Shown: positions 1-64,000 of the stretch, in pieces
Numbering within the stretch: the first letter of the stretch is position 1
Layout of the letters: each line of letters begins with the position of its first letter
From: Polyangiales bacterium
GTDB lineage: Bacteria; Myxococcota_A; Polyangia; Polyangiales; Ga0077539
Reading direction: 5' to 3'
DNA length: 64,000 nt
NCBI GenBank assembly: GCA_046351535.1
Contig: JAXLYG010000023.1
Location: 64,001 to 128,000 of the forward strand
Notes under the pieces: generated by a model
Database searches by the model: none
Told to the model about the DNA's origin: nothing
What the model saw: only the letters and a program-made list of their open reading frames with translations
Made by a program: the position numbers and the translations under genes

Positions 1-486
1 TGCGGCGCCGACACCCTCACGGGCCCCGCGCCGAGCGCTTCACACCACGGAGGCCCCGAGATCGGTGAGGTCGAGTCGTTCCAGGGCTCGCTCGGTCGCT
101 ACACGTTCTCCGCGCCGAACGCGGAGGTGCGCGTCGAGAGCTCGCCCTACGACGCGAACGTGCGCATCGACGCGGTGAGCGTCGCGCCCACCCTCTGGAC
201 GATGATCTCCGTCACGCTCACGGGCCTCGGCGGGCTCGGCAACCGACAGATCGCGCCGGGCGCGCACCTCTCGACGACGCGTCCCGGTGAGGTCACCCTG
301 AGCGCCCTCGGCTGCACGGGAGAGCGCCGCGACGTGTTGAACTTCGACACCACGGCGGACCGCGTCGACGTCGATGTCTTCCACGGCTCGCGGCCCGACC
401 GCATCCGCATGGTGGTCACCGCGTGGTTCACGTATCAGGGGAGATCGCAGGGCGTGCGAGGGGCCTTCGAGTACGACGCGCGCTGA
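1..486 (+). CDS. hypothetical protein, 3' part (5' end outside window)
   Basis: Frame 1 is open from base 1 to the stop at 484-486. High GC3 codon usage, non-repetitive composition. Confidence 0.4.
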   Translation, partial: CGADTLTGPAPSASHHGGPEIGEVESFQGSLGRYTFSAPNAEVRVESSPYDANVRIDAVSVAPTLWTMISVTLTGLGGLGNRQIAPGAHLSTTRPGEVTLSALGCTGERRDVLNFDTTADRVDVDVFHGSRPDRIRMVVTAWFTYQGRSQGVRGAFEYDAR

Positions 487-533
487 GCTCGACGGAGGGC
501 GACGCGCGTCGCACGAAGGGACGCTTCAGGGGG

Positions 534-3500
534 TCAGTTCCAGGTCTCGGCGCCGTGGCAGGCGGGGTCGCAGGTGAGTCGACCCGTGGGGGTGTACGTG
601 CCGCCGCGACGGAGCGAGACCTCCTTGAGCCCGTTCACGTGGAGGTTCAGCCCGATGATGGTGTTCGTCGCGCTGACCACCGTGTTGTGGCACTCGTTGC
701 ACGCGATGTGCTGCGAGATGACGTGACGGCGGTGCTGGCCTGACATCGTCCACGAGGCCGTGGGCGTGGTCGCGTCGTTGTGGCACGACGCGCAGGTGAG
801 CGTCGCGGGCGTTCCCCACACGATGGCGCCGTTCGAGGCCCTGCCGTTGCCGTGGCAGTACGAGCTCGCGCAGCGGCCCGTCGCGAGGTCATAGCTGCCC
901 GTGGGGTTGAGCGAGTCGAAGACCACCTCGGCGCGTCCGTCGCCGTCGATGTGTCCGGCGGAGAGCGCGTTGGCGGGCGTCGTGTGGCAGCGCGTGCAGT
1001 TCCACGCGAGGTGCGTCGCGGTGTTCTGCACGTGCGAGGTGTGAGCGCCGACGGCCAGCGTGGTGCGCGCGGTCTCGTTGCGGATGCCCACGGGCGGCGC
1101 GCCGGTCATGTTGTCGGTGCCGCCGTGACAGAGCGTGCAGCTCGTCTGCCAGCCCGCGGTGTGACACGACGAGCTCGAGCACGAGACGCGCGAGCCTCCG
1201 CCGTCGAGGGCGGCGCCGTGGCACTCCTGGCACTGGGTGATGCCCGTGGTGTTCACCGCGACGCCGTGCGGAGCACCGCGCCAGCCGGTGCTGTGAACGA
1301 GGTTCGACTCGACGATGCCGTTGATGTGCAGCGACGGCGCGGTGAAGACGCGCCCCGGACCGATCACGGCGCTGTGACACACCTCGCAGCGCGTGAGCGC
1401 GTAGTGGGTGCCTCCGGGGGGAAGTCCGTGACACGTCCCGCACGCGACCTGCGTCCCGTCGACGCGCGTCCATGTGGGCGTGGTGACGGTGCCGCCGGGC
1501 TGGAGCGTCGTGCCGTGGCAGTAGGTGTTGGCGCAGGTGGTCCCGTTCCACGCTGGCGTGGCGCGGTCGGCGGCGGCGAGCGTGCCCCAGGTGAGCTCCG
1601 CGGGACGCGCGGTGTCGAGGTGTCCGGGCGCGGTCACGCGCGACGGAACGACGTGGCACTCGGTGCAGTTGATGGGCGCCCTCCACGTCGACGCGTTGAG
1701 GTGGTTGCGATGCGCGCCCACGGAGCGGAGGGTGGTCGCGGTGCCGCCCGAGGTGTCCCTCGGCGGCGCGGGATTTCCAGGGCTCCCGTGACAGGAGTCA
1801 CACGCTGCGGCGGTCACGTCGACGACGCCGTTGATGTGTCGCGCGGCGTTGATGATGACGCGTCCGGGGCCCACCACGTCGCCGTGACACGCCTCGCAGC
1901 GATCGTTCATCGGGTGCGTTCCCCCGGGCGGAAGTCCGTGGCACGTCCCGCACGCGGCCTGCGTCCCGTCGACGCGCGCCCACGTGGGGTTGGTGTTCGT
2001 TCCGCCGGTGAGAAGCGTCGCGCCGTGGCAGTAGGTGTTCGAACACGTCGTGCCGTTCCACACCGGCGTGGCGCGGTCGGTGGTGGCGAGCGTGCCCCAG
2101 GTGAGCTCCGCGGGGCGCGCGGTGTCGAGGTGTCCGGCGGAGGTCACGCGCGACGGAACGAGGTGGCACTCGGTACACGCGATGGGCGCCCTCCACGTCG
2201 ACGCGTTGAGGTGGCTGCGGTGCGCGCCCACGGTGCGAAGGGTGGTCGCGGTGCCGCCCGAGAGGTCCGTCGGAGGCGCAGGGCTTCCACCGCCGCCGTG
2301 ACAGGTCTCGCATCCGGGGAGCGTGACGTTGACCACGCCGTTGATGTGCAGCGAGGGCGCGACGAAGACGCCGCCAGGGCCGATCACGTCGCCGTGACAC
2401 GCCTCGCAGCGGGTGTTCATGGGGTGTGATCCGCCGGGCGGAAGCCCGTGGCACGTCCCGCACGCGGCCTGCGTCCCGTCGACGCGCGCCCACGTGGGCG
2501 CCCTGTTGGTGCCGCCGGGGAGGAGCCCCGCGCCGTGGCAGTAGTTGTTCGTGCAGGTCGTCCCGTTGAACACGGGGGAGACGCCGCGCGTGGTGGCGCG
2601 CGCGCCCCAGGTGAGCTCCGCGGGGAGCGCCGTATCGATGTGCCCCGCGGCGGTCAGCGTCGAGGGGACGGTGTGGCAGTCCACGCACGCGATCCCGGCT
2701 CTCCAGGTCGACGCGTTGAGGTGACTCCGATGCGCGCCGACGCCGCGGAGGGTCGTGGCGGTGCCGCCCGTGGTGTCCCTCGGAGGCGCTGGATTTCCAG
2801 TGCTTCCGTGGCAGGTGTCGCAGGTCGGCGTGGTCACGTCGACGACGCCGTTGATGTGCCGCGCGGGGTTGGTGATGAGCATCCCCGCGCCGACGACGTC
2901 GCCGTGACAGAGCTCGCAGCGCGTCGATGTGGGGTGCGTGCCGCCGGGCGGCAGTCCGTGACAGGTGCCGCACGTCGCCTGCGACCCGTCGACGCGCGCC
3001 CAGATCGGCGTGGTGTTCGAACCGCCGGGGAGCAGCGTCGCGCCGTGGCAGTACGTGTTCGAACACGTCGTTCCGTTCCACACGGGGACGGCGCTGTCGG
3101 TGGTCGCGCGCGCGCCCCACGAGAGCTCCGCGGGCAGGGCCGTGTCGTTGTGTCCGGGCGATGCGACGGACCCGGGCACGAGGTGACAATCCGAGCACTC
3201 GATGGGCGCGCGCCACGTCGACGTGCGCAGGTGGTTGCGATGCGCGCCGACGCCTCGCAGGGTGGTCGCGGTGCCGCCCGTGGTGTCGCGCGGCGGAGAC
3301 GGATCGCCCGCGCCGCCGTGACACCCGTCGCAGCCCGTGATGGCGACCTCGACCTGACCGTTGATGTGAAGCCTCGGGTTCACGAAGACGCGTCCGGGTC
3401 CGATGACCTCGCCGTGACAGGTCTCGCACTGATCGCCGACAGGGTGACGCCCGCCGGGAGGCAGGCCGTGACACGTCCCGCACGCGGCCTGGGAGCCGTC

Positions 3501-4715
3501 GACGCGGGACCACGTGGGCGCGGTGTTCGAACCGCCGGGGAGCAGTCCGCCGCCGTGGCACCAGGTGTTCGTGCAGGTCGTCCCGTTGAAGGTCGGGGTG
3601 ACGCCGCGCGTGGTCGCGAGCGCGCTCCACGTAAGCTCCGCGGGCAGCGCGGTGTCGATGTGGCCCGCCGCGGTGATGCTCGACGGAACCGTGTGGCAGT
3701 CGTTGCACGCGATGTCGCGATGCGTGGTGCTCGGCGCGAGGTGGCTGCGATGGGCGCCGACCCCGCGGAGGGTCGTCGCGGTGCCGCCCGCGGTGTCTCT
3801 CGGAGGCGCGGGATTGCCCGCTCCGCCGTGGCAGACGTCGCAGCCCGAGATGCTGAGGTCGACGTGACCGTTGATGTGGAGCCGCGGGTTCACGAAGGTC
3901 ATGCCGGGTCCGATGACGTCGGCGTGACAGGTCTCGCACTGCATGTTGTTGGGGTGACCGCCGCCGGGCGGGAGTCCGTGACACGTGCCGCAGGTCGCCT
4001 GCGAGGTGCCGTCGGCGTTGGCCCACGTGGGCGTCGTGTTGGTGCCTCCGGGGAGCAGCGTCGCGCCGTGGCAGTACACGTTCGTGCAGCGCGTCCCGTC
4101 GAACGCGGGCATCGCGCCGTCGGAGGTCGCGACGGCGCTCCAGGTGAGCTCCGCGGGCCTCGGCGAGTCGATGTGACCGGGATCGGTGAGGTCGGTGGGG
4201 ACGCGGTGACAGTCGTCGCACTGCACCTCGCGGTGGTTCCTCCCTGCGCGCAGGTGGGCGCGGTGGGCGCCGACGCCACGCGCGGTGGTCACGCGCTCGG
4301 ACATGAGACTCCTCGGCGGCGCGGGGCTCTCGTAGTCGCCGTGGCAGAGCGAGCACTCGCCGGGCGTCGTGTCGACGTCCATCCCCGCTTCGAGCGCTGC
4401 TTCGGGCGCCACGTCGGCGCTCGCGTCCATCTCCGCGTCGAGCACCTCGACGTCCATCGCGGTGACGTCGAGCGCGGTGGCATCTCCGTCGTCTGCGTCC
4501 GCGATCTCCGCGGCGGCGTCGACGAGCTCGTCGCCGGTATCGCTCGCTTGCACATCGTCGCGCGCGCTGTCGACGGCGACGTCGAGCGACGCGGTCACGT
4601 CTTCGCTGCGAACGTCCGCGGCGCTCACGTCGGGGCTCTGAGAGCCGCCCGATCCGGTGTCCGCGCACGACACCAGAAACGCTACCAGGAGCATCAACCA
4701 CGCAGAGCGAGGCAT
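534..4715 (-). CDS. giant multiheme c-type cytochrome lipoprotein with about 7 tandem C-x4-CH...CxxCH modules
   Basis: 1393 aa. N-terminus MPRSAWLMLLVAFLVSC with lipobox LVSC, then an acidic linker. About 30 CxxCH haem-binding motifs (CGTCHG, CETCHG, CDVCHGG, C[ND]DCH...) plus C-x4-CH (CTNVYCHG, CTNTWCHG), recurring in modules of roughly 165 aa that each begin TATTLRGVGAHR[SN]HL. Confidence 0.85.
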   Translation of the reverse strand: MPRSAWLMLLVAFLVSCADTGSGGSQSPDVSAADVRSEDVTASLDVAVDSARDDVQASDTGDELVDAAAEIADADDGDATALDVTAMDVEVLDAEMDASADVAPEAALEAGMDVDTTPGECSLCHGDYESPAPPRSLMSERVTTARGVGAHRAHLRAGRNHREVQCDDCHRVPTDLTDPGHIDSPRPAELTWSAVATSDGAMPAFDGTRCTNVYCHGATLLPGGTNTTPTWANADGTSQATCGTCHGLPPGGGHPNNMQCETCHADVIGPGMTFVNPRLHINGHVDLSISGCDVCHGGAGNPAPPRDTAGGTATTLRGVGAHRSHLAPSTTHRDIACNDCHTVPSSITAAGHIDTALPAELTWSALATTRGVTPTFNGTTCTNTWCHGGGLLPGGSNTAPTWSRVDGSQAACGTCHGLPPGGRHPVGDQCETCHGEVIGPGRVFVNPRLHINGQVEVAITGCDGCHGGAGDPSPPRDTTGGTATTLRGVGAHRNHLRTSTWRAPIECSDCHLVPGSVASPGHNDTALPAELSWGARATTDSAVPVWNGTTCSNTYCHGATLLPGGSNTTPIWARVDGSQATCGTCHGLPPGGTHPTSTRCELCHGDVVGAGMLITNPARHINGVVDVTTPTCDTCHGSTGNPAPPRDTTGGTATTLRGVGAHRSHLNASTWRAGIACVDCHTVPSTLTAAGHIDTALPAELTWGARATTRGVSPVFNGTTCTNNYCHGAGLLPGGTNRAPTWARVDGTQAACGTCHGLPPGGSHPMNTRCEACHGDVIGPGGVFVAPSLHINGVVNVTLPGCETCHGGGGSPAPPTDLSGGTATTLRTVGAHRSHLNASTWRAPIACTECHLVPSRVTSAGHLDTARPAELTWGTLATTDRATPVWNGTTCSNTYCHGATLLTGGTNTNPTWARVDGTQAACGTCHGLPPGGTHPMNDRCEACHGDVVGPGRVIINAARHINGVVDVTAAACDSCHGSPGNPAPPRDTSGGTATTLRSVGAHRNHLNASTWRAPINCTECHVVPSRVTAPGHLDTARPAELTWGTLAAADRATPAWNGTTCANTYCHGTTLQPGGTVTTPTWTRVDGTQVACGTCHGLPPGGTHYALTRCEVCHSAVIGPGRVFTAPSLHINGIVESNLVHSTGWRGAPHGVAVNTTGITQCQECHGAALDGGGSRVSCSSSSCHTAGWQTSCTLCHGGTDNMTGAPPVGIRNETARTTLAVGAHTSHVQNTATHLAWNCTRCHTTPANALSAGHIDGDGRAEVVFDSLNPTGSYDLATGRCASSYCHGNGRASNGAIVWGTPATLTCASCHNDATTPTASWTMSGQHRRHVISQHIACNECHNTVVSATNTIIGLNLHVNGLKEVSLRRGGTYTPTGRLTCDPACHGAETWN
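1265..4265. repeat. about 500-bp tandem DNA repeats (roughly 6-7 copies) encoding the cytochrome haem modules
   Basis: Near-identical peptide blocks recur in the sense frame. Antisense artefact ORFs are also near-identical to each other (1525..1791 and 2035..2301). Confidence 0.8.
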
Positions 4716-5014
4716 GCGTCACCTCCGGCTCACGACGACCGCACGTCGTCACGTCGAGCTTCTGTGACACCTACTCCTCAGCGGAAAACCGGGGCATGAA
4801 TTCTCGCGAAATTCTGCCTGCGTTCCGGGGTGTTGCGCAGCAGTCAGCACACATCCACCAGCGGAGAATGCACAGCGATCGTTTCGCCAGAACGCCGTGC
4901 ATTGAAGCGTTTCCGAGCGTTGTGGCGCCCTGTCCGGATTGACTGTGAGAACGCTTCACAGCGCCGTGTCGCGGGGTCGATTGCCTCGTGGATCGAGCGC
5001 CGCAGCGTGCTCGA

Positions 5015-5794
5015 TCAGCGCGTCTTGCGACGCGGCTTCGCGGGCTCACAGAACATGATCGCGGACCACGTCGCGTCGATCGCGCAGACCTTCGAATCGG
5101 TGCGTCCCATCGCGCGCCCGACCTCGAGCACCACCATCGACGAGAGGTCCGACAGCGCGTCCGACGACTTCTTCCGCCACGCGATCCAGACGGGCGCTTC
5201 GCCCGCGCTGGTGATGATCCGCTCGACGTCGCGTTCGAGGTCCTCCGACGCGCGCACGAACCAGATCACCAGATCGCCGACGCCGCGCTCCCGCAGCTTC
5301 ACGCCCTCGGGGAGCTCGCCGAGCGCGTCTTCGAAGCCCGACGGCGCGTCGAGCATCACCACCGTGGCGCCGGGCTTGATCGCGAGCTTCTTCACGAGCG
5401 GCGTGTTCGAGGTCACCAGCGACTTGGGCACGTGAGGCTTCGCGAGCGGGTTCGCGAGGGTCGAACGCAGCGCGGCCTTCACCTTCGCCCAGGTGGTGTA
5501 GGTCGCGTCGGGGAGGAGCTTCTTCGCGCGCTCGATCTTCTCGGGTTCGCCGTCGACGAAGACGATGGCGACGTTGCGCCCCCACGCAGACTGACGGATC
5601 ACGGCCGCGAGCTGCGTCCCGTTCGACGGCGCGCGTCCGAGGTTGATCACCAGCGCCTCGGGGTCGCCGTCGCGGACGACCTTGATCGACCCGGCGTACG
5701 CGTCGGTCTTCACCGCGTGCCCCGCCGCTCGCAGCGCCTCGGCGCGCGCGTCGACCTCGTCGGCGTTGAAGTTGAGCAGGTGCACTCTCGCCAT
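5015..5794 (-). CDS. hypothetical protein, C-terminal half resembles DUF3052
   Basis: Plausible start MARVHLLNFNADEV at 5794; the longer ORF reaching 5875 would overlap the divergent neighbour. The C-terminal half (KPGATVVMLDAPSGFEDALGELPEGV...VWIAWRKK...KVCAIDATWSAIMF) matches the DUF3052 pattern as I recall it. Confidence 0.5.
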   Translation of the reverse strand: MARVHLLNFNADEVDARAEALRAAGHAVKTDAYAGSIKVVRDGDPEALVINLGRAPSNGTQLAAVIRQSAWGRNVAIVFVDGEPEKIERAKKLLPDATYTTWAKVKAALRSTLANPLAKPHVPKSLVTSNTPLVKKLAIKPGATVVMLDAPSGFEDALGELPEGVKLRERGVGDLVIWFVRASEDLERDVERIITSAGEAPVWIAWRKKSSDALSDLSSMVVLEVGRAMGRTDSKVCAIDATWSAIMFCEPAKPRRKTR

Positions 5795-5873
5795 GACGGA
5801 GCGAGTCGCTAACACACGGCGCAACCCCTCTGCCAGTTCGCGCGCCGCGGCATCCGTGCGACGATCGCCGCCC

Positions 5874-6953
5874 ATGCGCTACGCCCTCCTCTCCGCCGCG
5901 CTCTGCGTCGCGTGCTCCGGCGATCCCGCGGCGGCTCCCTCCGACGCCGCGGTCGACAGGGCCGCCGACGCGCCCGTCGTCGACGTGCCGGGCCCCATGT
6001 GCCCCGCCCCCCTCGGCACGGCGCGCCCGCGCACCGTCGCCCCCACCGCGGGCCCCATGGACGACGCCCTTCGGATGAACCACATCCAGCTCAAGGCGAC
6101 GCACAACAGCTATCACCTGCAGCCCACGCTCGACATCGCAGACTGGCGCTACAGCCACGCGCCGCTCGACGTGCAGCTCGATCAGCAGGGCGTCCGCGGC
6201 GTCGAGCTCGACCTCCACTGGAACATCCCGTGTGAGCGCTTCGAGGTCTATCACCTCGGCACCATCGACGACCTCACGACCTGCCGCGTCTTCACGACGT
6301 GCCTCGAGACGATCCGCGCGTGGAGCGACGCCCACCCCTCGCACCACCCGCTCTTCATCCACCTGGAGCCGAAGGACACCTTCGCCGTGAGCGCCAACGA
6401 GGCGCGCATCGCGTCGATGGAGCGCGAGATCCTGTCGGTGTTTCCGCGCGAGCTGATCGTGACGCCCGACGAGGTGAAGGGCGACGCCGCCACGGTGGCC
6501 GACGCCGTTCGCACGCGGGGATGGCCCACCCTGCGAGCCTCTCGCGGCCGCGTGCTGTTCTACATCGACCGCACCGACGCCTTCCGCGACGCGTACACGC
6601 ACGGCGGCCACGACCTCAACGGGCGCGTGGCCTTCGTCGACTCCGAGATGACCGACCCCTTCGGCGCGATGCTCGTGCTCAACGATCCCTCACGCTCGGC
6701 TGACATCATGGCCGCGGTGCGCGCCAACTTCATCGTGCGGGTGTTCTCGTGGACGGCGCCCGGTCCCGACGACGCCCACACGCCGGCCCTCGCGCTCGCG
6801 ACGGGCGCGCAGATCATCAGCACGGACTTTCCTGCGATGGCGCCCGGCGTGAGCGCGTGGGTCGACATCATGGGCGGCACGCCCTCTCGCTGCGACCCCG
6901 TGAACGCGCCCGCGGGATGCACCTCCGCGGCGATCGAGTCGCTCGCGCGCTGA
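5874..6953 (+). CDS. PI-PLC X-domain-like phosphodiesterase, probable lipoprotein
   Basis: Internal start MRYALLSAALCVACSG (signal/lipobox-like). Motif LKATHNSYH...VELDLHWN is typical of the phosphatidylinositol-specific phospholipase C X domain. Confidence 0.7.
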   Translation: MRYALLSAALCVACSGDPAAAPSDAAVDRAADAPVVDVPGPMCPAPLGTARPRTVAPTAGPMDDALRMNHIQLKATHNSYHLQPTLDIADWRYSHAPLDVQLDQQGVRGVELDLHWNIPCERFEVYHLGTIDDLTTCRVFTTCLETIRAWSDAHPSHHPLFIHLEPKDTFAVSANEARIASMEREILSVFPRELIVTPDEVKGDAATVADAVRTRGWPTLRASRGRVLFYIDRTDAFRDAYTHGGHDLNGRVAFVDSEMTDPFGAMLVLNDPSRSADIMAAVRANFIVRVFSWTAPGPDDAHTPALALATGAQIISTDFPAMAPGVSAWVDIMGGTPSRCDPVNAPAGCTSAAIESLAR

Positions 6954-7002
6954 CCGCGAGGCTTTACCTTCGCGGCGGTGGGCGCCTATAGGTGACGCCG
7001 CC

Positions 7003-7830
7003 ATGCGCAAGCTCAACTACACCCTCGTCGACGTGTTCACCGAGCGGCCCCTCGAAGGCAAGCCCCTCGCGGTCTTCACGCTCACGCAGCCCCTCGCCCC
7101 CGCACACATGCAGCGCATCGCGCGCGAGCTGAACCTCACCGAGACCGCGTTCGTGTGCCCCACGGCCGCGCGCTCGACGGCCTCGCTGCGCGCCTTCACG
7201 CCCTCGCGCGAGGTCCCCTTCGCGAGCCATACGCTCGTCGGGAGCGCGTACGTCATCGGCCGCTCGGCCCCCATCGGGCTGCTCCGCTTCGAAACCGGCA
7301 TCGGCGTTGTGGATGTCATCATCGAGCGCGAGGGCGGCTTCGTCTCGCGCTGCGCGATCACGCAGCCCGTCCCGACCTGGCGCGACGCGGAGGTCGACCC
7401 TGCGCTGCTGCGAGACGCGCTCGGCGTCGAGGTGAAGGGCCCGCTCCGCGAGGGTGACAACGGTCGGAGATTTCTGCTCGTCCCCGTGGCCGACGTCGAC
7501 GCGGTGAAGCCCGAGATGGGGCTGCTCGCGAAGCTCCCGTGGCCCGTGGCCGTGTACGAGCCGCCGCGCGAGCGCGCCGTGCGACAGCGGCTCTTCGCGC
7601 CCTCGGAGGGTGTCGCGGAAGATCCCGTCACGGGCTCGCTCACGGGCGTGGTGGGGCAGCGCCTCCTCCTCGACGGCCTCATCGAAGAGGGAGACCTCGT
7701 CGTCACGCAGGGCGCGCACGTCGGACGGCCCGGTCAGGTGTGGGCGTACATCACCCGCGCGCACGCGCCGAGGATCGGTGGCGCGTGCGCGTCGGTGGCG
7801 CGAGGGACGGTGGAGGTCCCGCTGGGGTAG
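7003..7830 (+). CDS. PhzF family phenazine-biosynthesis-like isomerase
   Basis: MRKLNYTLVDVFTERPLEGKPLAVF is the classic PhzF N-terminus; 275 aa. Confidence 0.8.
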   Translation: MRKLNYTLVDVFTERPLEGKPLAVFTLTQPLAPAHMQRIARELNLTETAFVCPTAARSTASLRAFTPSREVPFASHTLVGSAYVIGRSAPIGLLRFETGIGVVDVIIEREGGFVSRCAITQPVPTWRDAEVDPALLRDALGVEVKGPLREGDNGRRFLLVPVADVDAVKPEMGLLAKLPWPVAVYEPPRERAVRQRLFAPSEGVAEDPVTGSLTGVVGQRLLLDGLIEEGDLVVTQGAHVGRPGQVWAYITRAHAPRIGGACASVARGTVEVPLG

Positions 7831-7840
7831 CGGTGATGGA

Positions 7841-10117
7841 TTACTGCTGCGCGAAGGCGTTCGTCGGCACGGGGAAGCGCCACAGCATGTCGTTCACGGC
7901 GACGCCCGCGCGGTTGACCCTGACGTTCTGCCAGGTCTCGACGCCCGATCCGTCTTCGCTCTGCATCGAGGCCCTGTTCTGGGCGTACTGGTCGATGAGG
8001 TACTGCGAGAGCTCGCCCGCGCGCACGGCGTTGTCGTGGTTGTGATCGGCCTCGCTCACGCCGCGCCGCAGGAAGTACGAGAGATACCCGCCGGCCTGAA
8101 AGCGCTGCGCGACGTTCGAGAGCACGTCCTCCTCGGAGGAGTACATCCCGAAGCGGTTGGGCGCGTCGTTGAAGGCCCGTTCGAAGCCGCCCGAGAAGCA
8201 GCTGTCGAGCGCGAGCATGTTCACGTCGGCGCGGATGTTGTCGAACATCGTCGCCATCTGGTGCGAGTCGATCTCGCCGTCGCGGAGCACGATGCTCTCG
8301 ACGAAGCCGTCGGGGTCCGCGCGGCGGTCGCTCGACGGCCTGCGGTTGCCGTGGCCCGAGTGGAAGAACATGAACACGTCGTTCGGTCCGACGCGCCCTG
8401 CCATCTGCTGAAAGGCCTGCTGCACGGCGCCCGTGGTGGCCTCGGCGTCGGTGAGCACGATGAACTGCGCCGTGCCCGCGAGGTGCGCGTTGAGGTAGGC
8501 CTGCGCGAGCTGACGCGCGTCGTCGGCGCAGCCGAAGAGGTTGCCGCGGCCGCCGTAGTCGGTGATGCCCGTGAAGATGCCGTACATGTTGCCCGCGCCC
8601 TGACGGCCCGCGACGTTGCCCGTGGGGACGCCGTTCTGACCGACGCGCGGCGCCTCGGAGGTGCGCGCGGTGAGCGTGAAGGGCCCCGTCGCGCCCTGGC
8701 GGTACGACGACACCTCGACGCGGTACGTCCCCGCGGCGGGGAGCGTGACCTGGATGGTGCTGTTGGTGTCGGCCTGCGTGGTGTCGTCGTTGTTCCAGCG
8801 CTGGCCGCTCGGGGCGATGAGGGCGAGCGTGGTGTCGAAGGCCGACGACTCGAGGCGCAGGGTGACCATGGCCCCGGCCTGTCCTTCGAGGCGATAGGCG
8901 CGCACGTAGCGCCCGCCCGACGACGGATCACCGGGCGAGAGGTACTCGTTCACGGGCGTGTTGGCCGCGAGCGTTCCGCCTGCGCCCACCTGGGCGTCGG
9001 GCGTCGGGGTGTTGTTGTTGTTGCCCACCACGACCATCCCCTGCCCCGGCTCTCCCGCGGTGACCTGCACCGTGTAGGCGCCCGTCGCGCCAGGCTGGTA
9101 CGAGGTCACCACCACGCGGTAGCGACCGTCGATGGGGGCCGTGAAATCGAGGCGAGAGTTGAGATCGCTCTGCGCGATGTCGTCGTTCTCCATCGCCTCA
9201 CCCGCAGGCGGCACCACGCGGAGGAGCGTGTCGAAGGCCGAGCTCTGGAGCGACACGATCGCGCGCTGTCCGCGGCGCAGCGAGATCTGGTGCTCGCGTT
9301 CGAAGCGTCCCTCACGGTCGCGGTTTCCGTCGGGGCCGAGCGAGCCCTGAAAGGTCTGCGACGCGGGGTTCGTGTTCGCGGGCTGCGGCGCCACGTCGGG
9401 CTGCTCCCCGGGCTGCGGCTGCGCGACTGGAGGCTGTCCGCCGGGGCCCGGAATGGGCTGCATCGAGGGCATTCCGGGCTGCATCCCGGGCTGCATCGGG
9501 ACGGGCTGCATCCCCGGCTGCGTGCCGGGCATGGGCTGCATCGACGGCATTCCGCCGGGCTGCGCGCCGGGCATCGGAATGGGCTGCATCGACGGCATCC
9601 CGGGCTGCGTGCCGGGCATGGGCTGCATCGAGGGCATCCCCGGCTGCGTGCCGGGCATGGGCTGCATCGAGGGCATTCCCCCGGGCTGCGCGCCGGGGGC
9701 GGGAATGGGCTGCATCGAGGGATAGGGCTGCATCCCTGCGCCGGGCATGGGCTGCATGCCGGGCTGCATCGGAACGGGCTGCATCCCCGGCGTCGGCGGG
9801 TTGATGGGGATCATCGTGCCCGCGGGATAGGGATTGTCAGGCTGTCCGTTGGGATACCACTCGGGGCGCACGCGGTTGCGCTCGTCGTCGTCGTTGGTCT
9901 TGTCGGCGGGAGGCTTCACGCGCCCCTCGGTCACGCCGATCGAGAGCGACACGCCCGCGCCTCCAGGCTGCTGCGCGCCGGGACGGAGCGCGTTGGGACC
10001 GGGCTGCACCGCGGGCGTGTTGCGCGGCTGGCGCTGCTCCGAGCGTCGACACGAGAGGCCGTGAGCGGAGAGCACGACGAGCGCGACGACGAGAGGACGA
10101 AGAGGCGTGTGGTTCAT
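7841..10117 (-). CDS. secreted caspase-like (peptidase C14) protein with Pro/Met/Gln-rich repeat region and two PPC-like beta domains
   Basis: Start at 10117 (MNHTPLRPLVVALVVLSAHG, signal peptide) with GAGGAA RBS 7 nt upstream. C-terminal caspase dyad FFHSGHG (His) and DSCFSGG (Cys). Two beta domains resemble the pre-peptidase C-terminal domain (…YRVVVTSYQPGATGAYTVQV; …YRVEVSSYRQGATGPFTLT). Confidence 0.8.
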   Translation of the reverse strand: MNHTPLRPLVVALVVLSAHGLSCRRSEQRQPRNTPAVQPGPNALRPGAQQPGGAGVSLSIGVTEGRVKPPADKTNDDDERNRVRPEWYPNGQPDNPYPAGTMIPINPPTPGMQPVPMQPGMQPMPGAGMQPYPSMQPIPAPGAQPGGMPSMQPMPGTQPGMPSMQPMPGTQPGMPSMQPIPMPGAQPGGMPSMQPMPGTQPGMQPVPMQPGMQPGMPSMQPIPGPGGQPPVAQPQPGEQPDVAPQPANTNPASQTFQGSLGPDGNRDREGRFEREHQISLRRGQRAIVSLQSSAFDTLLRVVPPAGEAMENDDIAQSDLNSRLDFTAPIDGRYRVVVTSYQPGATGAYTVQVTAGEPGQGMVVVGNNNNTPTPDAQVGAGGTLAANTPVNEYLSPGDPSSGGRYVRAYRLEGQAGAMVTLRLESSAFDTTLALIAPSGQRWNNDDTTQADTNSTIQVTLPAAGTYRVEVSSYRQGATGPFTLTARTSEAPRVGQNGVPTGNVAGRQGAGNMYGIFTGITDYGGRGNLFGCADDARQLAQAYLNAHLAGTAQFIVLTDAEATTGAVQQAFQQMAGRVGPNDVFMFFHSGHGNRRPSSDRRADPDGFVESIVLRDGEIDSHQMATMFDNIRADVNMLALDSCFSGGFERAFNDAPNRFGMYSSEEDVLSNVAQRFQAGGYLSYFLRRGVSEADHNHDNAVRAGELSQYLIDQYAQNRASMQSEDGSGVETWQNVRVNRAGVAVNDMLWRFPVPTNAFAQQ
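9372..9800. repeat. degenerate tandem repeats encoding a PGMQP[MV]PG-like low-complexity tract in the caspase gene
   Basis: Repeating ggctgcatc...ccgggc units. The antisense ORF shows the repeat (GCIEGIPGC)n. Confidence 0.7.
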
Positions 10118-10186
10118 GTCGTTTCCTCGGCGCGATGATACGCGACCGGGGAGACGGTGTTGCACGGTGTTTGAGCGGGGTCGCGC

Positions 10187-11062
10187 TCAGCCCGCGCGGG
10201 GCGCGTTCATGAGCCGCGCGATGCGCTCTTCGAGGGGCGGGTGCGAGGCGAAGAGGCGCGCGATTCCGCCGCCGTGGATGCCGAACGCGGTCATCGACTC
10301 GGGGAGGTCGGCGCGCTCTTCGACGCTTCGAAGGGCCTGGAGCGCGCTCGCCATCGCGCGGGGGCTCGTGAGCGACGCACCGCCCGCGTCGGCCCTGAAC
10401 TCCCGGTAGCGGCTGAACCACGCGACCACGAGCGACGCGCCGAGGCCGAGGAGAAGCTGCGTGACCATCACCACGAGCCCGTACGCGAGGCCCCCACGGT
10501 GGCTCCGCTCATCGCGCGAGATCGCGGCGTCGACCACGGAGCCGATCACCCGCGACAGGAAGATCACGAAGGTGTTGAGCACCCCCTGGAGGAGCGAGAG
10601 CGTCACCATGTCTCCGTTCGCCGCGTGCGACACCTCGTGGCCGAGCACCGCGGCCACCTCCTCGCGTCGCATCACGCGCAGGAGCCCGGTGCTCACGGCG
10701 ACGAGCGAGCTGTTCGCGCTCCACCCCGTGGCGAAGGCGTTGGGGTCGGGCGAGTCGTAGATCCCCACCTCGGGCATCTCGATGCCCGCGCGCTGCGAGA
10801 GCCCGCGCACGGTCTCGACGAGCCAGTGCTCCGACTCGTTGCCCGCGCGCTCGATCACGCGCACGCCGAGGCTCCACTTCGCCATCGTCTTCGAGAGCAG
10901 GAGCGAGACGAAGGACCCGCCGAAGCCGAGCACGACGGAGTACGCGAAGAGGTTCGTCCACTGCCCCGACGGAACCACCCCTGACGCTTCGAGCCCGAAG
11001 AACACCACGCCGAGGAGCAGCGACACGGCGAGGTTCGTGACGATGAGCAACAGGATTCGCAT
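10187..11062 (-). CDS. htpX: M48 family zinc metalloprotease HtpX
   Basis: Hydrophobic N-terminus MRILLLIVTNLAVSLLLGVVFF, HEXXH-type motif LGHEVSHAANGD; 291 aa. Confidence 0.85.
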   Translation of the reverse strand: MRILLLIVTNLAVSLLLGVVFFGLEASGVVPSGQWTNLFAYSVVLGFGGSFVSLLLSKTMAKWSLGVRVIERAGNESEHWLVETVRGLSQRAGIEMPEVGIYDSPDPNAFATGWSANSSLVAVSTGLLRVMRREEVAAVLGHEVSHAANGDMVTLSLLQGVLNTFVIFLSRVIGSVVDAAISRDERSHRGGLAYGLVVMVTQLLLGLGASLVVAWFSRYREFRADAGGASLTSPRAMASALQALRSVEERADLPESMTAFGIHGGGIARLFASHPPLEERIARLMNAPRAG

Positions 11063-11115
11063 GGCCCGGCAACGTGGATGCGCCGACCTGCGCGGTCAAG
11101 GGCTCGTCGGCGTCG

Positions 11116-12168
11116 CTACCCGAGCTGCGCGAGCCAGCGATCGAGCTCGCCGACGATCACGCGCGGGGCCTTTCGAAGCGCCGCGACGTCGCGCGAACCC
11201 GTGAGGAGCATGATGGCCTTGAGCTCCTGCTCGACCTCGTCGAGAAAGCGCTCGGCGCCTTCGCGACCGCCTGCGCGCAGGGCCTTGAGCGTGGGCCTCG
11301 CGATGCCGCACGCCGTCGCGCCGAGCGCGATGGCGCGGGCCACGTCGGTCCCCGACGCGACGCCGCCCGTGGCGATCACCGTGTCGAAGCCCAGCGGCGC
11401 CGAGAGCGCGACGCTCGCCCCCGTGGGAACGCCCCAGTCCCAGAGCGCCTCTCCGAGCCGCCGCGCGGCACCCTCTGCGCGGAGCGTCTCGACGCCCACC
11501 CACGAGGTGCCACCGGCACCCGACACGTCGAGGTGCTTCACGCCCGCCGCGCGGAGCTTTCTCGCCGCCGCGGGGCTGATCCCATTGCCCGTCTCCTTCG
11601 CGACGACGGGCACGCCGAGCTCGCTCGTAAGCCGCTCGAAGAGGGGAACGCCGTCGCGAAAATCTCGGTCTCCGCCGGGCTGAACGAGCTCCATCGCGGG
11701 GTTGAGGTGGACGCAGAGCGCGTCGGCGCCCACGTCGGTCGCGAGCGCGCGGAGGCTCTCGGTCGACATGGTCCGCGCCTGCACGAGCCCCACGTTGCCG
11801 AGGATGAGCGTCGTCGGAGCCGCCTCTCGAACGGCGTAGGTCCACGCCACGTCGGCGCTGCGGTGCATCGCGCGCTGGCTCCCGAGGCCGAAGCCGTAGC
11901 CCCTTCGCTCGGCCACCTCGGCGAGCACGCGGTTGACGTCGGCGGCCTCCCCCGTTCCGCCGGTCATGGCCGCGATGATGATGGGCGCGCGGAGCCTCTT
12001 GCCGAGGACGGTCACCGACGTGTCGACGTCGTCGAGGGAGAGCTCGGGCAACGCGTCGTGCACGAGCTTCACGCACTCGAGCAGCGTGGTCCGATCGCGG
12101 AAGCCCACCTCGCCCGTGGCGCAGAGCTCGAGGTGATCACGCTTGCGCTGCCCGATGTCGGTGCTCAT
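11116..12168 (-). CDS. fni: isopentenyl-diphosphate delta-isomerase type 2 (FMN-dependent)
   Basis: MSTDIGQRKRDHLEL N-terminus and a Gly-rich FMN-binding TIM-barrel region (GGTSWV); 350 aa. Confidence 0.85.
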   Translation of the reverse strand: MSTDIGQRKRDHLELCATGEVGFRDRTTLLECVKLVHDALPELSLDDVDTSVTVLGKRLRAPIIIAAMTGGTGEAADVNRVLAEVAERRGYGFGLGSQRAMHRSADVAWTYAVREAAPTTLILGNVGLVQARTMSTESLRALATDVGADALCVHLNPAMELVQPGGDRDFRDGVPLFERLTSELGVPVVAKETGNGISPAAARKLRAAGVKHLDVSGAGGTSWVGVETLRAEGAARRLGEALWDWGVPTGASVALSAPLGFDTVIATGGVASGTDVARAIALGATACGIARPTLKALRAGGREGAERFLDEVEQELKAIMLLTGSRDVAALRKAPRVIVGELDRWLAQLG

Positions 12169-12235
12169 GACCGACGGTCGCTACTACATCTCACGCGCGA
12201 GTGGAACCCGCCGCGCTCGCGACAGCGACGCTCGT

Positions 12236-13978
<1,743 letters not shown>

Positions 13979-14228
13979 GGGTGCAACCTGTGGGAGGGCG
14001 TCGAGAAATCCCCGTCACGCAGCGCGCGACGCGGAGGGTGGGATCCTACGTCAACACCGCGGCCACGCGCACGTTGGCTGCGACGAGGTGGCGGGCCGCC
14101 ACCCCTCCGCCACCCCATCCGCCACCCTTTCCGCCACCCCCCTCTCTGACGAAACACTGGTTTCAAAGGCATTTCGAGCGACGGCACGGGGCGTGAGACC
14201 CGGTGTGTCCCCAACGGAGGACACGACA

Positions 14229-15746
14229 TTGCTCGCCACCACGCATGCCAGCACGCTCATCGGTCTCGAGGCGCATCCCGTTCAGGTCGAGGTCGACGTC
14301 GCGCGCGGACTTCCCGCGTTCGACCTCGTGGGACTCGCCGAAGCCGCCGTGAAGGAATCACGCACGCGGGTCCGCGCCGCGCTCGAACAGTCAGGGTTCC
14401 CGTTTCCGCTACGGAGGGTGACGGTGAACCTCGCGCCCGCGGACCTGCGCAAGGCGGGCACGGGCTTCGACCTCGCCATCGCCATCGCCACGCTCGCCGC
14501 CGCGGGCGAGTGCGGCGTCGACCAGCTCGACGCGTGGCTCCTCCTCGGAGAGCTGTCGCTCACGGGCGGCCTCCGAGGCATCCGCGGCGTGCTCCCGCAG
14601 TGCCTCGCGGCGCGAGAGCGGGGCTTTCGCGGCGTCATCGTCGCGACGGAGAACGCCGCCGAGGCCGCGGTGGTGGAGAACATCGAGGTGCGCCACGCCG
14701 AAGGGCTCCGCGAGGTGTGCGAGTTCCTCTCGGGGCGCGGCGAGCTCCCCCTCGCGCCGCAGACGAAGGTCTCGCTCGACGACGCCGAGACTGACATGGG
14801 CGCGCGCATCGACCTCCGCGACGTGCGCGGTCAGGAGCAGGCCAAGCGCGCCTTCGAGATCGCCGCCGCGGGTGGCCACAACGTGCTCCTCGTGGGCCCA
14901 CCCGGCGCGGGCAAGACGCTGCTCTCTCGCGCGCTGCCGGGGCTCCTCCCGCCGCTCTCGCTGCGCGAGGCGATGGAGGTCACCGCGGTTCACTCCGTCG
15001 CGGGGATGCTCCGTCCGCGCGTGGCGCTCTTGCGAGAGCGTCCGTATCGGGCGCCGCATCACACGGCGAGCGCGGTGGGACTCGTGGGCGGAGGCGATCC
15101 GCCGAGACCGGGCGAGATCGCGCTCGCGCACCACGGCGTGCTCTTTCTCGACGAGCTCCCCGAGTTCCCGAGGGAGAGCCTCGAAGCGCTGCGAGAGCCG
15201 CTCGAAGAGGGGCACGTCACGATCGTGCGAGCGCGCAACCGCGCGAGCTATCCCGCGCGCTTCACGCTCATCGCGGCGATGAACCCGTGCCCCTGCGGCT
15301 GGCACGGCGATCCCTCCGACCGCTGCCAGTGCCCCGAGGAGCGCGTGCGACGATATCGCGCGCGCGTCTCGGGACCGCTCCTCGACCGCATCGACCTCTA
15401 CGTCGCGCTCCCTCCGTCGAACGTGGTCAACCTCGACGAGCCTCCGTCGGGCCCCACGAGCGCCGAGGTTCGCGCGCGCGTCGCGACGGCGCGTCTGCTC
15501 CAGGTCGCCCGCACGGGAGACACCAACGCGAGGCTCTCGGTGCGATCACTGCGCGAGGTCGTCGAGCTCGACGCCGTGGGTCAGCGCCTGCTCACGAACG
15601 CGGCCGATCGGTTGAGCCTCAGCGCTCGCGCGGTTCATCGCGTCTTGAAGGTCGCGCGCACGGTGGCCGACCTCGACGGCTCGGTGCGCGTCGAGGCCCA
15701 CCACCTCGCGGAGGCCGTGGCCTACCGCGCGCCGACGGGGGTGTAG
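14229..15746 (+). CDS. YifB/ComM family Mg-chelatase-like AAA+ ATPase
   Basis: Proposed TTG start giving LLATTHASTLIGLEAHPVQVEVDVARGLP (typical ComM N-terminus). Walker A LLVGPPGAGKT. The ORF track begins at 13953 but overlaps the divergent kinase. Confidence 0.75.
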   Translation: MLATTHASTLIGLEAHPVQVEVDVARGLPAFDLVGLAEAAVKESRTRVRAALEQSGFPFPLRRVTVNLAPADLRKAGTGFDLAIAIATLAAAGECGVDQLDAWLLLGELSLTGGLRGIRGVLPQCLAARERGFRGVIVATENAAEAAVVENIEVRHAEGLREVCEFLSGRGELPLAPQTKVSLDDAETDMGARIDLRDVRGQEQAKRAFEIAAAGGHNVLLVGPPGAGKTLLSRALPGLLPPLSLREAMEVTAVHSVAGMLRPRVALLRERPYRAPHHTASAVGLVGGGDPPRPGEIALAHHGVLFLDELPEFPRESLEALREPLEEGHVTIVRARNRASYPARFTLIAAMNPCPCGWHGDPSDRCQCPEERVRRYRARVSGPLLDRIDLYVALPPSNVVNLDEPPSGPTSAEVRARVATARLLQVARTGDTNARLSVRSLREVVELDAVGQRLLTNAADRLSLSARAVHRVLKVARTVADLDGSVRVEAHHLAEAVAYRAPTGV

Positions 15747-15751
15747 TTCGC

Positions 15752-16051
15752 ATGGGCGCCGAGACGATCGCGGAGTTCGCGGTGGGGCTCTCCGAAGACG
15801 ACGTGAGCACCCTCCGCGCGTGGCTCTCGACCTTCGGTGACGAGGCTGACGGAGACGAGGTGAAGGCGCGCGTGAAGCTGCTTCTTTCGCTGCGCGCGGA
15901 GCATCCGACGAGGCCGTCGCTCGATGCGATGCTCGACGAGCCGATGGCGCGCGCGGTGCTCAACGCGTCGATCGAGGGGAGACCTGGCGTGATGAAGCGC
16001 TACCGACGCTGGTGCGCGCGCGCACGGCGGGCTCGATCGCGCGACCGATAG
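15752..16051 (+). CDS. small hypothetical protein
   Basis: ATG 6 nt after the ComM stop. Open 100 codons with high GC3 (MGAETIAEFAVGLSEDDVSTLRAWL...). Confidence 0.3.
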   Translation: MGAETIAEFAVGLSEDDVSTLRAWLSTFGDEADGDEVKARVKLLLSLRAEHPTRPSLDAMLDEPMARAVLNASIEGRPGVMKRYRRWCARARRARSRDR

Positions 16052-16220
16052 CGCGCGGAGCGGGCGGCGGCGGCATCGGGGCGTTGGAGTGCGCATCCAC
16101 CGTGCGCCCTATCCGACATCCTTCCACACGGCGTCGGCCATCTCGCCGAGCACCTCGTCGAGGTGGCCTTCGAACACCCGCTCTCATCGCCCGCGCGAAG
16201 CGTGATCGCGCCGTGGACGC

Positions 16221-18425
16221 CTACACGACGACGAGCGCGCCGTCTCCGTCGGACTCCTGCGAGCGGGCGGAGCCGTCGTCGCCGAAGGTGGTCCGCGTGG
16301 CGTGCCAGCGTACGGGCTTCGAGGCGTCGGCGCGGGGGCGCATCGCGACGCAGCGCGCGCGGTCGTCGTCACCGCGAAACACCTTGCGTACGGGCTCGTC
16401 AGCGCCCTCGACGGTGATCGTCACCTCGTCGGCGAGGGCCCCGCGCGAGCCCGGCGGCCCGTCGAGCAGCACGACCTCGAACGCCACCACGTCGCGGTCG
16501 ACCTCGGGGAACACGAGCACCGTGCCCTCGACCTCGGCCCAGGCGCCCGCTTCGACCCTGCCGTCGCCCCACTCGCGCGTGACGCGGTAGCGCCAGTTCG
16601 ATGTCGACGCGTCGAGACGTTGGAGCACCGCGCTCCGCAGCGCGCGATCGGCGCCCTCCCAACGCTCGACGCGCGCGTGGTTGAAGCCCGACGCGGGCTC
16701 CTCGCGGCGCATCTCGACGCCGATCGCGACCACGTCGTCGCCGTCGACCGGCACCAGCGTGATGCGCAGCGGGTCGCGCCACGGCGCGTCGAGGAGCACC
16801 ACGTCGTCGTCGAGCGAGCGCGCCGCGTCGGTCCACGTGGGCTCGCCCTCGCGGCCGCGCCAGGTGACGGTGAGGCGCGCGTCGGCGGCGCGCTCGCGGG
16901 GATAGCGCAGCGTCACCTCGGCGCCAGGAGCGCGGAGCGTGAAGTCGCGATCGAGGCGCGACTCGCCCGCGCAGCGTACGCGCGCCTCGACGGCGCGCAC
17001 CACCGACCAGTCGACGCGTCCCGCCACCAGCCGCCAGCGCGCGAGGGGGAGCACGTCTTCGATCGACGCGACCAGGAGCGCCCCGGAGCCACGCTGCCAC
17101 TCGGACTGGCGCGGCCACGCGAGGTCGGCGCTCGTGACGGAGACCCTCCATCGAAAGCCGCGGTCTCCCGGCACGGCCACGGTGACCGCGCCTGCGCGCT
17201 CGGTCGGGGTGAGCATCGCTTCGTGGCGCGGCGGGGTGGCGTCGCCCTCGCGGTCCCACTCGACGGTGAGGGCCACTGCGCCGACGCCGAGCGCGCCGAG
17301 GTCATCGGTGATCTGGTACTCGAAGTCGGTGCGTTGAAAGAACACGTCTCGGTCGTCGAGCTCGCGCACGAGCCCGTGCGACGCGCCGGGGTCGACGCTT
17401 TCGAGGAGCGCCGCGGAGGCCGCGTGCCAGACCCGCATCGCCACGCGCTCGGTGAAGCGCCAGCGCGCGCGCTCTTCGAGGCCCTGGAGGTTCTGCCGCA
17501 GCGAGAAGCGAAGCGCTCCGTAGCCCGTGGGCGCCCCTCCGCCCACGGCCACCTCGGGCGGCGCGGGCATGGCTTCGAAGAACATGCGCACCATGTCTTC
17601 GCCGACGCGCCGCAGCGCCTCGGCGCGCGCCCCCTCGGCCTCGCCCCTGCCATCGACCACGCGCACGTGAAAGAGCTCCGTCGAGGCCATCTCGTCGAGG
17701 GTGGCCTGCACCTTCGCCTGCGCCCACTTCGACGTGAACGACGCCATCGCCGAGAGGCGCTCCCGCGCGCCGTGCAGGTCGACCTCGACCTCGATGCCGA
17801 GCGGCGCCGCGAGGCCGACGAACTCCAGCTCGTAGAGCAGCGCCCCGGGCAGCCCTCGCGCCTGGAGCATCGCGCGACAGAGGGACGCTCCCGCCTCGTC
17901 GAGCCGCGCGCTGAACACCGCGCCGAGGTCGCCCGTGAGCGAAGGCGTCGTCTCTGCGATGACCACCGGGGGAGGCCCATCGGGCGCGCCCGGCTCGGCG
18001 GCCTCGCGCCAGCCCACGACGCGCGCGTGCCCTCGGGTGAACCCGGGGGACAGCACCTGGGGCGAGGCGAGGCCGCGCGCGCGCAGAACGCCGCGAAGCG
18101 CTTCCACGGCTTCGGGGGAGAGCGAGAGCGCGCTCTCCATCTGGAGCCATCCCCCCGCGAGGCGAGGCCGCGACGCGCGGAACAGCACCAGCGAGGCGCG
18201 CGCACCGCCCCCTGCCGCGGGTCTCAGCGTCGGCACCGAGGGGAGCGCGTACCAGCGCGCGGGGTCCGCGTGGTCGGGCAGGAGTGTCGTTGAACCGACG
18301 GTGATCGTCGGAGCGCTCAGGTCGATCAAGGCAACACCGCTCCCATCTGCCTCGAGGCGCCGCGCGCAGACGTCGACGGTCTGGCGCGCAAAGCTACGCT
18401 TGCCAGAGGGGCGCGACCCGCGCAA
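16221..18425 (-). CDS. paralog P1 of uncharacterized large-protein family (short subfamily)
   Basis: Motif LLPDHADPARWYALPS plus LYELEFVGLAAPLGIEVEVDLH block shared with the other paralogs. Closest to P7. Start uncertain; possibly an internal GTG/TTG near 18335. Confidence 0.6.
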   Translation of the reverse strand: MRGSRPSGKRSFARQTVDVCARRLEADGSGVALIDLSAPTITVGSTTLLPDHADPARWYALPSVPTLRPAAGGGARASLVLFRASRPRLAGGWLQMESALSLSPEAVEALRGVLRARGLASPQVLSPGFTRGHARVVGWREAAEPGAPDGPPPVVIAETTPSLTGDLGAVFSARLDEAGASLCRAMLQARGLPGALLYELEFVGLAAPLGIEVEVDLHGARERLSAMASFTSKWAQAKVQATLDEMASTELFHVRVVDGRGEAEGARAEALRRVGEDMVRMFFEAMPAPPEVAVGGGAPTGYGALRFSLRQNLQGLEERARWRFTERVAMRVWHAASAALLESVDPGASHGLVRELDDRDVFFQRTDFEYQITDDLGALGVGAVALTVEWDREGDATPPRHEAMLTPTERAGAVTVAVPGDRGFRWRVSVTSADLAWPRQSEWQRGSGALLVASIEDVLPLARWRLVAGRVDWSVVRAVEARVRCAGESRLDRDFTLRAPGAEVTLRYPRERAADARLTVTWRGREGEPTWTDAARSLDDDVVLLDAPWRDPLRITLVPVDGDDVVAIGVEMRREEPASGFNHARVERWEGADRALRSAVLQRLDASTSNWRYRVTREWGDGRVEAGAWAEVEGTVLVFPEVDRDVVAFEVVLLDGPPGSRGALADEVTITVEGADEPVRKVFRGDDDRARCVAMRPRADASKPVRWHATRTTFGDDGSARSQESDGDGALVVV

Positions 18426-18467
18426 GACTGCGCGTCACATCGCATCACCGCAGGGGAGTCACCGCCG

Positions 18468-21065
18468 ATGCTGTTCGCGGATCCTGTCGCCACCGTACAG
18501 GGGCTGACCATCTTTCGGGATTGGTCTAACAAGGGCCAGTATTACTACCTCCCGCCGGAGGTGCCGCGCCTCGCGAAGGTGCCGGGCGACGAGCGTCGAT
18601 ACGCGCTGCGCCTCACGCTCTGGCGCCGCGACCTCAGCGAGACCGCGCCGCAAGGCATGGACGACGTGGGGGGCTTCCTCGACTTCGACGTCGACCTCGG
18701 CGTGTCGGACAAGACCATCGAGGCGGCGACGCGAGAGCTCGAGCAGAAGATGGGCGGCACCGTGGTGCTCGCGCAGGCGCCCTTCCTCGACGGCGAGGTC
18801 GACCTCACCATCCTCGGGCGCCGCAGCACCGACGAGGCGAGCGCCGACTCGCAGTTCGTACGCCGCGTGCTGGGCTCCTCGCGCCCGACGCTCTACGGCT
18901 CGCAGCGGGCGTCGTTCAGCGTGGTGCTCGACCGATCGGGCGCGGCCTTCATGCACGACGCGATCATGCAGGGCGGCGCGATGCACGCCATCGTGCGCTA
19001 CCGCCTCAAGTACTCGGCCATCAGCCCGGCGTACGCCCTCCACGTGAAGATCCACCAGGAGAAGTGCCTCGAGCACCTCGCCTGGCGCCTCGGCCTCAGC
19101 GTGGGAACGGGGAGCGGCAACACGACGGCCGGAAGCACCCGCGACACCGCCGCGAGCACCAGCGCGCAGACCACCGGCGCGAACACCGCGTCGACGACCT
19201 CGGGCACCAACTCCAGCAACACGTCGAACAGCGCGCAGACCGGCAACACGTCGAGCACGGCCTTCATGGCGAAGGCCTCGCTCAGCCAGGTGATCGACGA
19301 GCTGAGGGAGAAGCGCGCCATCGAGATCAACGAGAGCGACTTCGTCGCCAGCGATCACCCGCAGACCGCGACCAACCAGGAGGCGATCAACACCATCATC
19401 GCGGGGCTCATGGGCTCCACGTGGTTCACGCCGTCGCTGACGCTCCCGTCTCAGCTCACCAACCTCACGAGCCAGCCCGCGGCGAACACGACGCCAACCA
19501 ACACGCCGACCACCAACACGCCGAACAGCTCGACGACGACCAACACGCCGAACAGCTCCACGACGACCAACACGCCGAACAGCTCGACGACGACCCCCAC
19601 CGATACGAAGACCACCACCGCCACCAGCACGAAGGACAGCTCGAGCAACCAGTCGAAGAACTCGCAGCTCACGGCGAGCGTCGAGTTCAACCTCGAGATG
19701 GTCAAGCAGACCGAGCTCAGGGACGCCGAGTACGACCTGCGTACGAACAAGGCGATGCCCCACGAGATCTTTCCGCAAGGCGAGATCGTGCTCGACGTGC
19801 CCCCGGACGAGGCCGCGACGTACGTGCTCCTGGCGGACCTGCGCGACGACTTCTTCCAGAAGGTGCGCGTCCACGCGTCGACGACCGCGCAGTGGGAGCG
19901 CGACGGCATCGAGGCCATTCGCATCGAGCTCCGGTACGGCCCGCGGCCCGACGGCTCCTTCGCCATCTACGACGAGATCAAGCTCGTGCGCGACGCGGTC
20001 ACGGGCACCAAGGAGTTCTTCACGCTCCGCGACCGCGACAACGCCGACGGGCAGCCCCTGGTGCTCTGGTACGACTACCGCGTCACCACGCACTACCGCC
20101 CCGATGTGGCCCTCGGCGATCAGACCAGCGCCATCGTCAGCGTCGACGTGCCCGGCGCCACGCCCGACGGGTGGATCCGCGCCACCGCGCGCAACCTCGT
20201 GATCTCGCCGCGCGACGCGACGCCCGTACGCCCCGTGCGCCTCTCCGCGGGCCTGCTGCGCTTCGACCTCCTCGACGCCGTGCAGGTCGACGTGCGCTAC
20301 GACACGTTCCATCAGACCTTCAGGCTGGTGGAGGGCAAGCACGACTATGACTTCGTGATCCGCCCTCGCCGCGGCGACCCGACGCCCGTCTTCGAAACGC
20401 GCGGCACGTTCATGTACAAAGACGGCGCGCGCGTCGAGCTCCAGCCGGCCACGTGGCGCCAGAACGAGGTCATCGTCGACGAGCTCCGCGAGCACGTCCT
20501 CCGGGTGCAGGTGATCGCCGCCGACCCCGAGAAGAAGTACGAGCGCATCCGCGTGTCGCTCCGCTACGAAGACGGCGAACACGTGGTCGAGCGCGACGTC
20601 GACCTCACGGAGGCGGCGCCCGTTCAGGACTGGTCGGTGCGCCTCGAGCACCCGACGAAGCGCGCGTACAAATACCGGGTCCTCTTGATCCCCAAGGGCG
20701 GCGTGCCCGTCGCCTCCGAGTGGAAGGACGGGACCGACACGCTCCTCGTCGTGGGCGTGCGCGCGATCGACGTCATCCCCATCACGGTGACGTACCTCGG
20801 GGAGTTCCCCGACCCCACGCTGCTCGCCCTCAAGATCGACCTCGAGTACCGCGACGACGCGAACAACATCTTGTGGTCGCGCGCCGAGCTCCTGCGCCAG
20901 AACACCCCGACATCGTTCGTCTGGCGCGTCCCCGTTCTCGACGTGAAGAAGCGCTCCTACCGCTGGCGCATCACGCCGTATCGCCCCGGCCGCGCGCCGC
21001 ACGCCCAACCCTGGAACGAAGACGAGACCAGCCCCGATCTCGTGATCATGCCGCCCACCGACTGA
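18468..21065 (+). CDS. paralog P2 of uncharacterized family, with T/N/S-rich low-complexity linker
   Basis: RBS GGGGAG 8 nt upstream. N-terminus MLFADPVATVQGLTIFRDWSNKGQYYYLPPEVP. Block VRYRLKYSAISPAYALHVKIHQEK. C-terminal beta modules (YRWRITPYRP). Confidence 0.7.
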   Translation: MLFADPVATVQGLTIFRDWSNKGQYYYLPPEVPRLAKVPGDERRYALRLTLWRRDLSETAPQGMDDVGGFLDFDVDLGVSDKTIEAATRELEQKMGGTVVLAQAPFLDGEVDLTILGRRSTDEASADSQFVRRVLGSSRPTLYGSQRASFSVVLDRSGAAFMHDAIMQGGAMHAIVRYRLKYSAISPAYALHVKIHQEKCLEHLAWRLGLSVGTGSGNTTAGSTRDTAASTSAQTTGANTASTTSGTNSSNTSNSAQTGNTSSTAFMAKASLSQVIDELREKRAIEINESDFVASDHPQTATNQEAINTIIAGLMGSTWFTPSLTLPSQLTNLTSQPAANTTPTNTPTTNTPNSSTTTNTPNSSTTTNTPNSSTTTPTDTKTTTATSTKDSSSNQSKNSQLTASVEFNLEMVKQTELRDAEYDLRTNKAMPHEIFPQGEIVLDVPPDEAATYVLLADLRDDFFQKVRVHASTTAQWERDGIEAIRIELRYGPRPDGSFAIYDEIKLVRDAVTGTKEFFTLRDRDNADGQPLVLWYDYRVTTHYRPDVALGDQTSAIVSVDVPGATPDGWIRATARNLVISPRDATPVRPVRLSAGLLRFDLLDAVQVDVRYDTFHQTFRLVEGKHDYDFVIRPRRGDPTPVFETRGTFMYKDGARVELQPATWRQNEVIVDELREHVLRVQVIAADPEKKYERIRVSLRYEDGEHVVERDVDLTEAAPVQDWSVRLEHPTKRAYKYRVLLIPKGGVPVASEWKDGTDTLLVVGVRAIDVIPITVTYLGEFPDPTLLALKIDLEYRDDANNILWSRAELLRQNTPTSFVWRVPVLDVKKRSYRWRITPYRPGRAPHAQPWNEDETSPDLVIMPPTD
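19513..19597. repeat. 27-bp tandem repeat x3 (TNTPNSSTT) inside P2 linker
   Basis: caacacgccgaacagctcgacgacgac repeated. Confidence 0.7.
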
Positions 21066-21069
21066 ACGC

Positions 21070-22041
21070 GTGGACGCGCTCCGCGACACGGTCTTCCACG
21101 TCGCGCTCCTCGCGGGCCTCGGGCGCTCGGCGCTCCCCCTCGCCACGGCCGTCGCCGATCGGGTGCGGGGGGTCTCCGCGCGCGGACGCTCGTGCCTCGA
21201 CGTCGGCGAGGCGCTCCAGTTCACCTCCCTCGCCCCCTCCGCGGACGCTCTCGAAATAGGCTTTCGCGCGAGCGCAGACCGCACCCCGCCGCGCCCCGTC
21301 GAGCACGTCTTCACGGCCGCCCAGGCCGACGCGCTGCGCCCTCGCCTCGCAGCGCTCGCGGCCGCGGACGCGCCCTGGGAGCACCCGCTGGGCACGTGGC
21401 TCTTCACCGACGCCTCGGGCCTGCGCGCGTGCGTCGACGTGCGCGGCGGCGCCCCCCGCGACGCGCTCGTGCGGGCCCTCGGGGTCTCCGGCGCGCACGG
21501 CCGCGACGCATCGCGAGCCACGGAGAGCCTCCTCGGCGCCGCGCAGCCGTGGACGCTCTCGCTCCCCGCCGATCCCGAACCCTCCGCCACCCTCTACTGG
21601 CTCTTGCACCGCGACCGCGACCCTGCGCGCACCCTCGCCGACGCGGGCTTCGCCGACGCGTGGCGCGTGCTCGAACCGACGCTGCGCGCGCTCCTCGGGA
21701 GGGTGCCCGACGCGTGGGCGGGGCCGTGGGTGTTCGGGCTCCCGACGGGCGCGTCGTCCGACGTGCTCAGCCTCGCCTCGGCGGGCTGGTCGCTCCTGCC
21801 CGACGACGAACGCAAGCGAGCGCCCTGGCTCGAGGCGGTCGCCGCGGTGAACGGCGACGTCTCCCGCGCCGACGCGCTCTGGAGCCTGTTGGTGGGAGGC
21901 GCCCCGTCGTCACATCGCAGGGTCGGTCGCGCGGTGGAGCTCACGCTCACGCGTGAAGGCGCCGTACGGCTCCGCGCCTACTTCGTCCCGAGGCTCACGG
22001 AGCCTTCGCGGCCACCAGGATCTCTGGCGCCGACGACGTGA
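21070..22041 (+). CDS. hypothetical protein co-transcribed with P2
   Basis: Starts 5 nt after the P2 stop. 323 aa of balanced composition with W/F/D/E present, unlike the R-rich alternative frames. Confidence 0.5.
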   Translation: MDALRDTVFHVALLAGLGRSALPLATAVADRVRGVSARGRSCLDVGEALQFTSLAPSADALEIGFRASADRTPPRPVEHVFTAAQADALRPRLAALAAADAPWEHPLGTWLFTDASGLRACVDVRGGAPRDALVRALGVSGAHGRDASRATESLLGAAQPWTLSLPADPEPSATLYWLLHRDRDPARTLADAGFADAWRVLEPTLRALLGRVPDAWAGPWVFGLPTGASSDVLSLASAGWSLLPDDERKRAPWLEAVAAVNGDVSRADALWSLLVGGAPSSHRRVGRAVELTLTREGAVRLRAYFVPRLTEPSRPPGSLAPTT

Positions 22042-22735
22042 CCGCGGCCGACGTCGCAGCGACGCCCTGCGGCGTGTAGCGAATCACCCGATAGCGGTAC
22101 GCGAGCTTTCCGTCGGCGCCGATCGTGGCGAGCAGCCCGAGGGGCCCTCGTCGGCTCTCCGTGAAGAGCACCTGATCGATCACGGTGGCCTCGTCGTTCG
22201 CGTCGATGAGCTGAACGCGCACCGCGGCCACGCCTGCGTCCGCGAGGCGCGCGGGCGCGAGGAGCGTCGTCTGGATGCGACGCACGCGCTGGGCGCGGTC
22301 GGTCACCACGAGCACCGGGTCGCGCACCTCGGTCTCTTCCCCGAGGAACGGCATCCGGTCGCCGAGCGTCACCATCACCTCTGCCGTGAGCTTCGGAAAC
22401 GCGAGCTCCGTCGAGCGCAGGCGCACGGTCCTCGGGCGCGCGTCGCCGGGGCTGAAGCTCTCGTCGCGCGCGCGCTCCCGGCCCGCGTCGCGCCAGCGGA
22501 GCGTCACCGCGGCGTCGACGAACTCGTCGGGGAGCAGCGGCACGAGCCGCAGGTCTCGCGCGCTGCGCCACGGGCCCGACACCACGCAGCTCGTCCCGTC
22601 GACGGGCTCCCACCCGTACGTGACGCGCGCGCCCGACGCGAGCGACCAGGTGCAGCGCGATTCAAAGGCCACCGTCGCATCCGGCGCGACGCGCAGGCTC
22701 CATGTGTCCGCCAGGTGATCCTTCGAGAGCCGCAC
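21995..22735 (-). pseudogene. C-terminal portion of P3, same frame, separated by a single TGA (22889-22891)
   Basis: Same reading frame as 22889..24370. Encodes paralog-type C-terminal modules (AYRYRVIRYTPQG). Confidence 0.45.
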
Positions 22736-22888
22736 CGTGGTGGAGAGGCGCCCGCGCGGCGTCGGTGACGGTGCGCAGCTCGACCGCGACCTCGGCGACC
22801 TCGGCGAGGTCGATCTCGCCGGCCATGACCCGCACGTCGACGCGGCGTACGAAGCGCGAGAGGCTGAGCGCCAGCACCCGCGTCGCGG

Positions 22889-24370
22889 TCACCTCCCACG
22901 GGCCTTCGACCTGCGCGCCCCGCCCGCGAGGGGGCCGTCGGGCGCGAACACCAGCCTCGCGCGGTAGCGGTACGAGCCCGCGTTCGGATCATCGAGCCAC
23001 ACGGAGAACGCCTGCGCGGCGCTCCTTTCGGGGGTGAACTCCAGGGTGCGCGTGACGGTGCCGTCGGGCGCGTCGGCCGGGTGCGTGAGGTCGACGAGCA
23101 TCGAGCTCACGCCGAACGCGGCGAGGTCGCCCACGGGGCTCACCAGCACGTCGAGCCGCCGGAGAAAGTCTCCCCCGAGGGTGACGTCGCGGATGACCTT
23201 CGACGCATCGACGTCGGCGGTGAGCGCGTCGAGGAGGCCCTGCGGCGCGGCGATGCGCTTCTCGGCCGCGGTGACGGCGTAGTCCGCGACGAGGGTGCCC
23301 TCCTCCTCCTGGTGGAGCTCGCGGTACTGAAACCCCAATCGCAGCGAGAAGGGCATGCCGTTGCCCTGACCGCCTCCCCCCGCGGAGAACTGCTTGACGG
23401 TCTCGGGCGAGACCCCCGCGGCGCGCGAGACCTTGTCGACGAGCTCGGGGTTCTTGATCACCGACGCGAGCGAGTCGGCGCCGATGGCCTTCACCGCGTT
23501 GAGAATGGCCTCGCCCGTCGCCCGCTCACCGCCTTCGGGCGAGAGCGCGGGCGCGAAGAAGCGCTGGATGAGGTCCTGCTTGAACCACTCGAGCGCGGCG
23601 TCGGCCGACTGCCGCCACTCGGCCTCGTCGCTGAAGCGCGTGACCTCGACCTCGATGGCCCCGTCCTGCACGAGCTTCTGCACCGTCTTGCCGACGTCGA
23701 CGTCGAGCGACCAACCCTGGTACGTCACGCCCGCGGCGAAGCCCGCCTTGAGGCTGTCGGAGATGCGCTTCTTGTCGGCGCGGACCTTCACGTCGAGGGC
23801 GGGCCGCAGCCCGGCGTATTCGAGCTCGTAGCGCACGCCGAGGGGCGTGGGCCCGGGCATGCGCAGGAGGGCCGCGCCCAGCGCCGCGGCCGCCTCGTCG
23901 GGGAGCGCGAGCGCGAAGAGGGCGCGCTCGGTGCCTTCGAGCGAAGGCGTGGTGTCGCCGAGGATCACTTCGAAGACCTCGGGCGCGCGGGGGGCAGGCT
24001 CGCCCGCGGCGGGGACGTGCGCGGCGACGGTGGCGAGCACGGCGCGCCCCGACGTGAAGACCACGGGCGAGAGCACGGGCTCGTCGACGCCTCGCTCCCG
24101 CAACGCGGCGCGCACGGCGTCGAGGGTCTCGCGTTCGACGGCGAGCTCCACCGTGAACGAGAGGAAGCCGCCGCCCATCCGCTGCGCGACGCCCGCGGCG
24201 AGGGGCTTCGACGGGTCCTCGCGGTAGCGCACGAACGACAGCTCGGGGCCGTCGGCGGTGCGCGCCACGCGCGGCGCCGCGGGCACGTAGTGAAAGTGGG
24301 ACTTCGAAGCGTGGTCGCGGAACACGGCCACGCCCGCGATCACCTCGGGCGGCGGGTCGAGCAGGAGCAC
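22889..24370 (-). CDS. paralog P3, N-terminal portion (terminates at in-frame TGA)
   Basis: N-terminus MLLLDPPPEVIAGVAVFRDHASKSHFHYVP; block VRYELEYAGLRPALDVKVRADKK. Only 493 aa against 770-950 for intact paralogs. Confidence 0.6.
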   Translation of the reverse strand: MLLLDPPPEVIAGVAVFRDHASKSHFHYVPAAPRVARTADGPELSFVRYREDPSKPLAAGVAQRMGGGFLSFTVELAVERETLDAVRAALRERGVDEPVLSPVVFTSGRAVLATVAAHVPAAGEPAPRAPEVFEVILGDTTPSLEGTERALFALALPDEAAAALGAALLRMPGPTPLGVRYELEYAGLRPALDVKVRADKKRISDSLKAGFAAGVTYQGWSLDVDVGKTVQKLVQDGAIEVEVTRFSDEAEWRQSADAALEWFKQDLIQRFFAPALSPEGGERATGEAILNAVKAIGADSLASVIKNPELVDKVSRAAGVSPETVKQFSAGGGGQGNGMPFSLRLGFQYRELHQEEEGTLVADYAVTAAEKRIAAPQGLLDALTADVDASKVIRDVTLGGDFLRRLDVLVSPVGDLAAFGVSSMLVDLTHPADAPDGTVTRTLEFTPERSAAQAFSVWLDDPNAGSYRYRARLVFAPDGPLAGGARRSKARGR

Positions 24371-24374
24371 GCGG

Positions 24375-26675
24375 TCACCCCTCGACGCGCGCGGGGAGCA
24401 CGAGGTAGCGGTCGGTGCTGGTGAAGGGACCGAGGCGGCGGTCGAAGCCGTCCTCGGAGACCCACGTCGCCTCCCAGCGGTAGCTGCGCTTGCGGAGGTC
24501 CTTGATGCGCACCTGCCAGACGAGCGGCTTGTCGGTCTGGTGGAGCTCGCCCGCGATGGTCTCGTGGATCTGGTTCGCGTCGTCGTCGTACGACAGGTTC
24601 ACGCGCACGACCTCGATGCCCCGAGGGAGCGCGTCGGCGAGCGAGGCCTCCACCTCCAGCGACCGGAGGGCGAGCTCGCCCACCGGGAGGAAGCGCGCCT
24701 CGGCGTCGATCCAGCCCGTCTCGACGATGTCGTTGTCCTTCGTGACGAGGGTGACGCGATAGCGGTACCGCGGGCGCCTGGCGCCATCGACGGAGATCGA
24801 CCACGGCTGGCGCGCGGCGAGGTTGGTCTCGTCGAAGAGCACGGCGCCCTCCTGACGCACGCGGGTGACCGGGTCGACGTACTCGAACTCGACGCCGACG
24901 CTCGAGAGTCGCGCGCGGTCGCCGACCACGTAGGTGGTCACCGTGAGGTTGTCGGGCTGCGGGTCGGTGACGGTGTAGTGCGTCACGTCGGAGTCGGGCG
25001 TGCGCACGTCGTCGAGCGAGAACCACCCCGTGTCGATGGACGCCCCGGCGGCGCGGTGATAGCGGAGGCGCAGCTCGACCTCGCCCTTGGCGTCGGGGCC
25101 CGTGCGCCAGCGCGCGGAGAATCGGCGCTGCGCGGCGGTGAGCACGCCGTCGCGCACCATCGAGAAGCCCCCGTCGGGCTCGGCGTAGCGCACGAGCGCG
25201 TGCACCGCGGGGTAGCGGTCCGTGGGAAAGCCCGCCACGAGCTCGACCTCGACGCCGTCGCTGCGAAACAGCGACCGCGGGTCGAGCATGAGGAGCGTCC
25301 CCTCGTGGTCGCGCCACCCCGAGTCGACGGAGGATGACGGCCCCGGCACGTCGTCGGGCTTGAACGTCGCGGTGAAGCGGTAGCGGAGCTTCGAGCGCGT
25401 CACGGGGTCGAGCCACGCGCGTCGGGTCTGCCGCGGCGCCACCTTGTCGAGCAGGAAGCTCCACGACTTCGACCCCGCCCCGGCGGCGCCATACTCGATA
25501 TCGACGCCGATCGCCGCGATGCCGTCGGAATCCCACGCCGCGTTGGCCACGACTTCGAAGGGCACCACGGACCAGAAATCATCGCGCGCCTCGACGACCT
25601 TCGTGATGGCCTCGCGCTTCAACGCCGCGCCCGCCACCATCGTCGACATGTGCGCCTGCGGGTGGATGGTGCGCTCGACGGCGCGACGCACGGTCCAGTC
25701 GACGTGGAGCGTGCGGAGCTGCTCCTCGGTGTACTCCTTGTGCTGGTGCGAACAGCCGCCGAAGATGGCCATGAGGCCACCCTGCGCGATGTCGGTCATC
25801 GTGCGGCCGATGGTGTTGCCGATGCCGCCGCCCGCGGCGTCGGTCTTGTTGAGCGTGGTGGTGAAGAAGGTCTCGATGATGAACTTGCGCATGTCGGCCT
25901 CGACGGCCTTGCGCTCGTCTTCGAGGCCCTCGGCGCCGACGCCCTGAACGGTGGACACCACCTCCACGATCTTCTCGTCGAAGAGCTTGTCGACGGCCTT
26001 CTCGACCTCGTTGGTCGAGAAGATGAGGAAGCCCCAGCGCGACTTGTCGTAGTCGCTGATGTGCTCGTAGACCTTCTTCCAGTCGGCCTTCACCTCGACG
26101 CGAAACGCGGGCTGCATGCCCGCGAAGGTGAGGTCGTAGATGACGCCGATGGGGGTGAAGCCGTCGAACGCGCCGTAGAGCGCCTGCGCGCCCTTGCGCG
26201 AGAGCATGGCTTGAAAGATCGCGCGGTTGTCGCCGTAGAGCGACGGGCTCGTCGACGCGTACGCGCGCACGACGAACTCGGACGGCGCCTGCGGGTCGTG
26301 CTCGTGCCCGGGCTCGGGCGTGCGCGCGTCGAGCAGGAGCAGACGCACCGCGCCGCTGCGGTAGAGGAGCGGCGCGAGCTTCGGCTCCTCGTCGAGGTCG
26401 AGGTCGCGACGGAGCTGCGCGCGGGCCGCCTTGACGGCCTCCTCGGGGAACGACACGTCGACGTCGAACGAGAGGAAGGCGACGGCGTCTTCGGCGTCGG
26501 GCGCGAGGCGGTCGAGGTCTTCGCGCAGCACGAGGAGCTGGATGGCCGGGCGCCCCTCCGCGTCGAGCGCGAGGTGCGGTGTGTTGGGGAGGTAATAGAA
26601 CTGCCGCGGGTCCGCCGAGTCGGGCAGGACACACATGTTGCCGTACTGGCGAAAGGGCTTGCCGAGGTCGAGCAT
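24375..26675 (-). CDS. paralog P4 of uncharacterized family
   Basis: MLDLGKPFRQYGNMCVLPDSADPRQFYYLP...PSLYGDNRAIFQAML...VIYDLTFAGMQPAFRVEVKADWKKVYE. 766 aa. Confidence 0.75.
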   Translation of the reverse strand: MLDLGKPFRQYGNMCVLPDSADPRQFYYLPNTPHLALDAEGRPAIQLLVLREDLDRLAPDAEDAVAFLSFDVDVSFPEEAVKAARAQLRRDLDLDEEPKLAPLLYRSGAVRLLLLDARTPEPGHEHDPQAPSEFVVRAYASTSPSLYGDNRAIFQAMLSRKGAQALYGAFDGFTPIGVIYDLTFAGMQPAFRVEVKADWKKVYEHISDYDKSRWGFLIFSTNEVEKAVDKLFDEKIVEVVSTVQGVGAEGLEDERKAVEADMRKFIIETFFTTTLNKTDAAGGGIGNTIGRTMTDIAQGGLMAIFGGCSHQHKEYTEEQLRTLHVDWTVRRAVERTIHPQAHMSTMVAGAALKREAITKVVEARDDFWSVVPFEVVANAAWDSDGIAAIGVDIEYGAAGAGSKSWSFLLDKVAPRQTRRAWLDPVTRSKLRYRFTATFKPDDVPGPSSSVDSGWRDHEGTLLMLDPRSLFRSDGVEVELVAGFPTDRYPAVHALVRYAEPDGGFSMVRDGVLTAAQRRFSARWRTGPDAKGEVELRLRYHRAAGASIDTGWFSLDDVRTPDSDVTHYTVTDPQPDNLTVTTYVVGDRARLSSVGVEFEYVDPVTRVRQEGAVLFDETNLAARQPWSISVDGARRPRYRYRVTLVTKDNDIVETGWIDAEARFLPVGELALRSLEVEASLADALPRGIEVVRVNLSYDDDANQIHETIAGELHQTDKPLVWQVRIKDLRKRSYRWEATWVSEDGFDRRLGPFTSTDRYLVLPARVEG

Positions 26676-26695
26676 CGTGGGGGCCTGGACCTGTC

Positions 26696-29377
26696 TCAGG
26701 GGTTGGGCGGCGCGGGGCGATACGCGGGCACGGGGATGCGGTCGCGGTCGGTGGTCACCGGCGGGGCGCTGATGGTGGTGTCATCGGGCAGGTGCCAGGT
26801 CACCTCGTAGGTGAAGAGCCGCGGCGCCGCGTCGTCGACGGGCATGAACCACTCCTGCGGCGTCTTCGAGGTGAAGATCAGCGTCTCGCTGCCGCGCACC
26901 CCGCGCTGCGCGTCGTTGTAGCGCACCAGCACCTCGACGAGCGGGGTCTTGTCGAAGTTCACGAGGTCGGGCCTGAACTGCGCCCCGACGCGCGGGATGT
27001 CGTAGCGCGGCACGACCAGCATCGGGTCGTCGGTGGTCTGCTCGGGGCGCGTCACCGCGGGGCCCGTCGTGGGGTAGTACGTGATCGCGTACGAGTACTT
27101 CCGTCGCGAGAGGTCGGCGATGCGCACGCTCCACGTGTCGACCTGGGTCTCCTTCTTGAGCGTGATGGAGTTCGTGGTGTGCACGTTCCCCGCGGCGTCG
27201 TCGTAGCGGAGGGCGACCTTGACGAGCGGGGTCTGGCTCCAGTCGACCGGGATGCCCGTCACGTTCACCTTGAGCCTCGGCGCGGTCTCCGTGGTCACCG
27301 CGAGGATCTTGTCACCCGTCAGGGTCTTCCACTCGGTCTGCCGCGCGTCGCCGCCGGTCTTGTAGATGGTGGTCACCTGGTACTGCCAGTCGCGCACGCT
27401 GGGGTCACGCAGCACCACCTTCCACTGCTTGAACTCGGCGTCGCTCTTGAGCAGGAGCTGCGCGTCGGTGAAGTAGTTGTGGGGCCCGTCGGCGTACTTC
27501 GCCGCCACGCCGAGCACCTGCACCTCGGTCCAGTCGACCGCCGGGAGCAGCGTCACGTCGAGCACGTCGACGAAGGGCGGGACGATGGGGAGCTTGCGCG
27601 AGGTCTCGGCGGTCCAGTCCGTCGAGAGCACGGCGCCGGTCTTGAGATAGAAGTCGACCTTGTACTGGTACGGCTTGTCCCAGGGCGCGTAGATCATGCG
27701 CGTCCAGGCGCCCGTGTTTCGATCCGCGTTGAGCACCACGTTGAACCCCTCGAGGGGCACGTTGCGGGCGCGGTCTTCGTACCGGAGCGACACGACGGCC
27801 AGGTTGAACACGTTGGCGAAGTCGACCCCCGCGGGCAGCACCTCGACGTCGATCTTGCCGGGCGTCTCCACGGAGATGTTGAGCGCGCGCGACGAGGTCT
27901 CCTGCCACGCCGAGGGCTCGCTCTGGCCGCGGCCCTTGAAGCCCACGCTCGTGCGGTAGCGGTACTTGCGCGAGCCGCTGAGGAGCGCGGGGTTCCACTT
28001 CTCCGGCTCGTGCTTCGAAGCCGAGAACGTGAGGGTCTGCGTCTTGGTCTGGTTCTGCCCCGAGGCGTCGCGGCCCTCGTAGAGGAGCTCGACCGAGACG
28101 AAATCCACGCCGTCCTCCCACGACGCGTAGGCCCTCACGCTCAGGTCGAGGGTCTTGAAGAAATCGTCCTCGAGGTTGATCTCTCGGACGAACTTCTTCA
28201 TCACGTCCTTGCTGCGCCCTTCGAGGAAGGTCTGCATGGTCGCCTGCGGCGCGATGGTCCACTCGGTCGTCGGGTCGATCTCCGTCGTCTGTTCGAAGTC
28301 GAACATCTGCATCTCGGTCTCGCGCTTGAGCCGGTAGACGTCGTCCGTCGAGCTCGCCACGTCGTCGCCCTGGTCCTTGTCCTCCTTGGGCACCTTCACG
28401 GCGAAGCGGTCCTTGAGGAGCTCCGTCACGGAGGCCTGGGCCTGCTGCGTGAGCTGCCGGATCATGTCTGCGTCGGTGACGCCGCCCGCGTCGATGCGCA
28501 CCTCGACCATGCCCGCGCTCATGGCCATCGTGAGCTTGCTCTCGATGGTGGTGTACTCGTCGGTGCCGCAGCCGTGGCCGTCGAAGTCGTGCACGAGCTC
28601 ATGCATCGTGTGATAGAGCGACTGCGTGTGGACCTTCACGTAGGCGTGCGCCGGCGGGAGGCGCGCGAGCATGGTGAGCTCGTACTCCACCGAGAGCGGC
28701 GTGAGGTCGGTGGCGCCGCGGCCGTCGGTCTCCACGAGCGTGCGCTGCATGAAGGTCGCGCCCTCGGCCGTGAGGTCGAGGCTGAACGACGCGACGTTGT
28801 TGCCCAGCATCGACGCCCGGGTCTCGTTGTTCTTCGCGATCACCAGCGAGGGCGAGCTGGGCGCGCGCAGGGTGACCTTGCCCGACTTCCACAGCGGCTC
28901 ACCGAGCACGACGGGCGGCGGCGCGGCGTCGCGGGGGATGACCACCGCGCCCGAGAGGGCCATCGTGATGCTCTCGCGAAAGTGCTGGTGCGAGGCCGCC
29001 GTGTTGGGGCGCGAGAGCGCGTCGCTGACGTTGGCGTCCTGCACGAAGGTGCGCGACGTCGGGGGCGGGTTGTTCTTGCGGCGCTCCCACTCGTCGTTGA
29101 CCCATTTCTGGAGATCGGCGGTGATCTCTTCGCGGCGCTTGTCGGGCACGCGCAGCTCCGCGTCGAAGACCAGGTACCCGCCGCCGGCGCCCACCTCGGG
29201 GTGCGCCTCGCGCTCCTGATCCGAGAACGCGTACTTGATGAGAAGAAAGACCGGGTCGCCCTTGTCGTTCACGCGCACCGACGGAGAGGTCGGGATGACG
29301 TAGAAGCGCGCCAGGTCCTGGTCGTCTGAAAACACCGAGGCGTCGTTGTATTGCTTGAAGGCCGGGAGCTTGAGCAT
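26696..29377 (-). CDS. paralog P5 of uncharacterized family
   Basis: Start MLKLPAFKQYNDASVFSDDQDLARFYVIP at 29377, with AGAGGTGG RBS-like sequence upstream. The longer ORF to 29551 is discarded as an alternate-frame extension. C-terminal W...YxY beta modules. Confidence 0.75.
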   Translation of the reverse strand: MLKLPAFKQYNDASVFSDDQDLARFYVIPTSPSVRVNDKGDPVFLLIKYAFSDQEREAHPEVGAGGGYLVFDAELRVPDKRREEITADLQKWVNDEWERRKNNPPPTSRTFVQDANVSDALSRPNTAASHQHFRESITMALSGAVVIPRDAAPPPVVLGEPLWKSGKVTLRAPSSPSLVIAKNNETRASMLGNNVASFSLDLTAEGATFMQRTLVETDGRGATDLTPLSVEYELTMLARLPPAHAYVKVHTQSLYHTMHELVHDFDGHGCGTDEYTTIESKLTMAMSAGMVEVRIDAGGVTDADMIRQLTQQAQASVTELLKDRFAVKVPKEDKDQGDDVASSTDDVYRLKRETEMQMFDFEQTTEIDPTTEWTIAPQATMQTFLEGRSKDVMKKFVREINLEDDFFKTLDLSVRAYASWEDGVDFVSVELLYEGRDASGQNQTKTQTLTFSASKHEPEKWNPALLSGSRKYRYRTSVGFKGRGQSEPSAWQETSSRALNISVETPGKIDVEVLPAGVDFANVFNLAVVSLRYEDRARNVPLEGFNVVLNADRNTGAWTRMIYAPWDKPYQYKVDFYLKTGAVLSTDWTAETSRKLPIVPPFVDVLDVTLLPAVDWTEVQVLGVAAKYADGPHNYFTDAQLLLKSDAEFKQWKVVLRDPSVRDWQYQVTTIYKTGGDARQTEWKTLTGDKILAVTTETAPRLKVNVTGIPVDWSQTPLVKVALRYDDAAGNVHTTNSITLKKETQVDTWSVRIADLSRRKYSYAITYYPTTGPAVTRPEQTTDDPMLVVPRYDIPRVGAQFRPDLVNFDKTPLVEVLVRYNDAQRGVRGSETLIFTSKTPQEWFMPVDDAAPRLFTYEVTWHLPDDTTISAPPVTTDRDRIPVPAYRPAPPNP

Positions 29378-29406
29378 CGTGCCACCTCTCGTGTGCGTTG
29401 GCGTTC

Positions 29407-32271
29407 TTAGGTGTTGGAGTAGGGCTTGAGCACCACGCTGGGCAGATCGCTCGACTGCTCGGCGAGGGCCACGGGCGTGCCGTCCTTGAGGTAGTAGGTG
29501 ACGGTGAACCTGAAGCGCCTGCGGCTCGTGTCCTTCACGTCGAACTTCCACACCTGCGAGCGGGCGTCGGCGGAGAGCGAGACCACATCGGAGACGTCGA
29601 CGCCGTGCTCGGTGTCGACGTAGCGCACCGCGAGCTCGACGAGCGGCGTCACGGCCCAGTCGATGAACGCGCCGTTGACCCGCACCGAGATCGACCCGCT
29701 GGTCGCCACGTGGAGGGGCGGCAGCGGGAGCGCGTCGCGCGGGCCGTCGGCCTCGGGCGTCGTCACCGGATCGCCCCCGCGCTGCAGGTACGTGATGGAG
29801 TAGCGGTAGCTGTCATCCTCGCCCTCGGCGAGCGGCACCTCCCACTGCGCGCTCTGCGCCGACGTGAACGACAGGGTCTTCGTCACGGGGCCGCGTCGGC
29901 CGGCGTGCGTGAGCGTCACCGTGACCGTCGGGGTCACCTGGAAATCGATGAGGTTGGGCAGTACCAGCACCCGCAGCCGCGGCACCGAAAGCGCCACGAT
30001 GGGGAGCACCTGGTCGCCCTCGGCCGTGATCCAACGGCTCACGTCGACGCGCCCGCCCGTCTTGTAGACCACCGTGGTCTGGTACTGGAACTTCCGCTCC
30101 GTGGGGTCGGTGAGCGGCACGGTCCAGTGGGCGCTGTCTTCAACCTTGGAGAAGTGAAAATCCCTGTCGATCACGCGCCCCGAAGGGCTCGTGTACTTCA
30201 GCGCGACGGTGGCGCTCGACACGTCGGCCCAGTCGCCGCCCATCACGAGCTCGACGTCGAGCATGTCGATGGGGGGCATCGGGATGGGGACGTAATCGGT
30301 GTTGAGGTCGAGCGCGGCGCCCTCCACCGTGCGCCCGTCGGTGAGGGCGTAGGTGGCCTGCACGCGCACGGGCTGGGTGACGGGCTTGTAGATCCAGCGC
30401 TCGATCTTCTGAGCGGGCCTGCCGCTGTCGAGCACGCGCGTCTCGGTGAAGGGCGCGACGCCCTTCGCGGCGTCGGCGTAGGACGCCGTCACGCTGATGG
30501 ACTGCACGATGTCCCACTTGATGCCCGAGGCCGCGAGCTCGATCGAGAGGCGGCCCGTGTCGGCCACCGACACCGCGAGCTCGCCGCTGCCGCTGCGCTC
30601 GATCCAGCCGCCCCAGGGCGAGGCGCCGCCGTTGCCCTTGTAGCCCACGCGCGAGCGCCATCGGAACGTCTTCGACGTGCCGCGCAGGGGCGAGTCGAAG
30701 GTCTTCACCTCGCCCGACTTCGTGAACTGCTGCGACCACGGCGGCTCCGCGGCGAGGCGCGAGTCGTCGCCTGCGTAGCTGATCTCGACCTCGACCCACG
30801 CCACGGGCTGGCCGTCGAAGTCGCCGATGACCTTCACGGGCACCTGGAGGCGCGAGAAGAACGGATCGTCGAGGGGGAGCTGTCGCACGTGCAGGGCGAT
30901 CTGCTCGGGCGTCATGCCCGTGAAGAAGGTCTCGAGGGTGGCTTGCGGCGCGATGGGCCACTCGAGCACGCGCGACTGATCGAGCGACACCTCGAGCTTC
31001 ATCTTCGACGTGTTGACCTTCTTTCGCACCTGGTAGGTCTGATTGCGCGGCGGTGTCACGCGAGCCGACTGGAACCTGTCGTTCCAGTCGCCGCCGACGT
31101 CGGAGGTCGCGGCCGCGTAGGTGATCGACGAGCCCTGGAAGTTGACCCCGGTGCAGAGCGTCACGAGATAGCCGGGCCGCACGTCGAGGGAGGTCACGGC
31201 GTTCTTGAGGCCGATGCTCTCGAGGTCGGCGACGTCGCCGCGCAGCTCCGACGACCTGCCGCCGCGGTTCGCGTGCTCGTACAGCCGCGCAGCCCACGCG
31301 GGGTCGGGCCTGCTCGCGTCGTTGCCGGGCTCGTCGCTGCCGTCGTCCTCCGTGTCGGGGTCCTCCCCGGGCGCGGGCTTGAGGAAGGCGTCTTTGATCA
31401 TCGTGTCGAACATGTCGAAGGCGAACTTGCGGAGCTTCTCGAGCGCCTCCTCGTTGAGCTTCGCGTCGCCCTGGTCGATCACCACCTTCACGATGCCCTG
31501 CTGCGCGAGCGTGGCGGCGTCGACGTTGTTCTCGCGCAAGGTCTCGCGGTACGTCAGCATGAAGCGCCGCGGCAGGAAGCGCAGCGGGCTCTGGGGCGAG
31601 CCGATCGTCTTGACCTTCTCGTACACGCGCGAGCTGTCGGCGCTCACGGTGATGTGCACCGAAGGGAGGCGCGCGAGGAACGCGAGGTCGTACACCACCT
31701 GGAGCACCGTCAGGTCGATCTTGTCGTCGCGGTTGCGCCCCACCATCACGTCTTGCATGAGCGTGGCGCCCCACGTCGACAGGTCGACGTTGAACACCGC
31801 GGCGTTGGCCGCGAGCGCCGAGGCGGGCCCCTCGGCGACGCGCGCCGTCACGATGCGCTGGTCCTGCATCGTGAGGAGCTTCACGACCCCCTTGCTCCAC
31901 GTGGGTTGCGTGAGCACCGCTCTGGGAGGCGTCGCGCCTGCGAGCGCGGGGTCGCCCGCGTACTTCGGGTCTGCCTTGCGCGCGGCGAACTCGCGGTCGA
32001 CGTCGGCCTGGAGCTCGGCGAGCGCCTTCGCCCGCTCGGCGTCGCTGAGGTCGAACTCGACGTCGAAGTTCATGTACCCGCCGCCCTGGGCTCGGCCGTC
32101 GGCGTCGGCGGGCTTGTCGAACGCGTATTTCGTCAGGAGAAATACGGGCTCGCCCTTGCTGTCACGCCGCACCCTCGGGGTGCTGGGGATCGCGTAGAAC
32201 CGGTACCACAGCGCGTCGTCGCGATAGACGGTCACGTGGTCGATCTGCTTGTACTCGGGCACCAGAAGCAT
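29407..32271 (-). CDS. paralog P6 of uncharacterized family
   Basis: MLLVPEYKQIDHVTVYRDDALWYRFYAIP...VVYDLAFLARLPSVHITVSADSSRVYEK. 954 aa. Confidence 0.75.
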   Translation of the reverse strand: MLLVPEYKQIDHVTVYRDDALWYRFYAIPSTPRVRRDSKGEPVFLLTKYAFDKPADADGRAQGGGYMNFDVEFDLSDAERAKALAELQADVDREFAARKADPKYAGDPALAGATPPRAVLTQPTWSKGVVKLLTMQDQRIVTARVAEGPASALAANAAVFNVDLSTWGATLMQDVMVGRNRDDKIDLTVLQVVYDLAFLARLPSVHITVSADSSRVYEKVKTIGSPQSPLRFLPRRFMLTYRETLRENNVDAATLAQQGIVKVVIDQGDAKLNEEALEKLRKFAFDMFDTMIKDAFLKPAPGEDPDTEDDGSDEPGNDASRPDPAWAARLYEHANRGGRSSELRGDVADLESIGLKNAVTSLDVRPGYLVTLCTGVNFQGSSITYAAATSDVGGDWNDRFQSARVTPPRNQTYQVRKKVNTSKMKLEVSLDQSRVLEWPIAPQATLETFFTGMTPEQIALHVRQLPLDDPFFSRLQVPVKVIGDFDGQPVAWVEVEISYAGDDSRLAAEPPWSQQFTKSGEVKTFDSPLRGTSKTFRWRSRVGYKGNGGASPWGGWIERSGSGELAVSVADTGRLSIELAASGIKWDIVQSISVTASYADAAKGVAPFTETRVLDSGRPAQKIERWIYKPVTQPVRVQATYALTDGRTVEGAALDLNTDYVPIPMPPIDMLDVELVMGGDWADVSSATVALKYTSPSGRVIDRDFHFSKVEDSAHWTVPLTDPTERKFQYQTTVVYKTGGRVDVSRWITAEGDQVLPIVALSVPRLRVLVLPNLIDFQVTPTVTVTLTHAGRRGPVTKTLSFTSAQSAQWEVPLAEGEDDSYRYSITYLQRGGDPVTTPEADGPRDALPLPPLHVATSGSISVRVNGAFIDWAVTPLVELAVRYVDTEHGVDVSDVVSLSADARSQVWKFDVKDTSRRRFRFTVTYYLKDGTPVALAEQSSDLPSVVLKPYSNT

Positions 32272-32305
32272 CGGCGTTCCTCCAGACGGTTGCTGCGCCT
32301 CGCGG

Positions 32306-44152: not shown

Positions 44153-44701
44153 GTGAAACGCCCTGGCAGCTCTCTCGTCCTCGCGGCGCTCCTGGCCTCT
44201 GCGATCTCCGGATGCGGCGACTCCACCACCACGCCGCCCCCCGTCGACGCCACGCTCGACACGGCCGCCGACGCGACCACGGACGTTCCCCTCGACCTCG
44301 CGGTGACCTGCGACGTCGAGCTGCCCGCCGACGCGTCGACGGTGGCCCCCACCTTCGCCAACGTGCGGACCTTCTTCATGCGCCGCTGCGCCGCGGGATC
44401 GGCGTGTCACGGCAACGGCGGACAGGGCGACCTCACGCTCCTCGGCCCCGCGCTCTACGACGACCTCGTGCGACACCCCTCCGCGGCCTTCCCCGCGCTC
44501 CCGAGGGTCGAGCCGGGCAACCTCGATCGCAGCTTCCTCTGGCTCAAGGTCAGCGGGTGCTTCACGCAGCTCCCCGGATGCCGCAACCCCGGCGGGACCT
44601 GCGGTGACCCCATGCCCACGCTCTCGCCCATTTCCGAAGGCTTCGCGCTCTCCGAAGCCGCCGTGATGCGCGCGTGGATCGCCGCCGGCGCCCCGCCCTG
44701 A
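44153..44701 (+). CDS. hypothetical lipoprotein
   Basis: GTG start gives MKRPGSSLVLAALLASAISGC (lipobox). Cys-rich mature part. Confidence 0.45.
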   Translation: MKRPGSSLVLAALLASAISGCGDSTTTPPPVDATLDTAADATTDVPLDLAVTCDVELPADASTVAPTFANVRTFFMRRCAAGSACHGNGGQGDLTLLGPALYDDLVRHPSAAFPALPRVEPGNLDRSFLWLKVSGCFTQLPGCRNPGGTCGDPMPTLSPISEGFALSEAAVMRAWIAAGAPP

Positions 44702-44779
44702 TCGCTCCCCACCACCGACAAGAGAAGTGTCTTGACCTCCATCAACTCAAGCGATGTTCGCGCGTTTACGGTCCGCCGC

Positions 44780-46072
44780 ATGGACCGCTCTTTTCTCCTC
44801 TTCACGTGCCTCCTCCTGGCCGCGTGCTCGGAGTCGCCGGGCTCGACACCCGCCGACGCAACGAGCGACGCCGACGCGACGCCCCCGACCGACACGCCGC
44901 GCGACACCGCCACCGACACGCCCGTCGATCAGCCCCCCGCGGACGTCCCCTTGGGCTCGACCTGGTGCACCACGGGAAGGACCGTCACGCAGGCGAGGCT
45001 CCCGTCCGGCTACTGCGCGAAGCTCTTCGTCGGATCGCCCGACACCTCCGTCGCGCACTCCCCCGTGATGGAGCCGCGCGTCATGGTCTTCGCCCCCAAC
45101 GGCGACCTCTTCGTGAGCGCCCCCGCGACCCCCACGCCGGGCGGCGCGAGCGGCGGCCCCGGGTCGATCCTCGTGCTCACGGACGACAACCTCGACGGCA
45201 CCGCGGAGGTGCACACCTTCCTCTCGGGCCTGCCCGACGTGCACGGCATCGCCTTCGGTCCCGACGCGCTCTACTACACCGTGACGGGCCGGGTGTTTCG
45301 CATCGGATACACCGCCGGTCAGCGCGCCGCGACGGGCACCGCGCAGATGGTCGGCACCCTCCCTCGCCCGGGCCGATGGACCCACGGCCTCGCGCGCTCC
45401 GCGGGCGGAACGCTCTACGCTTCGAACGGCGTCATCGCGGCCGCGTGTCCGTCGACGGAGGTGGGCTACATCGCGTCGGTCACGCCCACGGCCACCACGA
45501 CGCTCGCCGTGGGGCTGCGCAACCCGATGTCGCTGCGCTGCCATCCCACCGCGGAGCTCTGCATGGCGGCGGAGATGGGCGACGACGGCGGCGCCTCGTA
45601 CGGCGCGCGCGAGAAGCTCCTCACGATCCGCTCGGGGACGGACTACGGCTTCCCCTGCTGCGCGGGACCGAACCTCCCGGTCATGGGCGGGCCCTCGTGC
45701 GCGAGCATCACGCAAGAGGAGGTGGTCATCCCCCTCGGCAACTCGCCCTTCGGCTTCGACTGGGAGCGCGGGCGGTGGGCGGGCGCGATGAACGGCGTCC
45801 TCTGCATCGCGCAGCACGGGAGCTTCTACTCGTCGCCGCCGTGGGTCGGCGAAGGCGTCTACTGCACGCCGACCAACCCCACGACGCACGTCCCCACCGA
45901 CGCGTTCACCATGTTCTTCGGCGGCTTCAGCCCTTCGAATCAGCCCGCGGGCACGATGCTCCGCCCCGCCGACGTCGCCTTCGCCCCCGACGGACGCATG
46001 TTCGTCGCCGACGACATCGCCAACGCCGTCTACTGGGTCGCGCCCGAGACCCTCGCGCGCCCCACGCGCTGA
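44780..46072 (+). CDS. PQQ-dependent sugar (glucose/sorbosone) dehydrogenase-like beta-propeller lipoprotein
   Basis: MDRSFLLFTCLLLAACSE lipobox, acidic linker, then PRVMVFAPNGDLFVSAP...SILVLTDDNLDG...HGIAFGPD blades typical of the soluble quinoprotein dehydrogenase family. Confidence 0.55.
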   Translation: MDRSFLLFTCLLLAACSESPGSTPADATSDADATPPTDTPRDTATDTPVDQPPADVPLGSTWCTTGRTVTQARLPSGYCAKLFVGSPDTSVAHSPVMEPRVMVFAPNGDLFVSAPATPTPGGASGGPGSILVLTDDNLDGTAEVHTFLSGLPDVHGIAFGPDALYYTVTGRVFRIGYTAGQRAATGTAQMVGTLPRPGRWTHGLARSAGGTLYASNGVIAAACPSTEVGYIASVTPTATTTLAVGLRNPMSLRCHPTAELCMAAEMGDDGGASYGAREKLLTIRSGTDYGFPCCAGPNLPVMGGPSCASITQEEVVIPLGNSPFGFDWERGRWAGAMNGVLCIAQHGSFYSSPPWVGEGVYCTPTNPTTHVPTDAFTMFFGGFSPSNQPAGTMLRPADVAFAPDGRMFVADDIANAVYWVAPETLARPTR

Positions 46073-46105
46073 GACCCTGCGCCGCCACACGGAGCCGCTC
46101 ACCCC

Positions 46106-46741
46106 ATGAACGCTCGTCGCGCTACGCCTTCGCTCCTCCTCGTCGCGTGCCTCTTCGGCTGCTCGACGTCCTCGTCGACGCCCGACGCGACCGCGCCCGA
46201 CGTCGTCAACGACACCGCGAGCGACAACACGCCCGCGGACCTCCCCGTCACCGACGGGTCCGCCGACGTCGCGACCGACACGGCCTCCGACGCGCAAGAC
46301 GCCGCGGCCGACGCGCCGGACGCTCCCGTAGTGACCTTCTCGGCGATGACCACGATCACGGCGATCAACCAGAACTGCATGCCCGCGGTTCCGCGCGATC
46401 CCCTGTCGATCATGGGATCGATCGCGCTCACCAACACGGGGACCGTGCCCATCGGCCCGATCACGCTCACCACCGGGCTCGTCGTGCGCCTCCTCGGCGG
46501 AGACACCCTCGCCACCTTCGGCGTCACGCCCGCCACGCTCGCCGCCGTCGCGCCGAGGCAGACGGGCACCGTGACCTTCACGAAGGCCGCAGACACCCTC
46601 GGCAACGACGCGGGCACCGCGGGCTGCGAGATCGTCCCGTGCGGAACGCCCGTGCGCATCTCGATCCCGCTGAGCGGTACGAACGTGCCCGACGGAACGC
46701 GCGCGGCCTCGGAGCCCATGACCATCCCCTGCACGCACTGA
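46106..46741 (+). CDS. hypothetical lipoprotein
   Basis: MNARRATPSLLLVACLFGCS lipobox; D/T/A-rich linker. Confidence 0.5.
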   Translation: MNARRATPSLLLVACLFGCSTSSSTPDATAPDVVNDTASDNTPADLPVTDGSADVATDTASDAQDAAADAPDAPVVTFSAMTTITAINQNCMPAVPRDPLSIMGSIALTNTGTVPIGPITLTTGLVVRLLGGDTLATFGVTPATLAAVAPRQTGTVTFTKAADTLGNDAGTAGCEIVPCGTPVRISIPLSGTNVPDGTRAASEPMTIPCTH

Positions 46742-46792
46742 CACCGCGGTGGTTGCAATCGCGGAGCGTTCGGTGCAGAAGCACCGCCCCCG

Positions 46793-48403
<1,611 letters not shown>

Positions 48404-48410
48404 GCGCCCC

Positions 48411-49038
48411 ACTCATACCCCCGTCCCATCAGACCTGGACGTTTGCGTCGTTGCGCCGTCGGTTCGGCGTGGGAGGTCGAGGTGGGGTCTGGCAGCGCCG
48501 ATGGGCCGTCGGTTCGGCGTGGGAGGTCGAGGTGGGGTCTGGCGGCGTCGATGGCGAAGCACCAGTGGCGGAAGCTCGATGCGGGGCCGGGGTTCGGCGT
48601 GAGAGGTCGATGAGAGACTGGCTGTGCCGATGGCGAAGCGCCAGTGGAGGATGCTCGATGCGCCTCACCCCGGGCAACTGAAGGTGGTCACTCTCGCTTC
48701 GCGAGAGTTGCACGACGCGCAGAACGAACAGTCGCTGGTGTGGGCCGAAGCGATGCGGTTCACGAGCGCGAAACGATCGCAAGCAGAACGCCTGCAACTC
48801 CCGAAGGGAGTGACCACCTTCAGTTGCCCGGGGTGAGGCGCATCGAGCATCCTCCACTGGCGCTTCGCCATCGACACAGCCAGTCTCTCATCGACCTCTC
48901 ACGCCGAACCCCGGCCCCGCATCGAGCATCCTCCACGGGCGCTTCGCCATCGGCGCTGCCACTCCCCACATCGACCTCCCACGCCGAACCGACGGCGCAA
49001 CGACGCAAACGTCCAGGTCTGATGGGACGGTGGTATCA
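48411..49038. repeat. long near-perfect inverted repeat (arms about 215-280 bp, centre about 110 bp), MITE-like
   Basis: 48411-48697 is the reverse complement of 48809-49038 with a few mismatches. The left arm carries a 49-bp tandem duplication (gccgtcggttcggcgtgggaggtcgaggtggggtctggc… at 48462 and 48511). The ORF track shows mirrored ORFs on both strands, each starting MEDARCASPRATEGGHS. Confidence 0.85.
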
Positions 49039-49075
49039 CACGCAACTCCCCCGCCCTGCGATATCGTCGCGCGTG

Positions 49076-50464
49076 ATGCGCCGCGCAACGTCGTCCGGGG
49101 TCTCCGCGCTCGCCCTCGCGCTCTCCTTCGCGGGCGGAGCGAGCGCCAACAGCATGGTCACGCACGTGTGGGTCGCCGAGCAGGCGATCGAGCGCGTCGA
49201 AGCCGCTCCGCTGCGAGACATCGTGCGCGATCCGTCGCTGCGCGCGGTGATCCAGAACGGCGCGATCTACCCCGACTCGGGCTACTCGGTGCACGCCGAC
49301 TACGGCGAGTGGGCGCACTGGGAGAGCTTCATCGAGCCCTACCTCCAGTGGATCCGCGCGCGCTACGCCGCCGAGGGGTACCGCTCGCCCGACGCGCGGC
49401 GCCACGTGGCCTTTCTCATGGGCAACGCCGCCCACTCGATGACCGACCAGACCTTCGACCAGTACTTCGTCGAGCGCGTGCGACAGCACGATCACACCGA
49501 CGCCAACGACCTCGACATCGGCTCCGACACCTGGCTCATCATCGAGCACGGCGTCACGAGCGGCGCCGACGGCGCGTTCTGGTTCGACGAGATGCCCGCC
49601 ATCCACGAGGCCGTGCACGGCCCGATGGTGACGCCCGCGATGCTCCGTCAGGCCGCAGGGCTCACCGCGGGGGCGACGAACTTTCTCCCGCGCATCGCGC
49701 ACACGCTCTACGCGCTTCGCTGGCGGCAGATGCCGTGGGCCGGTTCGCACTACTGGGACCCCGCGACGCCCGGCTCGTATCCGCACCTCGTGAGCACCAC
49801 GGCGGCGTACTGGGATTTTCTCTGGATGCGCCTTCAGAACGCGGCTCCCGCCGATGCGGCGCCGCTCTATTCGTGGCCCGCGCCGGGGCAGACGAACTTT
49901 CCCGTCGACCACGCCGACATCGAGAGCCGCATCGTGGTGACCACCGCGTGGGGGCTCGACAACGCGACCGTCAACGCCTCGACCGTGCGCGTGCTCGGCC
50001 CCGACGGCGTCGCCCTCGACGCGCGCGTCTCCCGCTACGGCGACGAGGGAAACACCCTCATGGTGCGCACCACCGCGGACCTCGCGTTCAACACCGCGTA
50101 CCGCGTCGAGCTCTCGGGCACGATCCGCGCGCTCGCGGGACCCGCCATCGGCCACGCGCTCACGATCCCCTTTCGAACGCGCTGTGCGCCCGATCACCTC
50201 GGCGACTGTCCTGCCCTCCCGGTAGCCCTCCCGACGCTCGCGGATCCGCCTGTGAGCGATCCGCAGCCCCCCTCGGGCGTCGACGCGGGTGTCGGCCCGA
50301 TCACGATGGTCGACGACGCGGGGCGACCGACGAAGGTGCCCATGTCGCGCCCCATCGCAGCGAGCGAAGGCGGCTGCAACACGCGCGTCGGAAGGCGAGG
50401 AGACCTCGGCTTCGCAGCGCTTCTCGCGCTCTCGGTGGCCGCGCTTCGTCGACGGAGACGCTGA
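49076..50464 (+). CDS. zinc-dependent phospholipase C / S1-P1 nuclease superfamily-like exported protein with MYXO-CTERM-like tail
   Basis: Signal peptide MRRATSSGVSALALALSFAGGASA. THVWVAEQAI and HVAFLMGNAAHSMTD resemble the Zn-PLC H-x-W and H…D motifs. C-terminus GGCNTRVGRRGDLGFAALLALSVAALRRRRR (Cys + hydrophobic + basic). Confidence 0.55.
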   Translation: MRRATSSGVSALALALSFAGGASANSMVTHVWVAEQAIERVEAAPLRDIVRDPSLRAVIQNGAIYPDSGYSVHADYGEWAHWESFIEPYLQWIRARYAAEGYRSPDARRHVAFLMGNAAHSMTDQTFDQYFVERVRQHDHTDANDLDIGSDTWLIIEHGVTSGADGAFWFDEMPAIHEAVHGPMVTPAMLRQAAGLTAGATNFLPRIAHTLYALRWRQMPWAGSHYWDPATPGSYPHLVSTTAAYWDFLWMRLQNAAPADAAPLYSWPAPGQTNFPVDHADIESRIVVTTAWGLDNATVNASTVRVLGPDGVALDARVSRYGDEGNTLMVRTTADLAFNTAYRVELSGTIRALAGPAIGHALTIPFRTRCAPDHLGDCPALPVALPTLADPPVSDPQPPSGVDAGVGPITMVDDAGRPTKVPMSRPIAASEGGCNTRVGRRGDLGFAALLALSVAALRRRRR

Positions 50465-50616
50465 CCGCACGCGTGTCGCACGTCGACGATAACTGTCGAC
50501 TCGATGCGACACGCGCGACGCCGAAACCGCGCCACACGCGGGGCGAACCGCCGTGGCATCGAGCCTGCAAAAGTGTCCCTCGCTCGCCGACGTGGCGACG
50601 AGGAGCCGGAGTGACC

Positions 50617-50793
50617 ATGAAGCAGTTGTTCGTGAGCGCGCTGATCGCGGGGTCGATGCTGGGTGGCTGTGTCGTTCGCGCGCGTCACCCCGGGGTCGTG
50701 GTGCGGCCTGCGCCGGTGGTGGTGATGCGTCCCGCGCCCGTGGTCGTCGCGCAGCCCGTGATGCAGCCTACGACCGTCGTCGTCGCGCAGTAG
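50617..50793 (+). CDS. small lipoprotein with RPAPVVV repeats
   Basis: AGGAG RBS about 10 nt upstream. MKQLFVSALIAGSMLGGC lipobox. 58 aa. Confidence 0.4.
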   Translation: MKQLFVSALIAGSMLGGCVVRARHPGVVVRPAPVVVMRPAPVVVAQPVMQPTTVVVAQ

Positions 50794-51042
50794 GCCAGAC
50801 GCTTGGAGGACACGCCGCGCTGCCGTGCGAGCGCGTGCGCGCTCAAGCCGGAAGCGCGCCACTCATCGAGTGCCGCGCGGGCTTCGATCTCGGTGCACTG
50901 CTTCCATCGTCGCTTCTGGGTCCGTCGGGTCATCGTTGCCTCCGAACGCCCGCATACGACGGGCGGCGGAAGCTCAACAGACGGCGATCACGGAGGGGCT
51001 GCGTCGCGCACGCGACGACGAAGAGAGACGCCCGCGACGCGC

Positions 51043-52386
51043 TCAACGAATGCGTTCCCCGATCGATGTCATCGCGCCACGGAAGCTGCCCGCGCAGATC
51101 GAGGACACGATGCCGTTGTGGCAGGGGTGCCCCGCGCAGAGCGCTGACTCGTCGAAGCGTCGGGCGACCTCGACGAGGCGTCGGGCGGGCCACGCAGCGT
51201 ATTGCCTGCCCACGTCGCACGAATCCGCCATCCGAGACCCCTCGCCGCGGCACGCTGGAACCACTCGGAGCGCGGGGCATTGCGGATCTGGGTTGGCTTG
51301 CCGCATGGAGATGGGCCCTTCACGGCTCGTCGTCGTGATCGCGGTCGCGCTCCTGCGTCGACAAAAGTCATCGGGCGAGGCGGGATCCGGCGCTCCGAGC
51401 AGCGCGTCCCAGTCCGTCGAAGCTCCGTTGCCGGTGCCTCTTGTGGGCATCTCGAGCGGAACGCCTGTGATGGCAGCAAACATCACACGCTCCGGGTGCC
51501 CCGGCTTGAGCCCGGGGAAACCGCGCCCCGGCTGGCGCGGATCCACATAGCGATCGAGCGGCCACGTCGGGTCCTGAGCGCTGCAGGGTTGGTCGAGATA
51601 GAACCGCAGGTTGATGTCTGACCCAGCCCAGGCTGAAGAAGTTGCGTCGAAGACGTCCGTTGCATCTACGCACGTCGAGGAGCCCCTCTCGGCGTAGGAA
51701 CAATCCCGGACCGATCCGTCGTCCTCGTCGGAGAGCACCAGGATCGCGAGTTGCGCATCCTCGCGTAGAAAGCCGGCGTTGGGGCCGTCGTTGTCGGGCC
51801 GGTTATCCGCGCGCCGCCAGACGACGGCGCGGTAGGCCGCTTCGAGCGGTTGCTCAATTCCGCAACCGAACGAGGAGAGGGCGACGTTGCAAAGCACGTC
51901 GTGAGCGACAGGTGCCACGACCCGATCCGGCGCGAACGCGAGGAACGGAGGGAACGTCGCGCAGTCGGAGGGGCGCAGCCCCGATGCCCCCGTCGACCCT
52001 CTGCTCGATGATGCCGGACCGTAGCGCAAAGGGTTCAAGAATCCATCGTCCCCGCGTGCAGGGCAGTCGACTAACACCCCATCCTTCGACCCGAGATCCG
52101 TCGAGACGACCCCGATATGGAGGTCCCGGATCGCGGGGTAATCAGGTCGCCCATCCCCGTTGGAATCTGGGGGGTTGGCGAGCACGTCGAGGAATGAGTC
52201 GAACTGCTCGGCCAGGAGCGCCTGATTTCTAGCCATGCTTCCAGAGTCATCGATGACCAGGAGCAGATCGAGGGACGAGGCGGGCGAGGTCCGCACGTCA
52301 GCGATCGAGGGACCGCCATCGACACCGACAGCGGTCGAGCCACCACAGGAGACGAGCGCAAATAAGGCCCCCAGAAATATCCTCAT
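51043..52386 (-). CDS. VWA-domain lipoprotein
   Basis: MRIFLGALFALVSCGGS lipobox. MIDAS-like motif LLLVIDDSGSM. Confidence 0.6.
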   Translation of the reverse strand: MRIFLGALFALVSCGGSTAVGVDGGPSIADVRTSPASSLDLLLVIDDSGSMARNQALLAEQFDSFLDVLANPPDSNGDGRPDYPAIRDLHIGVVSTDLGSKDGVLVDCPARGDDGFLNPLRYGPASSSRGSTGASGLRPSDCATFPPFLAFAPDRVVAPVAHDVLCNVALSSFGCGIEQPLEAAYRAVVWRRADNRPDNDGPNAGFLREDAQLAILVLSDEDDGSVRDCSYAERGSSTCVDATDVFDATSSAWAGSDINLRFYLDQPCSAQDPTWPLDRYVDPRQPGRGFPGLKPGHPERVMFAAITGVPLEMPTRGTGNGASTDWDALLGAPDPASPDDFCRRRSATAITTTSREGPISMRQANPDPQCPALRVVPACRGEGSRMADSCDVGRQYAAWPARRLVEVARRFDESALCAGHPCHNGIVSSICAGSFRGAMTSIGERIR

Positions 52387-52425
52387 CGACCGAATTTCCT
52401 ATACCATCGATCGAACCAACTCGAA

Positions 52426-53274
52426 CTAAATACCCGTTGCATGGCGAACATTATACCCGATACCCGCCAACATTGTTGCACCGTCCTCGTTAAAAATCGC
52501 AGGACGGTAGGTTGAGTCATTCCACAAAATCCCAACCGGATGGGTATTGAAGCCAACCCGAACATCGGGATTTCCCTGAATTTGAGCAGCGAGTCGGAAA
52601 CTCGCGTTTTGGGTGACAAAGTGAAACTCCGAGGCGCTGTCACCGCCCTTCCCCTTGAAGAGCAAGAAATCATTCGAACTGCCGCTCCTGCCGCTCGTCA
52701 CGACGGTCCTCGTATGTTCCACCCAGGATCCGTAGGTAGAAGCATCAAGAATCTCGACATGGAAACCAGCTCCGATCATCATTGACGAGAAGTCCTGATT
52801 GTAGATGCACCACCGAGAAATATCCTCATTGTACCAAACCCCAATGGGGCGATTCATCAACAAGCGATTCGTAACATACGGAGTGACGAAGAACACAGCC
52901 TGAGGATGGCCATTCAGATACCGATAATCGAGAATGGTGAGATTCGAAACAGTGTTCGAACTGCTCGCATAGTGCGCAAATCCCCCGACCCATCGCTGAT
53001 TCCAAGCCGAAACATCGAAGGTGGCACCAAGGGGTATCGGAGCACCATCAATATTCGTAATTGCCCACTTTGCGGAACCAGGTTTTTCATATGTAACCCC
53101 AATAAAATGAGGATTAGAAACGCCAGGAACCCCGGCGTATGGATTGAAAAAATGTGTCACGGTGAGGAGGGCGCGCGAATTGCGGTTGAGTATGGGGTGA
53201 TCGAGAAACGTAAGGTTCGCGTCCGCATTCTCACGCGTCACAACATGTCGGAACGTATGGTTGATTGGAGGCAT
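52426..53274 (-). CDS. hypothetical protein (low-GC island)
   Basis: 282 aa, beta-rich, N/Y/F-rich composition. No family recognised. Confidence 0.5.
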   Translation of the reverse strand: MPPINHTFRHVVTRENADANLTFLDHPILNRNSRALLTVTHFFNPYAGVPGVSNPHFIGVTYEKPGSAKWAITNIDGAPIPLGATFDVSAWNQRWVGGFAHYASSSNTVSNLTILDYRYLNGHPQAVFFVTPYVTNRLLMNRPIGVWYNEDISRWCIYNQDFSSMMIGAGFHVEILDASTYGSWVEHTRTVVTSGRSGSSNDFLLFKGKGGDSASEFHFVTQNASFRLAAQIQGNPDVRVGFNTHPVGILWNDSTYRPAIFNEDGATMLAGIGYNVRHATGI

Positions 53275-53285
53275 TCGAGTTCGAC

Positions 53286-53639
53286 CTATCTAGACGGTGG
53301 ATTCCAGAAATCATCCCATGGAGGTGGCATCAGATAAATACTGCGGAGTTCGCCCACCTTCCCGCTAACACATGTTGCGCACTTGGAATTGGGCGTAGTG
53401 GCTCCGACTGGATCCGCGAAGCGTGCGTGTTTCTCTGGTGCTGCGACTCGCCGCAATGGATTTTGTGTCGATGTCAGCACTTCGTGTACCAACAACGGCG
53501 TGCTATCCCACGTTAACGCGATCCCTTGTCGACGGCTGAGAACATCTAACGAAGCGGACCACCCACCAACCGACTTCCCATCGGCATTTCCCAGAACGGA
53601 GCCGTTCTTCTCCTGCCAACTCTTGAGCATGTCCTTCAT
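53286..53639 (-). CDS. small protein sharing N-terminal leader MKDMLKSWQEKN with 54244..55494
   Basis: The first 12 codons and the RBS region are near-identical to the upstream 416-aa gene; the rest is unrelated. Confidence 0.4.
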   Translation of the reverse strand: MKDMLKSWQEKNGSVLGNADGKSVGGWSASLDVLSRRQGIALTWDSTPLLVHEVLTSTQNPLRRVAAPEKHARFADPVGATTPNSKCATCVSGKVGELRSIYLMPPPWDDFWNPPSR

Positions 53640-53701
53640 CGAACGTCCCTTCGAACTACTCGGTCGAATGGATGGTGAGGTGCCCTATGGCTATCACACA
53701 G

Positions 53702-54172
53702 TCACCGGATGTAGTTCTGAAACAGGGCAAGCGACTCTTCGACCTCGTGAGGCACACGTGGACTTCCGGTGCAAGGGTACAACTCATAACCTCTTCGGGG
53801 GAGAACTGCCGCTATCGCGAAGATACAATGCACGGGCCCCGGCTCATAACTGTCAGGACGGACTCGGCGCAGCCCAGTCGACTCAATGCGATGCAGTAGA
53901 GCCACAGCATCCTCGGAGGTATGGTGTCCCACGGGTACTCCGACCCACCCTCCATCAACCATCAACTCGCGAAACCAAACCGTACCGTCCTCTCTCACCG
54001 AAGTTCGAATCTCCCGAGCTCCGAACGGGCAGGTGTGAGACACCACCACAGGGGACTGATTATCGGCATCTGGCAGAGCAGCGACATCTGCGTCGTGGCG
54101 CGCGACGTCTGGAACTGGAGACGCGGCGCGCGTTCTGGCACAACTGAAGAGCAATGAAATCCAAACGAACAT
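53702..54172 (-). CDS. small putative lipoprotein/exported protein
   Basis: Internal start MFVWISLLFSCARTRAASP (signal/lipobox-like). About 157 aa. Confidence 0.4.
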   Translation of the reverse strand: MFVWISLLFSCARTRAASPVPDVARHDADVAALPDADNQSPVVVSHTCPFGAREIRTSVREDGTVWFRELMVDGGWVGVPVGHHTSEDAVALLHRIESTGLRRVRPDSYEPGPVHCIFAIAAVLPRRGYELYPCTGSPRVPHEVEESLALFQNYIR

Positions 54173-54243
54173 CGCAACATTAGGCGCCTGGATTCTAGAT
54201 AAAATCAGCCTGAACTCGGAACTCATTTTCAACGACATGTTGA

Positions 54244-55494
54244 CTAGTGGTGGATTCGGAGAACGCTCGGTCTCGGACGGCTGGACGGGGCGGAATCCTG
54301 CGGCGCGTTGAGGCACGCGCTAATCACCCTGGAGGCCATCTGTGCCGTCTGAGTCAGCGCCAGATACACGGCGTCTTCCGTCCCCGTTAATCCATACAAA
54401 AACAGTAAGAACAGCCCGTACGACACCGCGACAGAGTAACCTTCAAGCACGCATGGTCCCCTGTTCTGCGGCCACGATCTCCCCGTTGCTTCAGCGCACA
54501 ACATCGCGAGATCATCAAGCGTGGCGGCAGCGTCCAAAGCAGGAAACAGGGATGCAGGAACGCCATACCTCCTAGCTTCCTCGATAGCTTGGGCCCTGCA
54601 GAGACGTCTGACTTCCGCGCGTCCAAGGGCCTGCAACTCCTGCGTACGTTCTCCCCACTGTTGAATGCAATGTTGGTGCGCGTTATAGGCGTCGGCGCAA
54701 TCGTCAGGGCTGCAGTGTGCATACGCTTCACCGAGCGCGACACACGGATCAGGATTGTCGATTCGGTCGCACTGACGATACCACGACGCAAAACCAAGCC
54801 ACGTCCCGTTACCCTCGAGTCCGTCAAAGATAAGATTCCAGACATCGTCAGCGGCCGCAGTAATTGCTCCGCAGGTGTCGCTCCCATCATAACTGATACC
54901 GTGACCGATTCTATCCCATACGCTTGTTCCTCCCGCGGAACCCTCGGCATTGGTAACGGATTCGATCAACTTGACTGCAATCATTCTCTCGCGATCCGGC
55001 AGGTGAGATGTGTAGTTGCCGACACGAGCAAGCTTGCTTACAAGCGTATTTGTAGCCGTGTGCCCGATGGTATTGCTCCACACCATGGAGAGAATCTGCT
55101 CATTGTCCTGCAGTCTGGCTGTCAAATCGTGTTTGCTATCGAGCAGAACGGCGAAGTCGAGGGCCTGATTCCTTCGCACCGGAGGCGTGTTGCTATCAGT
55201 GCGACGAGAGCCACAGTCGCCACCGCAGGAACATCCCTTGTTTGCCTTGATGGAATCCACAAGCGAATTGGCCCCACGCGTAGTTGTTGCGTTTGAATCG
55301 CAGAAGAACTTCCTTCTTTCAGTTGTTGCGGATGATCCCCTTGCTGTTGATTGTTCAGCCTCGACCGCGAGAGCTGTCTTCAGAGAGCGCTTGACGATAT
55401 CGGTTGAACCCGTTCCCTCTCTCTCCGACTTCTCCGTCGCGTCTCGATGAATCAGACTGTTTCTCTCCTGCCAGCTCTTCAGCATGTCCTTCAT
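54244..55494 (-). CDS. hypothetical Cys-rich protein with N-terminal leader MKDMLKSWQERN
   Basis: 416 aa. Start overlaps upstream gene stop (ATGA). Cys-rich C-terminal half. No family recognised. Confidence 0.5.
   Translation of the reverse strand: MKDMLKSWQERNSLIHRDATEKSEREGTGSTDIVKRSLKTALAVEAEQSTARGSSATTERRKFFCDSNATTTRGANSLVDSIKANKGCSCGGDCGSRRTDSNTPPVRRNQALDFAVLLDSKHDLTARLQDNEQILSMVWSNTIGHTATNTLVSKLARVGNYTSHLPDRERMIAVKLIESVTNAEGSAGGTSVWDRIGHGISYDGSDTCGAITAAADDVWNLIFDGLEGNGTWLGFASWYRQCDRIDNPDPCVALGEAYAHCSPDDCADAYNAHQHCIQQWGERTQELQALGRAEVRRLCRAQAIEEARRYGVPASLFPALDAAATLDDLAMLCAEATGRSWPQNRGPCVLEGYSVAVSYGLFLLFLYGLTGTEDAVYLALTQTAQMASRVISACLNAPQDSAPSSRPRPSVLRIHH

Positions 55495-64000: not shown

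Follow-up and report, generated by a model that had tools for sequence, protein, structure and literature searches.

A 626-bp inverted repeat in an uncultured Polyangiales genome is probably a copy of a foldback-type, MITE-like mobile element

Introduction

What is a hairpin with arms of more than 200 nt doing between two same-strand genes of a Polyangiales bacterium, and does it serve the host or is it mobile DNA that happens to have landed there? The question arises from a 64-kb stretch of a metagenome-assembled genome, the whole of which we call the window. An initial annotation of this DNA recognized the hairpin and proposed that it could be a terminator, an mRNA stabilizer or a non-autonomous transposable element. 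We address these proposals through the anatomy of the repeat, its relatives in other assemblies, the same site in close relatives and the pattern of change between its two arms. No paper describing MITEs in myxobacteria was found in the literature searched.

Extent and stability of the inverted repeat

Delimited by related copies and by empty sites (both described below), the element spans positions 48413..49038, 626 bp that on the minus strand read 5'-TGATACCACCGTCCCATCAGACC...GGTCTGATGGGACGGGGGTATGA-3'. In a three-copy alignment, similarity to the related copy L010 begins and stops exactly at TGATACC and GGTATGA, and the window element is inverted (minus strand) relative to the orientation common to L010 and the third copy, L008, hereafter the shared orientation. 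The perfect inverted repeat starts from ATACC (48415). The giant inverted repeat of about 630 bp that had been proposed here is therefore real, and its coordinates and description were right within 2–3 nt.

The element fills most of the spacer between two genes on the plus strand. Upstream lies the gene for an ABC-F type ATPase (46793..48403; two Pfam ABC_tran domains and ABC_tran_Xtn), the TGA stop codon of which (48401–48403) is intact and ends 9 nt before the element. Downstream lies the gene for a secreted protein (49076..50464) with a Big_5 domain and a weak, sub-threshold match to zinc phospholipase C; its ATG, at 49076, is 37 nt past the element and its product is identical to NCBI MFO0648816.1 (MAG, Polyangiales bacterium, 185-kb contig). 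The initial annotation had the position between an ABC-F and a phospholipase-C-like gene right, and only its spacings need correction, from 8 to 9 nt after the stop codon and from 38 to 37 nt before the ATG.

Read on the plus strand, the left arm (48413..48693, 281 nt) consists of a terminal module, an extra A module, two A–B pairs and an inner module, and the right arm (48808..49038, 231 nt) of an inner module, two B–A pairs and a terminal module. An ungapped repeat search resolves them into two pairs of segments, 48495–48693 with 48808–49006 (199 nt, 93% complementary) and 48415–48504 with 48947–49036 (90 nt, 96% complementary), in keeping with the near-perfect reverse-complement arms of 215–280 bp first described. 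The two pairs are offset in register because of a tandem duplication in the left arm only (48445..48544), the two copies of which (48445–48494 and 48495–48544) are 92% identical; TRF reports a period of 50, 2.0 copies and 96% matches. This duplication had also been noticed, although as 49 rather than 50 nt. Within each arm the unit CGATGGCGAAGCGCCAGTGGAGGATGCTCGATGCG occurs twice with a period of 79–80 nt, the degenerate repeat that had been pointed out, and between the arms lies a centre of 114 nt (48694..48807; about 110 bp had been claimed), which keeps its edges in common with L008 and L010 and is diverged and shorter in its middle.

The predicted hairpin is as stable as its arms suggest. 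RNA folding gives a ΔG of −574 kcal/mol for the plus strand and −571 for the minus strand (z = −27 and −37 against shuffles), and DNA folding gives −353 kcal/mol (z = −36). No shuffled sequence comes near the fold energy of the element, for which the initial annotation had suggested a very stable cruciform or RNA hairpin. Within the 64-kb window the element is by far the longest inverted repeat and is single-copy, with no recurrence of its terminal sequence or internal unit elsewhere in the window. Its base composition is 66% G+C, compared with about 70% G+C for the genome. The internal ORFs are mirror images of each other without a Pfam match and the centre is not conserved; the element has no coding capacity.

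Related copies in other assemblies

The relatives of the element came to light through its spurious translation. A 142-amino-acid ORF across it (48429–48857, minus strand), as a gene caller would read it, served as query. With phmmer against 1.8 billion representative proteins it retrieved P0041, itself a translated element within L008, and a profile search against 5.8 billion proteins retrieved P0043, a translated element within L010. L010 (ENA ERZ15186094) carries a clean copy of 461 bp at 652–1112, with arms of 92 nt at 98% and 65 nt at 97% complementarity. The L008 copy (ENA ERZ937806, activated sludge) is about 525 bp long, with a decayed left terminus and arms of 92 nt at 96% and 67 nt at 94%. 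The flanks of L008 and L010 have a G+C content of about 68–70% and bear no relation to the window or to one another. Hence the three copies found lie each in a different assembly and an unrelated context. All three are intergenic, and their orientation with respect to neighbouring genes is not constant. The family has so far been found only in an uncultured Polyangiales lineage of about 70% G+C.

Other searches returned nothing related. The exact patterns GGTTCGGCGTGRGAGGTCGA and CTCACCCCGGGCAACTGAAGG gave only chance matches in 185,579 GTDB species-representative genomes and IMG/VR, as did GGTTCGGCGTGRGAGGTCGA in JGI metagenomes; the matches L001–L003 and L009 lie inside coding sequence with no surrounding repeat and were set aside as fortuitous. 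There was no match to the element in plasmid and phage collections (blastn, distant mode) or in Rfam at E ≤ 1. Nor was an autonomous partner with matching ends found, pattern scans of public collections giving no related sequence. A fragment of an ISAzo13-family transposase in the conspecific contig L018 was considered as a parent and rejected, the one end visible there (the contig is cut at this point) being unlike the termini of the element.

Modular anatomy of the family

The alignment reveals a common, foldback-like build in which long arms, composed of a terminal sequence, one to three copies of A/B modules and an inner stem, flank a centre of 114–128 nt. Termini, A and B modules, inner module and apex palindromes are common to all three copies. 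In the shared orientation the left end reads 5'-TGATACCACCGTC(A/C)CATCA(A/G)ACCTGGACG... and the right end ...GGTATGA-3'; the window and L010 both have this terminal sequence and its complement, and it recurs at the right end of L008. Terminal inverted repeats are thus kept among copies, as they are in MITEs.

The A modules are about 50 nt long. Approximate pattern searches and direct-repeat families place their core, GGTTCGGCGTGGGAGGTCGAGGTGGGG (GGTTCGGCGTGGGAGGTCGATGTGGGG in the shared orientation), at 48461..48487, 48511–48537 and 48591–48617 on the plus strand and at 48884–48910 and 48964–48990 on the minus strand. The B modules, of about 30 nt, were located by repeat and pattern searches as CGAAGCGCCAGTGGAGGATGCTCGATGCG at 48634..48662 and 48555–48583 (plus) and at 48839–48867 and 48918–48946 (minus); their shared-orientation form is CGAAGCGCC.GTGG.GG.TGCTCGATGCG, and together with a preceding TGG they form a small local palindrome, TGGCG-AAG-CGCCA. 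The inner stem module, CCTCACCCCGGGCAACTGAAGG... (48663..48690, plus strand, partner 48811–48838; CCTCACCCCGGGCAACTGAAGG(G)TGGTC in the shared orientation), is the best conserved part of the family.

The number of modules varies between copies and also between the two arms of one copy. Counted from the terminus inwards, L010 has A–B in each arm, L008 has A–A–B in one arm and A–B in the other, and the window has A–A–B–A–B in one and A–B–A–B in the other. The copies, of 461, about 525 and 626 bp, are non-coding, which is likewise a property of MITEs. CGATG motifs are common to the module junctions, where they would favour slippage or unequal exchange of modules.

Two small apex palindromes, CTCCC-TTCG-GGGAG and its mirror image, frame the centre. 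In the window element, one of them reads ACTCCC-GAA-GGGAGT (48797..48811; on the minus strand CTCCC-TTCG-GGGAG) and has been kept in L008 and L010. At the other edge of the centre, sequence and alignment identify ACTCTCGC-TTC-GCGAGAGT (48690..48708, plus strand; ACTCTCGC-GAA-GCGAGAGT in the shared orientation), which in the window has lost pairing with its counterpart (alignment columns 272–275 and 430–433) and kept its self-complementarity, a single observation. L008 and L010 have centres that are 87.5% identical, whereas that of the window is 56% identical overall to the centre of L010 and has only its two edges in common with them. The family therefore comprises at least two subfamilies.

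The same site in close relatives

Proteins 95–99% identical to the downstream gene product gave access to this site in other strains, drawn from NCBI MAGs, ENA and Logan assemblies. The element is absent there in 11 contigs (L004, L011–L015, L016–L017, L018, L019 and L020) that represent six haplotypes. In these conspecific or sister strains, 56–60 nt separate the stop codon of the ABC-F gene from the start of the next gene, and they contain nothing of the element. One filled site, that of the window, thus stands against 11 empty contigs among relatives, the kind of contrast by which mobility of a MITE is judged. Since all six haplotypes, divergent ones included, are empty, insertion in the lineage of the window is the parsimonious reading. 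L018, one of the conspecific contigs with an empty site, comes from the activated-sludge sample that also yielded L008; in that population, therefore, this site is empty while the family occurs at another locus.

The junctions can be read directly against the empty sites, which run ...CCTCC(G/A)-CAC-ACATCTCCCTCGCCCTGCG..., compared with ...GCGCCC-CAC-[TCATACC...GGTATCA]-CAC-GCAACTCCCCCGCCCTGCG... in the window. At the right junction (49038|49039) homology restarts exactly at 49039, and from there to GCCCTGCG the window aligns with the empty sites without gaps, 19 of 22 positions being identical to L004. The left junction is less tidy, with 15–17 nt of every empty haplotype missing from the window. 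This loss, together with three differences from the empty sites within the 11 bases that follow the insertion on its right, means that the empty site is not a clean before-and-after pair.

The flanks also bear on where the arm mismatches came from. Their identity to the window is 93–95% for L004, 98.2% upstream and 96.3% downstream for L018, and 99.1% and 96.6% for L019. Arms that are only 93–96% complementary, within flanks 98–99% identical to those of empty-site strains, must have acquired their mismatches before the insertion. They must thus have come with a donor copy instead of arising in place, which rules out a fresh local palindrome. A recent insertion is the best explanation. A more distant relative (L006/L007, 80% protein identity) has an unrelated spacer of 190 nt; as a candidate remnant of the element it was rejected, its local alignment score of 21 equalling the shuffled mean of 21.7.

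Flanking triplets

In each of the intact copies the same triplet stands on both sides of the element. In the shared orientation the window reads GTG|TGATACC...GGTATGA|GTG, that is CAC on the plus strand at 48410..48412 and again at 49039..49041, the latter at the start of the ungapped alignment to the empty sites, which have a single CAC at the junction. L010 reads GAG|TGATACC...GGTATGA|GAG, and L008, with its decayed end, GAG|(decayed end)...GGTATCC|GTG, leaving the triplets GAG and GTG. A putative 3-bp target-site duplication accounts for both intact copies without mismatch and agrees with the ungapped right junction, and the identical triplets fit such a duplication without amounting to proof. 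Because all flanking triplets conform to GWG, each copy contributes about one informative base, and the evidence of the left CAC is weakened by the 15–17 nt missing to its left relative to all empty sites. An alternative parsing, an ATACC...GGTAT element with a 5-bp duplication, is less parsimonious, requiring one mismatch per duplication and a 2-nt indel relative to the empty sites.

Duplications of 3 bp are made by IS3, IS30, some IS5 subgroups and ISAzo13-type elements. As a pointer to the parent of the element these families are a lead. The ends of the element are TG...GA. In this they are unlike those of IS3, which are typically TG...CA.

Co-variation between the arms

The two arms have changed together. 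Between the window and L010, 148 stem pairs can be compared: 122 are identical and 14 have changed on one side, whereas 11 have changed on both sides with Watson–Crick pairing kept and one has changed on both sides with pairing lost. At a per-site divergence of about 13%, chance would yield about one compensatory pair. Across the three copies 19 pairs have changed on both sides, as against 10.8 ± 2.2 in shuffles (0 of 500 reach 19) and 1–5 in slid controls. Compensatory changes that keep a hairpin, the criterion applied to REPINs, are thus a feature of this family.

A strand-specific RNA signal was sought in the form of a wobble bias. The ungapped arm comparison has about 6 G·T and 6 A·C mismatches, and many of the mismatches are transversions. 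An apparent excess on RNAalifold pairs (23 G·T and 2 A·C) was discarded as an artefact that arises because the structure predictor admits G–U pairs. The co-variation points to DNA-level pairing or copying between the arms, or to a need for both ends to fit one protein, and not to a functional RNA.

Discussion

We conclude that the inverted repeat is probably a copy of a non-coding, non-autonomous, foldback-type MITE-like mobile element, a member of an undescribed family of 461–626 bp. Of the origins proposed by the initial annotation, the non-autonomous transposable element is supported by the 11 empty-site contigs, the two copies in unrelated contexts and the 3-bp flanking direct repeats of the intact copies. 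A locally evolved terminator or mRNA stabilizer, by contrast, is not supported as its origin in the face of conspecific strains that lack the element, the missing T-tract and the missing Rfam match.

In the lineage of this strain, a copy of the element would have inserted into the 56–60-nt spacer between the ABC-F and phospholipase-C-like genes, leaving both coding sequences intact. Insertion may have taken place in trans through a DDE-type transposase with a 3-bp staggered cut that would have produced the CAC/CAC pair; the specific combination of a DDE mechanism with a 3-bp duplication is a tentative proposal, about which we are somewhat more doubtful than confident. The repeated arm modules may represent multiple binding sites for this putative transposase. 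Arm-to-arm correction, whether by mismatch repair in the hairpin or by template switching, could maintain the complementarity of the arms, which might alternatively persist because the substrate of transposition has to pair.

For the flanking genes the insertion may have had consequences. Co-transcription of the two genes is plausible in strains with an empty site, in which they are 56–60 nt apart. A read-through transcript of the filled site would carry a duplex of about 280 bp, which would be expected to be blocking or to be cleaved, so that expression of the downstream gene would be uncoupled or destabilized. An effect on the transcripts of flanking genes is thus possible as a side effect of the element.

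A bolder form of the mobile-element reading sees in the family a bacterial counterpart of foldback transposons, in which the whole snap-back hairpin, modular arms and apex palindromes included, is moved and the arms are actively kept complementary. On this account the Myxococcota could harbour a novel type of mobile DNA that depends on a hairpin and may have an enzyme of its own, and the family would not be a simple deletion derivative of an insertion sequence; we regard this account as unlikely.

Somewhat less likely still is movement in single-stranded form, as for REPINs or derivatives of IS200/IS605, by a Y1/HUH transposase that recognizes the full stem and not the terminal repeats. The element is complementary over its full length, with a DNA hairpin of −261 to −353 kcal/mol, and its arms show compensatory changes as REPINs do (PMC3116915). 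Folding of a single strand could also be nucleated by small, very stable palindromes with GCGAAGC-type cores, which lie within the B modules and at the apex. But the element is five to six times the length of a REPIN, and the neighbouring genes that were checked include no Y1 transposase. Transposition of the IS200/IS605 and RAYT type is not known to leave a target duplication, and the identical triplets at both intact copies are unexpected under it. Moreover, template-switch correction of quasi-palindromes, an established process described in E. coli, could equally give rise to the co-variation of the arms and would yield the mirrored-arm pattern without selection.

That the host itself has selected the hairpin, as a terminator, an mRNA stabilizer, a precursor of long double-stranded RNA or some other structural or regulatory hairpin or non-coding RNA gene rather than selfish DNA, is improbable. 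The extreme stability predicted for both strands, the position exactly between two same-strand genes, the co-variation of the arms and the intergenic location of all three copies speak for such a function. The same site is nevertheless empty in 11 contigs of close relatives, the orientation to neighbouring genes varies, the centre is poorly conserved and wobble pairs are not favoured on one strand or the other among the stem mismatches (about 6 G·T to 6 A·C). Nor are the expected signals present: a scan of 48250–49200 on both strands yielded no sigma-70-like promoter and no intrinsic terminator, and Rfam no match. An intrinsic (Rho-independent) terminator is rejected specifically, there being no terminator-like hairpin with a T/U tract in 48250–49200 and the stem measuring about 280 bp, not 5–20. 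A retron msr–msd, a type of element known in myxobacteria, was likewise rejected, with no adjacent reverse transcriptase and no Rfam match at E ≤ 1, as was a REPIN or REP doublet (REP palindromes of about 20–40 nt in a hairpin of about 100 nt), the arms here being modular and 165–281 nt long.

An artefact of assembly or amplification (a hairpin chimera), or a de novo local inverted duplication, is effectively refuted even though long palindromes are a known class of artefact and the window derives from a metagenome-assembled genome, because the arms are imperfect (93–96%) and unequal by a 50-nt unit, unique flanks run on both sides, the element is unlike the local DNA of empty-site strains, and homologous elements occur in two independent assemblies from other samples.

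If confirmed, the mobile-element reading would mean a hitherto undescribed family of repeats in an uncultured Polyangiales lineage that is common in activated sludge, and with it an unusual bacterial foldback design of very long, modular, co-evolving arms in G+C-rich DNA. It would also show that a bacterial chromosome can tolerate a palindrome with a stem of about 280 bp. The SbcCD nuclease of E. coli attacks such palindromes unless their centre is long, which raises the question of whether the 114–128-nt centre makes the element viable. In practice, the element can serve to tell strains apart, and short-read assemblies are likely to break at it. Its translation by gene callers yields spurious proteins (P0041 and P0043), and an in-frame ORF that runs from 48644 through the right arm into the downstream gene could give that gene a false N-terminal extension in gene calls.

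Comparison with known systems

Prokaryotic MITEs are defined as elements of less than 500 bp that are AT-rich, have terminal inverted repeats of 4–30 bp and, in young copies, flanking direct repeats; they give rise to hairpin transcripts and are moved in trans by an insertion sequence (PMC10969869). The families compared were Correia/NEMIS, ERIC/IRU, RUP, Chunjie, QMITE and BrickBuilt (PMC10969869, PMC3184786). Like these, the present element is non-coding and intergenic, has terminal inverted repeats, forms one long hairpin, is present or absent according to strain and is flanked by short direct repeats. By the definition of PMC10969869 it behaves like a MITE, departing from it in size (461–626 bp as against typically less than 500 bp), in the length of the inverted repeat (165–281 nt per arm as against 4–30 bp) and in base composition (66% G+C as against the AT-richness usual in MITEs). 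One bacterial MITE, BrickBuilt, has internal tandem units whose number varies, as in the arms here (PMC4596501).

REPINs resemble the element in consisting of two inverted halves that form a hairpin, in their compensatory changes, and in being intergenic and non-autonomous (PMC3116915). They differ in being about 70–110 nt long, in numbering tens to hundreds of copies and in being linked to a single RAYT gene (PMC3116915); the length here is 461–626 bp. No target duplication is expected for REPINs, whereas the intact copies of the element have flanking triplets, and no RAYT was seen among the neighbouring genes checked. The correction of quasi-palindromes, which would carry a change in one arm over to its partner without selection, recalls the mirrored differences between copies of the element; it is, however, a mutational process and not a family of elements.

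The eukaryotic Foldback elements, Drosophila FB and its relatives, have long arms of tandem subrepeats, variable between copies and between ends, around a short non-repeated centre, and FB elements make duplications of about 9 bp. They belong to another domain of life and have no sequence relationship to the element. As an analogy, they are nonetheless its closest match in design, sharing with it arms of variable length built from subrepeats and a short centre.

Sequence around the insertion point

The junctions of the inverted-repeat element (window 48404–48412 and 49039–49052) were compared with the empty sites of four close-relative contigs (L004, L018, L019 and L020). Divergence from these contigs rises locally, immediately beside the insertion; the wider flanks are 96–99% identical. 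To the left, the 48404–48412 region carries a deletion of 15–17 nt relative to the four, and to the right, in the 49039–49052 region, three of the first 11 bases differ. This raised divergence could reflect repair at the insertion, or the import by recombination of an older, filled allele.

Several frames are open across the element, with window ORFs at 48429–48857 (− strand) and 48644–50464 (+ strand). The start of the latter at 48644, in frame with the downstream phospholipase-C-like gene, would add 144 spurious residues to that gene. Related copies of the element on contigs L008 and L010 are annotated by public gene calls as hypothetical proteins (P0041 and P0043; 209 and 245 aa). About 90 nt upstream of the L010 copy lies an array of approximately five tandem repeats of 42 nt (L010 345–560), each containing the palindrome CGCAACGGTTGCG; it has no sequence relation to the element.

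Variation in the conspecific strain

The phospholipase-C-like protein of the L018-type strain (P0051; L018 3537–5075) is 512 aa long versus the usual 462 aa, extending 50 aa beyond the usual ...ALRRRRR C terminus. The same extension is present in P0047, whose sequence is cut by the contig end. This points to loss of the stop codon or a frameshift. Synteny between L018 (ENA ERZ937806) and the window stops at window 50998. Beyond it follow a stretch judged by eye to be AT-rich (L018 ~5700–6400) and then a fragment of an ISAzo13-family DDE transposase (PF07592, E = 5e-83), which comprises its C-terminal 190 aa and stops ~25 nt short of the contig end. No similarity was seen between this part of L018 (5460–7032) and the element termini.

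Tandem repeats in the window

Tandem repeats at five window sites (9432–9736, 12292–12446, 19491–19595, 59275–59394 and 60685–60815) have periods of 24–126 nt, every one divisible by three, and these period lengths suggest possible repetitive coding sequence. Separately, a 1,393-aa ORF (window 534–4715, − strand) contains six tandem repeats of 510 bp (window 1309–4256) with mutual identities of 61–87%. Since its Pfam matches (Cytochrome_C7, GSu_C4xC__C2xCH and Cytochrom_c3_2) are multihaem cytochrome c units, its predicted product is a giant repetitive multihaem cytochrome.
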